Assembly (NCBI GenBank): GCA_963708075.1
Contig: OY970194.1
Coordinates: forward strand, 5,728,001-5,792,000
Reading direction: 5' to 3'
Length of the DNA stretch: 64,000 bases
Source: Sedimentisphaerales bacterium
GTDB lineage: Bacteria; Planctomycetota; Phycisphaerae; Sedimentisphaerales; Anaerobacaceae
The notes under the pieces were generated by a model. The model searched no databases and was not told the DNA's origin. It was given only the letters and a program-made list of their open reading frames with translations. Each line of letters starts with the position of its first letter. The first letter of the stretch is position 1. A program made the translations under genes and the position numbers. Positions 1-64,000 of this stretch are shown piece by piece.

Positions 1-34
1 ATGGATACGTGATCGCTTAAACTCACCACAGTAC

Positions 35-62
35 ACAAAGGCCGCAGTGTTGCGGCCTTTGT
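35..62. terminator. Hairpin, probable bidirectional intrinsic terminator
   Basis: Perfect 12-bp stem ACAAAGGCCGCA-gtgt-TGCGGCCTTTGT with A/T tails on both sides. Confidence 0.6.
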
Positions 63-329
63 CATTCCATCCCCCCACCTGCTATCCACACACATAACTG
101 TGCAATCACGCTGCCCAATACAGCCCCGTGTCGCACGTGACAAGGCCCCTGTCAGCCCCGACAAACGATTATTTCCCCCAACTCCTATCCCAGCAGGGGT
201 CCCGCGCTTGTCGCCCGAATTTTCTTGCGGTCCCATTCCGAGAGTGGGATTATGTGGCACTAGCGGCTCGTGTTGTGATTGGAGACTCGATAACAGAAAT
301 CGAACACTGGGAAGGAGAGATTCATGCAC

Positions 330-1028
330 ATGGCAAGATTGTCTGTTCTGTTGGTGGCGGCTTTAATGCTTCTGTGTGGGTGTGCTTCTGTTTTGGTGAG
401 ATACAATTACTCCCCACAGCCGACAGAAACAAGTGAGCCGCCATTGAATACTGTTGTGACTGCGTATGTAGGGGACAATCTGGTTCGACAGGGGCAGTAC
501 ACGGAACACGATGCAATCTATCTGCGGCAGGACGTGAGAGTAGGAATAATAGGAGAAGTCATGATCATGCGAGGGTACTATCTAAAGGTGGGAGAGGATG
601 CCACATCGGAGTTCTATCGTACGGCCGGTGGTTCAGATTCAGGACAGATAGTCGTAGCTGCGGCCGCGGTACCGGTTTGTGCACTGCGTGTAGATAGGCG
701 GGATGGCAGACTCTGTGCTGTGGCGGTAAAGGGGGGGGAAGACTGCACGGCTAAGGCAGACTATGAGAGGAAGAAATATCCGGTGACAGGTGCCGCTGAC
801 TTCCAGCAGACTCTTATTTACAGTGGAAAGGTGGGGGACAAGATCAACATCGGGTACCGAGAGTTCTCAGGTAGTCGGGCGAGACCTGCTTTCAACAATG
901 AAGTGGAGTATGACCTATCGCAGTCAAAGACCATTGGGTACAAGGGAGCCCGGATTGAAGTCATTGAAGCCACTAACGAGTACATCAAGTACAAGGTTAT
1001 TTCGAACTTCAACAAAGCACAGTATTAA
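330..1028 (+). CDS. Hypothetical lipoprotein, probable mobile-element cargo
   Basis: GGAG SD upstream; signal peptide with lipobox LLCGC; C-terminus QQTLIYSGKVGDKINIGYREFS...RPAFNNEVEYDL; lower GC than the core genes. Confidence 0.75.
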   Translation: MARLSVLLVAALMLLCGCASVLVRYNYSPQPTETSEPPLNTVVTAYVGDNLVRQGQYTEHDAIYLRQDVRVGIIGEVMIMRGYYLKVGEDATSEFYRTAGGSDSGQIVVAAAAVPVCALRVDRRDGRLCAVAVKGGEDCTAKADYERKKYPVTGAADFQQTLIYSGKVGDKINIGYREFSGSRARPAFNNEVEYDLSQSKTIGYKGARIEVIEATNEYIKYKVISNFNKAQY

Positions 1029-1217
1029 GGACACATAGCCAGGATGGGGTCTGGCAGGGGTGAGCAGGTTTTCGGTAGGTGTCGCCGGTAGCTGTAAAGG
1101 TGTTGTGCCTACCGGTGATGCAGCGTTGTACGAGCGCGTGCATTGCTGGGAAACCCCTTGATTTACAGTGTTTCGGTACAACATGCGACTTGGGCCGCGA
1201 GGAAAAACTTTACACCC

Positions 1218-2057
1218 TCAACCGCACTCTTTCAGCCAGTTCGCAACTGTGGTGTGCGATATGCCGCAACCGTCCGGCGACATATCCCTCAGCCGGTCTC
1301 GGATTTCCCGGCAGCTCAGTCCCGCATCATGCAGCCGACATGCCTCTGGCTGCAATCTCGCCTTCCGCCGTTTGCACCGACCCGGTTTCCTATCCCCGCC
1401 GCCTTTCCGCCCCTTGAACTGCTGCGCCCAGCGTGTTCGATAACTCTGCACCTCTCGGGGCGTCAGATCAGGAAACAGGTATGTGAGCAAGGGTACACCG
1501 CCGGTCAGTTCCTTCAGCTTACAGAACTCGGCCTCCGTTGGCGTTGCATCCGGGTTCGTCTCGGAATTGTAGTCCGCGTTCCTGACGAACCGGTCGGTGC
1601 ACGGTGCCAGCACAGCCGTATGTCTGCCGGTTTGGGCCTCGTGCTTTCTGGCACACTCAACGGCAGCTATCAGGCGGCCCCTGTTCTCATTGAGAACCCA
1701 GCCGGATATCACGTCGCGGAATACGGCAACGATCCGTATGCCCAGCTTTTTGCATGCCCTCCGTAGGACCCACTCGCAGACCGCCAGATTGCCCTTCCTC
1801 TCCTGCCAGCCGCTGCTGACCCGAACGTAGAGGACTACAGCCAAGTCAGGATGCTTCTTGTGGTAGCCTGCCAAACGGCGTACGAACCTGCCGATATCTT
1901 CGCAGGATTCCAGTTCGATTGGCTTGGGGCAAGGGCGTGCCCTTGCTATCCGTTCTGCCCGTCGGCGTCTTTCTCTGCTCCGCACTGCAATGTCCTTCAC
2001 TCTCTGCTCATAGTTCAAGAAACAGGCAGGGCCAGTGGCCGAGCAGAGAGAAGCCAC
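1218..2057 (-). CDS. Divergent small serine recombinase (resolvase/invertase-like) with C-terminal HTH; start uncertain
   Basis: VVLYVRVSS catalytic-Ser motif, FRDVISG, TDRFVRN; C-terminal GLSCREIRDRL...ISHTTVANWL HTH. Confidence 0.75.
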   Translation of the reverse strand: MASLCSATGPACFLNYEQRVKDIAVRSRERRRRAERIARARPCPKPIELESCEDIGRFVRRLAGYHKKHPDLAVVLYVRVSSGWQERKGNLAVCEWVLRRACKKLGIRIVAVFRDVISGWVLNENRGRLIAAVECARKHEAQTGRHTAVLAPCTDRFVRNADYNSETNPDATPTEAEFCKLKELTGGVPLLTYLFPDLTPREVQSYRTRWAQQFKGRKGGGDRKPGRCKRRKARLQPEACRLHDAGLSCREIRDRLRDMSPDGCGISHTTVANWLKECG

Positions 2058-2219
2058 TATCGGTTGCGAACCGTGGCCCCGCCTATAGATTCACGTAGTT
2101 ACACTGTCATTATCGTACGGCATCAGAGCCCTAAGACCGGGAATCGCATGTTTCTTGTATCAAGAAAAGGGCGACCCCGCCCAACTACCCTCTGAGGGGA
2201 AATAATCGATTCTGTGAGC

Positions 2220-2516
2220 TTAAACACGCGATTTCTCGCGGTGCACGGGCAAGGGTTTGGCCCTCTCAGACCCCTTCTGGAAGGGTCTGGCCGCGTAGAG
2301 CGGACAAGCGGGGTCGGTGCACAGCGTTACCTCCTGCCTGACCCATCCGCAGCACTCCAAGCACTGCGCTTTGATCGCCGCAGCTTTGCTCCCGTTGACG
2401 GCTCGCTCGTATGTCCTGCGGCACTTCGGCGGCATCTGGGCGAGGCGTTCCTCGATCTGCTGCTGGCGGTTAGGGCTTGTGGGCGCAGCCTGCTTTTTGA
2501 CTTGCGTACTCTGCAT
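2220..2516 (-). CDS. Small Cys-rich, phage/ICE-like putative zinc-binding protein (98 aa)
   Basis: Strong SD (AAGGAG) before the ATG at 2516; [12 protein letters not shown]...[13 protein letters not shown] motif. Confidence 0.7.
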
Positions 2517-2538
2517 GAATGTGTTCTCCTTTTCAGCT

Positions 2539-2955
2539 ATGAAATCCCTGACAAAAGAAATCTGGATGAACGTGCCCCAACGCAGGGCAATCGTATCCAT
2601 TCACAACGAGGTGGAGAGGCTGGTTGGCGAAAGCAGCGTCCGGGATGGTCTGGTACTGGTGAATGCGATGCACATCACGGCCAGTGTCTTCATCAACGAT
2701 GACGAACCCGGCTTGCACCACGACTACGAGGTATGGTTGGAAAAGCTCGCCCCGGAGAAGCCATATAGCCAGTACGAGCACAATGGATCTGAAGATAACG
2801 CTGATGCCCACCTGAAACGACAGGTCATGGGCCGCGAGGTTGTAATCGCCATCACGGACGGCAAGCTGCACTTGGGGCCGTGGGAGCACATCTTCTACTT
2901 TGAGTTCGATGGCAACCGACGGAAACGCATCCTGGTCAAGATAATTGGCGAATAG
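2539..2955 (+). CDS. yjbQ: YjbQ/UPF0047 family protein, full-length copy
   Basis: [13 protein letters not shown]...[11 protein letters not shown]...[16 protein letters not shown] motifs; 138 aa from MKSLTKEIW. Confidence 0.9.
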
Positions 2956-3000
2956 CATCGATGTCTCTCGCTTCTCTTGTTCCGGACAGGGTAAAGTGCA

Positions 3001-3318
3001 ATGAGTAACAATTTTGTACGTAGCAACGCCATGCACATCACGGCCAGCGTCTTTATCAACGATGATGAGCAGGGCCTGCACCAGGACTTTGAGACCTGGC
3101 TCGAAAAGCTCGCCCCGGAAAAACCTTACAGCCAGTACCGGCACAACACCTATGAGGACAACGCGGATGCTCACCTGAAGCGCACTGTCATGGGTCGGGA
3201 GGTGGTCGTCGCCGTGACCGGCGGCAAGCTCGACTTCGGTCCGTGGGAGCAGATCTTTTACGGCGAATTCGACGGCAAACGAAGCAAACGTGTCCTGGTC
3301 AAGATCATCGGTGAATAG
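3001..3318 (+). pseudogene. yjbQ: 5'-truncated second yjbQ copy (homology begins at ~3025); probable displaced host 3' fragment
   Basis: Residues NAMHITAS...KIIGE match copy 1 at 79/97 aa; the first ~41 aa are replaced by unrelated MSNNFVRS; abuts the LysE gene. Confidence 0.8.
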
Positions 3319-3330
3319 GCGGTCGCTCGC

Positions 3331-3993
3331 ATGGCATTACTCCTTTTTCTCCTGAAAGTCGTGGGGATATCCCTGTCCGGAGCGTTGGCTCCCGGCCCGG
3401 TCACCGCCGCCGCCATCGGCATGGGATCGGGCGATCGGTTTGCCGGCGCGCTCATGGCAGTTGGCCACGGCATCGTGGAGTTTCCGCTCATGGTGCTGCT
3501 TCTTGCAGGCGTCGGCCGGCTGCTGAAACTCTCTTACGTGAAGATTGTCATCGGTCTTGCCGGTGGCGGCTTTTTGATCTTCCTGGCAGTTCAAATGTTC
3601 CAAGGGCTTGGAAGCTCCGGCGCTGAGACAGCGCAGACGACAGGGGGCAACCCGCTTGCAGCCGGTATCCTCCTGTCGGCGGGCAATCCCTATTTTCTCG
3701 TGTGGTGGGCCACGGTGGGCTTGACCCTGATTACGACGTCCAAGAGTAATTTTGGGCCCGGGGCTTTCGGGCTCATGGCCGTGGCCCACTGGTCGTGCGA
3801 TCTTGTCTGGCTCACCGCCCTGTCCTGGGCCAGTTTCAAGGGCTCGACGCTCCTGGGACCGGCGGGACAGCGTATCGTGCTCGCCATCTGTGCGGCGGCG
3901 ATGCTCGGCTTTGGGCTGTACTTCATCCTGCTGCAGGGGATCACATTGAAACGCACGAACAGGACTCTCGCCAAGCCGCTCTCGGGGCAATAA
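3331..3993 (+). CDS. LysE family translocator
   Basis: SGALAPGP, GHGIVE and NPYFLVWW motifs; about 6 TM segments. Confidence 0.85.
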   Translation: MALLLFLLKVVGISLSGALAPGPVTAAAIGMGSGDRFAGALMAVGHGIVEFPLMVLLLAGVGRLLKLSYVKIVIGLAGGGFLIFLAVQMFQGLGSSGAETAQTTGGNPLAAGILLSAGNPYFLVWWATVGLTLITTSKSNFGPGAFGLMAVAHWSCDLVWLTALSWASFKGSTLLGPAGQRIVLAICAAAMLGFGLYFILLQGITLKRTNRTLAKPLSGQ

Positions 3994-4005
3994 CAGACAG
4001 GAAGC

Positions 4006-5397
4006 TTACTCTGCAGGTGCATCTGGTGCCCGCTCGCGTGATGTCAGGTCTTGCAGGCCCGGCGGTGATACTTCGGTGGTTACTGCGGGCGTGTCCAGGA
4101 GTTGTTTGAGGGTATAGCGGGCGAGTGCCTGCCGTTGATCCTCGATGACCTGGTGCAATGCCTTTTCATCGGGTTTTGGCTGTCCAAAGGAGGCGGCCGC
4201 CACGGCATTCGCGATCTCCGACAGTCGAATGCGTTCGGGGTCTTTGGCGGGAACGAAACCCGGCTTCGGATCCGTGGTTTTCGCGAGCACCCCGCGATCG
4301 ACAAGCTCATCGAGGAGTTTCTCCCCGAATTCGCCCGGGATATCGAGCCGGCTGCAGACGTCGTCGGTCGAGATCGGCCCGTGACCGCTCACGAACGCCG
4401 CGGCGATTTCCCGTGCGACGGCGATGGCGGTCATGTCGTTGGCGATGAACCGGCCCTCCGCCTCTTGGGCCTTCGGGATCTCCGCCATCTCCAGCGTCTC
4501 GAAGTGCTGGATCGTGAACGCCAGTTGCAGTCCGAACAGCACGATCAACCAGGTCACGTAGACCCAGAAGATGGCCAGTGGGATGAGCCCCAGCACACCG
4601 TAGATCGTGCTGTACGGAATCAGTTTCGTGACATAGACGCCGAAGCCCCAGCGGGCGATGCTCCATATCAAGGCCGCAAAGGCAGCACCTTTCAGGGCCG
4701 GGCCGGCCTGCACCTTCGCGTTCGGCATCACCAGATATAGCACGAAAAGAGCGGATGTCGACAAGATATAGGAGATCACCAGACCGATCACAGCCGGGGT
4801 GCCCATTTGGATGCTCTGGAGGATCGCGTACCTCGTCGTCACATACAGTCCGGCGCCGAGCAGCAGCGGCACGAGCGTCAGCAGGGCCCAGTAGTTGATC
4901 ACCCGGTGCAGAAACCGGCGGCCTCGGGGGACATACCACATGTGATTGAACGCGCCCTCGACGATCGTAAGCAGGCGCAGCGCCGCCCACACCAGGAGCA
5001 GGATGCTGATCACTCCCAGGGAACTCTTGTCCATGTCCTCGAAGAAGCGGTTGATGATCGCATCGAGATAGTCCGTCAACATGACGTGCTTTTCGGGATT
5101 ATCCGGGTCGGGATACTGGATGGTCGTCAGACGCAATTCACTATAAGCGATAGTCTTAAGCTGTTCCGCCATATCCCGGTACGCGGGAATGGAATGAAAG
5201 ATCAGCACGACCACAATGACTAGGGGGACAATTCCGAAGATTGTGTAGTAGGACAGCGCCGCGGCCAATGGCTCCACGCGGTTCTTGCTCAGAAGTCTGA
5301 AACAGTGAGACCAGAGCCGGTACTGGCGGACGAGGAATCGGCCGGCCCGGCCAAGCTCGGCAGCAGGGGTGGTCAACATGTCCTTCAATACTTTCAT
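4006..5397 (-). CDS. YihY/BrkB family membrane protein with C-terminal winged-helix-like domain
   Basis: AAALSYYTIFGIVP, EGAFNHMW, YSTIYGVLGLIPLAIFWVYVTWLIVLFG. Confidence 0.85.
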   Translation of the reverse strand: MKVLKDMLTTPAAELGRAGRFLVRQYRLWSHCFRLLSKNRVEPLAAALSYYTIFGIVPLVIVVVLIFHSIPAYRDMAEQLKTIAYSELRLTTIQYPDPDNPEKHVMLTDYLDAIINRFFEDMDKSSLGVISILLLVWAALRLLTIVEGAFNHMWYVPRGRRFLHRVINYWALLTLVPLLLGAGLYVTTRYAILQSIQMGTPAVIGLVISYILSTSALFVLYLVMPNAKVQAGPALKGAAFAALIWSIARWGFGVYVTKLIPYSTIYGVLGLIPLAIFWVYVTWLIVLFGLQLAFTIQHFETLEMAEIPKAQEAEGRFIANDMTAIAVAREIAAAFVSGHGPISTDDVCSRLDIPGEFGEKLLDELVDRGVLAKTTDPKPGFVPAKDPERIRLSEIANAVAAASFGQPKPDEKALHQVIEDQRQALARYTLKQLLDTPAVTTEVSPPGLQDLTSRERAPDAPAE

Positions 5398-5400
5398 CGG

Positions 5401-8397
5401 TTACCGTTTCTTCAGCAGGTCCTCCAGCCCCTTGAGAACCTGCTCCTGGAGCTGGGATTGAATCAAGCTCTTGAGGTTCAGCTCGGGCTTGGCGATCGTG
5501 CCCGTCAGGGGCACGGTGATTCGTGAGACCCCTTGTTCCTGCCCAACCCGGACCGTTCGCCCCTCTATCGTATACGGCAGAACGACAGTCATGTCCAACG
5601 CTCCATTCAGGCCCACAGAACCCCGGAAGTTGACCGGATTATCGCCGATGTCGATCTGCATGTCATCATATCGCACCACCCCTTTTTGGAGAACAAGCTT
5701 CGTCGGATGGACGGTCATCATCTGTCCGCGAATGGACTGACGGCCTATGCTGAGGATCTGATTGAGGATGTTCGAAGCCCCCAGTTGCATCTTGTCGATC
5801 CACAGGGTCCCGGTGAGCTCCATGGCCTTCGTATCGCCCCCGGCCAGAGGAATCGCCAACTGCTGCAGGTCGAAGTTGGCGACGCCGCTGACGCCGACCA
5901 CATCGGCGAAGATGGGGTTGACGTATTTGAGCAGCCTCTCGGCGGTCTGGTCATTGATTTGAATGCCCTGTACGAAATGCACGGGGGTGGGGACCGTCAG
6001 GAGTATCGGCCGTTGCCGCAGGTTGGCTTGGCCGACGAAATCCACCTTGCCGCTATTGACTGTCGTAGAGAACGGCCCGATTCGCATCAAGCCATTCTCC
6101 ACTTGAATAGGCATCTCAGCGGGTCCGAAATCGAAACCCACATATGCCGCCCGGTCGAAGCCGAGTGACGTCTTGCCATTCAGATTTGCCAGCAGGGCGT
6201 TCGGCTCATTCGTGGGATAGGTGCTCGTGAAGTTGAGCGAGACCGGCCTCTGTCCGGCCAGATCGAGCGTGCCCGGCACAAAACCAGAGGCTAGCTGGCC
6301 GACTGCCGCCATGTCCCATTGTCCTTCCAGCGACCCCTGGAACTTCGTGGTGTTGCCCTGGCTCGTCCGTGTGAACTGGCCCATGCGAATCCGGATCTGC
6401 GGGCTTTCCACCTGCACCCGCTCGATGTCGATCGTCTTCTGGTTCGGGTCGATGAAGGCATCGAATACCGCCGTCACCTGGTCCTGCTTGAACGCTTCCT
6501 TCTCAGGCGAAATCATCTGGAAATTCTGAATCCGTGTGGCCGTGGAGGAGACGTGATACACGCCGTTCTCCGCCGCCACATTGACCTGCGACTGCGCAAT
6601 ACCCTCGAGCGAAAGTCCTTTCGGGAACGTGGCAAAGAACTCGGCGTAGGGCTTGATCCGGGCGAGGTCCAGTTTATCGACGAACACTTGCAGGTTCAAC
6701 GGGGCCGGCGAATCCGCCGCGAGCGGAATCGTGCCGTTTTTGACGTTGACGATCCCGAAACCGGTATCAGCGTTGAGCGTATTGACGGCCAGCACCTGGT
6801 CCTCCCGGTTCAGGCCCACGGCGAAATTGACATTGGCCTGGGGAGTGGAGACGCTGTTGCCGTCGGCTGCGATTACGAGCTGCCGGGCCGACAGCGAGCC
6901 GGTGACGTCCGTGGTTTTGTCGCCGATGGAGACTTGCCCGGCGCTTTGCACTTGTCCGGCGAGCTCGTAGGGGAGATTGATGAACGCGCCCAGCTCCGAC
7001 TGGAGCCCTGCGAGGTTGACCTGGCCGTCGTACTTGATCTGCTTGAAGTTGCCGCTGGCATTGATCTTCGCGAAGGACGTCGAGACGTTCAGGCCTTCAA
7101 GTTGTGCGCCCTGTTCGCTGCTGGACAGCCTCGCCGTGGCCTGCATAGGCTGGCTGATGTTCAGCTTCTTGTCGTTAACGACTCCCGCCAGTCCGACGAC
7201 CTGGGCCTTGGCCACGATGGTGGGACGACCCGCTTCGGTGACTGTATCGATGTTGCCCGTCGCCCGGCCGCCGGTGATTTCCATGCCTTCACGGACGCCG
7301 AGGGTGTTCGGCATCTGCGACAGCAGCGCCGCCAGATTCACATCGAAATTGCCGGTCACGTCGGTGCCGCTTTCCGTGAGCTGGGCCAGCGTTCTCGCGT
7401 TCTTGGGGAAGGTTCCGGCCGCCGAGACGGAGGCCCAGTCCGTCCGCACGTTCAACTGGTTGACGTCGATTACGCCCTGTGCCTGGGCCAGGTTGGCGCG
7501 GATGTCTAACTGGGCGGTCTGCAGCCGATCCCCTTTGAGGGCGGGCCCGGTGATATCGACATTCCGGCCGCGGATGTCTGCGTTGATGTTTTCGATCTGG
7601 CCGTCCTGGATGGCGCTGGTGATATTCCCGGTCAATTGTCCCTTCGCCTGGATCTCGACCCCTGCCATATCGAGCAGCGGTGCGATGGAGTCCAGGTTCA
7701 AGGCATTGACTTCGACGGTGACATCTCCCGTGGTGCCCCGGAGGCTCCAGCCCGTCTTCTGACTCGGCGTGACCTGCCCGGAGGCGCGTACCTCGGCGGG
7801 ACCTTGTGTCTGGGCGACGGCCATACTGACGTTGAAGCGCGACGTGCGTCCCGGCCGACGCATGCTCAATTCCGAGTCCAGATCGTCGATTCTCATCGTC
7901 TGGCCGGTCGTGCTGGTGAGTTGCACGCTGCCATCGCGGACCACCAGGTCCCCGATTCGCGACAGGTCGTTCAAGTCCATCGAGGGGCCGGCCTTCGTCG
8001 ACGGCGGACGCTCTCGCATATCGACGGCGATGTGCGGCTGATCGATCTCGGCGCGATCCACAGACAACGTGCCGCCCAAAAGGCTGCTGTAGCTGGGCTG
8101 TGCGGTGATTCGGTTAATATCGACTTCCGCCCAGCCGTTGGGCCCGCGGAAGCTGAAGTCGGCGATCTGCACGCCTCGGAACCATCCCACGGATAAATCG
8201 CCGATGTTTGCCTGACCTCCTGTGCTATTGCCGATCTTCGCCTGGACCCATCGCGTGAATCCGCCGGATGAGAGGATCACGGGGATCAATAGCAAAACTA
8301 CAAGGATGAGAACAAGCACTCCCCCCACGATCCAAGGCCACTTTCTTGAGCGCCTTGCCTTCTGAACCTGCGGCTTTTCCTGTATTTGCTTTCCCAT
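5401..8397 (-). CDS. Large AsmA-like beta-rich envelope protein (998 aa)
   Basis: N-terminal TM anchor, long beta-strand-rich body, C-terminal VPLTGTIAKPEL AsmA-like motif. Confidence 0.65.
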   Translation of the reverse strand: MGKQIQEKPQVQKARRSRKWPWIVGGVLVLILVVLLLIPVILSSGGFTRWVQAKIGNSTGGQANIGDLSVGWFRGVQIADFSFRGPNGWAEVDINRITAQPSYSSLLGGTLSVDRAEIDQPHIAVDMRERPPSTKAGPSMDLNDLSRIGDLVVRDGSVQLTSTTGQTMRIDDLDSELSMRRPGRTSRFNVSMAVAQTQGPAEVRASGQVTPSQKTGWSLRGTTGDVTVEVNALNLDSIAPLLDMAGVEIQAKGQLTGNITSAIQDGQIENINADIRGRNVDITGPALKGDRLQTAQLDIRANLAQAQGVIDVNQLNVRTDWASVSAAGTFPKNARTLAQLTESGTDVTGNFDVNLAALLSQMPNTLGVREGMEITGGRATGNIDTVTEAGRPTIVAKAQVVGLAGVVNDKKLNISQPMQATARLSSSEQGAQLEGLNVSTSFAKINASGNFKQIKYDGQVNLAGLQSELGAFINLPYELAGQVQSAGQVSIGDKTTDVTGSLSARQLVIAADGNSVSTPQANVNFAVGLNREDQVLAVNTLNADTGFGIVNVKNGTIPLAADSPAPLNLQVFVDKLDLARIKPYAEFFATFPKGLSLEGIAQSQVNVAAENGVYHVSSTATRIQNFQMISPEKEAFKQDQVTAVFDAFIDPNQKTIDIERVQVESPQIRIRMGQFTRTSQGNTTKFQGSLEGQWDMAAVGQLASGFVPGTLDLAGQRPVSLNFTSTYPTNEPNALLANLNGKTSLGFDRAAYVGFDFGPAEMPIQVENGLMRIGPFSTTVNSGKVDFVGQANLRQRPILLTVPTPVHFVQGIQINDQTAERLLKYVNPIFADVVGVSGVANFDLQQLAIPLAGGDTKAMELTGTLWIDKMQLGASNILNQILSIGRQSIRGQMMTVHPTKLVLQKGVVRYDDMQIDIGDNPVNFRGSVGLNGALDMTVVLPYTIEGRTVRVGQEQGVSRITVPLTGTIAKPELNLKSLIQSQLQEQVLKGLEDLLKKR

Positions 8398-8616
8398 CTG
8401 TACACCTCCGAATCGATTCGTCGGAACGACCGTTCCTGCAAGCCATTGTAGTGCACGCGTACTGGGGAAATAAAGCCGGAAATCGCGGGTTTGCCGGCAC
8501 TGAATCGCCCGGTTAGTGGTACGGCAGCCCCTGACGGCGGTTCAACGCGACAAAAAGGCATTGAGGGAGCCTGGTCAAGAGGTGCAGGACTTCATCTCGC
8601 GCGGAACAGCCTTCGT

Positions 8617-8713
8617 CTGTCATGCTGAGCGAAGCGAAGCATCTGGGCGTCGAATGCGATAGATGCTTGTTCCCGTGCTCAGCCCGGATCCTTCGCTTCG
8701 CTCAGGATGACAG
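8617..8713. repeat. REP-like inverted repeat with 31-bp arms
   Basis: CTGTCATGCTGAGCGAAGCGAAGCATCTGGG ... CCCGGATCCTTCGCTTCGCTCAGGATGACAG, 28/31 complementary. Confidence 0.85.
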
Positions 8714-8759
8714 GCTGTACACGAGAACGGACCGAAATCCGCATGATTCCGGATTTGGA

Positions 8760-9320
8760 TCAGTCTTTCATGATCTCGTCGGATTTGTGTGCGACGATCT
8801 TATCCGCCTTATCGGCGAATTCCTTGGCGAGATCGTCCATCTGTTTCTTTGCCGAGTTCAGATCATCTTCGGTGATCTCCCCGTCCTTCTCCTGCTTTTC
8901 GAGGTGCTTGATGGCGTCCCGCCGGACGTTGCGGACGCTGATTTTGGTCTGCTCGCCGCTTTGCTTGGCCTGTTGCACGAGCTGTCTTCTCCGCTCCTCG
9001 CTCAGCGGCGGGATGTTCAGCCGTATGAACTTGCCTTCCACAATCGGTGCGATGCTCAGGTCACTGCTCTTGATGGCCTTCTCGATCTCTTTCACGGAGG
9101 CGGGGTCAAAAGGCTTGATGACAAGCATGTCCGCCTCAGGCGCCGAGATGGTCGCCAGCGATTTCAGCGGGGTGGGGCTGCCGTAATAGTCAACCCGAAT
9201 GTGCTCCACGAGTGCGGGTGCGGCTCTGCCCCCTCGAAAGGCCTTCAGCTCATCCTGAAGCACGTCCACGGCCTTCTGCATTTTCGATTTGCTCTCTGAG
9301 ATGACTGTTTGCGATGACAT
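8760..9320 (-). CDS. frr: Ribosome recycling factor
   Basis: GRAAPALVEHIRVDYYGSPTPL, IPPLSEERR, RNVRRDA; synteny with pyrH. Confidence 0.97.
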   Translation of the reverse strand: MSSQTVISESKSKMQKAVDVLQDELKAFRGGRAAPALVEHIRVDYYGSPTPLKSLATISAPEADMLVIKPFDPASVKEIEKAIKSSDLSIAPIVEGKFIRLNIPPLSEERRRQLVQQAKQSGEQTKISVRNVRRDAIKHLEKQEKDGEITEDDLNSAKKQMDDLAKEFADKADKIVAHKSDEIMKD

Positions 9321-9336
9321 CGATCAAACCCCTCGG

Positions 9337-9434
9337 AATTTACCATTTATGATTGATGATTTACAATTTGAAGATCGAGCGTTCAGGTAACGGAACGAGG
9401 CAAATTGTAAATCGTAATTCGTAAATCGTAAATC
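9337..9434. repeat. Inverted repeat built of ATTTACG-type heptamers
   Basis: Left aatttaccatttatgattgatgatttacaatttg, right caaattgtaaatcgtaattcgtaaatcgtaaatc. Confidence 0.85.
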
Positions 9435-9445
9435 AAAATGATACG

Positions 9446-10168
9446 TCATCCATTATCAATCAAAGTGCCCACCTGCTCGCCGCAGATCGCCTTCGTGATA
9501 TTGCCCTTCTTGAAGATGTTCAAGACGATGATCGGGATGCTCTTGTTGCGGCACAAGCTGATCGCCGCGTGATCCATGATCCGCAGGCCTTGCTTAAGCA
9601 CATCATCGTACGAGAGTCTCGTCAGGAGCGTCGCCTGCGGGTTCTTCTTGGGATCGTCGCTATAGACCCCTTCCACCTTCGTGGCCTTGATCAGTACATC
9701 GGCATCGAGTTCCGAGGCCCGCAAGGCGGCGCAGGTATCGGTGGTGAAGAACGGGTTGCCTGTCCCGCCGGCCAGAATCACGACGCGCCCGCGTTCGAGG
9801 TGGCGCATCGCTCTTCGCCGGATGAACGGCTCGCACATGGCGGAAACCTCGATGGCGCTCATGACCCGCGTTGGCAGGCTAAGCTTCTCCAGGGTCTCCT
9901 GCAGGGCGCAGGCATTGATGATCGTGGCCAGCATGCCCATGTAATCGGCCGTGGTGCGCGGGATATGGCTCTTCTGGGAAAATGTCTCGCCGCGGATGAA
10001 GTTGCCGGCGCCGACGACGATGGCTACCTGTGGGCCGAGCTTGCAGACATCCACGATCCGTTCCGCGATGGATTCCAGGGATGGACCGTCAATGCCAAAA
10101 TCACCAGGCTTGCAGAAGCTTTCGCCCGAAAGCTTGAGCAGAACCCGGTTGTACCTGCATTCTGCCAT
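9446..10168 (-). CDS. pyrH: UMP kinase
   Basis: RVLLKLSGE, DYMGMLAT, GTGNPFFTTDT. Confidence 0.97.
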   Translation of the reverse strand: MAECRYNRVLLKLSGESFCKPGDFGIDGPSLESIAERIVDVCKLGPQVAIVVGAGNFIRGETFSQKSHIPRTTADYMGMLATIINACALQETLEKLSLPTRVMSAIEVSAMCEPFIRRRAMRHLERGRVVILAGGTGNPFFTTDTCAALRASELDADVLIKATKVEGVYSDDPKKNPQATLLTRLSYDDVLKQGLRIMDHAAISLCRNKSIPIIVLNIFKKGNITKAICGEQVGTLIDNG

Positions 10169-10183
10169 TGAGTCCCTGAACCG

Positions 10184-11050
10184 TTAGCCGACTTCGAATC
10201 TGACAAACCGCTTGATGCTGGCCTTGCCGCCGGCCTGTTTGGCTGCCTCGTTCAGGACCTGCTCCACCGTCTTGGTGTCGTCCTTCACAAAAGGCTGCTG
10301 CATCAGGCAGTAATCGGCATAGAACTTCTTCATCTTGCCTTCGACGATGCGTTTGACGATCTCGGGAGGCTTATTCTGCACCTGTTCGGCGTAGATGACC
10401 TGCTCCCGCTCTACCAGTTGCGGGTCGAGGCTCTGGATATCCAGCGCCAGTGGTTTGCTTGCGGTGATGTGCATGGCGAAATCGGAGGCCGCCTGTTTGA
10501 TGGACGCAGAGGCAGCGACCTTTTCATCGCTGGTGTCGATCTGGACCATGCTGCCGACCTTGTGGTTGAAGTGCACGTAGATACCGATGATCCCGGCGCC
10601 TTCGAGCTTGAACCGCACGTAATCGCCGACCTGCATCTTCTCGCCGGTCTTGCTGATGCCTTCCGTGACGATCTCCTGGAAGTCCCGTCCGCCGATCACC
10701 GTCTGCAGAAGGCCCTCAGGCCCCTGAGCGCTCCCGGCGGAGGCCATGTAATCGCGGATTGCATCGACCATGGCCAGGAAGCCGTCGCTCCTGGCGACGA
10801 AATCGGTTTCGCAGCACAGGGTTGCCAGCGCCGCCGACTTGCCATCCGGGCTCTGCCAGGACACGACCGCGCCTTCGGAAGTCTCGCGTTCGGCTCGCTT
10901 GGCCAGCGTGGCCAATCCCTTCTTGCGGAGAATCTCCATGGCTTTGTCCATGTCACCGTTGGCTTCCTCCAGGGCTTTCTTGCAATCCATCATGCCCTGT
11001 CCCGACATCTTTCGCAGTTTTACTACTGTTCCTGCTGAGATTTCCGCCAT
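10184..11050 (-). CDS. tsf: Elongation factor Ts
   Basis: VVKLRKMSGQGMMDCKKAL, CETDFVAR, RFVRFEVG. Confidence 0.97.
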   Translation of the reverse strand: MAEISAGTVVKLRKMSGQGMMDCKKALEEANGDMDKAMEILRKKGLATLAKRAERETSEGAVVSWQSPDGKSAALATLCCETDFVARSDGFLAMVDAIRDYMASAGSAQGPEGLLQTVIGGRDFQEIVTEGISKTGEKMQVGDYVRFKLEGAGIIGIYVHFNHKVGSMVQIDTSDEKVAASASIKQAASDFAMHITASKPLALDIQSLDPQLVEREQVIYAEQVQNKPPEIVKRIVEGKMKKFYADYCLMQQPFVKDDTKTVEQVLNEAAKQAGGKASIKRFVRFEVG

Positions 11051-11107
11051 TTCATCAACTCCCGTTTCTGTGCTTCACAAGTTATCTGCCGTCTATCGCA
11101 GGTTATG

Positions 11108-11998
11108 TCAAGGTTGCTGCGCCCCGGCCGTCTGCTCCCCTTGTTGCGGAGGGGCGTTCTCTTCCGGCGGAAGGTGCTGTTCTTCGCTCTCTACCGTCTC
11201 TTCGCTGACCGTCGCGACCGCGGAGGGCTCTCTGCCGTCTGCACGCGCCATGGTGGGCCGTCTGGGCCTGACGCGTCGCGGAGGCCGCGGGCTGGTTTCC
11301 TGCTGGCGGGTGGAAACCATCGTCTTGCCGATCGCCACCGCATCCGCCAGCTCGTTAAGAATAATCTCCACGGCCCGGATCGAGTCATCATTGGCGGGAA
11401 TGGCCACATCCACTGTATCGGGGTCCGAATCAGTATCCAGAATACCCACCGTCGGGATTCCCAGTTTGCCGGCCTCTCGCAGGGCCAGGTATTCCTTCTT
11501 GGCATCGACGACAATGACCGCCCCCGGCAGGCGAGTCATTTTTCGCACGCCGTCCAGGTTCGTCCGGATCTTGCGCATCTCTCGTTTGAGCCGGGAGGCC
11601 TGCTTCTTGCTCTCAGACTCCAGCGTTCCATCCTGCTCCATCGCTTCCAACTGCTCCAGACGCTGAAGACGCGAGCGGATGGTTCGGAAGTTTGTCAGCA
11701 TGCCGCCAAGCCATCGCTCCGACACGAAGTGCATACCGCACCGATTCGCCGCTGCTTCCACGGCCTTCTGTGCCTGACGCTTCGTCCCGACGAAGACGAC
11801 ATCACTGCCCGACGAGACGACCTCGGCGAGCAACTTCTTGGCGATCAGTATGCCCCGGAGGGTCTGCTTCACATCGATGATGTGAATGTTGCCCCGCTTG
11901 GCAAAGATGAAAGGAGCCATCTTCGGATTCCACCGGCTGACGCCGTGTCCGAAGTGCACTCCCGCATTAATAAGTTCCCGCGCCAACTGTTTAGCCAC
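11108..11998 (-). CDS. rpsB: 30S ribosomal protein S2 with disordered C-terminal tail
   Basis: AGVHFGH, WNPKM, RWLGGMLTNF, IPANDDSIRA; GTG start with GGAGGT SD. Confidence 0.97.
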   Translation of the reverse strand: MAKQLARELINAGVHFGHGVSRWNPKMAPFIFAKRGNIHIIDVKQTLRGILIAKKLLAEVVSSGSDVVFVGTKRQAQKAVEAAANRCGMHFVSERWLGGMLTNFRTIRSRLQRLEQLEAMEQDGTLESESKKQASRLKREMRKIRTNLDGVRKMTRLPGAVIVVDAKKEYLALREAGKLGIPTVGILDTDSDPDTVDVAIPANDDSIRAVEIILNELADAVAIGKTMVSTRQQETSPRPPRRVRPRRPTMARADGREPSAVATVSEETVESEEQHLPPEENAPPQQGEQTAGAQQP

Positions 11999-12369
11999 AA
12001 ATACCTCCAAATCACCTCTGAATACATTACCTGCGATATAGAGACGGCGAAATTTCAAGAAATTACCCGAAACGCCCAATACTGTCAAGCAGTATTTATA
12101 GCGATAATTTAGCGGCAGACAGTCCTCATGTCTACCCTATGCCGTCCGCTGGCGGACGGCAGGACAGGGGTACAAGCTTCTGGTGTTCACAGTACGGCTG
12201 TTCGTGTCCGTGTGTGCTTGTGAATTGCAGATTGCCCTATAAGAACGGGTTTTTGTGCGTAGAAACGGCCATTGGCGTAGCCGCGATGTGCCGGCAGGCA
12301 TCCGAGTCCATTGTGGTGATTAGCTGCCCGCCTCACCACGGCATGTTCGGCTGCTGCCGGCGCCAAGCC

Positions 12370-12849
12370 TCAATACCATACGGTGATGAGGATACTCGGC
12401 TCAGTCTTCTTATCCACAATCTCACCGGTGACGGCATTGGTGCGTTTGATGACGACGCCCGGGTTATCCTTAAGCCAGGCCGTGATCTGATCGTCCATGA
12501 ATTTGATGGCGCCCGGATGGAGCTTGGTAAAGAAGGTCTTACAGTTCGCAATCCGTGCGGCAGGTGCAGGGCCCGCCGCGACCGGTTTCCTGATGGGCAT
12601 CTGCGGCGCCTGGGCCCTTGGCGCGGGCGTTGGCGCTACGGCATGCGCGGCCGGAGCCGCCGGGCTCACTGCCACGGGGCTTGCCACTGGTGTGCCTGTC
12701 CCACCCAGATTCAGGGGAGCACGAGAGATCGGCGGCGCATTGCCGGCCGGGTTTTCCTTCACAGCCGCAGGACTGCCGGGGCCATTCGGCACGGGGATGG
12801 GCTTGCCGGAATTGTCGCTGTGAGAGCTGTTATTGGCCAAGTTGTCCAT
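12370..12849 (-). CDS. Hypothetical protein: Pro/Ala-rich N-terminus plus compact C-terminal domain
   Basis: GGAGG SD; C-terminus CKTFFTKLHPGAIKFMDDQITAWLKDNP...ITVWY. Confidence 0.7.
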   Translation of the reverse strand: MDNLANNSSHSDNSGKPIPVPNGPGSPAAVKENPAGNAPPISRAPLNLGGTGTPVASPVAVSPAAPAAHAVAPTPAPRAQAPQMPIRKPVAAGPAPAARIANCKTFFTKLHPGAIKFMDDQITAWLKDNPGVVIKRTNAVTGEIVDKKTEPSILITVWY

Positions 12850-13009
12850 AGGTCATGCCTCCAAACGGGGTAGCACGTACGTCAGACACGAAACGTTCAC
12901 AGGGCCGCTCGGCGATCGGGAGGGATCTCAGCCCTGCTTCTGCTCTTTGGCCTTACGGGTATCCGCTCGGGACTCTTGAGCCTTCTACTCAGCCGGTTTC
13001 GGCTGTTCA

Positions 13010-14887
13010 CTAATCTTGCTGTTGAAACGAAGCCTGCTCCCTGGGGGCGTCCGCCTTCGGCTGCGGAGGCTGCGCTTCGGGCGCCTCCGCCTTCGGTTGC
13101 GCCGGCTGCTCCTTGGGGGCATCCGCCTTCGGTTGCGGCGCTGGTGCCTTGGGCGCCTCCGGTTTCGGCTGCGGAGGCTGCTCTTTCGGAGCTTCGGCCT
13201 TCTGCGGCGCCGGCGGCTCCGTCTTTGGCGGATCGGTCTTTTCTTTATTCTCCGCCGGTATGACCTTGGGAGGCTCAGGCTGGCTCTTCGCTTGCGCAGC
13301 CTGATCCTTGGCTTGTTTGGCCTCGGTAGCCGCCTTCTGTGCCTCCGTCCTGGCTTCCTCGGCCTTCGAGGTCGCCGCTTCCACCTTTGTGCCCATTTCC
13401 TGCACTTTGACTTTCGCCCGCTCGAGCTCCGCCTGCAGGTCTTCGATCTGCTGGCCCGATTCCATGGACTCCAGGCGAGTCATCGTCACTTGGGACTCGT
13501 ACTCCAGTCTCGCCTCGCGAGCGTTGTCGAGCTGACGCTGCTGCTCCTGCTCGCGGGCTTTGATGCCCAGCGGGTCCATCATCTTTTCCTGGAACGACTG
13601 ATTCATCGGCGAGGAGTGGCGCTCGCGGAGGAACTGGACCATTTCCGCGTTCGGCTTGCCGCCCGAGGAGATCGTGGGCGTGAGAATGAAAATGACTTCC
13701 TTGGCCCGCTCTTCAAAGTCTCTGCCGGAGAATAGCAGGTTCAGGATTGGGATATCTTTCAGAATCGGCACGCCACGGACCACGTCGCGCTTCTCCGTCT
13801 TGCGGATGCCGCCGATGATGAGGCTCTCGCCGTGACGGATGCGGTTGTCGTCTGTGGTGATCTGCCGCTCGGTCACGATGGGCAACTGCTTGATACCTTC
13901 CGGCGTCAGGTACGCGCCGATCTGGGCCTCCGTCTTGAGGCTGATGGAGCCATCGGCAAAGGCATGGGGCGTGATCTTCAGCGCATCGATGATGTCGTAG
14001 TACTCGGTCCTTGTCTCGATGAAGGAACTGTCACCGTATCCGCCCCGGAGGAACACCTGCTGCAGGGGCACGTGCTCTTTGGCCGTGATTTCGGCCGATT
14101 GGCCGTTCACGACTGACAGCGTGGGGTTCATGAGGATTTTCAGGTAACCTCGCGAAACGAGGATATCGACGAGGGCTTCGACCCTGTGTCCCTCGTCGCC
14201 GCGGCTGACGCCGATCTTCAGGCCAAACTTCTCGCGGGCCGGATCGCGAAGGGCTGCCCCCGGAAATGCAGGCAGCACGGCGCCGGAGTCCGCGTCGATC
14301 TTGCCGCCTATCACCACCCCCTCGCCGAAGAGATTTTGGACGAGAAGCGTCGTCTCGCGGTCCATCGTCAGGTCGGCGTACAGCTCCGAGACCATGCACT
14401 CGATGCGGACCTGGATCGGCGGCACGTCCGCTATCTCGATCAACTCCAGAACGGCATCGATGTCGGCCTCGAACGGAGCCCGCACAATGATCTGATTCGT
14501 CTGCGGACTGGCGCTGATCGTGTAGTCCTGGACGGTTGTCGACTGGCCCTTCTCGTTGAACACTCTGGCCGCAAACTGCTCGCTGACAAGCATCTTGATC
14601 TGCTCGGCCTTGAGGTACTTGGCAAAGTAGAAGAGTTTCCATTCCTCGGCCCCGCCGACGATTTGTTTGACCTTCTTGGGAGGAACCTTATAGATGCTGG
14701 GAATGGCAAGATTGGCGTCGGGGACCTCTTCAATGGTGCTGAGGTTGCGCAGAATGTTCTGGGCTTCGATCGCTGTGGCTCGCTCATCCGGCCAGTCGTG
14801 GCAGCCGGACAGGCATAGCGATCCCAGAAAAAGAAAAGCCACAAACAGTCCCCGTGTGCGGCTGGTCATGTGGCTCTTGTTCCCCAT
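13010..14887 (-). CDS. Secretin (GspD/PulD-like) lipoprotein with C-terminal coiled coil and Pro-rich repeats; start uncertain
   Basis: Lipobox LSGC; TNQIIVR, QVRIECMVSE, HGESLIIGG, GVPILKDIPILNLLF, EVIFILTP secretin motifs. Confidence 0.85.
   Translation of the reverse strand: MGNKSHMTSRTRGLFVAFLFLGSLCLSGCHDWPDERATAIEAQNILRNLSTIEEVPDANLAIPSIYKVPPKKVKQIVGGAEEWKLFYFAKYLKAEQIKMLVSEQFAARVFNEKGQSTTVQDYTISASPQTNQIIVRAPFEADIDAVLELIEIADVPPIQVRIECMVSELYADLTMDRETTLLVQNLFGEGVVIGGKIDADSGAVLPAFPGAALRDPAREKFGLKIGVSRGDEGHRVEALVDILVSRGYLKILMNPTLSVVNGQSAEITAKEHVPLQQVFLRGGYGDSSFIETRTEYYDIIDALKITPHAFADGSISLKTEAQIGAYLTPEGIKQLPIVTERQITTDDNRIRHGESLIIGGIRKTEKRDVVRGVPILKDIPILNLLFSGRDFEERAKEVIFILTPTISSGGKPNAEMVQFLRERHSSPMNQSFQEKMMDPLGIKAREQEQQRQLDNAREARLEYESQVTMTRLESMESGQQIEDLQAELERAKVKVQEMGTKVEAATSKAEEARTEAQKAATEAKQAKDQAAQAKSQPEPPKVIPAENKEKTDPPKTEPPAPQKAEAPKEQPPQPKPEAPKAPAPQPKADAPKEQPAQPKAEAPEAQPPQPKADAPREQASFQQQD
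13035..13260 (-). repeat. Coding tandem repeat (~39 bp / 13 aa, PQPKAEAPKEQPA-like) in the secretin tail
   Basis: Recurrent CCGCCTTCGGYTGCG units; protein PQPKPEAPK, PQPKADAPK, AQPKAEAPE, PQPKADAPR. Confidence 0.75.
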
Positions 14888-15101
14888 AGGTGTTCCAGTC
14901 GGTTCTTTGACGACGCACAATCAGTGTTCTTCTACCCCTCGAACCTCCTTTCACGCAGGTAGACGGCAGTGTTATCTATTGTATTGCAGCTATTATTATC
15001 GTCAAGGCCGTTTTCTTTGGATTAGCGAAAATGAACCTTTTCACTTTACCCATCTTAAAGATGTTAGACACAATATCACTTTCTTGCTAAGATGGGCTTT
15101 C

Positions 15102-16469
15102 ATGACACGGAAAACGCGAAGACCCCTGACTGTCGGGTTCATTGCCCTGGGCTGTCCGAAGAACCTCGTCGACAGCGAGAGAATGCTGGCGCAGATTGCG
15201 CAGGCGGGCTTGCTCATTGCCGCAGAGCCGGAGCAGGCGGATATCGTCATCATCAACACCTGCGGTTTCATCGCGCCGGCGAAGGAGGAATCCCTCGACG
15301 CCATCCGACAAGCCGTAAGGGCCAAGAGGAAGGGACGCGTCCACAAGGTGATTGTCGCGGGCTGTCTGTCCCAACGTGAGGGCGCCGAGTTGCTCAATGA
15401 GGTCCAGGGCATTGATGCGATCGTCGGCCTCGAGCAGCGTGACGCGATCGTGCAGATTATCCAGGATACGCTGAGCGCGGCGAAGCCGGCAGCCTATCTT
15501 GGGCCCGTGCCATGCACGGTGGCGGACGACCGGACCAGATTGCGCATCGGTCCTGCCCATTCCGCCTACCTGCGGGTCAGCGAAGGATGCAATCATCGGT
15601 GTTCCTTCTGCACGATCCCGGCGATTCGCGGGCCATACCGAAGCAAGCCCGTGCCACAGATTCTCGACGAGGCGCAGGAACTGGTCTCCTCCGGGACGGT
15701 AGAGCTGAATCTCATCGGGCAGGACACCACGGTGTATGGGCGGGACCTGGGGATGCAGGATGGACTCGTCTCTTTGCTCGCGCAAGTCGAGCAGATTCCT
15801 GATCTTACGTGGATTCGCATCCTCTACGCCTATCCTACCGGCATCACCGATGCTCTTATCGAGACCATCGCCCGGAGCCAAAAGATCGTTCATTACCTCG
15901 ACATCCCCATCCAGCACGCCAGTGACGCGATTCTCAAGGCCATGCGGCGGCCCGACACCAATCTGCGGCTCAGAAAGCTCGTGGAGACCCTCCATGTGGC
16001 TATTCCGGACATTGTGCTGCGAACCACGCTGATTGTGGGATTCCCGGGGGAGACGCAAAAGGAGTTCGAGGAGCTTGTCGAGTTCGTCAAGTGTGCGCAG
16101 TTCGATGCCCTCGGGGTGTTCACGTTCTACCCGGAGCCCGGGACGCCGGCAGCTCAATTTCCGGATCAGGTGCCCGATGAGGTCAAGCAGGCCCGTCTGG
16201 AGGAGCTGATGTTGACACAGCAGGAGATTGCGTTCGCCAGGAACGAGCGGCGTATCGGCAGCGAGCTCCTGTGCCTGATCGACTCCGTGGAACGTCGCGA
16301 CACCGCCCGCGGGCGGTTCTATGGCCAGGCGCCGGATGTTGACAGCGTTTGCCTTGTCAAAGGTTGCTCCCCGGCTCGACGCGGCTTACCCAAGTTGACG
16401 CCGGGACAATTTGCCCGGGTCAAGGTCACTGGGACACAGGATTACGATCTGCTCGTCGAGCAAATTTGA
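15102..16469 (+). CDS. rimO: Ribosomal protein S12 methylthiotransferase
   Basis: LGCPKNLVDSE, NTCGFI, SEGCNHRCSFCTIP, C-terminal TRAM-like region. Confidence 0.95.
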   Translation: MTRKTRRPLTVGFIALGCPKNLVDSERMLAQIAQAGLLIAAEPEQADIVIINTCGFIAPAKEESLDAIRQAVRAKRKGRVHKVIVAGCLSQREGAELLNEVQGIDAIVGLEQRDAIVQIIQDTLSAAKPAAYLGPVPCTVADDRTRLRIGPAHSAYLRVSEGCNHRCSFCTIPAIRGPYRSKPVPQILDEAQELVSSGTVELNLIGQDTTVYGRDLGMQDGLVSLLAQVEQIPDLTWIRILYAYPTGITDALIETIARSQKIVHYLDIPIQHASDAILKAMRRPDTNLRLRKLVETLHVAIPDIVLRTTLIVGFPGETQKEFEELVEFVKCAQFDALGVFTFYPEPGTPAAQFPDQVPDEVKQARLEELMLTQQEIAFARNERRIGSELLCLIDSVERRDTARGRFYGQAPDVDSVCLVKGCSPARRGLPKLTPGQFARVKVTGTQDYDLLVEQI

Positions 16470-16507
16470 TATTGAAGCGAGTCGCGGGCCTCAGTAAACT
16501 CTCGGCC

Positions 16508-17107
16508 ATGTGGAAACATGTGCCGAACATCCTGACTTTCATACGCCTGGGCATGACCTTCGTTTTCCTGGGCATGATTCTCTATTCTCCGCACGTGGCG
16601 AACCACTCGTTCTTTCTGGATGTCGCCTTCGCCATCTTCGTCGTGGCCGGCCTGACGGACGTGATCGATGGGCACGTGGCCCGGCATTTCAACGCATCGA
16701 GCAAGTTCGGCCGGATAATCGATCCCCTCGTCGATAAAGTCCTGGTCTGCGGCGCTTTCATCTGTTTCGCGATCATCGGTATCCCCAAGCTCTTCAACTG
16801 GGGCCAGACGACGCTGGCCATCGTGCACTGGCTGGTCGCAGGGATTCTCATCCTGCGGGAGACCTATGTCACGGTTCTGCGTCAGATGGCCGAGGCGCGA
16901 GGCATCAACTTCGCCGCGGTGATATCCGGCAAGATCAAGATGTTCGTCCAGACCTTTGCGATCGGGACCGTGATCATCAAGACGGCGCACGTGCCGGACG
17001 CCCTGTGGGGGCAATGGTTTACCCTGATTACATTCGCGGCGATGATCGCCATCACCGTGTATTCCGGCCTGGACGCGACACGGCGGACCAAAGCCGTGCA
17101 GAGCTGA
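16508..17107 (+). CDS. pgsA: CDP-diacylglycerol--glycerol-3-phosphate 3-phosphatidyltransferase
   Basis: PNILTFIR, TDVIDGHVAR, FGRIIDPLVDK, GKIKM. Confidence 0.9.
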   Translation: MWKHVPNILTFIRLGMTFVFLGMILYSPHVANHSFFLDVAFAIFVVAGLTDVIDGHVARHFNASSKFGRIIDPLVDKVLVCGAFICFAIIGIPKLFNWGQTTLAIVHWLVAGILILRETYVTVLRQMAEARGINFAAVISGKIKMFVQTFAIGTVIIKTAHVPDALWGQWFTLITFAAMIAITVYSGLDATRRTKAVQS

Positions 17108-17122
17108 CTGGTAGGAGTGATT

Positions 17123-19349
17123 ATGAGAAGCCCCGCGCTTTCCCGAGCCGCACTGATTCTGTCCCTTCTCATCCCCTGTGTCACGGTTTCCCTGTGGGCG
17201 GCGCCTCAGGCGGATCAGGCCGCCGCAGGCGAGTTCCTGCCTCCGCTGCCCGAGGGCAAGAGCTGGCAACTGGCCTGGAGCGACGAATTTGACGGCAAGG
17301 CCGTGGACCAGGCCAAGTGGGAATTGTGCGGTGACTGGAAACGTCGCGACGGTTTCTGGGTCAAAGAGGATGCCTACACTGATGGCGAGGGCCACCTGAT
17401 TCTTCGCACGAAGAAGGATGGAGATCGGTACACGTGCGGCTCGGTCCGCACGCGAGGCAAGTTCGAGCATCGCTACGGCTACTGGGTCTGCCGGTGCAAA
17501 TTCCCCACGCAGCAGGGACACTGGCCCGCCTTCTGGCTCTATGCGAACAGCGTTGGCAAGGTCGGTGACGACGGGCGCGACGGCACCGAGATCGACATCA
17601 TGGAAAAGCCCTGGCTCGACGATCGCACGACACAGAACCTGCACTGGGACGGCTATGGCAAGGAGCACAAGAGCGACGGTACCAAGTTCACGGTGCCGGG
17701 CCTGAGCGAGGGCTGGCACACGTTCGGCCTGCTCTGGACACCCGAGGAGTACGTGTTCTACGTCGATGGCAAAGAGAACCTGGCGCAGCAGCGCCGGCGG
17801 CGTCTCCCAGGTGCCGCAGTACGCCAAGCTTACCGAGGAAATCGGCACGTGGGCCGGCGACATCAAGCAAGCCGCTCTGCCCGATTACTTTGTCGTTGAT
17901 TACGTGCGGGTCTATGATCCCGTCGATGGAGCGAAGCCTATAGCGGACGAGAAGAGAGACTTGATCCTTCGCGCGGCCAATGTCCGGCCGTCGCCGCAGC
18001 AGCTTGCCTGGCAGCAGTTGGAGTTCATCGGGTTCATCCATTACACGGTGAACGCCTTCACGGACAAGGAGTGGGGCGAGGGCACCGAGGACCCGAAAAT
18101 CTTCAATCCCAGCCAGCTTGACGTTCGGCAGTGGGTCAAGACCTGCAAGGATGCGGGGATGAAGATGGTCATCCTCACAGCCAAGCATCACGACGGCTTT
18201 TGCCTGTGGCCCAGCAAGTACACGGAGCATTCGGTCAAGAACAGCCCGTACAAGAACGGCAAAGGGGACATTGTCGGCGAGTTGGCCCAAGCCTGCCGCG
18301 AGGTCGGCTTGAAGCTTGGACTGTATCTATCCCCGTGGGACCGCCACGAACCGACTTACGGCGACACGGAGGGCTACAACCGGTTCTATAAGAACCAGTT
18401 GCGGGAAATCCTCACGAACTACGGCGAGGTCACGGAGGTCTGGTTTGATGGCGCCAAGGGCGAGAATGCGAAGGACATGGAGTACGACTGGGCCGGCTAC
18501 TATGCCATCGTCCGCGAGCTCCAGCCCAATGCCGTTATCTTCAACGGGCCCGACATCCGCTGGGTGGGCAACGAGCGAGGCTACGCCCGCGAGAGCGAGT
18601 GGAGCGTGGTCAACAGCAACGGCTCACTGTTCGGCATCGTCAACTGCACCGCCAAGGACATCGGCAGCCTCGACGCCCTGGGCAAGGGCGAACGCCTGGT
18701 CTGGTATCCCGCGGAGACGGATGTCTCCATCCGCCCGGGCTGGTTCTACCATGCCAGGGAGGATGACAAGGTCAAATCCGTCGAGCAACTGCTCGATATC
18801 TACTTCAGCTCCGTCGGCTATAACAGCGTGCTGCTGCTGAATCTGCCGCCGGACAGGCGTGGCCTGATCCACGAAAATGACGTGCAGCGGCTCCGCGAGT
18901 TCCGCAAAGTGCGCGACGCCATCTTCGATGAGAATCTGGCTGCCGGCGCGAAGGCGACAGCGTCAAATGTCCGAGCGAACGATCCCGCGTTCGCCGCCGA
19001 CAGGATCACCGACGGCGACAGGGACACATATTGGACCACCGACGACTGGACCACGGCCGCAACGGTCGAGCTTGATCTAGGCAAATCCTGCACGTTTAAC
19101 GTGGTGGAATTGGCCGAGTACATCAAGGCCGGGCAGCGCATTTCCGGATTCGCCCTCGACGCCTGGGACGGCGTCGCCTGGAAGGAATTCGCCCACGGCA
19201 CGACGGTCGGCTACAAGCGGCTGGTCCGCTTCAACGACGTGACGACCCGGAAGGTCCGCCTGCGAATCCTGGACAGCCGGGTCTGCCCCACGCTCAGCGG
19301 CTTCGGCCTGTATCACGCCCCATCGACCAAAGAGATCCTTGGCCGTTGA
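17123..19349 (+). CDS. Secreted GH16 + GH29 alpha-L-fucosidase + F5/8 (CBM32-like) fusion; +1 frameshift at ~17778, probable sequence error
   Basis: WSDEFDG, WPAFWL, EIDIME (GH16); TAKHHDGFCLWPS, WFDGA, ETDVSIRPGWFY (GH29); removing one A joins the frames as YVDGKETWRS. Confidence 0.85.
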
Positions 19350-19374
19350 GCGCGCGGGCCACGAAGCAATCCTT

Positions 19375-19584
19375 TCAGAGGACGGCCTCGATCATCTCGC
19401 GAGTGACGATGACCTTCCCCTCCTCGCACACGGCGCACCTGTGGACGATCCGCGCGGGCAGGTCCCGGCCGGCCGCGATCGGACCGCCGTAGATCACCAC
19501 GTCCGATCCGATCACGTCCTCCAGATCGATCTCATTCTCATGCTGCCCCGGCCCCGTGCACAGGACCTTGATGATTTTCGCCAT
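19375..19584 (-). CDS. Small hypothetical protein, possible zinc ribbon
   Basis: 69 aa; CTGPGQH and CAVC motifs; GC3-rich codons. Confidence 0.55.
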   Translation of the reverse strand: MAKIIKVLCTGPGQHENEIDLEDVIGSDVVIYGGPIAAGRDLPARIVHRCAVCEEGKVIVTREMIEAVL

Positions 19585-19682
19585 TTACGTGTTCCCAACA
19601 ATATAGACTTATGACATTCCTCTTCGATTCGCACGTCATCTCGCATCGAAGGTGATGGATTCAGAACTCAGCAGATAAGCGA

Positions 19683-21095
19683 TCACAGCCGCCAGCCGTC
19701 GCGGTAGGGCTCCTGGACGTACTTGTTGGCCTCTTCGTCGTTCGTGAATTTCATGCCGGCGGCGTCCCAGTGGAGCTTCCTGCCTCGCCGGATGGCGATG
19801 TTGCCGAGCAGGACGACCTCGGCGAGCAGGCCGCCGACATCGAAGTTGCAGCTTGGCCGTTCGCCCCCGCAGCAGGCGGCGATCCACTCGCCGGTGGCGA
19901 TGTTCTTGTAATTCGACCGGGTCAGCGTCTTGGCCGGCGGGGTATAGCTCTGCATCTTCGAATCGGGAATGATTCGCCCGTTGTCCACGTAGCCGAGAAT
20001 CTTGCCCTTGCTGCCGACGTACAGGTTGCCTTCCTCGGGCCAGTCGCGGTGGTCTTCGAGCTCGCTCGGCCGCGGCGGCTTGATACCTCCATCGCACCAG
20101 TAGAGCGTCACAGGCGGCATGCCTTGTCTCGCAGGGAACTCCCAGGTGACCGTCGAGGCCAGCGGCGTCGCCTCGCCCATCGCCTTGGTCGAGCTGGCCC
20201 AGACGCTCGTCGGATGCCCGAGCTTGAGTGCGCGAAACAGCGTGTTGAGGTGGTGGCAGCCCATGTCGCCGAGCGCGCCGGTCCCGAAATCCCACCAGCC
20301 GCGGAAGTTCCACGGGTGGTACACCGCATCGACCGGATAGTTGTACTTGGCCTGCTTCATGATCAGGCTGTCCCGGCCCCATTTCTCCTTGAACGGGCGC
20401 ATTGGGGCCGGGCCGATCCACAGGTCCCAATCGAAGTGCGCGGGCACGGGATCGGAGCCTTGCGGCCGGTCCATGCCCTGCGGCCATAGCGGCCGATTCG
20501 ACCAGCAATGCACCTCGCGGATCTCGCCGATCGCGCCGTCCCAGATCATCTCGCACAGCCGGCTGGCGCCCTCGTTCGTGGAAGAGGCGGCAGTCACCTG
20601 CGTCGCCACGCCGGCCTTGCGGGCGGCTTCGACGACCGTGCGGGCCTCGTGGATGGTCCGCGTCAGCGGCTTGACGCAGAGCACGTGCTTGCCCTTTCGC
20701 AGCGCCTCCATCGTGATGACGGCGTGCGTATGGTCCGGCGTGGCCACCAGGACCGCGTCGATGCCGGACTCCTTGTCGAGCATCTCACGGTAGTCACGAT
20801 ATTGCTTCGCCTCGGGGTACTCGTCAAACACCGGCTTGGCATAATGGGTGTCCACGTCGCACAGGAACGCGATCCTTGCCGCTTTCTCCGCCGCACAGCC
20901 CTGCAGAAAGGGCCTGCCCACGCCGCCGATGCCGACGCCGGCGATGTTGACCTTCTCACTGGGGGCCGTATGCGCCGCCCCGCCCAGGACGTGCCGGGGC
21001 ACGATCGTAAACGCCGCCGCGGCCGCCGCTTGCTGCATGAATCTCCTGCGCGAGAGGGGCAGGTTCGAACGATCACCTGTATGGCTGTGCCTCAT
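19683..21095 (-). CDS. Tat-exported Gfo/Idh/MocA family oxidoreductase
   Basis: SRRRFM Tat motif, GVGIGGVG, VATPDHTHA, GTGALGDMGCH. Confidence 0.9.
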   Translation of the reverse strand: MRHSHTGDRSNLPLSRRRFMQQAAAAAAFTIVPRHVLGGAAHTAPSEKVNIAGVGIGGVGRPFLQGCAAEKAARIAFLCDVDTHYAKPVFDEYPEAKQYRDYREMLDKESGIDAVLVATPDHTHAVITMEALRKGKHVLCVKPLTRTIHEARTVVEAARKAGVATQVTAASSTNEGASRLCEMIWDGAIGEIREVHCWSNRPLWPQGMDRPQGSDPVPAHFDWDLWIGPAPMRPFKEKWGRDSLIMKQAKYNYPVDAVYHPWNFRGWWDFGTGALGDMGCHHLNTLFRALKLGHPTSVWASSTKAMGEATPLASTVTWEFPARQGMPPVTLYWCDGGIKPPRPSELEDHRDWPEEGNLYVGSKGKILGYVDNGRIIPDSKMQSYTPPAKTLTRSNYKNIATGEWIAACCGGERPSCNFDVGGLLAEVVLLGNIAIRRGRKLHWDAAGMKFTNDEEANKYVQEPYRDGWRL

Positions 21096-21348
21096 GACAG
21101 CATTCCTTTCAAGAAACCTCGACCTGTGTGACGAACATGAAGGAGTGGGAATCCGATATCGTGGTCCATCTGGTTCGTTCCACTTGTGCTCCGGGTTCTT
21201 GGCACCGGCACGACAGCATACCCGGTCCGCCGTCCGGGCTCAAGAACAAACACCCGTCGCATACGATCGAACGTGCGGACGGTGAACGTTGCGTGCGCTA
21301 CATCGTAGTTAGTGGGCAGGGGAGCGTATGGTACAGACGCGTGAGAGC

Positions 21349-22076
21349 ATGAGAAAGAGCATCCGATTCGCTATTCTTGCCGTGCTCGGTGCCGGGCTGA
21401 TCGCATCGCTGCTGCTGCCTCCCGTCATCTCGTGTCTGGCGCATGCGCTCGGGTGTGTGGAGCGGTCGGGGGTCTGGGGGCCGGTTGTACTGGGCGTCTT
21501 CTACGTCGTGTGCTCCGTGTTCCTCGTTCCCGGCTCGATCCCGACGCTGACGGCGGGGTTTCTGTTCGGAGTACCGCTTGGCAGCCTCACGGCGATCCTC
21601 GGCAGCACGGTGGGGGCCTGTGCGGCGTTCCTGGTCGGACGGACCATGGCGCGCGATTGGATCGCCCGCCGGATCGCCCGAAGCCGCAGGTTCACGGCGA
21701 TCGACCGCATGATCGGCCGGCACGGCTTCAAGGTCGTCCTGTTGAGCCGCCTGAGCCCAATTTCGCCTTTCGTAATCCTGAATTACCTGTTCAGTCTTAC
21801 GAAAGTATCGTTCCGGGAATACGCGTTGGGCTCGCTGATCGGGATGATCCCGGGGACGGTGATGTTCGTCTATTTTGGAGCGGGCCTTCGCTCCCTGGCG
21901 GAAGTGACGGCGTACGCCAAGGGGCAGCTCCCGCCCACGCCGGCGGAGCGCGTGTTCTTCTGGGCGGGCCTGGCGGTGACCGTGATCATTACCGTTCTGT
22001 TGGCGCGCTGGCGCACAGATCGCTGCAGCGTGCGATAGACAAAGATCACCCCGGTACGGGAAACGACCGTGCGTGA
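21349..22076 (+). CDS. TVP38/TMEM64 (DedA superfamily) membrane protein; probable -1 frameshift near 22008
   Basis: PGSIPTLTAGFLFG, LSRLSPISPF, GSLIGMIPGT; alternative frame gives LAHRSLQRA C-terminus. Confidence 0.8.
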
Positions 22077-22179
22077 GGGCGCAGGAAACCACGTCGTTGC
22101 TTTCCGCTCGGTGAGATGGTGATTATAATCAGGAGAGATGCTGGAACCCGGTGTTTGTCAGAGATGGATGTAAGGGGCC

Positions 22180-23310
22180 ATGGTAGGAATCGTTTCCAAG
22201 CCGGACACGAATCGAAAGCTGGAGATCCTCAGCGATGACGCCAGGTACGACCTGGCCTGTGCGTGCGGCACGGACCAGGACGAAAGGCGTCGTCGCGGGG
22301 GCGACGGCCGATGGATCTATCCGGTCACGCTTCCAAACGGCGGCAAGAGCGTTCTGTTCAAGACGCTGATCTCCAACGTCTGCGCGAACGACTGCAAGTA
22401 CTGCCCTCTGAGGCAGGAGCGGGACATCCGCCGGTGCACGCTGAACCCCGAGGAGACGGCCCGCGTATTCCTCGACTATTACAGTCAGCGGAAGGTCTTC
22501 GGCCTGTTCCTGAGCTCGGGCGTCGTCGGCTCGGCCGACGCGACGATGGACCGGCTCAACACGACGGCGCGCCTGCTGCGGCAACGGCACGGTTTCAAGG
22601 GCTACATCCATCTGAAGGTGATCCCCGGGGCCAGCCGCCCGGCGATTGAAGAAGCCGTCTCGCTCGCCAGCGCCGTCTCGCTCAATATCGAGACGCCCGG
22701 CGCCGCGCACCTTGCGAGGCTTTCGACCAGAAAGAGTTTTGTCCAGGATATCGTTGAGCCGATGAAGTACATCAGCCAACTGACGGCCCGCGGGTCCCGG
22801 TTCGCGAAGGTCAAGCAGACCACGCAGTTCATTGTCGGACCCGCCGGCGAGTCGGATGCCGAAATCGTCAAGTATATGTGGGGGCTCTACGAGAGACTCA
22901 GGATGCACCGGGTGTACTTCAGTGCGTACCAGCGGGGACTGGGGGATGCGTCGCTATCGGCTGAACAGGGCGGCGCGGACGGCGTATTTATGCGGGAGCA
23001 CCGTCTGTATCAGGTGGACTTCCTGATGCGCAAGTACGGCTTCCGAGACGCCGATGTCCCATTTGATGTCCATGGCAACCTGTCCCTGGAAACCGACCCG
23101 AAGGAAGCCTGGGCGCAGGGTCATCCGGAGCATTTCCCGCTGAACGTGAATCGTGCGTCCCGGTTGGAGTTGCTGCGTGTGCCGGGGCTTGGCCCCATCA
23201 CCGTGGACCGGATCCTCCGGCTGCGGCAAATGCAGCGGATCGGATCGCTGGCAGAGATCGGGCCTGTCGGCGCTCGGCTGGGCAAGGCCCGGCAGTACGT
23301 AACCTTTTGA
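22180..23310 (+). CDS. Putative DNA modification/repair radical SAM protein with C-terminal HhH (TIGR03916-like)
   Basis: YDLACAC, CANDCKYC, GLFLSSG, YIHLKVIPG, REHRLYQVDFL, LLRVPGLG. Confidence 0.9.
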   Translation: MVGIVSKPDTNRKLEILSDDARYDLACACGTDQDERRRRGGDGRWIYPVTLPNGGKSVLFKTLISNVCANDCKYCPLRQERDIRRCTLNPEETARVFLDYYSQRKVFGLFLSSGVVGSADATMDRLNTTARLLRQRHGFKGYIHLKVIPGASRPAIEEAVSLASAVSLNIETPGAAHLARLSTRKSFVQDIVEPMKYISQLTARGSRFAKVKQTTQFIVGPAGESDAEIVKYMWGLYERLRMHRVYFSAYQRGLGDASLSAEQGGADGVFMREHRLYQVDFLMRKYGFRDADVPFDVHGNLSLETDPKEAWAQGHPEHFPLNVNRASRLELLRVPGLGPITVDRILRLRQMQRIGSLAEIGPVGARLGKARQYVTF

Positions 23311-23408
23311 AATTTTTATTGCGAAAAAGTGATCGATTTCTATAATTCGCTGGCTGAACCTGTGAAAACAGACCAGCAACAGTGTGCTTCAAGCCTAAGG
23401 AGGTGAAG

Positions 23409-23984
23409 ATGCGAAATCTGGTTCCCGCGAAGGTCTTCCTGACGAAGGGCGTCGGTCGACACAAGTACCAGCTCAAGTCGTTTGAGGAAGCCTTGCGCAA
23501 AGCCGGTGTCGCACAACAGAACCTGGTTCAAGTGTCGTCGATTCTGCCGCCGCGATGCAAGCTGATCAGCCGGGAAAAAGGGCTGGCCGATCTGACGCCG
23601 GGCGGTATCTGCTACTGTGTCATGGCGCGGTCCGATACGGACGAGCACGGCCGCCTAGTGGCTTCCTCCGTGGGAATCGCTGTTCCTAAGGACGAGGCCA
23701 AGTGGGGATACCTCAGTGAAGTGCATGGCCATGGCATGAACGAGAAAGAAGCGTCCGACCTGGCGGAAGACCTTGCCGCCGGAATGCTCGGAACCACGCT
23801 GGGCCTGGAAGTGGATCCCAACAAGGCGTGGTCTGAAAAGGAACAAGTCTATCGCTCCAGTGGTCTGATCATTCGAACCTCGAACATCACGCAAACCGCC
23901 AGGGGCCAGAAGGACCTCTGGACCACGACCGTGGCCATTGCCATGTTCCTGTTCAACGATAACCCAAGCCTTTTTTCCCGTTGA
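23409..23984 (+). CDS. pdaD: Pyruvoyl-dependent arginine decarboxylase
   Basis: FLTKGVGRH, SFEEALRKAG, NLVQVSSILPP (SS autocleavage site), GYLSEVH. Confidence 0.9.
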   Translation: MRNLVPAKVFLTKGVGRHKYQLKSFEEALRKAGVAQQNLVQVSSILPPRCKLISREKGLADLTPGGICYCVMARSDTDEHGRLVASSVGIAVPKDEAKWGYLSEVHGHGMNEKEASDLAEDLAAGMLGTTLGLEVDPNKAWSEKEQVYRSSGLIIRTSNITQTARGQKDLWTTTVAIAMFLFNDNPSLFSR

Positions 23985-24097
23985 ACCCCTGAATCGCCGG
24001 TCGGCTGTCTGCCCACGGCTCGCGTAAGGCGGCGATTCTAAGAGACTGCGCACGCCGATGCAGGCGTGGGAAGCGGGCCGGCATTGGAGTCAGCACC

Positions 24098-24952
24098 ATG
24101 ATAGAAGCCACGAATTTCGGGGCCTTGCCCCCTGAGTACAGCCGCGCCGAGTTCGCGGAAATCGTTATCATCCCCGTGCCGTATGACGGAACGAGCACCT
24201 ACGTCAAGGGCGCGGACAAGGGACCTGAGGCGATCATCCGGGCCTCGGGAAACATGGAGTTATACGATATCGAGACCGATTCGCAGGTGTACCTGCACGG
24301 GATCTTCACCGATGATCCGGTGGCGGATGGTCCTGAGCCTGAGAAGATGGTCCGGGCAGTGGAGCGGCGGGTCGGAAAGCATCTTGCGAACGATAAGTTC
24401 ATCGTTGTCCTGGGAGGGGAGCATTCGGTCAGCGTCGGGGCGGTGCAGGCCCATGCCCGCAAGTACCCGGGCATGACGGTCCTGCAGCTCGATGCCCATT
24501 CGGACCTGCGCGACCAGTATGAGGGCTCCAGGTACAATCACGCCTGCGTGATGGCCCGGGTCAAGGAGATGTGCCCCATCGTTCAGGTCGGCATCCGGAG
24601 CATGGACGTGTCGGAGAAGCCTGCCATGGATCGCAAGCGTGTTTTTTTCGCCGAGGACATCCATCACGGCACGACTGGCGTAGATAATATTATCGGGATG
24701 TTGACGGATCAGGTGTACGTTACGATCGATCTGGATGTCTTTGACCCGTCGATCATGCCGTCCACGGGAACGCCCGAGCCGGGCGGTCTGTTATGGTACG
24801 ATGTTCTGGACCTCCTGAAGAGGGTGTGTCGCCGAAGCACGGTCGTAGGCTTCGACGTCGTCGAGATGTGCCCGGCTGCGACCAACTGGGGTCCCGACTT
24901 CATGGCGGCAAAACTGATTTATAAGCTGCTGACTTACAAATTCCGAGGTTAA
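24098..24952 (+). CDS. speB: Agmatinase
   Basis: GGEHS, DAHSDLR, DLDVFDPS, GTPEPGG. Confidence 0.92.
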   Translation: MIEATNFGALPPEYSRAEFAEIVIIPVPYDGTSTYVKGADKGPEAIIRASGNMELYDIETDSQVYLHGIFTDDPVADGPEPEKMVRAVERRVGKHLANDKFIVVLGGEHSVSVGAVQAHARKYPGMTVLQLDAHSDLRDQYEGSRYNHACVMARVKEMCPIVQVGIRSMDVSEKPAMDRKRVFFAEDIHHGTTGVDNIIGMLTDQVYVTIDLDVFDPSIMPSTGTPEPGGLLWYDVLDLLKRVCRRSTVVGFDVVEMCPAATNWGPDFMAAKLIYKLLTYKFRG

Positions 24953-24953
24953 C

Positions 24954-25994
24954 ATGGACAAGAAGGATATTCTCAGAGAACCTATTGAGCACATCGACAT
25001 CAAGGCGTTCGATTCGACCCGGATCATCGACTCGATGCGGGGGATGTCGTTCACGGCCAGGGATACCGCCCGCGCCGCCGATATCCTCAACAAGATGATT
25101 GAAGACAAGGATTGCACCATCATGCTGTGCATCGCGGGCAGCACGAGCGCCGGCGGGTGCATGCAAGTGTACGTCGATCTGGTGCGCCACAACATGGTGG
25201 ATGCCATCGTGGCCACCGGCGCCACAATCGTGGATATGGACTTTTTTGAGGCCCTGGGCTTTCGCCACTATAGAGGCAGCTCCATAGCGGACGATAAAGA
25301 GCTTAGAGAGCTGTACATCGACCGGATTTATGACACCTACATCGATGAGGAGCAGCTCCAGACCTGTGACAGCGCGATTAAGGAGATCGCCGACAGCCTG
25401 GAGCCCCGGCCATACTCCTCCAGGGAGTTCATCCAGGAGATGGGCAAGTACCTGATGACCAACGGCAAGAAGAACGATTCACTCGTGCGGGTCGCCTATG
25501 AGCGCGATGTGCCGATCTTCTGCCCGGCGTTTTCCGATTCCAGCGCCGGCTTCGGTCTCGTCCGGCACCAGGTGGAGAATCCGGATAGTCATGTCTCCAT
25601 CGACTCAGTGAAGGACTTCCGGGAGCTGACGGAGATCAAGATGCGATCGCCCGTTTCCGGCCTGTTCATGATCGGCGGCGGCGTGCCGAAGAACTTCGCA
25701 CAGGATACCGTGGTCTGTGCCGAGGTCCTCGGCCGGCCCGTCGATATGCACAAGTACGCGGTCCAGATCACCGTCGCCGATGCCCGTGACGGCGCCTGTT
25801 CCAGCTCGACCCTCAAGGAGGCCTCCTCCTGGGGCAAGGTCGATACGACATACGAGCAAATGGTTTTCGCCGAGGCGACTGCGGTTCTGCCCTTGATCGC
25901 CAGCTATGCGTTCCATAGCCGGCACTGGGAGGACCGGGCCCAAAGGCGGTGGAGCAAGATTTTCGAGCCAGTGCCTGCAGGAGAACATAGATGA
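24954..25994 (+). CDS. Deoxyhypusine synthase-like protein (putative homospermidine/aminobutyl-transfer enzyme)
   Basis: IDRIYDT, PIFCPAFSDSSAG, IGGGVPKNF, DGACSSSTLKEASSWGK. Confidence 0.9.
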   Translation: MDKKDILREPIEHIDIKAFDSTRIIDSMRGMSFTARDTARAADILNKMIEDKDCTIMLCIAGSTSAGGCMQVYVDLVRHNMVDAIVATGATIVDMDFFEALGFRHYRGSSIADDKELRELYIDRIYDTYIDEEQLQTCDSAIKEIADSLEPRPYSSREFIQEMGKYLMTNGKKNDSLVRVAYERDVPIFCPAFSDSSAGFGLVRHQVENPDSHVSIDSVKDFRELTEIKMRSPVSGLFMIGGGVPKNFAQDTVVCAEVLGRPVDMHKYAVQITVADARDGACSSSTLKEASSWGKVDTTYEQMVFAEATAVLPLIASYAFHSRHWEDRAQRRWSKIFEPVPAGEHR

Positions 25995-26551
25995 AGGCGA
26001 CGTTGAGCCGAGCGGCAGAAGGATGGATGGCTGTGCCCGTGTGGTTTGGATTCCCCGGTTGGAACAAGTGGTTCGTCCTGCTGCTGCTTGGCTTGCTTCT
26101 ACCGGCAGGTTGCAGAGATCGTGGTCTGACGCAAGCCCAGGAGGAAGCCCGCGAAGCCAAGGCGGCTGCGGCCAAACTGGAAGGGAGTCTGGGCGTGGCG
26201 CGGCGGGAGGTATCAGAAACAAAGGCAGAACTCAAGGCAGTCAAGCAGGCTCGCGACGAACTGCAGGAACAGATCGACACGTTCAGACAGGAACGCGACC
26301 AGGCGCTGGCTCTTTCTCAGCAGGCGAGGGAGCTGGTCACAAATGTGACCGCGAGGGCGGATGGTCAGGCGGGCGTCACGGCCGGCCTGGAGAAGCAGAT
26401 CGCGGAGTTGAAAGGTGTCGTACAGGAGCAGCAGAAGATGATTGAGGAGCTGCAAAAGGGTGCGACGGTGCAGCCGGTCGGTGTGGAGACTCCGGCGGAG
26501 TCCGCCAAGGATAAGACGCCACCGCCCGCCGAGCCGAACGAAAAGCCGTAA
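25991..26551 (+). CDS. Coiled-coil lipoprotein, hypothetical; start uncertain
   Basis: LLLPAGC lipobox followed by heptad-rich helix. Confidence 0.65.
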   Translation: MKATLSRAAEGWMAVPVWFGFPGWNKWFVLLLLGLLLPAGCRDRGLTQAQEEAREAKAAAAKLEGSLGVARREVSETKAELKAVKQARDELQEQIDTFRQERDQALALSQQARELVTNVTARADGQAGVTAGLEKQIAELKGVVQEQQKMIEELQKGATVQPVGVETPAESAKDKTPPPAEPNEKP

Positions 26552-26838
26552 TGCTGTGAGGATACGCCAGGGAGGGCAATCCGGCCTCTTTGCAGGTCGT
26601 GCGTCCTCGCACGACTCCCTTCCCTTGGGTGGAACAGGCCTTGAAGGCTCAGGTTTCTCGTTCTGCCGGCAAAATCTCCCCCACGAAATGGAGTCGCACC
26701 CCGCTCCATGAATCGATCTTTTTTCCTTCGCTTTGGCGCTCCGGCCCCGGTATACTTCCCGCATTGTCCGGTCGTGGTTGGGGGAAGTGGGCAAGATAAC
26801 GCCCGTGTCTCCCTGTGCGGATGCTGAGGAATGAACGT

Positions 26839-27048
26839 ATGAAGAAAGCAAAACTGGCTACCGTTTTGATTCTCTCCATTCTGACCCTCGTTGTTGTGGT
26901 GCAGAACACAGGGATGATTCGGACACAGATCCTGTTCTGGCCCCTGGAGATGTCCCAGGCGCTGCTGTTGATCCTGACGTTTGTTCTGGGGTTCGTGATC
27001 GGCGTGCTGGTGGCCAGTGGTCTGCTGAGGAAGAAGCGCAAGGCGTAG
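26839..27048 (+). CDS. LapA/DUF1049-like small membrane protein
   Basis: Two TM helices, VVQNT motif, basic C-terminus. Confidence 0.7.
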   Translation: MKKAKLATVLILSILTLVVVVQNTGMIRTQILFWPLEMSQALLLILTFVLGFVIGVLVASGLLRKKRKA

Positions 27049-27051
27049 GTA

Positions 27052-27654
27052 ATGATCGCGTTCATATTCCCTCAGTCAGAGTTCTTCGCGTGGGTCATTC
27101 TGCCCATTCTGATCTTCCTGTCGAGAATCACGGATGTTTCGCTGGGCACGGTGCGCCTGATCTTCGTTTCCCGGGGCATGAAGTACCTGGCGCCCATCAT
27201 CGGCTTCTTTGAGGTACTGATTTGGATCCTGGTCATCGGCCAGATCATGCAGAACCTGTCCAATCCCGTCTGTTATATAGCCTATGCCGGCGGATTCGCT
27301 ACGGGCAACTTCGTCGGGCTCCTGATCGCCGAGAAGCTCTCTCTCGGCATGGTGCTGATTCGGGTCATTACCCCGAAGGAAATCGGCGGTCTCGTGGAAT
27401 GCCTCAAGCAGAAGCGGTACGGGGTGACCTCTATCGACGGCCAGGGCGCCAACGGTCCGGTGGAGATCGTCTTTACGATCGTGCCACGCCGGGATGTCGG
27501 CGCCGTCGTCGAACTCGTCAAGAAGTTCAATTCCCAGGCCTTCTATACCATCGAGGAGGTAGATTTCGCGGAACGGGGCGTCTTTCCCATCCGCAAAGCC
27601 TGGCATCAGTTCTCTTTCCTGGAGTTCGTAAGGCCTTTCCGGAAGGGTTGGTAG
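27052..27654 (+). CDS. DUF2179/UPF0316 family membrane protein
   Basis: RITDVSLGTVR, GFFEVLIW, AYAGGFATGNFVG, YGVTSIDGQG. Confidence 0.85.
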   Translation: MIAFIFPQSEFFAWVILPILIFLSRITDVSLGTVRLIFVSRGMKYLAPIIGFFEVLIWILVIGQIMQNLSNPVCYIAYAGGFATGNFVGLLIAEKLSLGMVLIRVITPKEIGGLVECLKQKRYGVTSIDGQGANGPVEIVFTIVPRRDVGAVVELVKKFNSQAFYTIEEVDFAERGVFPIRKAWHQFSFLEFVRPFRKGW

Positions 27655-27655
27655 C

Positions 27656-28878
27656 CAGGGCTATCGCATCTAAATGCCAAGGACCTTAAGCAGGTAGTCT
27701 CGGTCCCAGCCGGCTCGGAGGCGTTTGGCGGCGATGCCGCCCTTGGCCGTCTTCTCCTGCTTGAGCAGCATCAGGGCGATTCGACGCAATCGCGAGAAGT
27801 TCTCGGCGGCGTTGGCCACTCGGACTCGACTGGCGTCCTCATGGAAACTCACGTCCAGCGACCAGTGCAACTGGACCTCCACGGACCAGTGATGGCGAAT
27901 CAATGTCCCCAGACGCTGGGCACAGTGTCCCGGATGGGAGCTGATGAAGTAGTGTCGCTTTCGTTCGCACTGGCCGTTGACCTGACGCTCTCGCTCGATG
28001 GCCGTGAGGCTGCCCAGACCCGGCCAGTCGTGACGCCCTTGCAGCCATCCCACATCGCTGGTAGTCCACACCCGGCGGGTTTCCAGTCGTCCATGGCCTT
28101 TTTCCACGGTTTCCCAGAAGTCCTGCTCGCCGGCAAACCCGTGGGCGATGCCGTCCTCCATGTACATCCGGGCATCCTCGTACAGAGTCCCTTGGTTAGC
28201 CTTGAGGGCCAGCACATAGTCGCCGCCCTGATCGACGATCTGCTCGGCGATCTCCTTTTGACAACCCATGGCGTCAATCGTGATGGTTGCCTCCTCCACG
28301 TCGAGCAGCTTGAGCAACTCCGGGATCGCGGTGATCTCATTGCTCTTGGCATCGACCGCCCGTTGGCCGAAAGCCACGCAGTTCTCGTGGACCCAGGCAC
28401 TGACCATGTGCAACGGGCCTTTGGCACGGACCCGATCAAAGCTGTTTCGCAGGGTCTTGCCGTCGATGGCGATGTGCTTGCCCCGGCTGCTGCCGGCCAG
28501 ATCCGCCACAAACGCCTGCATGACCGCTTCAAACGCATCCGGGTCCAGGGCGGCAAAGACCCGACCAAAGGTATCATGCGATGGAATGCCATTGGGCAGG
28601 TCCAGAAACGTGCCAAACCATTCCTCGTTGACGTTGCCGAACATCTCTACGTCCGTCCAGTGCTCAGCCCCGCAGATCACGGCACAGACGCCAATGACCA
28701 GAATATCCTGTAATTCATGCCGTTTCGTCCGCTCCACGCGAGGATCAGGAACCGCGGCAAAATGATCCCAAATCGACTTGCTCATCAAGAACGTATTCCT
28801 CTCTAATCTGAGTGTCTTGCTTCTGAGAAGAATACGAAACCACACCTACAAAGGCTCAATTTAGATGCGATAGCCCTA
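27656..28878 (-). mobile_element. Complete ISAs1-family insertion sequence (1223 bp)
   Basis: 19-bp perfect subterminal IR AGGGCTATCGCATCTAAAT (27657-27675 / 28859-28877); 10-bp TSD GGTTGGTAGC (27646-27655 / 28879-28888). Confidence 0.95.
27670..28785 (-). CDS. ISAs1 family transposase
   Basis: [57 protein letters not shown]. Confidence 0.95.
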
Positions 28879-29003
28879 GGTTGGTAGCAGAATGCCCTGT
28901 TCGGACGTGATATCCGCGTGTACAATACCGGAATTCGTGGTGCGTACGGCTACTGTTCCGCGACGCGCGGCACGCACGGCGAAGGACGAGTAAAGGCTGT
29001 TGC

Positions 29004-30039
29004 ATGAGGGCGGCTGAAAAGACAGGCTCGAAAGTACAACGATTGACCGAGTTGTTCGCAGGCAAGGCGTACCTGCTTGTCGTGATGCAGGATAACCCTG
29101 ATCCGGACAGCCTTGCGGCGGCGATGGCGCTGCGCCGGCTGGCCAAGAGCCTGGCCAACCTCAATGTCTCCATCGCGTGCGGCGGGACGGTCGGCCGGGG
29201 CGAGAATCGGGCTCTTGTCAAATACCTGGGTATGAATCTGCGGGCCCCCGCTGAGGTGGACTATGAGAAGTTCGACCTCGTGGCCATGGTGGACACGCAG
29301 CCGGGCACGGGGAACAACTCTCTGCCCGTGTCCATCGAGCCGGACATTGTGATCGACCACCACCCGATTCGCCGTCTGACGCGGACCGTCACATTTACCG
29401 ACATCCGCAGCAGTTACGGCGCCACCTCGACAATCCTCGTGGAGTATCTGATCGAAGCAGGGATCACGCCGGACACGCCCCTGGCCACGGCGCTGCTATA
29501 TGGCATTCGATCCGATACGCAGGACCTCGGAAGGGAATCGTCGCGATTCGATATAGAAGCCATCGAATTCCTGTACCCGTACGCCAATAAGCGCATGCTC
29601 GGCGTCATCCAGCGGGGAAAGGTGCCCAGGGTGTACTATCAGATGCTGGCCGACGCCCTTCGCAATGCCCGTGTCCAGGGACCCGCGATCATCACCGACC
29701 TGGGCGAAATCGATAATCCGGACATGATAGCCGAGGTAGCCGATCTGCTGCTTCGGGAAGACGAGAACCACCTGGACGATGTGCACGGGCTTCTGGAACG
29801 ATAAGTTGCTGATTTCGCTCCGTACGTCGGAGGAGAGCAACCTGGCCGAGAAAGTCATCCGGCATATCGTGGCCCGTCGCGGCACCGGCGGCGGACACTT
29901 GACCTACGCAGGCGGGCAAATCCCCATCCTGAATGGGACCAAGGCCAAACGCGAGGAACTGGTGCGCGACGTCCAGCAGAGGTTCCTCGCCGCCATCAGT
30001 GCGCAGGACACGGAAGGCGCCAGACTCGTCAAGACATAG
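29004..30039 (+). CDS. DHH family phosphoesterase; +1 frameshift at ~29767
   Basis: DNPDPDS, IDHHP, GATSTI, GIRSDT; second frame carries GTGGGH...AGGQI. Confidence 0.85.
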
Positions 30040-30235
30040 AACCCGCGCCGCGGATTTTGTCGGGGGAGTTGCATTTACCCATGAGCGACGTTACCATAGC
30101 ACACAAGAAGAGCGGCACCGCAGTCACAAGGCAGGGTGAACAACGACGCCGGAAGGAACGTCGGTGAGAGTCCAAAGTGAAGGTGCTCCAAATCGGATTG
30201 GAGCACGAGAATTAAAACGGAAAAGGAGAAAACAC

Positions 30236-30379
30236 ATGACAAGTCTCAGACGCAAACTGGTTGCATTGTTCTTCACCGTGCTGTTTGTGGCCGCCACCGT
30301 TGCGGTGACGGGCTGTTCGAAGGAGCCTGCCCCCACCAAGGCGCCTGCGAAGAAAGCCCCAAATACCGGCATAGAGTAG
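30236..30379 (+). CDS. Very small lipoprotein (47 aa)
   Basis: AAGGAG SD; signal peptide with VTGC lipobox; 9-bp hairpin GTGCTCCAA/TTGGAGCAC just upstream. Confidence 0.65.
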   Translation: MTSLRRKLVALFFTVLFVAATVAVTGCSKEPAPTKAPAKKAPNTGIE

Positions 30380-30588
30380 CAAGACAGCGGGTTCGGATGT
30401 CTCCGGCGTGTCAAGAGACGAGGGGGCGGAACACGATTTCGTGATCTGCGGCCAGGCCGGTCGGCCTGCCGGAGAGAGCCGGGACTGTTGTCGTTTGCCA
30501 TTTCGACACAGAGATAATCAGGGAGTCCGCTCGTCGCAGAGCCATCTGCAGCGGACTCCTTTTGTTCTGGGCACAGGAGAAAGCAAAG

Positions 30589-31728
30589 ATGGAATCGCCG
30601 GGCACATCGGCCGGCACGGCCAGGATGCCGCACACTTCTCTCAGGGGAGAAGTCGTTTATATCCGTGCGTTCGATCTGGCCTACGACATGAGACGTCAGC
30701 GGATTCCGCGCATTCTGGGCGAGCCGGTGCAGGAGTACGCGGTCGGGCCCAGCAAGCCGGCCCCGAAGCAAGGCTTCTTTTATCGGCCGCAGATGGTCAT
30801 GCTGCCATCGAAAACGTACGAGACCTCCGAGGGCCCGCTGAAGGTTTCGCTGACGGTCAAGGTGTTCAGCGTTGGTGCAGCCAGCATCCAGGTCCGTGTG
30901 CCCTTTGAGGTGTCGTCCCTGGAGGAGCTTGTCCGGTACTACGGGTTAAGTCTTGCCGGCAAGAGCATTGAGGCGGAGATCGTCTCGGTGGCGGAACAGG
31001 TGCGCCAGGAGCTTGAGCCCTATCTGGTGCGGCCGGTTCCTGCCCTCGATGCGGGTGAGGACTACACCGTCTTCTGCATCTATCAGTTGCCTCCGGCGGA
31101 AGATGCCCGCAGTCGCCGGACGGAGGACTGGCTGATGGAAAACCGCCGGGCCGTGGCGGCATTGCTGACACAGGAGCAGGATGCGACAAAGTTGTCGAAT
31201 CAAGAGGCGGCTGAATCTACCGAGCGGTACCTGACCTACTATGAAACCGATCTGGTGGTGACGGACTGGGATGCCGCGCTGGTTGTGGGGGAACAGGACG
31301 CCCTGGAGGAGATCGTCCACATCATGGAACTGGCCAATGTCCAGCTTGCCGAGCTGGCCGTATACGATCGCGTGCTGGATGGGGCGCTGGAGCGGGCCTA
31401 TCGTGACCTTGCCCGCACGCGACATATCCGCAGGGAGGTCAGCCGCAATCTGCGGGAAATCCGCGTGGACATGGCCCGCCTGAATGACGAGCTGCGCAAT
31501 ATCACGAAGTTCTTCGGCGACTGGTATCTGGCGAAGATTTATCAGAACCTCTCCGACCGCTTTCACCTCAACGACTGGCACGGCATTATGAACGTCAAGC
31601 TCAGGACCCTCGCTGACCTCTACCAGATCCTCCACCAGGATTGGACCAACTCCTGGATGATGATCCTGGAGTCCGCGATCATCTTGCTTTTCATCATCGA
31701 TGTATTATTATTACTCTTCGGATCATGA
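30589..31728 (+). CDS. Conserved hypothetical protein with C-terminal TM helix (RMD1/DUF155-like)
   Basis: YIRAFDLA, DLVVTDWDAA, ELANVQLAEL, KFFGDWYLAKIY, terminal LESAIILLF. Confidence 0.7.
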   Translation: MESPGTSAGTARMPHTSLRGEVVYIRAFDLAYDMRRQRIPRILGEPVQEYAVGPSKPAPKQGFFYRPQMVMLPSKTYETSEGPLKVSLTVKVFSVGAASIQVRVPFEVSSLEELVRYYGLSLAGKSIEAEIVSVAEQVRQELEPYLVRPVPALDAGEDYTVFCIYQLPPAEDARSRRTEDWLMENRRAVAALLTQEQDATKLSNQEAAESTERYLTYYETDLVVTDWDAALVVGEQDALEEIVHIMELANVQLAELAVYDRVLDGALERAYRDLARTRHIRREVSRNLREIRVDMARLNDELRNITKFFGDWYLAKIYQNLSDRFHLNDWHGIMNVKLRTLADLYQILHQDWTNSWMMILESAIILLFIIDVLLLLFGS

Positions 31729-31829
31729 TTTGTCGTGTGTGCAGGGTCAGGCCCGCAGGGGTGCCCTGACGGGAGACCGCAGGGGTCGTCTCCGCACGTG
31801 CGACGCAGGACGAATACGCGAGGAAAGAG

Positions 31830-32456
31830 ATGACACCGGATCAGATTGCCCGACTGACGTATGAGCATGTCAACTGTGCCGTCGTGGTCGCCCATCCGGA
31901 CGACGAGACTCTCTGGGCCGGCGGGACGATGCTGATGCATCCCGACAGCCGCTGGACTGTCGTGACGCTGACCCGCAAGAGCGATCCGGATCGGGCGCCG
32001 AAGTTCCACAAGGCCCTCGAACGGTTCAATGCCCGCGGTGTGATGGGCGATCTCGACGACGGCCCCGAGCAGAAGCCGTTGCGTTCGGTCGATGTCCAGG
32101 ATGCGATCATGGACCTGCTCCCCTCAGACCGGCTGGACCTGGTTCTCACCCACGGGCCATGGGGGGAATACACCCGTCATAAGCGGCATGAGGAGGTCTC
32201 CAAGGCGGTCGTAGCCCTGCGCGAAAGCGAGAGACTTCGGGTCGGAGAGATCTGGATGTTCGCCTACGACGACAAGGGCGGCAAACGCCTTCCCCAGCCG
32301 CTGACGGATGCCGATGTATACGTGAGGCTGCCGCAGGATATCTGGAAGGAGAAACACCGGATCATCACCGAGGTGTACGGCTTCGCCCCGGACAGCTTCG
32401 AAGCCAGGGTGACGCCCAAGGACGAGGCCTTTTGGGTCCTGGGAAAGAAGGAATAG
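31830..32456 (+). CDS. PIG-L/LmbE family deacetylase
   Basis: VAHPDDETLW, LTHGPWGEY..H.RH. Confidence 0.85.
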   Translation: MTPDQIARLTYEHVNCAVVVAHPDDETLWAGGTMLMHPDSRWTVVTLTRKSDPDRAPKFHKALERFNARGVMGDLDDGPEQKPLRSVDVQDAIMDLLPSDRLDLVLTHGPWGEYTRHKRHEEVSKAVVALRESERLRVGEIWMFAYDDKGGKRLPQPLTDADVYVRLPQDIWKEKHRIITEVYGFAPDSFEARVTPKDEAFWVLGKKE

Positions 32457-32554
32457 CACCCCGCCTATAGCCGCACATTTCTCACGCACGGCGCGCCACG
32501 CGCGACGTATGATTTCAGGTACGCGTGAAGCCCCGCCGCCTGCCATATCCATCT

Positions 32555-32634
32555 GGGTGGCAGCGGCAAGGCCGAAGGCTTTGCCGATGGCGGATGGACA
32601 GACCATCGGCAAGCTGCGCTTGCCACTGCCACCC
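32555..32634. repeat. Nested palindromic REP-like element; related copy at 54162-54245
   Basis: GGGTGGCAGCGGCAAG...CTTGCCACTGCCACCC outer arms; TTGCCGATGG...CCATCGGCAA inner arms. Confidence 0.8.
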
Positions 32635-32684
32635 GCACTGCGAGACTTCTAACCATAGTGTGTACGGCATCTTGGGGGGAACAC

Positions 32685-33828
32685 ATGAAGGTGCTGCTTC
32701 TATACGACTATCCGCCGTGTCCTTCCGGCTTGGCGACACAGGGAAGCCTTCTTCATCAGGGCCTGCAGGAGATGGGGGTAGACGTCCATTCCGTCCACCT
32801 GGAGTCGGCCCAGGAGAAGGAATGGTACTATCGCTGGTTCAAGCCCCAGGTGGTCCTCGGTGTCGGGTACTGGGGTCACACTCCCTGCCTCGTGCTGCAC
32901 CCGCAACGCCACGGGGTCCAGGCCGTGGTGCCCTGGCTGGTTGCCGACGGCTATATGGCCGACTACCGGGAGGTCCTGGAAAGCCTGCGCCTGATCCTGG
33001 TCACCTCCCGATGGGTCAAGAGCGTGTACATGCGTGACGGCCTCAAGGGTGGCAATATCGAGGTCCTGCCGGTCGGCTGCGACACGGATGCATTTGCCCC
33101 CCGGGACGGGGATGATCCGAAGGTCGCCGCCGTTCGGGAGGCCCTCGGCGTGGCCCCGGATCAGATCATGATCCTGACGATCGGGGGCGATGCCACGAGC
33201 AAAGGCGCAGGAAGTGATGCAGGCATTGGCCCTGCTTGGTGACCGTGCACCGGCCTGGAAGTACGTGTGCAAAGTCTGGCCGCAGGCACGCACGAAGCAT
33301 CAGAACTCCATCGATCTGCAGTTGGCCGCACAACTGGGGATTGAGAAGAATGTCATCTATACCACCAGCATCACCTCCCGGAATTTCATGCCGTACCTCA
33401 TGGCCGCGTGCGACATCTACGCCGCCCCGTCACGCCTGGAGGGTTTCGGCATGACCCAGGTCGAGGCCAACGCCTGCGGCAAGCCGGTCGTCGGCATCCG
33501 GGCGATGGGACTGCTCGACACCATGGTACACGCCGAAACCGCCTACCTCGCCCGCGTGGAACAGGAAATCCACATCCGGGAGGCCATCGTCAGCGGCGAG
33601 TCCGGCGATCAGGCCGAGCGGCGGGTAGTCTTTGAAAGCCCTCGCATCGTGGACTATCGCGCCAGCGTGCAGGACATTGCCGAGTACCTGCTGCAACTGA
33701 TGCAGAACGCGGACTTGCGCAGGAAAATGGGCGAGGCCGGCCGAAAACGCGCCATCGAGAACTACGACTACCGCATCGTCGCCGGGCAGTTCATCAAAAC
33801 CATCTCCGACAAGCTCGGCATCTCCTGA
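32685..33828 (+). CDS. Glycosyltransferase family 4; frameshift near 33205
   Basis: MKVLLLYDYPP, PVGCDTDAF, then APSRLEGFGMTQVEANACGKPV in the next frame. Confidence 0.85.
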
Positions 33829-34228
33829 CGCGAAGAATCTACGTTTCTTCGAAGAATTGCATCTACATCGAGCGGGAGGGGAGCGGGCCAGCCCTTAGTT
33901 TAGAGTTTAGCGGGTATCTCATCATCACGGGGGCAGGACGGAAGGCAGGGGGCGCATTTTCAGTATTGGATGCATGGAGAAACGCGGGCGAGTCTTCCAG
34001 GTTGATGCATAGGGACACAGCGCTGTAAGTCACCGGGCCACAAGGGGTTGCGATATTTTCACTGGGTAACAGAAATTTCTGCAACAATCTGGCTCGGCGA
34101 ACGTTTCTAGTATATGGGCGTATGCCCATATTCCAAATCAAACAGCAAAGATCAAAGATCAAAAATCAAGATCGGAAGTCCGTTGGGGGGGCGGGAGGCC
34201 CTTCGGAATGCGGATGGATGGGCGATTC

Positions 34229-34597
34229 TGCGAAACAAACCCAATCTGTCCTGCCGGGCTGGCGGTGGGCACAGCCACCCTACGCGAGGGCCGATGTGCG
34301 AAACAAAGCCAAATGTGAGGGGGGCGGGGAGCTTGGCCGGCTATCTGGGACCAGCGGGGACGCTCACCCTACCTTGTGAAACAAAGCCAATTTGCCGGGC
34401 GCAGTCCGGACACGGCCGGGCGGTGGATCCTGCGAAACAAAGCCAATTGGGAGGGGGTGGGGATTGGGAGTCAGGGGATCAGGTGACGGATTGTGCGAAA
34501 CAAAGCCAAACCTGGGAGGAATAGGATATCCGGGGGAGGGTCATACGATATATAAGGCCGCCCTATCGCAGATGTGATTGTGCGAAACAAAGCCAAT
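34229..34597 (+). repeat. Array of six 17-bp direct repeats (TGCGAAACAAAGCCAAT consensus) with unique 39-70 bp spacers
   Basis: Copies start at 34229, 34297, 34375, 34431, 34494 and 34581; 0-1 mismatches each. Confidence 0.9.
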
Positions 34598-34841
34598 TTG
34601 TCTGGCGGGCGGATTCTGTCCAGCGGCGGAGGATCGGCCGCCGGGTGTGAACTGCATCTATTTGGTATCCGGCTGGCGGGGCAAGTTTTCTCTTTGCCGC
34701 AAGGCCACTGGTGCTTATAATACGGCGTCCGGAGTAACAGGGGGCAGTGCCTGAGTACCCAGGAAGTCTGGTATCCCACCGAAGTCCGGACAACCAGGGG
34801 CCGGAAGAGCGTCCCGGTCCGCATGTGTGGTCATTGGGTTT

Positions 34842-34924
34842 GGCCGAGTGGCGGAATGGCAGACGCTGGGGACTTAAAATCCCCTGCCCGCAAGGGCGTA
34901 TGGGTTCGAGTCCCATCTCGGCTA
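34842..34924 (+). tRNA. tRNA-Leu(TAA), CCA not encoded
   Basis: GGCCGAG/CTCGGCT acceptor stem, GGGGA-cttaaaa-TCCCC anticodon arm, long variable arm, GGTTCGAGTCC T-arm. Confidence 0.93.
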
Positions 34925-35087
34925 CTGGGTGGCTATAGGAAAGGTAGCACGGGTGTCCCGCCCGTGAAACGACGACGATGCGCAGGGCTGAAGCCTGTCT
35001 TCGTGAAGGCAGGGGACTCCCGTGCTGCGATGAATCCGGCCTTCAGATACGTTTTCAGGCGGCCGGTCGTCGCTTTGGAGATACGCT

Positions 35088-36422
35088 ATGACAGATGGAA
35101 ACATCCGACTCGAAGACGTACACGAGCCTAACCTCTATCGCGACGTCTTTCCCTACAGCAAGTTCCCTAAGATCGTATTCGACGGCCAGCGGGTCGATTG
35201 CGAGGTCCCGAAGGACATCTGGATCACGGACACGACGTTCCGGGACGGCCAGCAGGCCCGCCCGCCGTTCACGCCGGAGCAAATCCTGCGGATCTACGAC
35301 CTCCTGCACGAAATCGATGGCGGCACCGGGCTGATCCGCCAGTGCGAGTTCTTCCTCTATTCCGACAAGGACCGCAAGGCCGTCGAGCTGTGCAAGGCGC
35401 GGGGATACAAGTACCCGGAGATCACCGGCTGGATCCGGGCGGTGGCGGCCGACTTCAAGCTTGTCGCGCAGATGGGCCTGCGCGAGACCGGCATTTTGAC
35501 CTCCGCCAGTGACTATCATATCTTCCTGAAGCTTCGCTTGAGCCGTTCCCAGGCGTTGAACGGGTACCTGGGCATCGTCAAGGCCGCCCTGGACAGCGGT
35601 GTGCTGCCCCGGTGCCATTTCGAGGACATCACCCGGGCGGACTACGAGGGTTTCATCCTGCCTTTCGCCAACGAGCTGCTGAAAATTTCAGAGGAGTACA
35701 AGCAGCCGGTCAAGATTCGCCTGTGCGACACACTCGGTTTTGGACTGCCCTGGCCCGATGCGGCCCTGCCGCGCAGCGTGCCGAAGCTGATTCACGGCCT
35801 GCGCAAGATCGGTGTCCCCTCCGAGTGTCTCGAATGGCACGGGCACAACGATTTCCACAAGGTCCTTGTGGACGCCACGACCGCCTGGCTCTATGGATGC
35901 AGCTCCGTCAACGCGGCCATCTTCGGCTGCGGCGAGCGCACGGGCAACTCTCCGCTGGAGGCCCTGGTCATCGAGCACGCCCAACTGAAGGGCATGGTCC
36001 CCGGCGTCAATTATGCGGCGATTACGGACCTCGCCGAGTACGCCCACAAGGAGCTGGGCTTTGAGATCGCGAAGAACTACCCGCTGGTCGGCCAGGACTT
36101 CAACGTGACGCGGGCCGGCATCCACGCCGATGGCCTTCTCAAGAATGAGGAAATTTACAACTGCTTCGATACGCTGAAGCTGCTCAACCGTCCCGTAGGC
36201 GTGGCCATCGCCGACAAGACGGGCGCCGCCGGTATCAAGCACTGGGTCGAGAGTCATTACGACATCCAGATCCCCAAGCACGACCCGCGCATTACCTGGA
36301 TCAAGGATCGGATCGACGCGGAGTACGCCGCCGACCGCATCTCTGTGATATCCGACGAGGAAATGCACCAGTGGGTGCATCAGGCCTTCAAGGGGCAGGT
36401 TCCGCCGCAAAGACCCGTGTGA
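35088..36422 (+). CDS. DRE-TIM synthase of the Re-citrate synthase / LeuA-like group, without LeuA regulatory domain
   Basis: IWITDTTFRDGQQ, SDYHIFLKL, RCHFEDITRAD, WHGHNDF, GERTGN, TRAGIHADG. Confidence 0.8.
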   Translation: MTDGNIRLEDVHEPNLYRDVFPYSKFPKIVFDGQRVDCEVPKDIWITDTTFRDGQQARPPFTPEQILRIYDLLHEIDGGTGLIRQCEFFLYSDKDRKAVELCKARGYKYPEITGWIRAVAADFKLVAQMGLRETGILTSASDYHIFLKLRLSRSQALNGYLGIVKAALDSGVLPRCHFEDITRADYEGFILPFANELLKISEEYKQPVKIRLCDTLGFGLPWPDAALPRSVPKLIHGLRKIGVPSECLEWHGHNDFHKVLVDATTAWLYGCSSVNAAIFGCGERTGNSPLEALVIEHAQLKGMVPGVNYAAITDLAEYAHKELGFEIAKNYPLVGQDFNVTRAGIHADGLLKNEEIYNCFDTLKLLNRPVGVAIADKTGAAGIKHWVESHYDIQIPKHDPRITWIKDRIDAEYAADRISVISDEEMHQWVHQAFKGQVPPQRPV

Positions 36423-36433
36423 GGGTGGAGAAC

Positions 36434-36541
36434 TTACCATTTACGATTTACGAATTACGATTTATGATTCGAGCGATGCGTTAGCCACAATGGCGTCGCC
36501 ACCGACACGAATGGTAAATCGTAAATGGTAAATCGTAAATC
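36434..36541. repeat. Inverted repeat built of ATTTACG heptamers, overlapping the HAD gene start
   Basis: ttaccatttacgatttacgaattacgatttatgattcg ... cgaatggtaaatcgtaaatggtaaatcgtaaatc. Confidence 0.85.
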
Positions 36542-37280
36542 CAAAGGCGAGATTAGAGCCGTACTGTTCGACCTCGGCGACACCATTTTGGACTTCGGCC
36601 GGGTCAGTACGACGAGGGCTTTCTGGCTCGGTGCTCGGGCGACACACACCTTTTTGAGGGAGCAGGGCCAGCCGGTGGCCTCTTTCCCGTGGTACTTCAT
36701 GCGAAACCTCGTGCGCCTTCGCATGAAGTACATGCTGTCCAACATCACGCGAAGGGATTTCGATTCCCTCGAACTGCTCCAAACGGTGGGCGTGCGCACC
36801 GGCGTGAGTCTTGCGCCGGAGCAGTGGGAGCAGTTTGCCTGGCTCTGGTATGAGCCGCTCGGCCGCTGTGCCCGGGTTGAGGACGACATCCGCCAGACGC
36901 TCGGCACGCTCAAGAGCATGGACCTGAAGCTCGGCATCGTGTCCAATACCTTCGTGAATCGCGCCTCGCTCGAGAGACACCTGAAAGTCATCAGCATCCT
37001 CGATTTCTTCCCGGTGCAACTCTACTCCTATGAATTCCACGTGCGTAAGCCCAGTCCGGTGCTCTTTCGCATCGCCGCGGAGAAGATCGGGGTGCCCGCG
37101 GAGAAGTGCCTGTTCGTGGGTGACCGGATCGATAACGACATTCTGCCGGCCATGGGAATCGGCATGAAAGCCGCCCTGAAAGAGGCCTACACCAACGCGG
37201 GCAAAAGGTTGCCGCAAGGAGCATACCGAATCCGCCGCCTCGCCGAGCTGCCGGAGCTGGTCCAAGAGATCAATCGGTAG
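36525..37280 (+). CDS. HAD superfamily hydrolase
   Basis: LFDLGDTI, GIVSN, KPSP, FVGDRIDNDI. Confidence 0.88.
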   Translation: MVNRKSKGEIRAVLFDLGDTILDFGRVSTTRAFWLGARATHTFLREQGQPVASFPWYFMRNLVRLRMKYMLSNITRRDFDSLELLQTVGVRTGVSLAPEQWEQFAWLWYEPLGRCARVEDDIRQTLGTLKSMDLKLGIVSNTFVNRASLERHLKVISILDFFPVQLYSYEFHVRKPSPVLFRIAAEKIGVPAEKCLFVGDRIDNDILPAMGIGMKAALKEAYTNAGKRLPQGAYRIRRLAELPELVQEINR

Positions 37281-37439
37281 CCTTTTGCTCATTACGCATG
37301 AGAGTCCCGCCAGGGGCGGAGAAAGCTCATTGACATGCAGGGTTGTGCCACGTACTATCGCACGTCGGCTTTTCTGGTTGGGCGTGCTGCATCGACTCAT
37401 GCACGACGCGTGGAGCACAAGGAATCAAGGAGAACAGGG

Positions 37440-37778
37440 ATGGCGGATGAACGATTGATCGAGGTGACGGACGACAGCTTCGAGAACGAGGTGCTGCAGT
37501 CGGACGTGCCCGTGCTGGTGGATTACTGGGCGCCGTGGTGCGGCCCGTGCAAAATGGCAGCGCCGGTGCTCGAAAGAATCGCCGGAGAATATGAAGGTCG
37601 GCTCAAGATCTGCAAGGTCAACGTGGACGAGGAGCGCGAGGTGGCCAGCAAGCACCGGATCATGAGCATCCCCACGATGTTCCTCTTCAAGGACGGCGAG
37701 GTGGTGGACCAGATTGTAGGCGTGACGCCGAACTTCGAGAGCGACCTGAAGCGAAGAATTGAACCTTATCTGGATTGA
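37440..37778 (+). CDS. trxA: Thioredoxin
   Basis: WAPWCGPC, SIPT; GGAG SD. Confidence 0.95.
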   Translation: MADERLIEVTDDSFENEVLQSDVPVLVDYWAPWCGPCKMAAPVLERIAGEYEGRLKICKVNVDEEREVASKHRIMSIPTMFLFKDGEVVDQIVGVTPNFESDLKRRIEPYLD

Positions 37779-37867
37779 TGGCGATTTTCGATTGCGGGTC
37801 GGCCCGCGGCCAATGAATCCGCTGGCTGCAATCGCCGGTCCGCAACTCAAGGTGGCAGGACTGTGGA

Positions 37868-38866
37868 ATGACTGATACGGTCTATGATGTGATCATCATT
37901 GGCGCGGGCCCGGCCGGTCTGGGATGCGCCTTGTATACGGCCCGGGACCGGCTCAAAACGCTTGTCCTCGAGAAGATGATCCCCGGCGGGCAAATCTACA
38001 ATACCGACAGGATCGAGAACTATCCCGGCATTATCCGCGTCGACGGACCCACCCTCATCGACCAGATGCAGAAACAGGTGGAAAGCTTCGGGGCCGTGGT
38101 CAGCCCGGGCTGCGAGGTGACGGGCCTGGAGAGACGCAAGGACGGCAATGTCGCGGTCCTCTGCGGCCATACCACCTTCACCGCGCGGACCGTGGTCCTC
38201 GCTCTCGGGAGTCACTATCGCAGACTGTGTGTCCCGGGCGAGGAGGAGTTCCGCAACGCCGGCGCCGGCGTCAGTTACTGCGGCACCTGTGATGCCCCGT
38301 TCTTCCGGGGCAAGGAGGTCATCTCCGTCGGCGGCGGCAACACCGCGATTGAGGAGACGCTCCATCTCACGAAGTACGCCAAAAAGGTGACGCTTGTCCA
38401 CCGTCGCGACGAGTTCCGCGCCGACAAGGTTCTGGCCGAAGAGCTTCGGGCGGAGGCCGCCAAGCCGAACAGCAGTCTCATCATCAAGTGCGAGACCATC
38501 ATCACGGCTATCAAGGGCGAGGGCCGCGTCCAATCCGTCAGACTGAAGAACGTCAAGACGGGCCAGGAGGAGGATTATCCCTGCGACGGCGTCTTCGTCT
38601 TCGTCGGTATGGTCCCCAACACAGGATTCCTCAAGGGCATCGTCCAGTTGACGGAGCACGGATTCATCCGGGTGGATTGCGCCTACCTGCGAACGAGCAT
38701 GCCGGGGGTGTTCGCCGCCGGCGACTGCCGGATCGGGGCGGCCATGCAGCTCACCACGGCCATTGCCGACGGTGTCAACGCCGCCATCACGATGAAGCAG
38801 TACTTCCGTGACCCGCAGTGGTGGCACAAGCCCGTCACCGACGAAATCCAGCCCAGCGGCTGGTGA
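37868..38866 (+). CDS. trxB: Thioredoxin reductase
   Basis: GAGPAG, GVSYCGTCD, GGGNTA, GVFAAGD. Confidence 0.93.
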   Translation: MTDTVYDVIIIGAGPAGLGCALYTARDRLKTLVLEKMIPGGQIYNTDRIENYPGIIRVDGPTLIDQMQKQVESFGAVVSPGCEVTGLERRKDGNVAVLCGHTTFTARTVVLALGSHYRRLCVPGEEEFRNAGAGVSYCGTCDAPFFRGKEVISVGGGNTAIEETLHLTKYAKKVTLVHRRDEFRADKVLAEELRAEAAKPNSSLIIKCETIITAIKGEGRVQSVRLKNVKTGQEEDYPCDGVFVFVGMVPNTGFLKGIVQLTEHGFIRVDCAYLRTSMPGVFAAGDCRIGAAMQLTTAIADGVNAAITMKQYFRDPQWWHKPVTDEIQPSGW

Positions 38867-39059
38867 TCAAGGCAAATCAGAAGCGGAGAAACCTTAACGA
38901 TTTCCGGACGTTCTCCCGCTCACAATACCTTCCAAGTCCAGATGTCCCTCTGATGGCACCCGGCTGCCGGATTATTTTGTATGCTCTATGAGGGAGCCGG
39001 CATCCTTACTGTGGCTGCCTTTGCCAGGCGGCGAGTCGGATAAGGAAGGATGGGTGAAC

Positions 39060-39947
39060 ATGTCGGGCATCTGCCAGCAGAGGGTGAGCAGGCGTCAGTT
39101 TCTCAAGAGCGGCCTGGCCCTTGCCGCCGGGACGGTGACGTTTGGGTCCCGCTCGGTCCTCGGTGAATATCGCGACGAATGCACGCGATGGGCGTTCCTG
39201 TCCGATACGCACATCGCCGCCGATCCGGACCATCGCTACAGAGGCTTCTATCCCTACCGCAATCTCCAGGAAATCACGTCGCAACTGGCCTGTGACCTGC
39301 CGGAGGGCCTCGTCATCACGGGGGACCTGGCCAGGTTGAAGGGCCGGCCCGAGGCTTATGCGAATGTGAAGACGTTACTGGCTCCGGTTGCCGAGAAGCG
39401 GCCAGTCTATCTCGGCCTTGGCAACCACGACAATCGCGAGGACTTCTTTCGAACCTTTGGCGATTCCCGCGGCAGCGGCCAGGCGGTCGCCAACAAGCAT
39501 GTCATCGTGGCCGATGAGGGCCCGGTCCGATTGATCATCCTGGACACGCTTCTTCACATCAACAGGATGCCCGGAATGCTCGGCTGGCCCCAGCGCACCT
39601 GGCTGGAGACCTACCTTCGCACATGCGACGACAGGCCCACGATCCTGTTCCTCCATCACACGCCGAAAGTGGATTTGCTCGATACCGGACGGCTGTTCCG
39701 CATCATCGGACCGATGGCCAAGGTCAAGGCCGTCGTGTACGGACACACTCACCACGTCAAGTTCTCCACCTACAAAGGGATTCATCTGATCAACGTGCCG
39801 GCGACAGGCTTCAACCTCGGTGACAGTCACCCGGTCGGCTGGATGGAAGCGAAGCTGACCAGCCAGGGCGGCGAATTCCTCCTGCACGCCATGGCCGGCA
39901 ACAGGCGGCTGAACGGCCTCACCATGAAGCTGGCTTGGAGATCCTGA
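39060..39947 (+). CDS. Tat-exported metallophosphoesterase (CpdA/Icc-like), paralog 1
   Basis: SRRQFL; SDTHI, TGDL, GNHD, GHTH. Confidence 0.88.
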   Translation: MSGICQQRVSRRQFLKSGLALAAGTVTFGSRSVLGEYRDECTRWAFLSDTHIAADPDHRYRGFYPYRNLQEITSQLACDLPEGLVITGDLARLKGRPEAYANVKTLLAPVAEKRPVYLGLGNHDNREDFFRTFGDSRGSGQAVANKHVIVADEGPVRLIILDTLLHINRMPGMLGWPQRTWLETYLRTCDDRPTILFLHHTPKVDLLDTGRLFRIIGPMAKVKAVVYGHTHHVKFSTYKGIHLINVPATGFNLGDSHPVGWMEAKLTSQGGEFLLHAMAGNRRLNGLTMKLAWRS

Positions 39948-40063
39948 GAGTCACTCCCGACTGCACGATTCCGTTGCTGATGGGATTGCACCGTGCCCGC
40001 ATTTCCTGTACAAGAACACCGTTGCAGGATCGTGATCCGACAATCGTGGAAAGGGTGTGGCGT

Positions 40064-40958
40064 ATGTGCCAAGTCTCTGGCGATAGGATGAACAGGCGAC
40101 AGGTTCTCAAGGCCGGATTGGCTCTCGCAGGCGGCCTGGCCGTTCTGCGGCCGTACCGTAGTTGCGGTCAGCCCCCGAAGGACGGTGCCTCGTGGGCTTT
40201 TCTGTCGGACACTCACATCGCGGCCGACCCTGAGAACAACCATCGGGGTCTCTATCCGTACCGGAACTTACAGAAAGCACTGTCGCAGGTCGTGTCCAGT
40301 CGGCCCGAAGGTCTCCGTCATCACAGGAGACATCGCCCGGCTGACAGGGCACATTGGCGACTACGAAAACATCAAGAAGCTGCTGACGCCCATAGCCGAG
40401 GAACGTCCGGTCTACCTGGCGATGGGCAATCACGATGACCGTGCCAACTTTCGTCGCGTCTTTGAGGCGCCTGCCGGTGAGCGGCACGAGCCGGGGGGCA
40501 GGCACGTGATCGCCGTTGACGCCGGGCCCGTCCGATTCCTGATTCTCGATTCGCTCATGCTGACCAACGAGACGCCAGGCTTGCTCGGCAAGGCTCAGCG
40601 CACCTGGCTGGAGAACCATCTGCGAACCTCCGACGACAGACCCGTGATCCTGTTTGTCCATCACACCGTTGGTGATGAGGACGACGCCCTGCTGGATGCC
40701 GCCCGGCTGTTCGCCCTTGTGAAGCCGGCAAACAAGGTCAAAGCCATCATCTACGGCCATTCACACGAGTACGCATTCTCCGAGCACGAAGGCATCCACC
40801 TGGTCAATCTCCCGGCGACGGGATACACCTTTGACGACGTGCAGCCGGCGGGCTGGGTGGAAGCCCGGCTGACTGCCCAGGATGGCGAATTCCGTCTGCA
40901 TGCCGTCGCCGGCAATACTCAGATGGATGGACGGACAACGAAGCTGCGCTGGAGATGA
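40064..40958 (+). CDS. Tat-exported metallophosphoesterase, paralog 2; +1 frameshift at ~40316
   Basis: NRRQVL; SDTHI, then TGDI, GNHD, GHSH in the next frame. Confidence 0.85.
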
Positions 40959-40997
40959 GATCGCCACAAGCTGCGCATCATTCAGCCGGAATTGATA

Positions 40998-41456
40998 TCA
41001 CTTTTCAGTGTGGCACGCGTGGCGGGTGAATGTCTTGATGGCTGCGGACAGCTCCTGGTAGCAATAGGGCACCTCCTGCCGCTCGCATAGGGCTTTGAGC
41101 TTCTTGAGCACAGCTTCGCTGAGATCGCTCTGAAATGCGGAGTCGCCCCTGCAACAGAAGATCCGGCAGGCGGCGAAGCGATGCTCGTGAACCGTGCAGC
41201 TTGAGCCCTGCTGAGATGGACATCTTCCGGCGGGCATTGGCTTCAACTCAGTGGTATTGAGCTTCGCGGCCAGGTACATCAGCTCGGGTGGCGTGACGTA
41301 GAGCCGATGGTCGTACGCGGGGAAATCGCAGCAGGCCCCGCAGGCGTCGCATTGCCCTGCGCGGTCCGGGTCCTCTTTCAATCGCGCATCGATCCACTCA
41401 TAGAGATCCGCCATCTCCGCGATCAGCCGCCGGTGTCTTTCGGGTGCTCCCACCAT
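40998..41456 (-). CDS. YkgJ-like cysteine-cluster protein; start uncertain
   Basis: CDACGACC, RCP...CTVH..RFAACRIFCC. Confidence 0.75.
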   Translation of the reverse strand: MVGAPERHRRLIAEMADLYEWIDARLKEDPDRAGQCDACGACCDFPAYDHRLYVTPPELMYLAAKLNTTELKPMPAGRCPSQQGSSCTVHEHRFAACRIFCCRGDSAFQSDLSEAVLKKLKALCERQEVPYCYQELSAAIKTFTRHACHTEK

Positions 41457-41923
41457 CGAGCGCTCTTTCGAATCCTCTCAATTTCCTCGCCGCTGTAGTA
41501 TCGGCCGTAGTTGATGCCGGGGCACCGCACGCCGGCCGCACCCCAACCGTCCGGATCGGACAGGTTCTCCGGCCAGAACGGCCACGTCCGGCACTGGTTC
41601 GGCCGGACCGCGTAAATCGCACAACGCCGCTTGCCGTCCACCTCGCGCAGGAAGATGCAGTCCTTCGTGGTCCTGTGCTCGATGATCGTGGTCCGCACCC
41701 CCACGCGGCGCAGGTACCGGCGCCGAAGCTCGCCCGGCGTGATCTTCAGGTGTCTGGCGATCAGCTCGATCTCAGGCTCGATCACCCAGATATACCCCTC
41801 CGTCGGCCCCGCGCAGCATCCCCCGCACTCCCGGCACGCAAAGTGCAAACCGCACGCATACCATCTTGTCCCAACCGGTTCGTCAGTCACATTGACCACG
41901 ATATCACAAACCACATCAAACAT
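41423..41923 (-). CDS. YkgJ family cysteine-cluster protein; start uncertain
   Basis: FACRECGGCC, DCIFL, CAIYAVRPNQCRTWPFW, CPGI. Confidence 0.85.
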   Translation of the reverse strand: MFDVVCDIVVNVTDEPVGTRWYACGLHFACRECGGCCAGPTEGYIWVIEPEIELIARHLKITPGELRRRYLRRVGVRTTIIEHRTTKDCIFLREVDGKRRCAIYAVRPNQCRTWPFWPENLSDPDGWGAAGVRCPGINYGRYYSGEEIERIRKSARWWEHPKDTGG

Positions 41924-42071
41924 GAACGCTTTTCATTTTCCTCGCTTCTATCGAACTCTGAGAACATACGCCCACGCTCAGGACAGGTTCTCCGATGCTC
42001 GCGCAGAATCGCCGTTCAATGCACAGAGCATCTGAGAAACTCGGGTCCATCCGTTTCCTGCGACCTGGATG

Positions 42072-43739
42072 CTACCATTTCAGCACGGCGCCGGTGTCGG
42101 CGCTGGTGGCCATGGTGGCGTACTTGGCCAGGTAGCCGGTCTTGATTCTTGGCTCGGGAGGCTTCCAGGCTTTCTTTCGCTTGGCCAGCTCCTGGGCGGA
42201 GACCTTGACGTTCATCTTGTTGGCCGGGATGTCGATCTCGATGATATCGCCATTTTTCAGCAGGCCGATGGGCCCGCCGACGGCAGCCTCAGGACTGATA
42301 TGGCCGATGCAGGCGCCGCGGGTACCGCCACTGAAGCGTCCGTCTGTGATCAGGGCGACCGACTCACCGAGCCCGGCGCCCATGATGTAGCTGGTCGGGC
42401 TGAGCATCTCCTGCATGCCGGGACCGCCCTTGGGACCTTCGTACCGGATGACCACGATGTCGCCCGCTTTCACCTTGCCGGCCAGAATGCCTTCGCAGGC
42501 GTCTTCCTGGCTCTCGAAAATGACGGCCGGGCCGGTGCGGGTCAGCATGTTCCTGGCGACGCCAGCGGTCTTGACGACGCTGCCGTCGGGGGCGAGGTTG
42601 CCGCGAAGGATGGTCAGGCCGCCGGTCTTCGAGTAGGGGTTCTCGATCGAGCGAATGACCTGCGGGTCCCTGATTCCGGCATTGGCGATGTTTGCGCCGA
42701 GCGTCTTGCCCGTCACGGTGGGACAATCGAGGTTCAGCAGATTTGGAATCTTGCTGATCTCGTTGAGGATTGCGCTGACCCCGCCCGCGGCGTCCACGTC
42801 CTCGACGTGCACGCTGCTCGACGGGGAAACCTTGCAGATGTTCGGACAGCGGGCGGAGATGCCGTTGATTCGGTCGAGGTCGTACTGAATGCCCGCCTCG
42901 CTGGCGATGGCGAGGGTGTGCAGGACGGTGTTCGTCGAGCCGCCCATGGCCATATCGAGCACCAGGGCGTTGTCCATCGACTTGAGGCTGATGATATCGA
43001 GCGGCTTCACGTCGTTCTTGATCAGCTCCACGATTTGCCGGCCGGCGGCCTTGTACAGGTCCTGGCGTTTCGGGTCCACGGCCAGGATCGTGCCATTGCC
43101 GGGCAGAGCCATGCCGATGGCTTCGGCCAGGCAATTCATCGAGTTGGCGGTGAACAGGCCGGAGCAGCTTCCCTGCGTCGGGCACGCGGTGCATTCGAGC
43201 TCGTCGAGATACTCCGCGGTGATCTTGCCGGCATTGAATTGGGCGACGCCCTCAAAGATGCTGATGAGATCGACGGTCTTGCCTCCTTTGGTCTTGCCGG
43301 CCTTCATGGGTCCGCCGGAGACGTAGATCGTCGGGATATTCAGGCGCACGGAGGCCATGAGCATGCCCGGGACGATCTTGTCGCAGTTGGCGATGCAGAC
43401 CAGGCCGTCGAAGCAGTGCGCGAGGGCCATCGCCTCGACGGAATCGGCGACGATCTCTCGCGAGGCCAGCGAGTACTTCATGCCCGTGTGTCCCATGGCG
43501 ACACCGTCACAGATGGCGATGGTGTTGAACTCGAAGGGCGTGCCGCCGGCCTGCCGGATGGCGTCCTTGACAACCTGGGCCACCTTGTTCAGGTGGACAT
43601 GCCCCGGCACGACCTCGCAAAAGCTGTTGGCGACTCCAATGAACGGCTTGTCGATATCCGCGTCGCTCAGTCCGCATGCGTGAAGCAGGGCACGATGAGG
43701 CGCCCGCTGGAAACCCTTCTTGACTGTGTCACTTCTCAT
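42072..43739 (-). CDS. ilvD: Dihydroxy-acid dehydratase
   Basis: [40 protein letters not shown]. Confidence 0.97.
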
Positions 43740-43808
43740 TGTCGAACTTCTCCGAAAAAACGCACCATGAATTCATAACATGGTAAGAATGCCACAGAAA
43801 CCACCAAC

Positions 43809-43884
43809 ATGTCATTCCCGCGAAGGCGGGAATCCAGCCACGTACCGGAGTTTTCCTGGACCCCCGCCTGCGCGGGGGTGACAT
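43809..43884. repeat. REP-like double palindrome (GTCATTCCCGCGAAGGCGGGAATCCA type)
   Basis: ATGTCATTCCCGCGAAGGCGGGAATCCAG ... CTGGACCCCCGCCTGCGCGGGGGTGACAT. Confidence 0.85.
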
Positions 43885-44032
43885 ACAGAGACTCATTCAA
43901 CAAAAACCTAAGTTTAGCTGTCGGACAGGGGTGAATAAAGAAAAATCATTGTTCGCAGGATGGCTGATCGTATAATTGCCGCGAGGTGGGGAGGGTACGC
44001 CACGGGAAATCAGGAATTGGCAGGAAGGCTAC

Positions 44033-45157
44033 ATGGCAGGAATGGCAAGAATCGGTATCATCGTCCGGGGGGGCCTCATTGGCTTGATGCTGGCGGCGTA
44101 CGGCTGCCGGAACGAAAGCCGTTCGGCTTCGGGGGTTCAGACCGGGCCGCAAGCGACGGTTGTCAAGACGCCGGAAGACAAGACGGGCTCACAAAATATG
44201 CAGCCGCCCGTTGCGGAGGTCCATACCCGGCAGGACCAGAGCATTCAGAGCAAACCCGACGAATCGCAGCCGGTGGTGGATTTGACGTTACGATTCGCTC
44301 CAGGTGCGGCCGCCACATACAAAGTCGCGGTGGAGCAGGGAAAAAGCGTGGCTTGGCAAGGGGCTGCATCGACACGGCCCGCAGGATTCGAAGATGGACG
44401 CACCGACAGTCGGATCGAGATGACGTTCGGGCAGGAAGTCCAGACTGTCGATCCCGTCGGCGACGCGGTGGTCAAAATCACGATCCAGGCCCTGAAGTAC
44501 TTCAACCGCGTGCACAACAAGGTGGGTTCTCGACTTCGACAGCACGAGACCGGCGGACCAGGAGAACCCCCTGGCCAAGCTCATCGGCCAGAGCTACAGG
44601 ATCAAGCTTTCCCGCAGAGGCGATGTGCCGGCAATCGTGGAGGCCACTCAAGCTCGCTCCGCGGTCCCGGCGAGTTCCCCCGCATTTGCGATGGTGCAGA
44701 GACTACTGTCTGAAGATGGGATCAGAGAGCGGCACACGATCCCGGCGTTGGCGGCTCTCAGCGAAGGTCAGGTGCGTCCCGGACAGAGCTGGACAAATGA
44801 GAAGAGCTTCTCTTTTTCGTGGATGGGCTCGAAATCGTTTGAGCGGGTGTACACCCTCCGCAAAGTGTCTGAGGGCGACGGCGGGCGTCTGGCCATGGTC
44901 GAGATGAAGGCGATCCCGGCCGCTGGGCAGCCGCAGGGGCGCAGACAATGGGCGCGTTCGCGGGAATCGCCGACAACACGAGCAACTACGATGGCCGGTT
45001 TGTGTTCGACCTTGAGACCGGGCGGGTCCGCGAGTACAGCGAGCAGATGCGCACCGAATGGGTCGTGCCGGACCCCGAGGCCATCGAGGGCAGGGCCGAC
45101 CCGGCGGCCGTGAAAATGGCGGCGAGCTGGCTTCGACAGGTCGAGCTCGTGAAGTGA
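44033..45157 (+). CDS. Hypothetical lipoprotein, paralog of the next gene; frameshifts at ~44527 and ~44939
   Basis: AYGC lipobox; three consecutive partial frames with LRFAPG, VRPGQSW and FDLETGRV resembling 45164-46219. Confidence 0.7.
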
Positions 45158-45163
45158 CCACGG

Positions 45164-46219
45164 ATGAAAGGAGAGAACTTGAGGACCGGATGCGCAGTTG
45201 CAATTGCTGTCTTGATGCTGGCGAGCGGGTGCGGAACGCCTGGGAATACGCCGGGGAAAGTTGACGCGGGTAAGCCCGTGCTGTTCACGGTGGATTTCAA
45301 GCCGGGACAGACCCTTCGCTACAGGTTCGTCTCAAGCAGGAAGATTGCTCTGGACTGGGATCCCAATGCCCAATCGGGCGCCGGCAAGGTACAGGAGCAG
45401 TTGGAGCAACTGGAGTTGGTCGTCTCCTATACGCCGGTCGAGGTAAACCCATACGGGATCAGCACGATCCGTGCGGTATGCGAATCGGTGAAGGTGACGC
45501 GGGGCGGCGGGGCCGGCCGCCGGATGTTCGGCGCCGACGCGGTGGAAACCGCTCGGGGTAAGACCTTCACGATCAAGGTGGACCCTCGCGGCAAGATCGT
45601 AGATAATGCCGAGTTAAAATCACTGGTTCAAGAGATGGGCAAGAGCGCGTTCCAGGGCGATAGCGAGCCCCGACGGATCAAGCAGCCCGATATGATCGGC
45701 GATTTCGTCGCCAGTCAGTGGTTTCTCTGGGACGCCGTTTCCAGCGTGGAGCAGCCCGCCGGCGGCGTGTCGCCCGGGCAGACGTGGCCTTCGCAGCTTT
45801 CCGTGCCGACCCCGATGGTGATGCGCAAAGCCCGTGATGTGGTCTATCGACTGGAGGAGGTCCGCCAGACGGACACCGGGCGGGTGGCGGTCATCAAGAG
45901 CACGTACACGCTGGCGGAGAAGGCCCCTGCAAGCTGGCCGGTGCCCTATTCCGGCCGGTTCCAGATGGCCGGCACGTTCGGCTTCCTCGGCGGCTATCAG
46001 CCGTCGAGCCTGGCAGGCGAGGGGCAGGAACTGTTCAACGTCGATGCCGGCCGGGTGGAGAACTACCAGCAGAAATATACAGTAGAGATGAATGCGTCGC
46101 TGCCCCCGATGGGGATTCAGGCGAATCCGCACATCCGGATTGACCAGACTCTGACAATGGAGCTGGTGAACGCGGAAATCCAAAATCCGAATATCGAAGT
46201 CCGAAACAAGGTCGAATGA
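45164..46219 (+). CDS. Hypothetical lipoprotein
   Basis: ASGC lipobox; VDFKPGQTLRY, VSPGQTW, FNVDAGRV. Confidence 0.75.
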   Translation: MKGENLRTGCAVAIAVLMLASGCGTPGNTPGKVDAGKPVLFTVDFKPGQTLRYRFVSSRKIALDWDPNAQSGAGKVQEQLEQLELVVSYTPVEVNPYGISTIRAVCESVKVTRGGGAGRRMFGADAVETARGKTFTIKVDPRGKIVDNAELKSLVQEMGKSAFQGDSEPRRIKQPDMIGDFVASQWFLWDAVSSVEQPAGGVSPGQTWPSQLSVPTPMVMRKARDVVYRLEEVRQTDTGRVAVIKSTYTLAEKAPASWPVPYSGRFQMAGTFGFLGGYQPSSLAGEGQELFNVDAGRVENYQQKYTVEMNASLPPMGIQANPHIRIDQTLTMELVNAEIQNPNIEVRNKVE

Positions 46220-46328
46220 AGAAAACCGGAAACTCAAAACCGGGCAGCGACCGGCAACAGTGTTTCCGGCCTTTCAGTTTCGTGCTTCGGATCTGTTTCG
46301 GATTCCGATATTCGTGCTTCGCGCTTTT
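46176..46328. repeat. Heptamer-periodic inverted repeat overlapping the lipoprotein 3' end
   Basis: aaatccaaaatccgaatatcgaagtccgaaaca ... tgtttcggattccgatattcgtgcttcgcgcttt. Confidence 0.75.
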
Positions 46329-46349
46329 GTAATTTGGAGGTAACGGCAC

Positions 46350-46858
46350 TTGGATCAGAACATCCTGTGGGCCCCGTGGAGAATACCGTATATCCAAGGC
46401 ATCGAGAAGAACAACGACTGTTTTCTCTGCCACAATCTCGCGCATCCGGAAGAGGATGAGCAGAACCTGGTTCTCTGGCGGACAGACAGAAGCATCGTGG
46501 TGCTGAATCGGTTTCCGTACAATAACGGGCACCTGCTGATTGCACCTGCGCGGCATATCGCCGAGCTTGGCCAGACCTCGGAGGATGAGATGCTGGAGCT
46601 GGTCAAACTGGTCCGGGAGTCGCAGCGGGTGTTGTCGCTGGCCATTCATCCGCACGGCTTCAACGTGGGCCTGAACTTCGGCGCTGCGCGGGGGCGGGCC
46701 TGCCCGGCCATATGCACATCCACGTCGTGCCGCGATGGGATGGAGATACGAATTTCATGAGCGTTTGCAGCGATACGAAAGTCGTAAGCCAGTCGCTGCA
46801 GGAGTTGCTGAGCGAGTTGAAGAGGGTAAGCGCCGAGCACGGTTTGCCTGCGCTGTAG
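46350..46858 (+). CDS. HIT family hydrolase (Ap4A phosphorylase-like); -1 frameshift at ~46681
   Basis: LWAPWRIPYI, CFLC, LNRFPYNNGHL; the next frame gives AGAGLPGHMHIHVVPRW. Confidence 0.88.
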
Positions 46859-46928
46859 AACAGGATTGTGCGAGACGACATAGGATGTATGGGACCAACA
46901 GGACCTATGTTGTGGACCGGGTGCACTG

Positions 46929-48125
46929 ATGTCTGATGGGCTGAAACCATATGCCGTGACGGAGGCCGTGAGCAAAGGCCGAGCCTTTCCCGAGCCGCCT
47001 CACCCGTACCGCTCCGACTTCGAGCGGGACCGCGACCGGATCATCCACAGCTCGGCGTTTCGACGTCTCGAAGGCAAGACCCAGGTGTTCTCGCCCGGAC
47101 TCGACGACTACTATCGCTCCCGCCTGACGCACAGTATCGAGGTCGCCCAGATCGGCAGGACCATCGCCAAGGTGCTCGGCCTCAACGAGAGCCTTACGGA
47201 GGCGATCTGCCTGGCCCACGACCTGGGGCATCCGCCATTCGGGCACACGGGGGAGAAGACGCTCAATGAGTTGATGGCAGATCACGGCGGTTTCGAACAC
47301 AATGCCCAGACGCTTCGCATCGTCACTTTGCTCGAACATCCCTACCCCGCGTTCATGGGCTTGAACCTGATGTACGAGACCCGGCTGGGCCTGGCGCGGA
47401 AATGCGTCGAGGCAGTAGAGCGTAGGGCCAAACTGGCTTCGATTGCGGAATGTGGAATGTGGAGTGTGGATTCGGTTCGCGGTGCTACTCCGCACTCCGC
47501 ACTCCGCACTCCGCAATTCTCGGGGGAGATCAATTGCACGCTGGAGGGCCAAATCGCCGACGTGGCCGACCGCATCGCGTACAACTGCCACGATCTCGAG
47601 GACGGGCTGCGTGCCCGGCTGATCGAGGGCAACCAGATGCGGCACGTGCAGATCTATGTCGAAGCGACGCGAAAGGTGGGCGTCGAGCGAATCCCGGATT
47701 GGACGATCCGGCGGACCCGCACGGCCAAGACCATCACGGACCGGCTCGTCAGCGACTGCATCGACAACAGCCGCAGGCAGATCACCGACGCCGGCATCCG
47801 GACCGCCTACGACGCCTGCCATCGAGTGGAGGATCTGGTCTCGCTTTCGCCGGAAAGCGACCGGCAACTGGCGGAGCTCGAGCAATTCCTGTATGCCAAC
47901 TTCTATCACCATGAGAGGCTGCTCGCCGCGGCGCAGAGGACGCGAGGCTGGCTGACCGAGCTCTTCGAGCAGCTCTGTCGGGAGCCCCACAGGATGCCCA
48001 GCTATTTCCGCGATTTCATCCCGGAGTACGGCCTGCAGCGGGCCGTCTGCGACTACATCGCCGGCATGACCGACCGCTACTGCCTCAGGCTACTTGGCGT
48101 GACTGAGCCGACTCCCGGCCGATGA
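46929..48125 (+). CDS. dgt: dNTP triphosphohydrolase (dGTPase-like)
   Basis: RDRDRIIHS, FRRLEGKTQV, RLTHSIEV, LAHDLGHPPFGH, DYIAGMTDRY. Confidence 0.92.
   Translation: MSDGLKPYAVTEAVSKGRAFPEPPHPYRSDFERDRDRIIHSSAFRRLEGKTQVFSPGLDDYYRSRLTHSIEVAQIGRTIAKVLGLNESLTEAICLAHDLGHPPFGHTGEKTLNELMADHGGFEHNAQTLRIVTLLEHPYPAFMGLNLMYETRLGLARKCVEAVERRAKLASIAECGMWSVDSVRGATPHSALRTPQFSGEINCTLEGQIADVADRIAYNCHDLEDGLRARLIEGNQMRHVQIYVEATRKVGVERIPDWTIRRTRTAKTITDRLVSDCIDNSRRQITDAGIRTAYDACHRVEDLVSLSPESDRQLAELEQFLYANFYHHERLLAAAQRTRGWLTELFEQLCREPHRMPSYFRDFIPEYGLQRAVCDYIAGMTDRYCLRLLGVTEPTPGR
47442..47517. repeat. In-frame heptamer palindromic insert inside dgt
   Basis: attgcggaatgtggaatgtggagtgtggat ... actccgcactccgcactccgcactccgcaat. 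Confidence 0.85.
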
Positions 48126-48166
48126 CTTTTGACTCTGCACAATTATTTCGCTATTCTCTCTTGCCT

Positions 48167-48661
48167 ATGAAACGATGGATCGCAACGTGTTTTGGGTTGG
48201 GATGGCTGCCGGTGGCGCCGGGAACGTGGGGTTCGCTGCCGCCGGCGATTGTGTTTGGCGTTCTCATGTATTGCGGCGCGTCGGACGTTGCCGCAACCAT
48301 CGTACTGGCTGTCATGACGGTGTTTGGCTGCGCCACCTGTCTTTGTTGTGCGCCGGCGTCGATCGCCGCGACGGGAAAGAACGATCCGGGGGAGGTGGTG
48401 ATGGACGAGTTTGCGGCCCAGGCCCTGACGTTTCTGGCCACGCCGCTGCTGTTGCCGCGACCCTTGTCCGGCGGGGAGAGCTTCTTGTTTGCCCTGCTTG
48501 GATTCCTGCTGTTCCGGGCATTCGACATCTTCAAGCCCTGGCCAATACGGAAGCTTGAACGCTTGCCCAGCGGTTGGGGCATCCTGGCGGACGACCTCGT
48601 CGCCGGCATCGGCTCAGCGATTGTCCTGTATCTTGCGACATATCTAATGGTCCGCGCCTGA
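48167..48661 (+). CDS. pgpA: Phosphatidylglycerophosphatase A
   Basis: PVAPGTWGS, DPGEVVMDE, FRAFDIFKPWP, GILADDLVAG. Confidence 0.92.
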   Translation: MKRWIATCFGLGWLPVAPGTWGSLPPAIVFGVLMYCGASDVAATIVLAVMTVFGCATCLCCAPASIAATGKNDPGEVVMDEFAAQALTFLATPLLLPRPLSGGESFLFALLGFLLFRAFDIFKPWPIRKLERLPSGWGILADDLVAGIGSAIVLYLATYLMVRA

Positions 48662-48730
48662 TCCAACACAGCCTGAGGCAGTCACGGATTCTCATTGATT
48701 CGGCAGGCACCCGGATGATAAACTATAGCC

Positions 48731-48922
48731 ATGAAAACAATCCGTTATATCTATTGGCAGGATGAGGAAATGTGGCTGGGGTATCTGGAGGAGTATCCTG
48801 ACTACATGACGCAAGGCCAGACGGTTGACGAGCTTCAGGAGAACCTCAAAGATCTCTACGAAGAACTGACGAGCGGACGGATACCCGGAGTGCGACGGGT
48901 GGCGGAGCTGGAGATCGCATGA
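48731..48922 (+). CDS. hicB: Short HicB-family antitoxin (63 aa)
   Basis: WLGYLEEYPDYMTQGQTVDELQENLKD. Confidence 0.85.
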   Translation: MKTIRYIYWQDEEMWLGYLEEYPDYMTQGQTVDELQENLKDLYEELTSGRIPGVRRVAELEIA

Positions 48923-49095
48923 AGCGAACGGACCTGATCCGACGTCTGGAGAACGAAGGCTGTGTCTTGCTGCGTCATGGGGGTCGCCACGATTGGTACC
49001 AGAATCCGCGAACAGGGGCATGTCAGCCCGTCCCTCGACACCGTGAAATCAATGAGCGTCTGGCCCATCATATTCTTGCCAAGTTGAAAGACTGA
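48919..49095 (+). CDS. hicA: HicA-family mRNA interferase toxin (58 aa; absent from the ORF track)
   Basis: Manual translation MKRTDLIRRLENEGCVLLRHGGRHDWYQNPRTGACQPVPRHREINERLAHHILAKLKD; ATGA overlap with hicB. Confidence 0.88.
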   Translation: MKRTDLIRRLENEGCVLLRHGGRHDWYQNPRTGACQPVPRHREINERLAHHILAKLKD

Positions 49096-49258
49096 GCCAC
49101 CGATCAAGAAATATGTTTCCCGCATGATTTCGAGGGCCTCTTGCGTTACGCATCTGGGCGCACTTCGTCTGTTTTCCGTTGACCTGGAGTCGTCTTTACG
49201 GTAGTGTTTTAGCCTTGTCGTGAATGACGGGGGTTAGCAGAACCACGGGAAGACATGC

Positions 49259-51814
49259 ATGGCGAATGAGTACAGTGTAGAGGTTTGCCGGGAGCTTCAG
49301 GATCGATTTCGCCGTGCGGGCGTGTATCGGCCGATGCGAGTCAGGCGATACGAGCCGGGCACCGAATTGGTGTATCAGGTCCGTGGTTTCGGCGACAACA
49401 ACACTGTGAGCGTTTCTTTAGCCGTCGAGCGATTTGTGGGCGGCGGCTTTGCCGGCCAGGTATACCGGGTGAAGATTGTGCGGATTGACGGCGGGCGGAT
49501 CGCCGGACTGGAGAAAGGCGGCGCCTGCGCGATGAAGATCCTGATTCCGCCGTCAGGCTTGTCATGCCTCTTCCGCGACGCGCTCTATTGGGTCGGCTTT
49601 CAGGGCCCATTCCAGCTTCAGGTGAATCCCGCGGCGGCCCGGGCCGGGGCCTTGTGGCAGAAGATCATTCGGCGGGGGGTGGCAATCAAGTTCGGCGATG
49701 AACGGGCGGTGGTGGATATCTACGGTACATTCGTGGACGAGCAGCTCGGCAGTTGCGGCGAGCTGAGCGAGTGGGTGGATGGGCGGACGTGGCGACTGGA
49801 AGTGGATGACCGGTTGGACCTGCTCAAGCTTTGGGGCAAGGGTAAGGCCATCGACGAAAGCCGGGTGGGCTCGCCCGAGTACCGTGCCAAAAAGGTTTTC
49901 ATGCGCGAGTTCGTGGAACTGCTGCACGAGATGGGCGCGCACGAATTCGCCCGGCAATACGAATGGTCCACCTGCAAGAGCCAACCGAACTGCCTGAAGC
50001 GCCAGGGCCCGGATGAGGCTCCGGCGGCCGGATTGACGGCGGTGGATTTCCGGGCGGGGCTGGCGCTGCTGCCGTTCCTGCCGATGAGCCCGGGCGATGT
50101 GAAGCTGATTTTCAAAGGGTTTGGCCGAGGATCGCTCGTCCAGTTTGACCGGGGAAACCTCGACCGGTTGGAGCATTTCGTCGCGGCGCACAGCACCCAG
50201 TTCGCGGACATGCAGGGAATGCTGGCCGAACTGAAGGATGCGGAGTGCACTTATCGCAATTCGATTCCCGACATCACTCACAATCACGTCCGGCTGCTCT
50301 ATAGCAGCAGGCTATGGGCCACGATGTTCGCCAGCGCTGTTACCGGCTGGAAGGTCAGGGGCCTCATCGAAGAAAAACGCGCAGAGACGCTGCGAAGAAA
50401 TCGCCTTTTGGCGTTTCTGTTCTTCCTGGTCGGCTGTATCCCGTTGGCGGGCAGGATATTTCATCGCATGTGGGGCCGCCAGGATTGGCGCAGGCACTAT
50501 GCCACGATGGTGAGCAGCTTTCGCTATTTCGGGCAGGCCTTTCGGGCCAGAGTGGCCGAGAAGCTGATTGGGTGGCATCACTCCGGGCGAGTCGATGAAG
50601 AACGTGCACTGAAGCTGGCGGATCAGCCGTGGAGGTTTCTGGGGCACTGGCCTCTGTCGGTCCTGCCGGCGGTGCTGCATCGCTCCTTGACCGATTGGCA
50701 GTTTGCCCGGGAGAAATTCGTCCATTTGTTCATTCAACCGGTGCGGCTGTACTTCAATGCCCAGCTCCGCGAGCAGTGGCTGCGCGACATGGTCGCGGAA
50801 GGACAGGGCAAGCACATGCTCAGCGATGACGACGCACGGACAATCCAGCGGCAGATCAACGAGCCATACATACAGAAGTACCTCAAATGTCTTGCCGTGC
50901 ATCTCTGCACGCTGTTTGTGACCGAGGCCACGGCTCTGACGCTGGCCGTTATCTACGTAACGATGCACTCGGAAATGCCCTGGCAACAGGCTTGGGCGAG
51001 AGCTCTGACCATTATCGCCCTATTTCAGATCGTGCCCGTCTCGCCTGGATCGCTCGTGCGCGGATTCTATGTGCTCTATCTGGTGATACGCGAGCGCAAT
51101 TTCAAGGACTACAACATCGCTCTTTTGGTAGGGTTCTTCCGATACGTCGGCTACCTTGCATTTCCGATCCAGATGACCTACCGTTATCCCGTTCTGGCTC
51201 GTTTTATGGCGGCTCACTGGGCGACAGAGGCAGTGCACACTGTTCCCGTGTTCGGCGAGCACGGGGCGTTGCTGGAGCACTGGGTGTTCAACCTGTTTTA
51301 CAACTGGCCTTTGACGATCCGGCGACGAATGCGGCGGCGGGCGGAGATTCGGGCCTCGCTGCCGGCCCGATATTGGCATGTGGGCCCGTGTGTTCTCGTG
51401 GCGGCGGCTGTCTTCAGCCTGGTCGGCTACACTCATTTCAGCCACACCGGCCAATTGCCTGCTCTGAAGGAGTACTGGTGGCTTGTGATCGCGTTGCCCT
51501 TGCTGTGCGGGTCGCTGATTGCCCTGGGTAGCCGCGGGGCAACCCTCGGAAGACGCATCATAGTCGCGGCGATTGGTGGCGCGCTGACAGGCGTCGCGGC
51601 AACGCTCTTGTCGGTCATGATTGTGCGGACCGGTCAGGCCGGCGGGGCACATCCGGCTATCGTTCAGGGCGTATGGGAGGTGTTCATTTTCACGATCCTT
51701 TCTACCGTGGGGGCCGCCATGACAGAACTGGCTCTGCCCGAGCCGAGGCAAGATGGGGCGCAACCAGCAGCATCGGGTCAAGCGGTGCCTTCCGGCCTGA
51801 ACCCTATGCCGTAG
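49259..51814 (+). CDS. Large hypothetical membrane protein with N-terminal kinase-like motifs
   Basis: GGGFAGQVYRV, CAMKI, KSQPN, AVDF; several C-terminal TM segments. Confidence 0.7.
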   Translation: MANEYSVEVCRELQDRFRRAGVYRPMRVRRYEPGTELVYQVRGFGDNNTVSVSLAVERFVGGGFAGQVYRVKIVRIDGGRIAGLEKGGACAMKILIPPSGLSCLFRDALYWVGFQGPFQLQVNPAAARAGALWQKIIRRGVAIKFGDERAVVDIYGTFVDEQLGSCGELSEWVDGRTWRLEVDDRLDLLKLWGKGKAIDESRVGSPEYRAKKVFMREFVELLHEMGAHEFARQYEWSTCKSQPNCLKRQGPDEAPAAGLTAVDFRAGLALLPFLPMSPGDVKLIFKGFGRGSLVQFDRGNLDRLEHFVAAHSTQFADMQGMLAELKDAECTYRNSIPDITHNHVRLLYSSRLWATMFASAVTGWKVRGLIEEKRAETLRRNRLLAFLFFLVGCIPLAGRIFHRMWGRQDWRRHYATMVSSFRYFGQAFRARVAEKLIGWHHSGRVDEERALKLADQPWRFLGHWPLSVLPAVLHRSLTDWQFAREKFVHLFIQPVRLYFNAQLREQWLRDMVAEGQGKHMLSDDDARTIQRQINEPYIQKYLKCLAVHLCTLFVTEATALTLAVIYVTMHSEMPWQQAWARALTIIALFQIVPVSPGSLVRGFYVLYLVIRERNFKDYNIALLVGFFRYVGYLAFPIQMTYRYPVLARFMAAHWATEAVHTVPVFGEHGALLEHWVFNLFYNWPLTIRRRMRRRAEIRASLPARYWHVGPCVLVAAAVFSLVGYTHFSHTGQLPALKEYWWLVIALPLLCGSLIALGSRGATLGRRIIVAAIGGALTGVAATLLSVMIVRTGQAGGAHPAIVQGVWEVFIFTILSTVGAAMTELALPEPRQDGAQPAASGQAVPSGLNPMP

Positions 51815-52106
51815 TTTCTGCACTTGGGAATCGCGTCTTCCAGGAATCTTATGAAATTCTTCGCAGGCTCATTTTCATCCAAGGCATGTGGAATCGTGCG
51901 GATGAGGCGAAAAAGGCCTCCCGACTGCGGGGATTTTGCAGAATTTTCAAAAACAGGGCAGCAGAATTGTGGCGTTCGCACGAAAAACATTGGCAAAATA
52001 GTTTTCGGTCGTATAATGATGAAGGATGGGTCGGCGGGGTTCTTTGTCTGAATGCTTGTACGGCTCATGGGATGTGTATGGAAGTTCTGTGGAGCGCTTT
52101 CCTTTC

Positions 52107-52868
52107 ATGTCGGTCAATAGCTACAGCTCTCTATGCGATGATTTCTACATTGATATGTTCGTCAACACGGAGCTGGATCTGCCTGCCGAGCGGGATACCG
52201 TTCTGACGTTTTTCGACCGGATTCAAAGGCAGTATCCGCGTATGGGCCGCTTCGTGCGACGCGACAGCAATGAATACTACCTCGAAGAGGATCACGGGTC
52301 GGGGCAGTACCGCTGGGTGAGCCTGGAGGTGGACCGCATCGGCTCCGGCGTGGTCAATCCGGCGAGCTCCGAGGAGGCCTACCAGCAGGATAAGCTGATC
52401 CTGGAACTGGTCCCGTACATGCTCGGCGTGACCCCCCTGGATGTCGATTCGCTTGACGTTACCTTCTCCATGGACTTCGATTGCTCGGGCAACCACGACG
52501 AGATCATCGCCGAGGCGTTGTTCGGCAATAGCGCGTTCGGCGGTCTGCTGGATCTGCCGAATGGCAGACCCATTGTCTTCTCGCCGGCCATGGTGATTTC
52601 CCTGGCGGACAATGATCGGACCCAGGTCCGCCTCTGCGTCGAATCCAAGACGAGCATCTTTGAGCCCGGCGACAAAAATGATGGTCGCGACGAGTCGATC
52701 AGCCTGACCCTGACGGTCCGCCAGTATCCGCAGACGGATGAGCGATTCGATCCCGCGGCTTCATTCGAGCGGCAATGCCAGCTCGCAGAGGAGTTGATGA
52801 CCGAGAGAATCATCCGCCATTTCGTGCAGCCGCTGACAGAGGTGATCGCGCAACGAAGATCGACGTGA
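52107..52868 (+). CDS. Conserved hypothetical protein (planctomycete-type)
   Basis: YSSLCDDFYIDM.VNTELDLP, YRWVSLE, GNHDEIIAEAL; typical codon bias. Confidence 0.75.
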   Translation: MSVNSYSSLCDDFYIDMFVNTELDLPAERDTVLTFFDRIQRQYPRMGRFVRRDSNEYYLEEDHGSGQYRWVSLEVDRIGSGVVNPASSEEAYQQDKLILELVPYMLGVTPLDVDSLDVTFSMDFDCSGNHDEIIAEALFGNSAFGGLLDLPNGRPIVFSPAMVISLADNDRTQVRLCVESKTSIFEPGDKNDGRDESISLTLTVRQYPQTDERFDPAASFERQCQLAEELMTERIIRHFVQPLTEVIAQRRST

Positions 52869-52884
52869 GTGGAAGGGAGTCCCA

Positions 52885-53346
52885 ATGACGCTTGAGGCGC
52901 CGCTGAGCCGATCCAAGCGAGTCAACTTCATCCTCTATATCGTCGCGTGCCTGGCGATGGCGCTGTGGTTTGCGTACGACGGCTATATCAGCAAGAGCTT
53001 CATCGCGAACCACACCGACGAGCAGGGCAAGGCCGACAGCACCCTCTTCATCAATCAAAAAGCCCCGCCGTTTCTGCTTGGCGGCGCAGTGCTGTTTGGG
53101 ATCTGCCTCTTCGCCGTCAGAGGCAAAAAGGTGGTCGCCGAGGAGAGCGAGCTTGTCGTGGCGGGCAAAGAGAGAATTCCATACGATGCCATCGACAGGA
53201 TCGACAAGACTCATTTTGAGAAGAAGGGCTTCTTCACGGTCGTGTACAAAGAAGCGGATGGCCGCGAGGTGCGCCGCAAGCTGAGCGACCGCAATTACGA
53301 CAATCTCAAGCCGATCCTCGACCACCTGATCGCCAAAATCACATAG
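52885..53346 (+). CDS. Hypothetical two-TM membrane protein
   Basis: LWFAYDGY, two hydrophobic segments, GGGAG SD. Confidence 0.7.
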   Translation: MTLEAPLSRSKRVNFILYIVACLAMALWFAYDGYISKSFIANHTDEQGKADSTLFINQKAPPFLLGGAVLFGICLFAVRGKKVVAEESELVVAGKERIPYDAIDRIDKTHFEKKGFFTVVYKEADGREVRRKLSDRNYDNLKPILDHLIAKIT

Positions 53347-53373
53347 GATCGAGCCAAACAGATCGATCTTCAT

Positions 53374-54144
53374 ATGGGCAATGTGATTGGACTCAAAGCT
53401 CAGGGCACCAATCTCATCTACCTGCACCGCTGCGGTCGCGGCCATGCATTCGTCGTAGATCCCGGCAACGCCGCTGCCGTACTGCGGGCTCTCAAGGAGT
53501 ATCAGCTCACTCTGACGGCAGCCCTCTTGACCCATCATCATTGGGACCACGTCGGCGGAGTGGCGGACCTGCAATCGAGAACAGGTTGCAGGGTGATCGG
53601 GGCCGATCGCACACTGATTCCTGTGCCTGACCGCATCACGACTGATGGCGACATTCTGGCGATTGGAGAAGTCACAATCCAGGTCGCTGCAACACCAGGA
53701 CACACACGGGATTCGGTCTGTTACTATATTCCCGAACCGCATGGCGCCCAGGGGGTCGTGTACACGGGAGACACACTCTTCGTGGGCGGTTGCGGCCGGC
53801 TGCTCGAATGTGATGCTGCCACGATGTGGCACTCCCTGCAGAAGCTGGCCGCCTTGCCCGATGATACTCTCGTCTATTGCGGGCACGACTATACGCTGGA
53901 GAATTACGAGTTTGCCGTCTCCATCGACTCGAGCAACCGGCGAATCCGCGAGCGTCTCACGGAGGTGCAGAAGACCATCGAATACGAGCAGCCGACGGTC
54001 CCATCCACGATTGCCCAGGAGAAAGCGACCAACATCTTCCTCCAAGCCGACGATCCTCAAATCAAAGCGACATTGGGCATGACCGGCCTGCCCGCCGAGC
54101 AGGTCTTTGCCGACCTGCGACGCCGCAAAGACATGTTCGGCTGA
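53374..54144 (+). CDS. gloB: Hydroxyacylglutathione hydrolase (glyoxalase II)
   Basis: THHHWDHVGG, TPGHT, TGDTLFVGGCGR, YCGHDYT, VPSTIAQEKATN. Confidence 0.92.
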   Translation: MGNVIGLKAQGTNLIYLHRCGRGHAFVVDPGNAAAVLRALKEYQLTLTAALLTHHHWDHVGGVADLQSRTGCRVIGADRTLIPVPDRITTDGDILAIGEVTIQVAATPGHTRDSVCYYIPEPHGAQGVVYTGDTLFVGGCGRLLECDAATMWHSLQKLAALPDDTLVYCGHDYTLENYEFAVSIDSSNRRIRERLTEVQKTIEYEQPTVPSTIAQEKATNIFLQADDPQIKATLGMTGLPAEQVFADLRRRKDMFG

Positions 54145-54161
54145 TCATCCCTCTCCTGAAA

Positions 54162-54245
54162 GCCGATGGCCGACAGCTTGTCTTCTCACGGCTGCCGGGC
54201 ATTTCTTCTGAGCCATCGGCAAGCTGGCGCTTGCCGCTGCCACCC
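54162..54245. repeat. REP-like element related to 32555-32634
   Basis: GCCGATGGC...GCCATCGGCAAGCTGGCGCTTGCCGCTGCCACCC. Confidence 0.7.
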
Positions 54246-54335
54246 AACACGGCGCCCCAAGACCTGCAGAGACACTGCCGGCGGGTGTGGTCGGAATTCG
54301 GTGGCGGCGTGCAGCCACCGTGTGCGGACTGCGCC

Positions 54336-54548
54336 TCTTTCGTCCCTTACGGGACTGGCTTTTGTCCTCGGCCCCGGTTCCCCAGCGATCAATCGCTGGG
54401 CTATTCTCTATCGCCCTGCGGGTTTGGACTTTGCTCCAGTCCTCTTGCGTCGGCCCGTCCGCCCCACGGGGGCGATCGACACTAGCCCACCGTTTCAACG
54501 GTGGGTACGATAGTCAATCCTATCTCAAAGCCCCGTAGGGACGAAAGA
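54336..54548. repeat. Composite palindrome: two inverted triple-hairpin units (REPIN-like)
   Basis: 12-bp terminal IR TCTTTCGTCCCT/AGGGACGAAAGA; internal hairpins CCCAGCGAT-ca-ATCGCTGGG and CCCACCGTT-tc-AACGGTGGG. Confidence 0.8.
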
Positions 54549-54710
54549 AGACTGGGTTGCGCTCTTGTGTCGGGTGGAATCCGAATCCGCCACCGAAGGC
54601 CCCCGTAGCCCTTGGGGGGCAAAATGATTTGACCGCGGCGGGCGGCACGGGTAGGCTATTGTGGTTTTGTCTGGGAATCCTGGTTGGTGGTTTTGCAGAA
54701 CGGCGACGGC

Positions 54711-55991
54711 ATGAATATCTGTGTGGTTGGATTGCAGTGGGGCGATGAAGGCAAGGGCAAGATCGTCGATATTCTCGCCGAGAACAGCGACGTGGTCGTG
54801 CGATACGGCGGGGGCGCCAACGCGGGCCACACGGTGGTGATCGACAAGGAGCGGTTTGCTCTGCACCTTCTACCCAGCGGCTCGATCCGGCCGAACGTAG
54901 CCTGCGTGATCGCCAACGCCGTGGTGGTGGATCCCGAGGTTCTGATCCGCGAAATCGACGGCCTGGCACAGCGGGGAATCTCGCTCGACGGCCGGCTCTT
55001 CATCAGCGAAAACGCGCATGTCGTCCTGGACTACCACAAGCGGGAAGATCAACTCCGCGAGGAATCGCTGGGCAAGCAGAAGATCGGCACGACGATTCGC
55101 GGCATCGGCCCGTGCTATGCGGACAAGGTCGGGCGAAGCTACGCCATACGTATGAGCGATTTTCGCAACTTGGAGCAACTGAGCGAGAAGCTGCGGACGA
55201 TCGTCGATTACAAGAATAAGCTTTTTACCGCGCTCTACGGGGCCCAGCCGATGAGTCTCGATGCCATCATGGCCAACTGTAGAACGTATGCCGAGCGGCT
55301 CGTGCCGTTTGTCACCGATACGACGGAGCTGCTGCATGAGGCGATTGGCGAGGGCAAGTCGGTGCTCTTTGAAGGGGCCCAGGGCTCGTTGCTGGACTTG
55401 GATCACGGAACGTTTCCGTATGTAACCAGCTCGAATTCGAGCTCGCTGGGTCTGCCCTCCGGCTGCGGCGTACCCGCGAGGATGGTGGACAAGTACATTG
55501 GCGTCGTCAAGGCCTACACGACGCGGGTGGGCGCAGGCCCGTTCCCGACGGAGCAGGATAACGAGACCGGCAACTACATTCGCGAGCGTGGCCACGAATA
55601 CGGCACGACGACCGGCCGGCCCCGGCGGTGCGGCTGGTTTGACGGCGTGGCCGCGGCGTACAGCATCAAGATCGGCTCAGTCGATTCGGTGGCATTGCTG
55701 CACCTCGACACGCTGACCGGCCTGAAAGAGTTGAGCATCTGCAAAGCGTATGAAATTGACGGCAGGCAAACGACGTTCTTCCCGGCCAATATCGACAGGC
55801 TGGCCAAGGCTCGGCCAGTCTATGAACGCCTGCCGGGCTGGCAGGAGGAACTCGGAGAAGCAAAGACCTTTGAGAATCTGCCGGCCGCTGCACGGGACTA
55901 TGTCCGGCGCATCGAGCAGATCGTTGGAAAGCCGGTCGAAATGATCGGCGTCGGTCCCAAGCGGACCCAGACCATCATGAAGGAGGGTTGA
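54711..55991 (+). CDS. purA: Adenylosuccinate synthetase
   Basis: QWGDEGKGK, GGANAGHT, EGAQG, GTTTGRPRRCGW. Confidence 0.97.
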   Translation: MNICVVGLQWGDEGKGKIVDILAENSDVVVRYGGGANAGHTVVIDKERFALHLLPSGSIRPNVACVIANAVVVDPEVLIREIDGLAQRGISLDGRLFISENAHVVLDYHKREDQLREESLGKQKIGTTIRGIGPCYADKVGRSYAIRMSDFRNLEQLSEKLRTIVDYKNKLFTALYGAQPMSLDAIMANCRTYAERLVPFVTDTTELLHEAIGEGKSVLFEGAQGSLLDLDHGTFPYVTSSNSSSLGLPSGCGVPARMVDKYIGVVKAYTTRVGAGPFPTEQDNETGNYIRERGHEYGTTTGRPRRCGWFDGVAAAYSIKIGSVDSVALLHLDTLTGLKELSICKAYEIDGRQTTFFPANIDRLAKARPVYERLPGWQEELGEAKTFENLPAAARDYVRRIEQIVGKPVEMIGVGPKRTQTIMKEG

Positions 55992-56031
55992 TACTGTGCC
56001 GTCCCCATGAGGGGAGGCGCAGATCGTGCCT

Positions 56032-56835
56032 ATGAATGTCATGGACCAAAAACTCGGGGAGACGGCCAAGCGCCTGGATCTTCAGGTCGATCAAATGCCG
56101 CGCAACATCGCCATTATCATGGATGGCAACGGCCGATGGGCCAAGCGCAAGAGCCTGCCCCGCTACGAGGGCCACCGCGAAGGGGCAAAGACCGCCGAGA
56201 GGGTCGCCCAGTGCTGTGTCGATCTCGGGATGCAGTCGCTGACGTTGTACTCGTTCAGCATGGAGAACTGGAAGCGGCCGAAGGCGGAAGTGAACGCCCT
56301 GATGCACCTGTATGCCGAGTACCTGGTGGGGATTCGGCCGAATCTCATGCGAAACAATGTCCGGCTGGTCCATCTCGGCCGGATGGCCGGCCTGCCGGAA
56401 ATGGTCAGCAGCTCTCTTTGCGAGACGATGGATATGACCCGGGCCAACACCGGTATGGTGCTGGCTCTGGCGCTGAATTACAGCGGACGGGCGGAGATCG
56501 TCGATGCCGCCAGAGCCATCGCCAAAGCCCACAAGGAGGGCCGGCTGCCGCTCGAAAAGATCGACGAGACCTGCATCAGTCAGCACCTGTACACGGCCGA
56601 GATGGCTGATCCCGACCTGCTGATCCGAACGGCCAGCGAGCTTCGCGTCAGCAACTTCCTCCTGTGGCAGATCTCGTACAGCGAATTCTATGTGACCGAC
56701 ACCCTCTGGCCGGACTTCACGGAGCAGTCGCTGGAGAAGGCCATCCTCGCCTATGCTCACAGGGATCGGCGCTACGGCGCCATCGACCCCGCCGCACCGT
56801 CTCGCGGCCCGGTGGCCGATATCGTCAAGCCGTGA
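56032..56835 (+). CDS. uppS: Undecaprenyl diphosphate synthase
   Basis: IAIIMDGNGRWA, FSMENWKRP, DLLIRTASELRVSNFLLWQ. Confidence 0.95.
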   Translation: MNVMDQKLGETAKRLDLQVDQMPRNIAIIMDGNGRWAKRKSLPRYEGHREGAKTAERVAQCCVDLGMQSLTLYSFSMENWKRPKAEVNALMHLYAEYLVGIRPNLMRNNVRLVHLGRMAGLPEMVSSSLCETMDMTRANTGMVLALALNYSGRAEIVDAARAIAKAHKEGRLPLEKIDETCISQHLYTAEMADPDLLIRTASELRVSNFLLWQISYSEFYVTDTLWPDFTEQSLEKAILAYAHRDRRYGAIDPAAPSRGPVADIVKP

Positions 56836-56884
56836 CCGGCCAGGCTCTACGGAAAAGTTGGGCAAACATCGGAAGGAGCCATGC

Positions 56885-57745
56885 ATGCTCAAACACAGGC
56901 TTCTCTTCGGAACCCTGATGACGCTGTTCTTCACGGCACTCGTCATTTTCGATGGCTGGCTGGATGGCTCACTGACCGCTTCCACCGCCGATGACAGGCA
57001 GGTCCGGGCGACCCTGCTGACGATCCTTGTGGCCGTCGTTATCGGCCTTGGAGGCATGGAGTTTTCGGCCTTGGCCGCCGCCAGGGGCCTTACTGTCCTC
57101 AATCCCACGGCTCTTATCGGACTTGTGTTGCTGGCGACAGGCTGGTACTGGCCCCAGGTCTTCCATGTCTCTCAGGGCACATATCTCCTGTCGGTAGCAG
57201 CATTTACGCTCGCTGGCGTGTTTCTTCAGCAGCACGCCCGGTCCGGAACGGACGGCGTACTGGCCAATTGCGGAATCAGTTGTTTCATGTTGATGTACCT
57301 GGGCATGCTCGCGGCGTTTGTGCTGGGCATCCGAATTGATAAGGGCATTTGGCCTACCCTGATGTTCTTTTTTGCCGTAAAGTCTGCTGATATAGGAGCT
57401 TACACGTTCGGCAGACTGTTTGGAAGGCACAAACTCGCCCCTCGCGTCAGTCCCGGAAAGACGTGGGAAGGCATGGCGGGGGCAGTGGTCTTTGCCGCGA
57501 TCATAAGTCTCGCATTTGGCGTAGTTTTTGATATACTAAAGATATGGCCGGCGTTGGCCTTTGGTATAGGTACCGCAGTTATCGGACAGTTGAGCGATCT
57601 GACAGAGTCGATGTTGAAACGGGACGCCAGACAGAAGGATTCCTCGAACCGGGTGCCGGGGTTTGGAGGTATACTAGATGTCATCGATTCGCCGCTGTTT
57701 GCGGTGCCATTTGCGTACTTGTTTTTCACGCTCGTGATGCGGTAG
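56885..57745 (+). CDS. cdsA: Phosphatidate cytidylyltransferase
   Basis: DIGAYTFG, SPGKTWEG, DLTESMLKR..KDS..PGFGGILDVIDS. Confidence 0.93.
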   Translation: MLKHRLLFGTLMTLFFTALVIFDGWLDGSLTASTADDRQVRATLLTILVAVVIGLGGMEFSALAAARGLTVLNPTALIGLVLLATGWYWPQVFHVSQGTYLLSVAAFTLAGVFLQQHARSGTDGVLANCGISCFMLMYLGMLAAFVLGIRIDKGIWPTLMFFFAVKSADIGAYTFGRLFGRHKLAPRVSPGKTWEGMAGAVVFAAIISLAFGVVFDILKIWPALAFGIGTAVIGQLSDLTESMLKRDARQKDSSNRVPGFGGILDVIDSPLFAVPFAYLFFTLVMR

Positions 57746-57789
57746 GGGGTCATCGAGCGATACAGGAAGCGTTTTAGCGAGAGAGTATT

Positions 57790-58752
57790 TTGGAAGTCAC
57801 TGTACAACTGGATCCGGATAAGCAGTTGGAGTTGTTTGGTCCGACCGACAGTCATCTGCGGCTGTTGCGTCGATGTCTTGGAGTGCAAATCACCGCCCGC
57901 GAATCGGACCTGCGTATCAGCGGGACCGAGAGCAATGTGAGCCGGGCGACCGAGGTCGTCGATCGCATGCAAAAGCACCTGCTCAAGCACCGGCATCTGA
58001 CGGAAGATGACGTGACCGATTTCATTGAGGAAGGGGCGGCCCCGAGCGAGGCCGAGGGCGGAGAGACGATCAGCGTCTATTCCAACAAAGTGGTCGAGCC
58101 GTCCACCGAAGGCCAGTTGAAGTACATCGAAACGATGCTCAACAACGATGTTACCTTCTGCACCGGGCCGGCGGGCACGGGCAAGACCTACCTGGCGGTG
58201 GCGGTAGCCGTGTCGATGCTCAAGAAGCGGCAGATCCGCCGGCTCGTGCTGGCGCGGCCGGCCGTCGAAGCCGGTGAAAGGCTGGGCTTTCTGCCCGGCG
58301 ATATCGCCGCCAAGGTCAATCCATATCTTCGCCCCCTCTTTGACGCGATCGAAGACATGATGGACTTCGCCCAGATGCGCAAGTTCATGGAGCTGGATAT
58401 CATTGAAATCATCCCGCTGGCGTTCATGCGGGGCCGCACTCTGAACGAGGCCGCCATCATCTGCGATGAGGCTCAGAACACTTCCGGCTTGCAGATGCTG
58501 ATGGTGCTGACCCGCCTCGGACACGGCTCGAAAATGATCATCACCGGCGATATCACGCAGGTGGACTTGGCCGAGAACCAGAGAAGCGGCATGGTCGAAG
58601 CCATGCAAATCCTTCAGAGGGTCAAAGGCATTGGCATGGTGGAGCTGAGCCAGCAGGATATTGTCCGGCATCGCCTGGTGCAGGACATCGTCGAGGCCTA
58701 CAAGACCAGACCGGATACCCACAAGCGCCGGCGGCGAGAGGAGACGTCATGA
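57790..58752 (+). CDS. phoH: PhoH family ATPase (YbeZ-like)
   Basis: GPAGTGKTYLA, RPAVEAGERLGFLPG, AFMRGRTL, DEAQN. Confidence 0.93.
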   Translation: MEVTVQLDPDKQLELFGPTDSHLRLLRRCLGVQITARESDLRISGTESNVSRATEVVDRMQKHLLKHRHLTEDDVTDFIEEGAAPSEAEGGETISVYSNKVVEPSTEGQLKYIETMLNNDVTFCTGPAGTGKTYLAVAVAVSMLKKRQIRRLVLARPAVEAGERLGFLPGDIAAKVNPYLRPLFDAIEDMMDFAQMRKFMELDIIEIIPLAFMRGRTLNEAAIICDEAQNTSGLQMLMVLTRLGHGSKMIITGDITQVDLAENQRSGMVEAMQILQRVKGIGMVELSQQDIVRHRLVQDIVEAYKTRPDTHKRRRREETS

Positions 58753-58828
58753 GTCTCCTTGGACGGATGCCGGCCGATGGGCCGCGTGCAGGATGCAACG
58801 CGCCGAGTTTCTTTGCAGGGTTGGTGGT

Positions 58829-60424
58829 ATGACGCTCTTTCGAAGGACGAACCCGCGGCGAGACCACGTGCGCCGGAACATTTCCGGCGATCGGCCTCAA
58901 TGGATGGCACGGCTGGCGGACACGGACTTGCTCATCGCCCTGCTGCTGTGGCTGCTGTTCGTGGCCGGCTGCATTGGATCGCTGTCCATCGGGTTGATCG
59001 AGCAGGGAGGGTATCGGGCCCTGGCAGCGCTCTCAGTAATGGTGGTGCTTCTGACCACGGGGGCCAGCTTCTATGGGTTCCGCTGGCAGCCTCGTGCACT
59101 TCGCAGCCACATACGGGGGCTCGCATTGGTCTGCCTGTACGTCCTGTTGCTGGCGGGCGCACGGCTGGGGTCGCTCTCCAGCCAGGAGGCTGTGTGGGGG
59201 CCGAGCTGGGGCACAGGCACGGCGGTCCTTGTCGCCATTGTCCTGGCGATTGCGTACGATCAGCGGTTTGCCATGGGGATGAGCGCGCTCTATTGCATTC
59301 TCGCCGTCCTGGCGGTCGGGCCCAGGCCCGATCAGGGCCTTCCGTTGCAGGGCGTCGGGCTGTTCCTGACGATGTTCGCCGGGGCGGCGGTTTCCTGCTT
59401 TTCCCTGCAGGAGATTCGTACCCGGATGAAACTCCTGGAGGTCAGCGCGTTGACCGCGACGGCCGTCTTTGTGACGGCCTTGTCGGCTGTATATCTGAAT
59501 TTCCGCGGTGAGCCTCCCACATGGATGATCGTGCTGGAGGGAGCCGGATATCATGCGGCGGCGGCGTTTTTGGCGGGGCTGTTGATCCAGAGTCTGCTGC
59601 CGCTGATCGAGCGGGTATTCCACATTGCCACGAGCATGACACTGCTGGATTACTCCGACGCCAACCAGCCGCTGCTGAAGAAAATGGCGATGGAAGCGCC
59701 CGGGACGTTCAGCCACAGCTTGCTCATCGGATCGATTGCCGAAGCAGCAGCGGATGCAATCGACTGCAACGGGCTGCTCTGCCGCGTCGGAGCGTACTAC
59801 CACGATATCGGCAAGATCAACAAGCCCAAGTATTTCACGGAAAATGAGATGGGCTCGGCCAGTCGGCACAAGGAGCTGTCGCCGGCGATGAGCCTGCTGA
59901 TCATCGTGGGCCACGTCAAGGACGGCGTGGAGATGGCCAAAGAACTCGGCCTGCCGAACGTCCTGCATCAGTTCATCGAGACACACCACGGCACTACCCT
60001 CGTCGAGCCGTTCTACCATGAGGCGAGGAAGAAATATGAGGAGCCGGGAGCGGTCGGCAAGAAGCCGATCGAGGCCCCTCCGACGGAGAGCGAATTTCGA
60101 TACGCCGGGCCCAAGCCGAAGTCGAAAGAGGCGGCGATCATCATGCTCGCCGACGGCGTAGAAGGGGCCATTCGCTCGCTCACCGAAGTGACGCCGGCCA
60201 AGGTCGAAACGGTCGTGCACAACATCGCCATGAGGCGGCTGCAGGATGGACAGTTCGACGAGTGCGACCTGACGCTCCGCGAGCTCAGCCAGATTGAAGC
60301 GAGCATGTCGAAATCGCTTGCCGCCCATTATCACGGGCGCGTCGCCTATCCCACCGCGCCTGATGTGCCATCGAGTACGGAGCGCCCGTCGAAGTCGGGC
60401 TTTCCCAGAATGGTCGGAGCATAG
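58829..60424 (+). CDS. Membrane HDIG phosphohydrolase (PgpH/7TM-HD-like, lacking a large extracellular domain)
   Basis: EAPGTFSHS, YYHDIGK, HVKDG, THHGT, MLADGVE. Confidence 0.88.
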   Translation: MTLFRRTNPRRDHVRRNISGDRPQWMARLADTDLLIALLLWLLFVAGCIGSLSIGLIEQGGYRALAALSVMVVLLTTGASFYGFRWQPRALRSHIRGLALVCLYVLLLAGARLGSLSSQEAVWGPSWGTGTAVLVAIVLAIAYDQRFAMGMSALYCILAVLAVGPRPDQGLPLQGVGLFLTMFAGAAVSCFSLQEIRTRMKLLEVSALTATAVFVTALSAVYLNFRGEPPTWMIVLEGAGYHAAAAFLAGLLIQSLLPLIERVFHIATSMTLLDYSDANQPLLKKMAMEAPGTFSHSLLIGSIAEAAADAIDCNGLLCRVGAYYHDIGKINKPKYFTENEMGSASRHKELSPAMSLLIIVGHVKDGVEMAKELGLPNVLHQFIETHHGTTLVEPFYHEARKKYEEPGAVGKKPIEAPPTESEFRYAGPKPKSKEAAIIMLADGVEGAIRSLTEVTPAKVETVVHNIAMRRLQDGQFDECDLTLRELSQIEASMSKSLAAHYHGRVAYPTAPDVPSSTERPSKSGFPRMVGA

Positions 60425-60436
60425 GTCTTCACCGCG

Positions 60437-60907
60437 ATGATTACCGTCGAGGTCAAGCAACACTTTCCAGGGGCGCCGGCAGACCCGTCAAAGCTGAGGA
60501 GACTGGTGCGTGCGGTCTGCAAGCGGCTGAAGGTCTCGCGGGCTGCGGTCAGCATAGGCATTGTCGATGACGCGGAGATGCGGCGGCTCAATGCGAAGTT
60601 CCTCCATCGCAGGGGCAATACCGATTGCCTGAGCTTTGACTTGTCCGATGCGACAGGCCCCAGGGAGCAGCGGGTGTTTGATGTGATCGTCAATGGCGAG
60701 TTGGCGGTCCGCGAGGCGGCCCGGCGCGGGCATGCCGCCGAGGCGGAGCTGGCGCTGTACGTTGCGCACGGCCTGCTCCATCAACTGGGCTTCGACGACG
60801 CCACCGCCGAACAGGCCGCGCGGATGCATCGAACGGAGGATGAGATTTTGCAGGATTTAGGCTACGGATTAGTGTATAATACGGACGCACGGAAGTATGG
60901 TAAGTGA
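60437..60907 (+). CDS. ybeY: rRNA maturation endoribonuclease
   Basis: LNAKFL..TDCLSF, HGLLHQLGFDD. Confidence 0.9.
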   Translation: MITVEVKQHFPGAPADPSKLRRLVRAVCKRLKVSRAAVSIGIVDDAEMRRLNAKFLHRRGNTDCLSFDLSDATGPREQRVFDVIVNGELAVREAARRGHAAEAELALYVAHGLLHQLGFDDATAEQAARMHRTEDEILQDLGYGLVYNTDARKYGK

Positions 60908-60959
60908 CGCTCTGTGCCGGGCGGCCCGTATTTGCAGCATAGTGAAAGGATAGTGGAAC

Positions 60960-62249
60960 GTGGGCTTCATCGGTGGGGCAATATTGTTGATATGCCTGTT
61001 CGCCGGAGCGACCCTGTTCTTCTCCGTCAATGCGATTACGTTGCGGACGTACTCGCTGGTGCGGCTGCAGGAAGCATTCGAGAAGGCTCATGGAGAGGAT
61101 TCCGGCGGGCGCGTCGAGCGCCTGGTGGAGAATGCCGATACACTGGCTCTTACATGTGCCTTTTATCGGCTGCTCTTCAATCTGGGCGGGCTGCTGCTGC
61201 TTTTGGCGCTGATCTCGCGGCTGCAGGAGCCGGCTCACACCATCGCGTACGTTCTCGCGTTCGCCCTTGCCCTGGCGATCTTTTCCATCTTCAGTCTGGC
61301 CATTCCGGACGCCCTGGCGAAATACGCCGGCGAGAGAGTGCTCAGCCGCACGTACGGCATCCTGATCGTCTGCTCCATCCTGGCGGTCCCCGTCGTCTAC
61401 ATACTGCGGCTTTACGATGGTTTCGTGCGCCGCCTGGTCGGCGTGCCGCAGGCCACGGAGCAGGAACAGCAGGAGGAGAAACAGGAGGAGTTCCTCGAAG
61501 ACCTCGAGCAGCACCGCATGGAAGGGACCGTGGATGCGGAGGAACAGGAGATGATCGAGAACGTGCTGGAGCTGCGCGAGAGAATGGCGGACGAGATCAT
61601 GACGCCGCGGACCGACCTGATTGCCGTGGACGTCAACGCTGATCTGCCGACGGTCCTGGAGACGATCAAGAAGGCCGGCCACTCTAGGCTGCCCGTTTAC
61701 GAAGGCACCATCGACAACGTGGTCGGGCTCATCTACGCCAAGGACCTGCTGGAGGAGATCGGCAAGAGTCCGGAAGAGTTCCGGCTCCGCGGCCGGATGC
61801 GGGAAGCCTATTTCGTTCCCGAGACGAAGTCCCTGCGTGCGCTGCTTCACGAGTTCCAGGAGCAGAAGCTGCACATCGCCGTGGTGCTCGACGAGTACGG
61901 CGGCACGGCGGGAATCGTCACCCTCGAGGACATCCTTGAAGAGCTGGTCGGGGAGATCGCCGACGAGTATGAGAAGACCTCGCCCGAATCGGTCCGGAAG
62001 ATCGATGAGAACACGATCGAGGTGGATGCCCGGATGTACGTGGAGGACCTCAACGACAAATACTCGCTGGACCTGCCGGACGATGAGGATTACGACACGG
62101 TGGGCGGGTTCGTCTTCTCTCGCCTCGGGTACGTTCCGAAGGCCGGGGAGGAGTTCGAGTATAAGGACCTCAAGTTTACCATCGCGTCCGCCGAGCCCCG
62201 GCGGGTCAAACGCGTCAGAATCCAGATACAGAAAGCAGTCGAACGATAG
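60960..62249 (+). CDS. Hemolysin/HlyC-CorC family transporter (CNNM + CBS + CorC_HlyC)
   Basis: IMTPRTD, HSRLPVY, VVLDEYGGTAGIVTLEDILEELVGEI. Confidence 0.92.
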   Translation: MGFIGGAILLICLFAGATLFFSVNAITLRTYSLVRLQEAFEKAHGEDSGGRVERLVENADTLALTCAFYRLLFNLGGLLLLLALISRLQEPAHTIAYVLAFALALAIFSIFSLAIPDALAKYAGERVLSRTYGILIVCSILAVPVVYILRLYDGFVRRLVGVPQATEQEQQEEKQEEFLEDLEQHRMEGTVDAEEQEMIENVLELRERMADEIMTPRTDLIAVDVNADLPTVLETIKKAGHSRLPVYEGTIDNVVGLIYAKDLLEEIGKSPEEFRLRGRMREAYFVPETKSLRALLHEFQEQKLHIAVVLDEYGGTAGIVTLEDILEELVGEIADEYEKTSPESVRKIDENTIEVDARMYVEDLNDKYSLDLPDDEDYDTVGGFVFSRLGYVPKAGEEFEYKDLKFTIASAEPRRVKRVRIQIQKAVER

Positions 62250-62251
62250 CC

Positions 62252-62997
62252 ATGTTGACCAAGGATCGTGCGGTCTGTATCCGCACTGCCGATTATTCCG
62301 AAACCTCGCAGGTGGTGACCCTGTTTGCCCGCCGGTCGGGCAAAGTCCGGGCGATTGCCAAGGGTTCCAAGCGGGCGAAGTCCGCCTTTGACGGCCCTAT
62401 CGAGGTATTATCGCTCGGCGATATCATGTTCTCAGGCGTTCACAAGGACGCGCTCGCCACATTGACGGAATTCGAGCAGCAGCCGGTTCGCGGGGGCCTG
62501 CGGCGGAATCTGTTCGCCCTGCACAGCGCCCTGTTCGCGGCCGAATTGCTGGATGCTCTGACCGATGAGTTTGATCCGCACCCGGTGCTCTTCGATCATT
62601 TCGCGCAATTCCTGCAGGACGTGGACGACTCGGAGCTGGTGAGTGATCGCCGCGATATAATCATCCGACTGATCCTGTTCCAGGTCGTCTTGCTGGGGGA
62701 GGCCGGCGTGCATCCGGTCCTGAAGGCATGCACAACTGCAAGCGTCCTCTGACGGCCGAGTGGCGCGAAAGCTACTTCAGCAGCGTCGCCAACGGGCTGA
62801 TCTGCCGAGATTGTGAGATGAGCTTCTCGGATAAAATGCGGCTCAACGTGAAGGCTGCTCATGCCATGGCCGATTTGAAGCAGATGGCTCAGGCCGACGA
62901 GAAGCTGCTCGATGAAATCGAACGGTTGCTGATCCACCACTTTACCCACATCCTCGGCCGCCTCCCGAAGCTGGCCCGGCACATCCTTCCCGCCTGA
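62252..62997 (+). CDS. recO: DNA repair protein RecO; -1 frameshift near 62733
   Basis: DYSETSQVVTLF..GKVRAIAKG; zinc finger C..C / GLICRDC completed in the next frame. Confidence 0.88.
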
Positions 62998-63004
62998 TCG
63001 ACTC

Positions 63005-64000
63005 TCAGGTGGATGGTTCGAACAGTCCGGGCGCGTCGGCGGTGTGTTTCTTCTTCTGGAGCTTGAGGCCGAGGTGCTCGCAGGCCTGCTTGGTGATCTC
63101 TCTTCCTCGCTTGGTCCGCCGGAGGAAACCGATCTGGAGCAGGTAGGGCTCGACGACGTCTTCGAGGGTATCGCGTTCTTCGCCGAGCGTGGCGGCGATC
63201 GCCTCGATGCCGGCGGGACCGCCCTCATAGACATTCGCCAGCGCCCGCAGGACGGACCTGTCCAACTCGTCCAGGCCCAACGGGTCGATCTGCTCCATCT
63301 CCAGCGCATTGTCGACGATTCCCGTGCTGAGGATGCCGGAGCCTTTCACCTGGGCGTAGTCGCGGACTCGCTTGAGCAGCCGGTTGGCGATACGCGGTGT
63401 CCCCCGGGAACGAGCGGCGATTCTCTCCAATGTCCCGTCCTCGCATCGCAGCTTGAGCAGTCGCGCGGAGCGATGCAGGATCTGCGTCAGCTCATCGGCG
63501 CCGTAGAAGTCGAAATGGTAGAGCATGCCGAACCGGCTGCGAAGCGGGGCGCTGAGCAGGCCGGCTCGCGTGGTCGCGCCGATCAGGGTGAATCGCTTGA
63601 GCGGGAAGTTGATCGTCTTGGCGTGCAGGCCGCTATCGACCGTGTAATCGACGCGGAAGTCCTCCATCGCCGGGTAGATGAACTCCTCGACCGGCGTGCT
63701 GAGCCGGTGAATTTCGTCGATAAACAGGACATCGCCGATGCCGACATTGGTGAGCAGGCCCATGACGTCGCCGGCCTTGACCAGGGCCGGGCCCGAGGAG
63801 CAACGGATGCGTGCCCCCATCTCGTTGGCCACGACGTGTGCGAGCGTTGTCTTGCCCAGGCCGGGCGGGCCGTAGAACAGGATGTGCTCCAGCGGCTCGC
63901 CTCGCTTCTTGGCCGCCTCGATGGCGATGATGAGCTTGTCCCGCATGTTCTGCTGGCCGATGCACTCGTCCAGGCACTTCGGGCGCAGCGAGACGTTGAA
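63005..64000 (-). CDS. ruvB: Holliday junction helicase RuvB; 5' end lies outside the window
   Basis: LRPK, GPPGLGKTTLA, FIDEIHRL, GATTRAG, RGTPRIANRLL. Confidence 0.97.
   Translation of the reverse strand, partial: FNVSLRPKCLDECIGQQNMRDKLIIAIEAAKKRGEPLEHILFYGPPGLGKTTLAHVVANEMGARIRCSSGPALVKAGDVMGLLTNVGIGDVLFIDEIHRLSTPVEEFIYPAMEDFRVDYTVDSGLHAKTINFPLKRFTLIGATTRAGLLSAPLRSRFGMLYHFDFYGADELTQILHRSARLLKLRCEDGTLERIAARSRGTPRIANRLLKRVRDYAQVKGSGILSTGIVDNALEMEQIDPLGLDELDRSVLRALANVYEGGPAGIEAIAATLGEERDTLEDVVEPYLLQIGFLRRTKRGREITKQACEHLGLKLQKKKHTADAPGLFEPST

Follow-up and report, generated by a model that had tools for sequence, protein, structure and literature searches.

A 17-bp direct-repeat array of a Sedimentisphaerales bacterium as a probable gene-deleted copy of a dispersed, NIME-like mosaic element

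The NIME of Neisseria consist of the dRS3 and RS families, dRS3 being a 20-bp inverted repeat; the account in PMC1797815 reports that NIME arrays were not observed outside Neisseria and that they are syntenic between genomes. CRISPR arrays are described as carrying repeats of 24-48 bp and regularly sized spacers (PMC3733652). For the phage terminase small subunit (TerS), PMC9611059 outlines a protein that binds DNA with its N-terminal part, continues with a helical hairpin and ends in a variable tail; the same account presents the P22 pac site as asymmetric and located in terS. In the lambda cosB site, the TerS sites R3 and R2 lie around the IHF site I1 (PMC4856287). The packaging hijack of PICI is the named comparison for the action of a TerS-type adaptor (PMC9026076). 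No description of the element reported below was found in the literature searched, mostly open-access main texts without supplements.

The window analyzed here is a stretch of 64,000 nucleotides from the genome of a Sedimentisphaerales bacterium (G000: 7.5 Mb in one contig, 60% GC, 92.8% complete by markers). It carries six copies of a 17-bp repeat, all on the + strand and each with 0-1 mismatches, that start at positions 34229, 34297, 34375, 34431, 34494 and 34581 with periods of 68, 78, 56, 63 and 87 bp. Shuffled versions of the window contained on average 0.15 repeat matches and six copies were reached in 0 of 100 shuffles. The features of the locus, all on the + strand, are the following.

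33961..34200, +: leader of the element (query stretch of an nhmmer search over the genome), with a conserved block from about 34010 to 34180
34026..34052, +: AT-armed site (TAAGTC...GGTTG) towards the left edge, conserved in an alignment of 18 leaders
34080..34106, +: promoter-like pair TGCAAC - 16 nt - CGT(C/T)T, conserved in the aligned leaders
34112..34131, +: short inverted repeat that closely follows the promoter-like pair, a possible operator (leader alignment)
34135..34169, +: A-rich heptamer run, located before the ribosome-binding site in gene-bearing copies (alignment)
34170..34228, +: putative decayed ribosome-binding site (RBS)/start position of the NRRNA gene and deletion junction, aligning with the RBS/ATG of gene-bearing copies
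34229..34245, +: 17-bp repeat 1 (this and the other repeats from the repeat scan)
34246..34296, +: spacer 1, a REP-like palindrome that ends in CCCTAC and belongs to a 21-unit family across 17 arrays (a unit of array A0 matches it at 85% over 55 nt)
34297..34313, +: 17-bp repeat 2
34314..34374, +: spacer 2, from a second REP-like family, with 10 BLAST matches outside arrays, 6 of them exact 20-mers
34375..34391, +: 17-bp repeat 3
34392..34430, +: spacer 3, a GC-rich imperfect palindrome; BLAST detected no relatives
34431..34447, +: 17-bp repeat 4
34448..34493, +: spacer 4, a G-rich heptamer-like run; no BLAST relatives
34494..34510, +: 17-bp repeat 5, the A-ending variant
34511..34580, +: spacer 5, of a G-rich family found after A-ending repeats
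34581..34597, +: 17-bp repeat 6
34694..34721, +: promoter-like site of sigma-70 type before the tRNA, a host feature conserved in array-less relatives
34842..34925, +: tRNA-Leu(TAA), a neighbour outside the element

A sequence-only reading of this stretch had described six near-identical direct repeats with these periods, which the scan and the shuffles confirm; the presence of CACCCTAC in two spacers (spacers 1 and 2), the heptamer-like nature of spacer 4 and the hairpin at 34112-34131 were likewise found in the sequence, and the carriage of REP-like and heptamer pieces in the spacers was borne out. It had also called the spacers unrelated. This does not hold for spacers 1, 2 and 5, which have relatives in other arrays (7 units for spacer 1, 4 units for spacer 2 and, for spacer 5, a family whose 15 units were matched by regex, a few only loosely); for spacers 3 and 4, BLAST found no relative in the genome. 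Units of the spacer 5 family follow 11 of 21 A-ending repeats and 4 of 224 T-ending repeats. No open reading frame spans the whole array. Short-read contigs from run X1 matched the window at 34171-34322 and 34584-34922 with 0 differences, covering parts of the array without spanning it. As X1 is possibly the source sample, this exact match speaks only against an assembly artefact, which was rejected on these grounds.

The gene upstream of the array ends at 33828 and, judged by its motif alone, we take it to be a glycosyltransferase. Among 21 loci scanned in the same genus, 16 carry the tRNA, and the array was found in 0 of these 16 in the upstream DNA that was fetched; one of them has a lone inverse copy of the 17-mer. 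Genome G007 has six copies of the 17-mer before the same enzyme gene, and the tRNA is absent. A link to the tRNA was rejected: 16/16 tRNA-bearing relatives are without array and the G007 array is without tRNA. The absence of arrays at these 16 tRNA-Leu loci indicates that the element arrived here in this lineage and that the tRNA is incidental. Several other observations were made around the locus. In the leader of the tRNA-Leu (window 34722-34841), a TCCGGA...TCCGGAC pair is conserved among genomes of the genus, and this 5' leader may be structured. In a relative (locus L061 of G011), an integrase-like element ends, by eye, at a partial copy of this tRNA-Leu, which suggests that the tRNA served there as an integration site. 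The glycosyltransferase-like gene (window 32658-33828, + strand) lies in two frames with a break near 33204; contigs of runs X2 and X3 carry two extra letters at the break, which is thus probably a sequencing error or strain-specific. Two tandem metallophosphoesterase-like genes are present at 38988-40958 (+ strand), the second seemingly split near 40185 as judged by eye.

The whole of G000 was searched for copies of the repeat. Allowing up to 3 mismatches, 284 copies were found in 42 clusters of at least 2 copies; exact cores numbered 268, compared to 1 for the reversed control, with 9 lying outside arrays, and a search with a looser core motif on both strands gave 0 clusters of mixed orientation. 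Positions 4-15 of the repeat are 94-100% invariant. The periods vary from 32 to over 150 bp, and helical periodicity over all unit lengths showed no clear peak. Spacers were compared with one another and with the rest of the genome: 134 of the 242 match another array, 151 match non-array sequence and 74 match neither, so that 168/242 match another array or other host repeats (34/242 in the shuffled control). Among the 250 units, 155 fall into 22 multi-member families and 95 are singletons. The payloads of the spacers are the genome's own small repeats, including REP-like palindromes and heptamer runs. Fifteen motifs taken from the arrays occur 838 times outside arrays and, inside them, 125 times in array orientation and 6 times in the opposite one, a count that is partly built in as the motifs were read off the arrays themselves. 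GTAG-type ends were found in 36 sense and 8 antisense units. The genome has 13 Y1-transposase matches, some with the same palindromes at their flanks, and 41 spacers match flanks of Y1-transposase or four-helix-bundle genes, one of these flanks adjoining an array. No replichore bias of the arrays was obvious by eye, the orientation of the next gene was balanced in a crude test (20 vs 21), and the ORFs within 2.5 kb of the 42 arrays include no common neighbour family except an IS.

Transposase genes and a repeat mosaic were also noted in G000. The window carries a transposase-like ORF of 391 aa (27670-28845, - strand), presumably of ISAs1 type; at G000:C1:4779016-4780337, an NRRNA element is interrupted by a near-identical copy of this ORF, with arrays A28 and A29 on either side, and a further copy lies near array A10. 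Two near-identical Y1 transposase genes occur in tandem at G000:C1:5283953-5284809. At G000:C1:1191243-1193500, a lone reverse-transcriptase gene (524-aa frame, possibly of defence type) is followed by a dense mosaic built of the small repeats known from the arrays and including one 17-mer.

Nine copies of a gene, here termed NRRNA, are present in G000, all directly before an array, and in these nine cases the array constitutes the 3' tail of the gene. The encoded protein begins with M..EAQV.ANRRNAAKSTGPRT..GK..VAQNA.KHGL and has a helical core of about 180 aa. Its predicted structure (pLDDT 82) is all helical, with an N-terminal helix pair, a long antiparallel hairpin and a variable tail; the fold search with this model returned generic helical-hairpin matches only, barely covering the N-terminal 65 residues, and revealed no catalytic fold. 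The protein has no match in NCBIfam, Pfam, PHROGs or PDB sequences, in the named clusters of the ESM Atlas or in annotated phages, and the HGGxSTG domain (NF041373) matched no NRRNA gene and gave one sub-threshold match elsewhere. Plasmids yielded 6 partial matches, five annotated as hypothetical and one unannotated. The family comprises 24,909 representatives at E<=0.001 and 8,210 at 1e-10, some of which match by the N-terminal motif alone. The best named match of the protein, together with its Atlas cluster, points to a Sedimentisphaerales planctomycete as the probable host.

The relation between gene and repeats was analyzed at the level of translation. The sense frame is open in 7 of 8 gene-bearing arrays of at least 200 nt, compared to 1.0 expected from base-shuffled spacers, and six gene-bearing arrays end in the same C-terminal peptide despite differing units; the gene-bearing arrays are related and neither count is made of independent cases. 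Among gene-less arrays, 5/27 have an open sense frame (0.7 expected). Of 121 homologous proteins, 107 have translated repeat signatures, all of them located beyond residue 150, and the repeat is read in all three frames across homologues. Cores were also placed relative to the gene at 30 gene loci of G000 and relatives: 41 in sense and 16 in antisense orientation are downstream, 2 inside and 0 upstream. Codons 5-10 were tested for a hidden 17-mer: AAT was present at N10 in 30/38 cases compared to 18/38 at N13 and N32, an excess explainable by 5' codon bias. The sequence-only reading had argued that the repeat is conserved at the nucleotide level, and the mixed frames in the homologues agree with this; the coding repeat held in one frame, which it had set against its own proposal, is found in part, as the repeats do lie inside the translated C-terminal tail of intact homologues and the frames are mixed. 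Tails of other kinds were seen in relatives. Homologues from Acidobacteriota and Dehalococcoidales (L011-L022) are longer and most full-length ones end in another repeated motif, which translates as GNVIENK and has an A-rich core in common with the 17-mer. At L030-L033, L046-L048 and L050-L052, the gene tail contains an inverted repeat pair with a REP-like and heptamer payload inside, like a small MITE.

Homology of the leader was searched over the genome with nhmmer. Of 17 non-self matches at E<=0.27, 6 are directly followed by NRRNA genes and 10 by gene-less arrays, and the remaining one lies about 1.56 kb before array A21; one extra match at E=0.41 was unrelated. Leader homology is confined to array-bearing loci, and the AT-richer upstream stretch that had been likened to a leader proved homologous to the leader of gene-bearing copies. 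The promoter-like pair, for which 'ECF-type' is our assumed label, is present within 900 nt upstream in 18/42 arrays. Considering all upstream patterns, 18 of the 42 arrays have the leader pattern, 10 a sigma-70-like and 2 a sigma-54-like pattern, these sigma labels being likewise our assumption, and 12 have none. The inverted repeat TGG(T/G)C-N4-G(A/C)CCA is present, by eye, in most aligned leaders. The AT-armed site at the left edge looks like the tail site by eye; its score with the tail-site matrix is 0.3, compared to a 5th percentile of 18.8.

Remnants of the gene start were sought with a matrix that covers the RBS and the first ten codons of NRRNA and draws on 27 relatives. At p<=0.05, 13 of 33 gene-less arrays scored (about 1.7 expected), and several of them contain an unmistakable decayed start, e.g. 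MPRETRLPADRRNAVKS. In the window, the best site precedes repeat 1 by 43 nt, a position also seen in A6, A8, A17, A21 and A24, and its own matrix score is not significant (p=0.46). Judged from sequence, gene-bearing and gene-less copies share common descent; as the leader is homologous to that of NRRNA and gene-less arrays keep decayed start codons, the window array is predicted to be a non-coding, gene-deleted copy of the dispersed element. End alignments gave no evident target-site duplication, terminal inverted repeats or sharp left end. The loci L122/L126 were considered as proof of mobility and rejected as a whole-region duplicate; the regional duplicate in G013 has the same six spacers in both copies.

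Many G000 arrays, the window array not among them, contain an AT-armed 25-bp site at a fixed distance after a repeat. Among 398 units from G000 and relatives, from loci picked by motif matches and including one duplicate region, the site is present in 50; 37 of these 50 units are 90-92 bp long and the offset is 35-37 in 44, with divergent linkers. Most of the copies listed for G006 form repeat/AT-site/repeat pairs. The conservation of length with free linker sequence suggests a bent DNA-protein complex. The host has three genes of the HU/IHF family, and we take the AT-armed site to fit the IHF consensus only in part. A loose pattern for the dif site gave 24 scattered matches in the genome, which are uninformative as to whether the AT-armed site is a dif site.

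The motif is present in 24/24 genomes of the genus, in 8-963 copies (0 for the reversed control). With a single query, the NRRNA gene was found in 16/18 same-genus genomes, and a profile added 3 further genomes. The numbers of genes and motifs are correlated, with a rho of 0.68 over 19 genomes, which as kin are not independent. Two fragmented assemblies depart from this pattern, G006 with 76 motifs and a gene fragment of 23 residues only, and G011 with 11 motifs and no gene match; as they hold motifs without the full gene, a host protein could be the binder. Arrays are similarly expanded in G005 and G013, and the gene was found in 1/20 regions fetched. In 300 other genomes of the phylum, a pattern of short-period pairs, limited to periods up to 62 bp, gave 2 single matches.

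The anatomy of the arrays, the reuse of modules between loci and the lineage-specific presence at this site are direct observations. On balance, we think it probable that the window array arose by loss of the gene from one copy of a dispersed, selfish mosaic element of NIME-like type; the protein encoded by this gene putatively binds the 17-mer. The full element consists of a leader with a putative promoter, a gene for a helical protein of about 180 aa and a tail of direct 17-bp repeats; the N-terminal 43 residues of the protein are of terminase-small-subunit type and its translation often runs through the repeat tail. The protein may bind the 17-mer in double-stranded DNA and pair two repeats, the bend between them being made by a protein of HU/IHF type. 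Recombination or gene conversion between dozens of loci, taking place at the 17-mer, would let arrays grow, reshuffle and take in other small repeats of the genome, and gene-less copies such as the window array would persist and be served in trans. An iterated protein-binding platform, one of the proposals of the sequence-only reading, is a plausible description of the arrays. Several findings weaken the reading as a selfish element: 12/42 arrays are without promoter pattern and 95/250 units are singletons; the window array is without the 90-92-bp module and its start remnant is not significant; the Acidobacteriota homologues end in a different repeated motif; and neither a target-site duplication nor a sharp left end nor a catalytic fold was found.

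An unlikely explanation, taken up here for the phage motif of the protein, is that NRRNA encodes a stand-alone TerS-like adaptor and that the arrays are chromosomal signals of the cosB/pac kind; upon infection by a helper phage, the adaptor would recruit the phage large terminase to the arrays, and the element with its flanks would be packaged and transferred. The element would then be a minimal chromosomal packaging parasite with dozens of sites and gene-less copies acting in trans, without integrase, replicon or capsid genes, which we doubt. A search with the NRRNA alignment found 17 viral loci, 11 of which encode proteins of about 200 aa with the N-terminal motif; in 8 loci scanned, the next long ORF matches the terminase large subunit (TerL) in 4 and a portal gene follows in 4, and one of the viral proteins is over the Terminase_4 cut-off, two falling below it. 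Comparison of NRRNA with phage TerS by hhalign gave a probability of 99% over the first 43 columns only; homology ends at residue 43, beyond which no profile match was found, and no Pfam or PHROG terminase match reveals a Terminase_4 C-terminal domain. The predicted NRRNA model has the general TerS layout as outlined in PMC9611059, and the model of a phage TerS (pLDDT 56) likewise returned no TerS in its fold search. Two repeats around a site for a bending protein would reproduce the R3-I1-R2 layout given for lambda cosB (PMC4856287), and the element repeats are asymmetric and unidirectional as the P22 pac site within terS is asymmetric (PMC9611059); the three HU/IHF-family genes of the host would provide the bending protein. 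However, neither the 17-mer nor the AT-armed site gave a scoring match near 9 phage terS genes, the viral collection contains 14 single exact matches and no array, and the host has no match to the one phage TerL query. The C-terminus, which is the TerL-binding part in TerS, is here a variable mixed-frame tail, and the IHF-likeness of the site relies on a consensus that it fits only partly. In the phage group L088-L098, a conserved insert with four cysteines separates the N-terminal motif of the putative TerS from its Terminase_4-like part.

It is quite improbable that the arrays act as RNA, with the unstructured A-rich 17-mer, transcribed from the leader promoter, serving either as a processing site or as a repeated target of an RNA-binding protein, which may be that of the element itself. 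Promoter-like patterns in sense direction lie upstream of 30/42 arrays, modules are strand-biased with G>C on the sense strand in 40/42 arrays, and a sense frame is open in 7/8 gene-bearing arrays (about 1.0 expected), all of which speaks for this reading; yet the window array folds no better than shuffles (z = +1.06), which leaves a structured ncRNA unsupported, Rfam searched over the window matched the tRNA only and no family in the array, the strict 90-92-bp spacing with free linkers suits DNA geometry, and the inverted repeat pairs in gene tails of several relatives would be disfavoured for a strand-specific RNA site. Neutral debris, i.e. a low-complexity coding tail and repeat hot-spot expanding by slippage and recombination with no protein on the 17-mer, would account for the hundredfold variation in copy number within the genus and for mosaics of the arrays' small repeats that hold one 17-mer only (C1:1192900-1193500). 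We hold it to be highly improbable, given a repeat core that stays 94-100% invariant while spacers diverge and is read in all three frames, and a module whose length is conserved without conservation of sequence. As to a CRISPR-like array capturing unique foreign DNA at its leader end, the succession of a leader and alternating repeats and spacers, together with the 74/242 spacers without BLAST match elsewhere in the genome, would fit such a system; it can practically be dismissed, as PF01867 gave 0 cas1 matches in this one-contig genome (the control matched in 7/14 genomes), the periods are irregular, spacers recur across arrays and among host repeats, and none of 50,697 phage records matches the window array. 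The sequence-only reading was correct that the array is not CRISPR, with its 17-bp repeat, irregular reused spacers and no cas1, and a capture of unique foreign pieces is not supported by the spacer comparison (168/242 match arrays or host repeats).

Read as a selfish NIME-like element, the locus connects a specific DNA repeat and a motif of phage-terminase type with a very large protein family that has no entry in Pfam, NCBIfam or PHROG. It places a NIME-like mosaic architecture outside Neisseria and suggests that these arrays may have originated as the tail of a selfish gene, a candidate origin of a kind that is lacking for NIME itself. The element also explains false CRISPR-like arrays in the lineage, in which the motif can approach a thousand copies per genome. 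Were the packaging reading true, it would constitute a very small route for phage-mediated transfer of chromosomal DNA, and the parasite would steer the terminases of helper phages onto host DNA, driving its own spread together with directional gene transfer.

When compared with known systems, the element resembles NIME in its many intergenic arrays with one short constant repeat between families of variable modules (50-150 bp in NIME), and in arrays that absorb other repeats and insertion sequences, NIME being proposed recombinase substrates in the account of PMC1797815. In contrast to dRS3 as given there, the 17-mer is asymmetric and unidirectional, and the arrays possess a leader, derive from the tail of a cognate gene and, at the site studied here, are lineage-specific, unlike the syntenic NIME arrays (PMC1797815). 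With REP/BIME and their RAYT transposases, as presented in PMC3733652, it shares GTAG-type palindromes, here as spacer payload, and the presence of Y1 transposases; unlike in REP/BIME, the organising repeat is non-palindromic and the REP-like units are passengers, mostly in one orientation and not in inverted pairs (PMC3733652). The leader and the alternation of repeats and spacers in one orientation are reminiscent of CRISPR, whereas the 17-bp repeat, the irregular reused spacers, the lack of cas1 and the origin in a protein-coding tail are not. The 43-residue N-terminal motif and the helical-hairpin layout are shared with phage TerS, and repeats flanking a possible bend site in or beside the gene with cosB/pac, as far as outlined in PMC9611059 and PMC4856287; unlike phage TerS, the NRRNA gene adjoins no terL, portal, integrase or replicon, its product has a non-homologous C-terminal part, and it occurs as 9 dispersed chromosomal copies with gene-less derivatives, phage terS loci being without the repeat. 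Strand-biased heptamer runs before start codons recall the intergenic heptamer repeats of Beggiatoaceae as described in PMC4679880, from which those found here differ in being one module among many in a larger element (PMC4679880). Combined, these comparisons place the element outside NIME, CRISPR and BIME, with a working that is NIME-like.
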